From Candidatus Eiseniibacteriota bacterium (GTDB lineage: Bacteria; Eisenbacteria; RBG-16-71-46; SZUA-252), in NCBI GenBank assembly GCA_031370645.1, contig JANMQV010000058.1:1-10168 (forward strand): a stretch of DNA of 10,168 bases, given 5' to 3'. Positions 1-10,168 of this stretch are shown here, piece by piece; position 1 is the first letter of the stretch; every line of letters begins with the position of its first letter. The notes beneath the pieces are model-generated. The model was given only the letters and a program-made list of their open reading frames with translations, was not told the DNA's origin and made no database searches. Position numbers and translations under genes: made by a program.

Positions 1-368
1 CGCCGCACGACCTCGCGGAGCGCGACCTCGCGCTTCGCTCCCTCTTCCCCGATTTCCTTGAAACCCGCCGAAATCACGACGAGCGCCTTTACACCTTTCT
101 TGCCGCAGGCTTCCACTGCTTCCAAGACACCGACTGAAGGAACGACGATGATTGCCAGATCCACTTCGCCCGGCACGGCGGCGATGTTTGAATAGGCGGG
201 AAGCGATTGGACGTGCGTGGCGTTGGGATTGATCGCGTAGACCGGCCCCTGGAAGGGCTGCTCGGTCAGGTTATGCAGGATGGCGCCGCCGATTGCGTCG
301 CGACGGCGCGAGGCGCCGATGACCGCGATGCTGCGGGGCCGAAAGAGTGGATCGAGTGATTCCGGCAT
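1..368 (-). CDS. ADP-forming acetate/acyl-CoA ligase (ACD family), N-terminal CoA-binding domain; runs off the left edge of the window
   Basis: Not in the ORF track. Manual translation from ATG at 368: MPESLDPLFRPRSIAVIGASRRRDAIGGAILHNL...GPVYAINPNA...PAYSNIAAVPGEVDLAIIVVP...VEACGKKGVKALVVISAGFKEIGEEG. The motifs P.SIAVIGAS, VDLAII.VP and ISAGF.E.G are typical of this family. GAGGAG RBS lies just upstream and there is no stop before the edge. Confidence 0.93.
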   Translation of the reverse strand, partial: MPESLDPLFRPRSIAVIGASRRRDAIGGAILHNLTEQPFQGPVYAINPNATHVQSLPAYSNIAAVPGEVDLAIIVVPSVGVLEAVEACGKKGVKALVVISAGFKEIGEEGAKREVALREVVR

Positions 369-410
369 GGGGCTCTCCTCTCGGCGCGCCTCCGTGGCGC
401 GACCGAAACG

Positions 411-419
411 AGTGTATCA
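411..419 (-). promoter_or_regulatory. Putative extended -10 promoter (TGnTACACT) for the acyl-CoA ligase gene
   Basis: Minus strand reads TGATACACT about 43 nt upstream of the ATG at 368; no good -35 hexamer is present. Confidence 0.5.
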
Positions 420-464
420 CTTCAGCGGAATTTCGCGGGGTGGTCCGGAGGTAGCGCGAGAGCG

Positions 465-761
465 CTAGGGTAGCCCCGCCTTACGGCGCGCCGCTTCCAC
501 CTGCCGCGCGAGGGCAACGTCCTTATCCGTGATGCCACCCTGGTCGTGGGTTACAAGCGAGAGCGTGATGTTGCTGTATCGGATGTCGATGTCGGGGTGG
601 TGGTTCGCCACCTCCGCCAGTTGCGCCACCGCGTTCACGAAGACGATCGCTTCGGGGAACGAGGGGTGCGCGAACTTCTTCTGGATCATCCCGCCGATCA
701 CGCTCCAGCCCGGGAGCGTGGCAAGTTCTTTCGCGAGATCGGAATCGCCGAGGCGCGCCAT
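465..761 (-). CDS. phhB: Pterin-4-alpha-carbinolamine dehydratase (4a-hydroxytetrahydrobiopterin dehydratase, PCD/PhhB family)
   Basis: Motif E-x3-H-H-P-x5-Y-x9-H-x8-D (EVANHHPDIDIRYSNITLSLVTHDQGGITDKD). Start placed at ATG 761 (MARLGDSDL), 4 nt after the stop of the upstream gene; the track start at 779 overlaps that gene. Confidence 0.93.
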   Translation of the reverse strand: MARLGDSDLAKELATLPGWSVIGGMIQKKFAHPSFPEAIVFVNAVAQLAEVANHHPDIDIRYSNITLSLVTHDQGGITDKDVALARQVEAARRKAGLP

Positions 762-765
762 GCGA

Positions 766-1053
766 CTACCAGCGACCAAGAAGGTCTGGGTCGGGCATCA
801 TCTCGGGCGACCAGGCGTCGGGCATGATCTCGACCTCGGAGTCCTTCCCCGTCACACGCTTCATGACCGCCTTCACCTCCGCGACGATCTGCGGCGCGTA
901 GGGGCAAAACGGCGTCGTGAGGAGCATCCGAACCATCGGCGGCTCCGACACGAGGTCTACCTCGCGGACGAGTCCGAGTTCGATGATGCTGAGATGGATT
1001 TCCGGATCCACTACTTCTTCGAGCGCCGTGCGGACTTCTTCTTCGGTTGCCAT
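766..1053 (-). CDS. sufT: Metal-sulfur cluster assembly factor, SufT/PaaD/DUF59 (MIP18) family
   Basis: 95 aa with V.DPE...SI.ELGLV and LTTPFCP motifs; AAGGAG RBS; located in a suf operon. Confidence 0.88.
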   Translation of the reverse strand: MATEEEVRTALEEVVDPEIHLSIIELGLVREVDLVSEPPMVRMLLTTPFCPYAPQIVAEVKAVMKRVTGKDSEVEIMPDAWSPEMMPDPDLLGRW

Positions 1054-1067
1054 GAGTTCTCCTTCTT

Positions 1068-1394
1068 CTAGTCCGGGAGACCGATCAGAAGATCGTCCCC
1101 CTCGACGCGCACTGGATACGACTCCACCGGGGTGATGGCCGGCATGCAGGTGGCCGCCCCGCTCTTGATGTCGAATCGCGCCCCGTGGCGGGGGCAGATC
1201 ACTTCCTGGCCATCCAACTCGCCTTCGGCGAGCGGGCCGCCGTCATGCGTGCAGATGTCCTCGATGGCGTAGTACGCGCCGTCGAGCCGATACACCGCGA
1301 TGTGGCGGTCTTCAATTTCGAACACTTCGGGGCGCCCTTCCGGAACCTCGGTGGAGCGCCCAATCTTCACGAACCGCGCGGTGCCGGCGCTCAT
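1068..1394 (-). CDS. Rieske [2Fe-2S] ferredoxin (dioxygenase ferredoxin-subunit type), SUF-associated
   Basis: Rieske ligand boxes CTH (DICTHDGGPL) and CPRH (ICPRHGARFD); ATGA overlap with the upstream gene. Confidence 0.95.
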   Translation of the reverse strand: MSAGTARFVKIGRSTEVPEGRPEVFEIEDRHIAVYRLDGAYYAIEDICTHDGGPLAEGELDGQEVICPRHGARFDIKSGAATCMPAITPVESYPVRVEGDDLLIGLPD

Positions 1395-1789
1395 GCCTCA
1401 TCCTCCTCTTTCCACCCCTGAATACCGTACACCCCCACCTTCAGCGTCTTGAGCGCGAGTAGCGCGCATTTGAGCCGGACGGGGCCGAGTTCGATTCCCA
1501 ATAACTCGAGGACGTCGTCGCGATTGAGCGCCTTCACTTCCTCGAGGGACTTTCCAATAATCTCATCCGAAAGCATCGAGGCGGCAGCACGGCTGATCGA
1601 ACAGCCGACACCGCTGAACTTCACGTCCTCGACCTTTCCGTCCTTGATCTTCAGATCCATCCGGATCCGGTCGCCGCAGAGCGGATTCGAATCCTCCGCG
1701 CTGACGTCGGGATTTTCGATCGTCCCCCAGTTTCGGGGATTCTGGTAGTGGTCGATGATGTTCTGACGGTTGAAATCGTCGAGGCTCAT
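1391..1789 (-). CDS. sufU: U-type Fe-S scaffold / sulfur-transfer protein (SufU/IscU/NifU_N family)
   Basis: DHY.NPRN.G, NP.CGD (C38, D40), GC.IS (C63), R.KCA (C108); directly follows sufS with an ATGA overlap. Confidence 0.9.
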   Translation of the reverse strand: MSLDDFNRQNIIDHYQNPRNWGTIENPDVSAEDSNPLCGDRIRMDLKIKDGKVEDVKFSGVGCSISRAAASMLSDEIIGKSLEEVKALNRDDVLELLGIELGPVRLKCALLALKTLKVGVYGIQGWKEEDEA

Positions 1790-3039
1790 CGGTTGAAGAC
1801 CGCCTTCACTTTCTCGATGCCTTCCGCCAGCCGCTCGACCTCCGTCGCGTCGTTGTAGACCGTGAACGAAGCGCGCGCGGTCGCCGGAACGCCGAGCCGA
1901 GCGTGAAGCGGCATCGCGCAGTGGTGTCCCGCGCGAACGGCGATTCCCTCCCGGTCGAGCTCTCCCGCCACGTCATGGGCATGAATGTCCGCCACCGTGA
2001 AGCTCAAGACCGCGCCGCGATCTTCCGCGACGGGCGGGCCGTAGACCGTGACGCCGGGGATCCTCTCGAGCGTCTCGATGGCCTGGACGGCCAGTGCGTA
2101 GCCGTGGGCGTGGACCGCGTCCATACCGAGTGCGGAGAGATAGTCGATGGCGGCGCCGAGACCGACGGCATCGGCGAAATTCATCGTCCCCGCCTCGAAC
2201 TTAGAGGGCGGATCGGCCCAGGTCGATTTCTGGAGCATGACTTCGCGGATCATTTCCCCGCCGCCGAAGAAGGGCGGCATCGACTCCAGATGCTCTCGCT
2301 TCGCCACGAGCGCGCCGATGCCGGTCGGGCCGAGCATCTTGTGCCCCGAGAAAGCGAGGAAGTCGGCGCCGGTCGCCTGGAAGTCCACGGGGAGATGCGG
2401 CACTGCTTGGGCGGCATCGATGAACACGATCGCCCCGACTGCGTGCGCGCGCCGCGTTAGTTCAACGACCGGATTGATCGTGCCGAGCGCGTTCGAAACC
2501 CAGGTGAACGAAACAATCTTCACCGGAGCCTTGAGGAGCGTGTCGAGATTCGTGAGATCGAGCCTGCCGTGCGAATCGATCGGGATGTGGCGCAACTCGG
2601 CGCCCTTCTCCTCGGCCAGCATCTGCCACGGCACGAGATTCGAGTGATGCTCCATCTCGGTCGTGAGAATCACATCGCCCCGGCCGACGTTCTTCCGGCC
2701 CCAGGCGTTCGACACGAGATTGACCGACTCGGTCGTTCCGCGCGTGAAAACCACGTCGCGGGCCGAGCGGGCATTGACGAAGCGCGCCACCTTTTCGCGC
2801 GCCCCTTCGTACGCCGCCGTCGCTTCTTCGCCCAACAGGTAAACACCCCGGTGGACGTTGGCGTTGTGGAGCCGATAGAAGTCGTCGAGCGCCTTCAACA
2901 CCGAGGCCGGCTTCTGCGTCGTCGCCGTGTTGTCGAGATAGGCGAGAGGCTTCCCATGGATCTTCCGTTCGAGGATCGGGAAGTCGCGGCGAATCGCCGC
3001 CACGTCGAGCCGCCGCGCGGGCGCGGCCGTCGGATTCAC
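1786..3039 (-). CDS. sufS: Cysteine desulfurase, group II (SufS)
   Basis: YLDN.AT.QKP, ANVHRG, EHHSN.VPW, PLP-lysine motif SGHKM.GP.G, group II catalytic loop RAGHHCA; GTG start abuts the sufD stop. Confidence 0.97.
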   Translation of the reverse strand: MNPTAAPARRLDVAAIRRDFPILERKIHGKPLAYLDNTATTQKPASVLKALDDFYRLHNANVHRGVYLLGEEATAAYEGAREKVARFVNARSARDVVFTRGTTESVNLVSNAWGRKNVGRGDVILTTEMEHHSNLVPWQMLAEEKGAELRHIPIDSHGRLDLTNLDTLLKAPVKIVSFTWVSNALGTINPVVELTRRAHAVGAIVFIDAAQAVPHLPVDFQATGADFLAFSGHKMLGPTGIGALVAKREHLESMPPFFGGGEMIREVMLQKSTWADPPSKFEAGTMNFADAVGLGAAIDYLSALGMDAVHAHGYALAVQAIETLERIPGVTVYGPPVAEDRGAVLSFTVADIHAHDVAGELDREGIAVRAGHHCAMPLHARLGVPATARASFTVYNDATEVERLAEGIEKVKAVFNR

Positions 3040-4416
3040 TTAACCGTCCGCCTTTCGCTCCACCGCCGCCGTGACGAGCGCGCGCAGCGATTCCGCGGGA
3101 ATGCGGTCGAGGACCGGCGTGAAGAAGCCGCCGATCACGAGGAGTTCGGCTTCGTGGCGCGAGAGACCGCGGGACATGAGGTAGAAGAGTTGTTCGTCGT
3201 CCACCTGGCCGACCGTCGCCCCGTGCGTGCAACGGACGTCGTTCGCCTCGATTTCGAGACTCGGAATCGAATCAGCCCTCGCTTTGTTGGAAAGAATGAG
3301 ATTCCGGTTCGCCTGGTAGGCGTCCGAGCGCTGGGCGTCCCGATGAATCTTGATCAGGCCCTGATAGATCGTGCGGGCACGGCCACGAAGCGCTCCCTTG
3401 AAAAGGAGGTCGCTGACGGAGTGACCGACCTTGTGGTTCTGGTAGGTGTGGAAGTCGAAGTGCTGTGTCTCGCTCCCGAAGTAGCAGCCGGAGAGCTTCG
3501 CTTCGGCGCCTTCGCCCTCCAGGTACATTTCGAAGTCGGCCTTCCGGAGCTTTCCGCCGAGTTCGGTCACGGTCCAATGGAAGCGGGCGTCGCGCCCCAC
3601 GCGGACGCGTTCGGTGCCGAAGTGGTAGACGTTTCCGCCCCAACGCTGGAAGGTGGCGAAGTGAAGCGTCGCCGCCTGGCCCACCGTGAGTTCGGTCACG
3701 CCGGAGCAAACACCGTTCCCCGGCTCACCGGCCGAGACGTACTCCTCGATCACCGTGGCCGCAGCCCCTTCCTCGAGCGCCACCACGATGTGCGGGAATT
3801 GCGCGAGGTGCGGCGTCTGGCGGGTGATGACGATGCGAATCGGCCGATCGATCTTCACGCCCTTCGGGACGTGAAGGAACGCGCCGCCCGTCCGAAGCGC
3901 GGCGTTCAGCCCGGTGAAACGATTCTCGTCGGGACGCACCGTCGCGCCGAGATAGCGTTCAACGAGCGCCGGCTGAAGGCGCGCCGCCTCGGCGATCGGA
4001 GCGAACGTCACGCCCTTCGCGGCGAACTCGGCCGAGCGCTCGACATACACGATTTCGGAATCGATGTGCACGAGAAGCGCCGAGCGCTCCTCCGCGGGAC
4101 CGATCGCCTCATGGAGCGACTCGGGAAGCGCCGCCGCCGACTTCACCATCGGATGCGCCGCCTGGTACGGAATCAGTTCTTCCCACTTGAAAGTGGAGAT
4201 GTCGGTCCGGCGCCATAGTTCTTCCAGGCGGCCCGGGAACGCCGTCTTCTGGCAGTAGGTCCACGCCGCGGCTCGCCGCTTTGCCAGGAAGTCGCTGTCG
4301 CCGCTTCGCGTCGCGAGCGCGGCGATGTCTCCCTGCTGGATCGACCCAAGCGTCGGCGCCACGCCCATCGCCGAAGCGACGGCGGGAGCCGGGGTCGTTA
4401 GTTCAGTCGGATTCAC
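3040..4416 (-). CDS. sufD: Fe-S cluster assembly protein SufD
   Basis: E.WRRTD, QH.DF.T.Q.H, S..LFKG.L, DAYQ.NRNLILS, P.LEI.ANDVRCTHGATVG, LFYLMSRG. Start placed at GTG 4416 (GAGGAG 6 nt upstream); the alternative is TTG 4458, overlapping the sufB stop. Confidence 0.93.
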   Translation of the reverse strand: MNPTELTTPAPAVASAMGVAPTLGSIQQGDIAALATRSGDSDFLAKRRAAAWTYCQKTAFPGRLEELWRRTDISTFKWEELIPYQAAHPMVKSAAALPESLHEAIGPAEERSALLVHIDSEIVYVERSAEFAAKGVTFAPIAEAARLQPALVERYLGATVRPDENRFTGLNAALRTGGAFLHVPKGVKIDRPIRIVITRQTPHLAQFPHIVVALEEGAAATVIEEYVSAGEPGNGVCSGVTELTVGQAATLHFATFQRWGGNVYHFGTERVRVGRDARFHWTVTELGGKLRKADFEMYLEGEGAEAKLSGCYFGSETQHFDFHTYQNHKVGHSVSDLLFKGALRGRARTIYQGLIKIHRDAQRSDAYQANRNLILSNKARADSIPSLEIEANDVRCTHGATVGQVDDEQLFYLMSRGLSRHEAELLVIGGFFTPVLDRIPAESLRALVTAAVERKADG

Positions 4417-4454
4417 TCGTGTCTCCTCGTTCACGCTGCTGGAAGTTGGGCCGG

Positions 4455-5876
4455 TCAACCGACCGAGCCTTCCATTTGCAGCTGGATCAGGCGATTCATC
4501 TCGACGGCGTACTCCATCGGAAGTTCCTTCGTGATCGGCTCGATGAATCCGCTCACGATCATCGCGGCCGCTTCGTCCTGCGTGATGCCGCGGCTCATGA
4601 GATAGAAAATCTGCTCGTCGCCGATCTTCGAGACCGTGGCCTCGTGACCGATGGAGACCATGTCCTCCTCGATCTCCATGTACGGATAGGTGTCGGAGCG
4701 CGAGTCCTCATCAAGGATGAGCGCGTCGCACTTGACGGTCGACTTGCAGCCGTGCGAGCCCTTCGTCACCTTCACGAGCCCGCGATAGCCCGCGCGCCCG
4801 CCATCCTTGCTGATCGACTTCGAGATGACGTTGGACGTCGTATCGGGAGCGGCGTGGACCACCTTGCCTCCGGCGTCCTGATGCTGCCCCTTGCCGGCGA
4901 ACGCGATCGAAAGGATTTCGGCGTGGGCGCCTTTGCCCACCATGTAGACGGACGGGTACTTCATCGTCAGTTTGGATCCGAGGTTAGCATCCACCCATTC
5001 CATGGTGGCGTCCTCGTGCGCCATAGCGCGCTTCGTGACGAGGTTATAGACGTTGTTCGACCAGTTCTGGATCGTCGTGTAGCGGCAGCGGCCGCCCTTC
5101 TTCACGATGATCTCGACCACGGCCGAGTGGAGCGAGTCGGTGGCGTAGATCGGCGCGGTGCAACCCTCGACGTAGTGCACGTAGGCGCCTTCGTCGACGA
5201 TGATGAGCGTCCGCTCGAACTGCCCCATGTTCTGGGCGTTGATGCGGAAGTAGGCCTGAAGGGGAAGATCGACCTTCACGCCCTTCGGCACGTAGATGAA
5301 TGAGCCACCCGACCAAACCGCGCTATTGAGCGCCGCGAACTTGTTGTCCGACGGCGGAATTACCGTGCCGAAGTATTCGCGGAATAGTTCGGGGTGCTGC
5401 TCGAGCGCCGACCCGGTGTCGAGGAAGATGACTCCCTGCGCCGAGAGCGACTCCTTGATCTTGTGATAGACGGTCTCCGAGTCGTACTGGGCGCCGACGC
5501 CCGAGAGGAATTTCTGCTCGGCCTCGGGAATGCCCAGCTTATCGAACGTCCGCTTGATGTCGGCGGGGATGTCTTCCCACGACTTACCCTGCTCGTCGAC
5601 CGGTTTCAGATAGTAGTAGATGTCCTGAAAATCGATATCGCTCAAGCGCCCGCCCCACGTCGGCATCGGCTTCCGCTCGAAGTGCTCGTACGACTTGAGG
5701 CGGAACTCGCGCATCCACGCCGGCTCCTTCTTCATATCCGAGATCATCGTCACGACGTCCTTGTCGAGACCCTTCCTCGACTTGAAGATCGGGGCGATGT
5801 CGTCGTGGAAGCCGAACTTCTCCTTGTAGCCCTCGCGGATATCGAGGACCGGCTGCTGCGGCTGCTGGTCGCTCAT
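4455..5876 (-). CDS. sufB: Fe-S cluster assembly protein SufB
   Basis: 473 aa with [59 protein letters not shown] and C-terminal EGSVG; AAGGAG RBS; no intein-sized insertion. Confidence 0.98.
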
Positions 5877-5901
5877 GATCTAGCTCCTTGCCCGAGGGCA
5901 G

Positions 5902-6666
5902 TTAGGCCGCGGTCGCTTCGCGGATCTTGTCGTAGCCCTGCGCTTCGAGCTCGTGCGCGAGCTCCGAACCGCCGGACTTCACGATGCGTCCGTCCACGAG
6001 AACGTGGACGAAGTGAGGCTTGATGTAATTGAGAATGCGCTGGTAGTGCGTGATGAGAAGGATGCCCAAGTCCGGGCCGGCGAGCGCGTTCACGCCCTCC
6101 GACACGATGCGGAGCGCGTCGATGTCGAGGCCGGAGTCGGTCTCGTCGAGGACCGCGACCTCGGGGCGAAGCACCGCCATCTGGAGAATCTCGGCGCGCT
6201 TCTTCTCGCCGCCAGAGAAGCCATCGTTGATGTAACGGCCCGCGAACGACTCGTCCATCTTGAGAAGCGCCATCTTCTCCTTCACGAGCGAACGGAATTC
6301 CTTCGGCGGCATCGGCTTCTCTTCGCCCGCCGCCTTCCGCTTCGCCTGGAGGGCCATGCGGAGGAAGTTCGCGACGCTCACGCCCGGAATCGCGATCGGA
6401 TACTGAAACGCGAGGAAAAGTCCCTTCCGGCCACGCTCGTCCGCTTCCCACTCCGAGATGTCCTCGCCGTGGAAGAAGACCTTGCCCGAGGTGATCTCGT
6501 ACTTCGGATTTCCCATGAGCGCGTTCGCGAGGGTGCTCTTGCCGGAGCCGTTCGGGCCCATGATGGCGTGGATCTCTCCCTTGTTCACGGAGAGCGAGAG
6601 TCCCTTGAGAATCGCCTTTCCCTCCACGGCGACGTGGAGGTCTTGAATCTGGAGTGTCGGGGTCAT
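5902..6666 (-). CDS. sufC: Fe-S cluster assembly ATPase SufC
   Basis: Walker [17 protein letters not shown], signature GFSGGEKKR, Walker [29 protein letters not shown]. Confidence 0.98.
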
Positions 6667-6727
6667 TCGGTGTTTCTCCTTTTATCGGGCGCGGTGTTCG
6701 CGCCTGGTTCATGGCCGGAATCGGCCG

Positions 6728-7105
6728 TTATACGCTGAAACTCTCCCCGCAACCGCACGCCTTCTTGGCGCGAGGGTTGAGGAACTGAACGCCCGATCCC
6801 AGGAGCCCGCGCTGGTAGTCGACCGTCGTTCCCTCGAGAATCGCGAGCGAACGGGGGTCGACGACGACGGTCAAGTCGTCGTACTCCAGCACCAGGTCCC
6901 CCGGACGCGCGGACGTGGTGAAGACCATCACGTAGTGATATCCCGAGCAGCCGCCCGCCTTCACTCCGAGGCGGAGAATCTGCCCTTCCTTCCCTTCGCG
7001 AGTGCGTGCTTGCTTCACGTACGCGACCGCGCCGGGCGTCAACACGACCGTTCCCGCCGGGGCGTCGGGCCGCGCTTCGGGATTCGGTGAAATCGATTCG
7101 GTCAT
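6728..7105 (-). CDS. A-type Fe-S carrier protein (HesB/IscA/SufA family)
   Basis: LR.GV..GGCSG..Y, VD..S...L.G..VDY, NP.A...CGCGESF; ATGA overlap with the MerR gene. Confidence 0.95.
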   Translation of the reverse strand: MTESISPNPEARPDAPAGTVVLTPGAVAYVKQARTREGKEGQILRLGVKAGGCSGYHYVMVFTTSARPGDLVLEYDDLTVVVDPRSLAILEGTTVDYQRGLLGSGVQFLNPRAKKACGCGESFSV

Positions 7106-7653
7106 CGGCTCTTCGTTCCGAGGGGGATCGTGATCCCGCCTCCGTTAGCGCCGCCCTGAAGGCGCGCCGATACGTGAAATCCCGCGACGAGCGCGGGCTC
7201 TTCCTTGACGCCGTGATCCACCGGGCACTGCGGGCAATCGTCCGCCGTCGTGCGCACCGGCTGGCACTGATCGCAGGTGTGGAGGTAGTGAAGCGCCTCC
7301 ACGAGTTCCTGCTCCAACGTCTGGTAGCGCTTCAATTGCTCCCGCGTCTCGGTGAGGCGCGACTGAAACGCCTCGCGAAGCGTGGCCATGGCGGTCGGCC
7401 CGTAGTGGGTCTCCTGCCACTCGCGCCGAAGGCCCTGGATTTGATGAAGCGTGAAACCGCATTCCTGCAGCAGTTCGATCCAGCGGATCTGACGGATCGC
7501 GGTCTCGTCGTAGAGTCGAAAGCCGCCCTGAGACCGCGTCGCGGGCGTCAGGAGTCCCAGCTCCTCATATAGATGAAGAGCCCGGATCGACTTCCCGGCC
7601 TGCTTGGCTAGGTCGCCTACTTTGAGGAGTTTGCTTTGATCAATCGTTTCCAT
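7102..7653 (-). CDS. MerR-family transcriptional regulator with C-terminal CX2C-X9-CX2C motif
   Basis: N-terminal MerR HTH (KVGDLAKQAGKSIRALHLYEELGLLTP..RSQGGFRLY, GFTL.QI), a long coiled-coil helix, then C127, C130, C140, C143. Confidence 0.93.
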   Translation of the reverse strand: METIDQSKLLKVGDLAKQAGKSIRALHLYEELGLLTPATRSQGGFRLYDETAIRQIRWIELLQECGFTLHQIQGLRREWQETHYGPTAMATLREAFQSRLTETREQLKRYQTLEQELVEALHYLHTCDQCQPVRTTADDCPQCPVDHGVKEEPALVAGFHVSARLQGGANGGGITIPLGTKSR

Positions 7654-7677
7654 GGGACCTTCTAGGGTTAGATGCGG

Positions 7678-7707
7678 ATCGTACCCTTACGTGTACGTTA
7701 GAGTCTA
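7678..7707 (-). promoter_or_regulatory. Putative sigma70 promoter of the merR-suf operon (-35 TAGACT, 18-bp spacer, -10 TACGAT)
   Basis: Minus strand reads TAGACT-CTAACGTACACGTAAGGG-TACGAT; the -10 lies 24 nt upstream of the ATG at 7653. Confidence 0.7.
7683..7704. promoter_or_regulatory. MerR-type operator, imperfect 10-2-10 inverted repeat
   Basis: ACCCTTACGT-GT-ACGTTAGAGT; 8 of 10 arm positions are complementary. It overlaps the -35 and fills the spacer, the usual position of MerR-family operators. Confidence 0.75.
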
Positions 7708-7773
7708 TCCCATTTTTCGGGTGGTCGGGGGCTCGGGGCGAGGGGAAGTTGGGTTTTCTGGCCAGGGGGTGAG

Positions 7774-7789
7774 TGTGACCTTTATCACA
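7774..7789. promoter_or_regulatory. CRP-type binding box (TGTGA-N6-TCACA)
   Basis: TGTGA-CCTTTA-TCACA is an exact match to the CRP core consensus and lies in the divergent intergenic region. Confidence 0.65.
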
Positions 7790-7869
7790 TTGGAAATGAG
7801 TGGTTTAGGGGGATATCCCCATCCGGGGAGGCAGACAATGGCGGAACCCAAACGGCCCCTCGCGGGCTT

Positions 7870-7878
7870 TGGTAGTAT
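7870..7878 (+). promoter_or_regulatory. Possible extended -10 promoter (TGnTAGTAT) for the cupredoxin gene
   Basis: TGGTAGTAT about 50 nt upstream of the GTG at 7929; no convincing -35. Confidence 0.4.
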
Positions 7879-7928
7879 GTCCGGGAGCCGGATCTTGGAT
7901 GGAGTCAGGACAGCCTAGGAGGACCACC

Positions 7929-8321
7929 GTGTTTCGACACCCTGTAGTTCGACTGACCGCGATCGCCCTAATTGCTGCGGGCGTGGCGTTGGCGGCCCAT
8001 GGATGCGGCAGCGATAAGAAGAACCCGACCGGGCCGGGAGGCGGCGGAACGCCCGCTGATGTGACGATCAACATTGTTGGGAATTCCGGCTCGAGTTCCT
8101 TCTCGCCGAGCCCCACCACGGTTACCGTTGGGCAGACGGTCTCGTGGAAGAACAATGACACGACGACCCACACGTCGACCGCGGACGGGAGCGCGTGGAA
8201 CACCAACAACATCGCTGCCGGCGCCACGAGCGCGCCAATCACCATGAGTGCGGCAGGAACATTCCCCTACCACTGCAACATCCATTCGAGCATGACCGGC
8301 ACCTTGACGGTGAACCCTTGA
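7929..8321 (+). CDS. Cupredoxin (plastocyanin/amicyanin-like blue copper protein), probable lipoprotein
   Basis: GTG start after AGGAGG; signal peptide ending in a lipobox-like AAHG-C; Gly/Pro/Thr linker; F.P....V.VG.TV.W.N.D...HT; type-1 Cu ligand loop YHCNIHSSM (C-x2-H-x2-M). Confidence 0.9.
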   Translation: MFRHPVVRLTAIALIAAGVALAAHGCGSDKKNPTGPGGGGTPADVTINIVGNSGSSSFSPSPTTVTVGQTVSWKNNDTTTHTSTADGSAWNTNNIAAGATSAPITMSAAGTFPYHCNIHSSMTGTLTVNP

Positions 8322-8329
8322 CCGAATTG

Positions 8330-8794
8330 ATGCGGTTTCTCCACGTCGTGGGTGCGGTGGTTCTGATCGGAGATTTGCTTTACGGCGGTTTCTGGCTCAC
8401 GCGGGCAGTGAAGCGCGGCGACGCGGGACTACGCGGTTATGTCCTCGCCACGATGGCGTGGACCAGCAAATCGTACGCGCTCCCGGCGATTCTGGTGAAT
8501 TTGATCGCCGGGCTGGCTTTGATTCACTTCAAGCACACGCCCATGAAGACCGCGATCTGGCTCTGGATCGCGGTGCCGCTCTACGTCGTGATGATGGGCC
8601 TCTGGCACGGCGTGTTGATTCCGAAGCGGAAGAAGATGGCGGCAGCGTTTGGAGAGCCGGAAAAGGGTGGAAAGTCGGCGGGAGCGGCGGGCGATTTCGA
8701 TTCCATGGCCCGCGGGTGGCTCAGCGTGAACGGCGTGATTTTGTTTTTGCTCTTCGCGATCCTCGCTTTGATGATTTGGAGGCCGTCGCTTTAG
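8330..8794 (+). CDS. Four-TM integral membrane protein, DUF2269-like
   Basis: Begins MRFLHVVGAVVLIG, has four hydrophobic segments and ends LMIWRP, as I recall for DUF2269-type proteins. Start is ATG 8330, or TTG 8318 overlapping the cupredoxin stop. Confidence 0.75.
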   Translation: MRFLHVVGAVVLIGDLLYGGFWLTRAVKRGDAGLRGYVLATMAWTSKSYALPAILVNLIAGLALIHFKHTPMKTAIWLWIAVPLYVVMMGLWHGVLIPKRKKMAAAFGEPEKGGKSAGAAGDFDSMARGWLSVNGVILFLLFAILALMIWRPSL

Positions 8795-10168
8795 ATTTCG
8801 GCTTTGCGCGGCGTTTGGGCTTCACGAGGCGCTTCGGCTTCGACTTCGGCCTCGATTTCGATTTCGGTTTAGGTTTAGGTTTCGACTTGGATTTCGATTT
8901 CGGTTTCGACTTGGGCTTCGATTTGGACTTCGGCGCCGTGGCTTCCCGCCTCGGCGCCGTTCCCTTTTCCAGCGTCGTCCAGCGCACAAAGGGCAAGAGC
9001 CGCGACACGCCGCCGTGTGTCCCGAACGGCGTGGGGCGCTGAAGCGATCCGATAGCGGTGATCCGCGGAATTCCCAACTCCGCGAGCCTGCTTTCCAATC
9101 GTTCCCGCCGCGATCCGCGCTCTTCGATCCCGATCGCTTCGATGAACTGCTCGGCGCCGGCGACAGCGCCGATGAATTCCTCGACATTCTTCACGGCGTG
9201 AACGCGAACGACGCGATGGCGCGGCCCCGGTTCAAAACGAGCGCTCCCTTCCGCGATCACCGTCCACTCCGTTCCCCGTTCCGATTCGAGGATCCGCGTC
9301 ACGCGCCCCGTCGCGGCCTCGAGCGCAGCCTGCGCCCGCGAGAGTTGCACCGATGCGGCCTCCGCGAGCACCGGTTCCCGCCGCGGTAGCCGGCTCGCGG
9401 CCGCATCGAGCGCGGCGCCGAGTGCTTCGGCGAAGGCGACCGGCGTCACCATCCCGCCACGTTCTACGTAGAACGCGTGCGGCGAGAGGCAGCCCTGCTG
9501 ATCGTAGAGCGCCACGTCGTGCGCCGCTCGGGCGGCGAGTGTTGGGAGCGATCCGCGCCGCATCGCGCCCGCGCCGATGTAGCCGACGCTCACCTTCGGT
9601 CCTTGAAGCACAACCGCGGCGCCGGGCCGAGTCGCATGAGAGATGCTTGTGACGGCCAATTCCCCGCCGAAAGCGAGAACCGCGGGCGCGCGATCAAGCG
9701 CCACGCGATCGAGCTCCGTTTGCCCGCCTTTCCACCAGACGACCGCCATGCAGGCGCCGAGGTCGGGATCGATCTCCGCGATCGCCGATGCGAGAAGCGG
9801 CGCGAAGAGCGGCTCCTGCGCCGCCGTCTTCGCGACAAGCGCCGATTTGAGGAGTAGGGCCGAGAAGAGCGGGAGGACCGGCACGGTCGGAACGTTGCCG
9901 GCGTAGATCTGAAGCATCCACTCCGGCCCGTGCGCGCGGCGGCGCGTGCCGCCGGGGCCGGGCATAGGGCGGTCGAGCGCTCTGGTCGAGCCCAATTCTG
10001 CGGAGAGCCAGCGCGAGAGCCCTCCGTGCGCGAGCGGCTGAAAGGCATCGTCGAGCGCCTGCGAGACCATCGGGGCGGAGAACGTGCCGGTGCGACCGAG
10101 CGCGTCGATCGCCTCCCGCCGCTGCTTGGAGCGCGGATCGAGATAACGCTCCACCACGCGATCGAGCG
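8721..10168 (-). CDS. Acyl-CoA reductase, LuxC family (ALDH superfamily), 5' end outside the window, with a basic low-complexity C-terminal tail
   Basis: AGNVP, LL.KS...K, V.WW.GG, AFGG, GPK.S, catalytic YDQQGCLSP, G..RI...G.LQ.P...HGG. The frame stays open to the right edge (…LDRVVERY). Confidence 0.85.
   Translation of the reverse strand, partial: LDRVVERYLDPRSKQRREAIDALGRTGTFSAPMVSQALDDAFQPLAHGGLSRWLSAELGSTRALDRPMPGPGGTRRRAHGPEWMLQIYAGNVPTVPVLPLFSALLLKSALVAKTAAQEPLFAPLLASAIAEIDPDLGACMAVVWWKGGQTELDRVALDRAPAVLAFGGELAVTSISHATRPGAAVVLQGPKVSVGYIGAGAMRRGSLPTLAARAAHDVALYDQQGCLSPHAFYVERGGMVTPVAFAEALGAALDAAASRLPRREPVLAEAASVQLSRAQAALEAATGRVTRILESERGTEWTVIAEGSARFEPGPRHRVVRVHAVKNVEEFIGAVAGAEQFIEAIGIEERGSRRERLESRLAELGIPRITAIGSLQRPTPFGTHGGVSRLLPFVRWTTLEKGTAPRREATAPKSKSKPKSKPKSKSKSKPKPKPKSKSRPKSKPKRLVKPKRRAKPKSKATASKSSKRGSRRAKTKSRRSR
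8835..8930 (-). repeat. 16 degenerate hexamer repeats encoding (K/R)(S/P) dipeptides
   Basis: AAGTCC AAATCG AAGCCC AAGTCG AAACCG AAATCG AAATCC AAGTCG AAACCT AAACCT AAACCG AAATCG AAATCG AGGCCG AAGTCG AAGCCG on the minus strand. Confidence 0.9.

Follow-up and report, generated by a model that had tools for sequence, protein, structure and literature searches.

A candidate Fe-S supply sensor on a MerR scaffold heads SUF and ISC operons in Candidatus Eiseniibacteriota

The known regulators of Fe-S assembly are IscR, RisR and RirA of the Rrf2 family, the SufR types, Fur and Irr, and OxyR. SufR is not MerR-type and has a different DNA-binding fold. According to the accessible part of a study of RisR, the characterised Rrf2 regulators of isc and suf operons sense clusters, and RisR and IscR use three cysteines plus another ligand (PMC9973013). 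SufR, in the accessible part of its source, acts as a suf repressor (PMC6034842). In the MerR family, the available text of a 2024 metal-sensing review names SoxR, NmlR and AdhR as the only redox-sensing groups; the four-cysteine loop of SoxR, with the motif CX2CXCX5C, can hold a [2Fe-2S] cluster, and the targets of NmlR and AdhR are aldehyde or nitrosothiol detoxification genes (Chem Rev 2024, PMC11672702). The targets of SoxR are soxS or small stress regulons and do not include its own Fe-S assembly operon. Searches of full-text literature, the coverage of which leaves out most subscription journals and all supplements, turned up no suf or isc regulator of the MerR type. Apparent precedents were set aside: RisR of Myxococcus is an Rrf2 protein, and MerR is absent from the accessible part of the paper describing it (PMC9973013); "MerR" in two suf papers on Streptococcus mutans is the author name Merritt in the references; and a Deinococcus review mentions MerR for SoxR only. 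A regulator of Fe-S synthesis on a MerR scaffold, such as the one proposed here, thus looks previously undescribed.

The candidate is encoded in a window of 10,168 nucleotides, by which we mean the whole stretch of DNA analysed; it corresponds to contig C146 of a draft genome of 3.0 Mb that is 95% complete. Its gene (7102..7653, minus strand) has an ATG start and specifies 183 amino acids. As the initial annotation had noted, it is the first gene of an operon and is joined to an A-type carrier by an ATGA overlap, the stop codon sharing these four bases with the next ATG. The carrier gene (sufA/hesB-like; 6728..7105, minus strand), whose start overlaps the stop of the regulator gene, matches PF01521 and also TIGR00049 (110 bits against a cut-off of 58.8). 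Pfam matches on the same strand then identify sufC (5902-6666), sufB (4455-5876), sufD (3040-4458), sufS (1786-3039), sufU (1391-1789), a Rieske ferredoxin gene (1068-1394), a gene for a DUF59/SufT-like protein (766-1053) and one for a pterin-4a-carbinolamine dehydratase (465-779). The Rieske and DUF59 genes also come after sufU in relatives. The sole SufBD and NifU_N matches of the genome lie in this operon, and no Fe-S assembly system other than the predicted SUF machinery was found in the genome. Neither an Rrf2 nor a Fur match was obtained in the same genome at its 95% completeness.

By profile comparison, the predicted protein belongs to the MerR family and lies outside the SoxR, CueR, ZntR, CadR/PbrR and MerR(Hg) families. 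The Pfam models MerR_1 (E 1.5e-11), MerR (3.6e-10) and MerR-DNA-bind (1.9e-5) all match the 183 residues above their cut-offs, and the Pfam domains in the protein are of the MerR type only. The MerR-type winged helix-turn-helix is recognised by PF13411 (44.6 bits, cut-off 21.6) and PF00376 (39.9 bits, cut-off 28.2), PF09278 covers residues 54-119 at 25.6 bits against a cut-off of 25.4, and a profile search of solved structures matched 41 MerR-family chains. All NCBIfam matches are sub-threshold: CueR (TIGR02044) reaches 61 bits against a cut-off of 147.4, SoxR (TIGR01950) 45.7 against 116.9, ZntR 52.6-53.9 against 143-168, CadR-PbrR 46.7 against 151 and MerR(Hg) 44.8 against 151. PF02082, the Rrf2 model, gave no match in the regulator at E up to 0.01. 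The protein is therefore not an Rrf2 member, and although it is unrelated to IscR, RisR and SufR, its mode of action is probably like theirs. With IscR and RisR it shares conserved cysteines and, in sister lineages, the position at which Rrf2 proteins are found, whereas its fold is unrelated and its operators are different. Like SufR, of both the cyanobacterial and the actinobacterial Rv1460 type, it bears cysteines and heads suf operons.

An AlphaFold2 model from an alignment of 128 sequences (mean pLDDT 90.7) consists of the DNA-binding domain, a helix of residues 85-127, an irregular loop of residues 128-153 with the four cysteines, and a helix of residues 154-167. The winged helix-turn-helix domain (residues 11-77; 7423..7623, minus strand, as are all the following features of the gene) corresponds to the PF13411 match, was picked out again by a genome search and aligns to solved MerR DNA-binding domains. 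The predicted dimerisation, or coiled-coil, helix (residues 85-127; 7273..7401) is supported by PF09278 and modelled at pLDDT 94-98, and its last residue is C127. Counted from this cysteine, the predicted metal-binding loop spans residues 127-153 (7195..7275), with C127, C130, C140 and C143 invariant and P153 near-invariant; it is non-helical and was modelled at pLDDT 86-94 without a cofactor. The C-terminal helix (residues 154-167; 7153..7194), in which column counts show L155, V156 and G158 to be conserved, is delimited by the model and by structural alignments. Fold searches with the model retrieved MerR-family proteins only, HiNmlR being the top match (Z 12.4). The alignments to CueR, CadR, MerR and SoxR run from residues 8-10 to 157-161 (Z 9.2-12.3). 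Since they reach residues 157-161, the last helix would correspond to the C-terminal helix of these proteins and the cysteine loop to their metal-binding loop in an enlarged form. A sequence search of solved structures matched the N-terminal 120-130 residues and gave no match for the cysteine module. In the ESM Atlas, the whole protein retrieved generic MerR clusters, and residues 118-170 retrieved, at 0.82-0.86 and thus below the counting level, unnamed clusters and SoxR fragments.

One close comparison is with SoxR, which has the same MerR fold and likewise carries four cysteines of one protomer in a loop after the dimerisation helix; residues 8-157 of the model align to it with Z 11.0 and an rmsd of 5.1 over 118 residues. 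Unlike the CX2CXCX5C motif of SoxR, the cysteines here follow the pattern CX2C-X8-9-CX2C, and their loop is about 26 residues long. CueR, ZntR, CadR, PbrR and MerR resemble the regulator in domain order and in the place of the ligand loop, and differ from it in ligand set and loop length as well as in the resistance genes, none of which lie near the regulator. NmlR and AdhR share the MerR scaffold and are cysteine-based redox sensors, yet they have one or two cysteines and lack the enlarged loop.

In the initial annotation, the motif had been read with histidines as well as cysteines, as H122, H125, C127, C130, C140, C143 and H147, and the translation places all seven residues at these positions, with the cysteine codons at 7225-7275. 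The cysteine part of this motif, C127-x2-C130-x9-C140-x2-C143, stood up to comparison with homologues. All four cysteines are present in each of the best 120 of 304 homologues (CxxC-x9-CxxC in 116, a Cx3C first pair in the other four), and an alignment of 23 sequences, down to 32% identity, shows no variation at C127, C130, C140, C143 and P153. When 1.84 billion cluster representatives were searched with a profile, 239 clusters matched with E no higher than 1e-30, and the four-cysteine pattern occurs in 124 of the top 150 representatives of 50%-identity clusters. The 26 misses, classed by visual inspection of the final 70 residues of each sequence, comprise eight that end before the motif, six that diverge as if frameshifted, nine with other four-cysteine spacings and three that are unclear. 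Judged from these predicted proteins, conservation of the cysteine motif exceeds chance. The histidines fared differently: in a 128-row alignment of sequences selected for the cysteine motif, position 125 is H in 12 rows, H lies outside the six commonest residues at position 122, and the position of H147 is H in 43 rows. Because H122 and H125 are not conserved, the conserved ligand set would consist of the four cysteines only. C65 is not conserved in the 23-sequence alignment either, and the partner protomer has no cysteine counterpart.

Our preferred reading, to which we give slightly better than an even chance, is that the protein is an autoregulated transcription factor of the suf operon in which the four-cysteine loop is the sensor and an Fe-S cluster its most likely ligand. 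The choice of the cluster as ligand, taken by itself, is an evenly balanced judgement; it draws on the analogy with the characterised cysteine-bearing head-of-operon regulators, which are cluster sensors, on the Rrf2 proteins that occupy the same slot in sister lineages, and on the precedent of SoxR. Twin CxxC pairs are also the archetypal Zn site, either structural or redox-active, and redox-switch Zn sites are known. The protein could thus regulate SUF and ISC with cysteines that hold Zn(II) or remain free thiols and act as a thiol-disulfide switch: oxidation of the CxxC pairs would release Zn, change the shape of the dimer and induce the operon, in response to an OxyR-like or RsrA-like input. 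Thiol-based sensors exist in the MerR family in the form of NmlR and AdhR, as the available text of the 2024 review describes (PMC11672702), the modelled loop reaches high confidence in the absence of a cofactor, and the synteny and operator evidence described below fits a redox switch equally well. However, SUF as the sole system found needs homeostatic control beyond stress induction, and the Rrf2 proteins that fill the position in sister lineages belong to a group whose characterised members sense clusters, according to the accessible part of PMC9973013. Neither point is decisive, and we consider a redox switch unlikely.

The expectation of the initial annotation that homologues would be found next to suf genes was borne out, as Fe-S biogenesis genes adjoin the regulator gene almost without exception. 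Among 25 related genomes, sufA directly follows it in 23, and the contig ends there in the other two. A scan of metagenome contigs gave 80 independent loci at 47-86% identity, 66 of which have at least 300 nt downstream; the next gene is a SUF gene in 65 (sufA in 64, sufC in one), and the remaining locus has 337 nt downstream with no match. The association extends to four distant members (32-40% identity) from other families of the phylum, of which three (33-40% identity) precede genes for a class-V cysteine desulfurase and IscU/IscA. In genome G048, the regulator heads iscS-iscU-iscA-hscB-hscA-iscX, and with this full isc cluster behind it, it occupies the usual place of IscR. One distant member, in genome G037 (locus L039), has no Fe-S assembly genes adjacent to it, which counts against our explanation. 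In loci of the type seen in family f1, a divergent cupredoxin-DUF2269 gene pair is conserved upstream; together with CueR as the best, if sub-threshold, NCBIfam match, this also counts against our explanation.

Upstream of the regulator gene we identified a predicted operator (7684..7703, minus strand, as are the elements that follow), a 20-bp palindrome of 8+4+8 in a conserved upstream block, the arms of which are complementary at 6/8 positions in the window. The palindrome is common to the upstream regions of the genome loci, the flanks of which have completely diverged, and a TAnGAT box directly follows it in nearly all upstream regions compared. A putative -35-like hexamer (7702..7707) overlaps the first two bases of the operator, a putative -10-like hexamer (7678..7683) directly follows it, and each agrees with the sigma-70 consensus at 4/6 positions; a GAAGG ribosome-binding site (7658-7662) can be read from the window sequence. 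The position of the -35-like hexamer is conserved in family f1 loci, and the hexamer is weak in family f9 loci. The predicted operator would lie inside the promoter, as that of SoxR does, with the palindrome between the two boxes and a spacer of 18 nt. Classical MerR promoters have a spacer of 19-20 nt. The 18-nt spacer, the 4/6 boxes and the weak -35-like hexamer of family f9 count against our explanation, and the sigma-70 consensus may not be that of this phylum. A simple promoter scan of the window returned no sites at a 9-of-12 threshold, which counts against it as well. An inverted-repeat finder with 6-nt seeds did not pick up the palindrome in the window, because the arms match at only 6/8 positions there.

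A matrix built from 28 operator sites, the weakest of which scores 17.4, assigns 34.2 to positions 7684-7703, and in the rest of the 3.0-Mb genome no site scores above 14.6. The 80 metagenome loci had no part in the training; in 78 of them the best hit scores at least 17 and is located immediately upstream of the gene, and the other two lack upstream sequence. Across nine SUF loci headed by Rrf2 genes, the best score is 8.7 and the operator is absent. The operator travels with the regulator gene, in SUF-linked loci as well as in the ISC-linked locus of G048. Since it does so and has a single genomic site, the regulator and its operon would form a single-operon, autoregulated unit.

These observations also bear on a second alternative, in which the protein is a sensor of metal ions in the manner of CueR or ZntR, for Cu(I), Zn(II), Co(II) or Fe(II), and switches on SUF in response to cluster damage by toxic metals or to a change in iron supply, the cupredoxin gene being the link to copper. 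The best NCBIfam matches are indeed CueR and ZntR (53.9 and 52.6 bits for the latter), far below the cut-offs, homologues are often named "copper efflux regulator" by JGI pipelines, and in a profile alignment C127 pairs with C113, the first loop cysteine of PbrR691 and a Pb(II) ligand. The divergent cupredoxin-DUF2269 pair upstream in the family f1-type loci would fit as well, but the cupredoxin neighbour is absent from family f9 and ISC-linked loci, where the linkage to Fe-S assembly is kept. Moreover, Pfam detected no efflux pump or metal-resistance gene within the window, and the operator occurs once in the genome, at the promoter leading into merR-suf. Four invariant cysteines also stand against the two that form the Cu(I) site of CueR, as does the CueR score itself, 61 bits against 147.4. 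We regard a metal-ion sensor as distinctly improbable.

Within the phylum, a profile search found the regulator in 123 of 201 genomes, and the tallies of the regulator and of Rrf2 (PF02082) by family are complementary; both include one unpublished genome (G066), on which no particular result depends. Family f1 has the regulator in 35/40 genomes and Rrf2 in 13/40, eight of the latter at E near 1e-4, and family f9 has them in 76/87 and 28/87. The regulator is missing from families f13, f15, f18 and f11 (0/6, 0/12, 0/14 and 0/5), in which every genome has Rrf2 (6/6, 12/12, 14/14 and 5/5). Both occur in f17 (3/3 each) and in f12 (regulator 2/3, Rrf2 3/3), and the remaining small families show a like pattern; Rrf2 is present in all genomes of the 16 families besides f1 and f9. 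Because related genomes are non-independent samples, we make no statistical claim from these tallies. In seven of nine genomes of the phylum that lack the regulator, an Rrf2 gene lies directly before sufB or sufC. This pattern suggests, from gene content, that Rrf2 was displaced by the MerR-type regulator within the phylum. About 25 of 120 regulator-bearing genomes also have a strong Rrf2 match by hand count, which counts against our explanation. G081 also has an Rrf2 gene, 1 kb upstream of the regulator gene; as it has a PNPOx-like partner and is separate from the suf operon, we did not count it as a second suf regulator.

Taken together, the conservation of the cysteines, the adjacency to SUF and ISC genes, the gene-specific operator and the Rrf2 regulators in its place in sister lineages lend good support, on the level of comparative genomics, to the IscR/SufR-like role on a MerR scaffold that had been put forward in the initial annotation, and thus to the assignment of the protein as a dedicated regulator of Fe-S biogenesis. 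Linkage to suf or isc genes combined with an own operator in the operon promoter is expected of Fe-S operon regulators, and the linkage and a predicted operator were both found here. The scheme that we infer, from DNA binding and promoter boxes to cofactor and direction of regulation, would run as follows. The protein would bind, as a MerR-type dimer, to the 20-bp palindrome (7684-7703) some 24 nt before its own start codon and from there control transcription of merR-sufA-sufCBDSU. The signal would be read by the four invariant cysteines at the place where CueR, ZntR, MerR and SoxR bind a metal or a cluster. The SUF machinery itself may deliver the Fe-S cluster, so that cluster occupancy would serve as the feedback signal, as it does for IscR, RisR and SufR. 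The promoter would then stay closed under the holo form, and its release or activation would fall to the form that has lost its cluster or been oxidised. Since SUF is the sole assembly system found, the operon must be expressed under all conditions, and this housekeeping role argues for repression by the holo form and de-repression or activation by the empty or oxidised form, which would reverse the classical MerR logic. The full proposal, that a MerR-fold sensor of Fe-S supply with a CX2C-X8-9-CX2C cluster site has taken over the leading position of Rrf2/IscR in both SUF and ISC operons of one phylum and works with reversed logic, is tentative and in our estimate falls somewhat short of an even chance. 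That the four cysteines merely form a structural Zn site, of a kind common in regulators, in a constitutive repressor or activator or in a protein that responds to another ligand or partner, for example through the C-terminal helix, where the conserved P153, L155, V156 and G158 could form a second interface, is very improbable, as the site coincides exactly with the effector site of MerR-family sensors and a signal-less regulator would be of little use at the head of an essential operon.

If the proposal is true, cluster-sensing control of SUF and ISC would have arisen again on another scaffold, and Fe-S homeostasis would count a fourth independent fold next to those of Rrf2 and the two SufR types. 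Within the MerR family, the protein would represent only the second Fe-S-binding class after SoxR and would add to the well-understood DNA-distortion framework of these regulators a second Fe-S or metal site, of different chemistry. Moreover, the phylum would offer a natural case of regulator displacement, Rrf2 versus MerR, inside a single phylum. As the protein is small, its operator is predicted at base level and expression in E. coli is possible, the hypothesis is directly testable even though the phylum is uncultured.

Names and labels on the homologues were assigned by others. The JGI pipeline name "copper efflux regulator" is found on many of them, and a few carry submitters' MAG labels, namely Limnocylindrales, Hyphomicrobiales, Acidobacteriota, Krumholzibacteriia and Udaeobacter.

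Neither a Fur-family (PF01475) nor an Rrf2-family match was found in the genome to which this contig belongs, which is estimated to be 95% complete. In the related genome G081, the cluster of the four-Cys MerR regulator gene with sufA, sufC and sufB is immediately preceded by an Rrf2 regulator gene and a gene for a PNPOx-like flavoprotein (locus L173, 1779-2939, plus strand). Both regulator types are thus neighbours in this genome. Another related genome, G037, encodes a distant member of the four-Cys MerR family (32% identity; locus L039, 1880-2347, plus strand), and half of the predicted operator, the palindrome upstream of the regulator gene in the window, is retained upstream of it. No Fe-S assembly genes adjoin this member in its neighbourhood at L039; its downstream gene, which is convergent to it, encodes a 4Fe-4S domain-containing ETF-ubiquinone oxidoreductase.

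The SUF operon of the window ends with genes for a Rieske-type ferredoxin, a DUF59/SufT-like protein and a pterin-4a-carbinolamine dehydratase (465-1394, minus strand), and the dehydratase gene begins within the DUF59 gene. In relatives, too, sufU is followed by genes for Rieske and DUF59 proteins. At the other end of the operon, a cupredoxin-like gene and a gene for a DUF2269 membrane protein (7869-8794, plus strand) are divergent from the four-Cys MerR regulator gene. Together with a LuxC-like gene, they are kept upstream of the regulator at loci of the family-f1 type, and this upstream conservation is absent at family-f9 and ISC-linked loci.

In the window, the LuxC-type acyl-CoA reductase ORF (8721-10157, minus strand) carries a C-terminal tail of about 70 residues, consisting almost entirely of Lys, Ser, Pro and Arg with KSKPK-type repeats, which is atypical of the family. 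The stretch coding for this tail also covers the 3′ end of the oppositely oriented DUF2269 gene. In the related genome G057, sufB (locus L034, 3552-6026, plus strand) is interrupted in frame by about 350 additional codons that include a LAGLIDADG homing-endonuclease domain; this insertion is most likely an intein.
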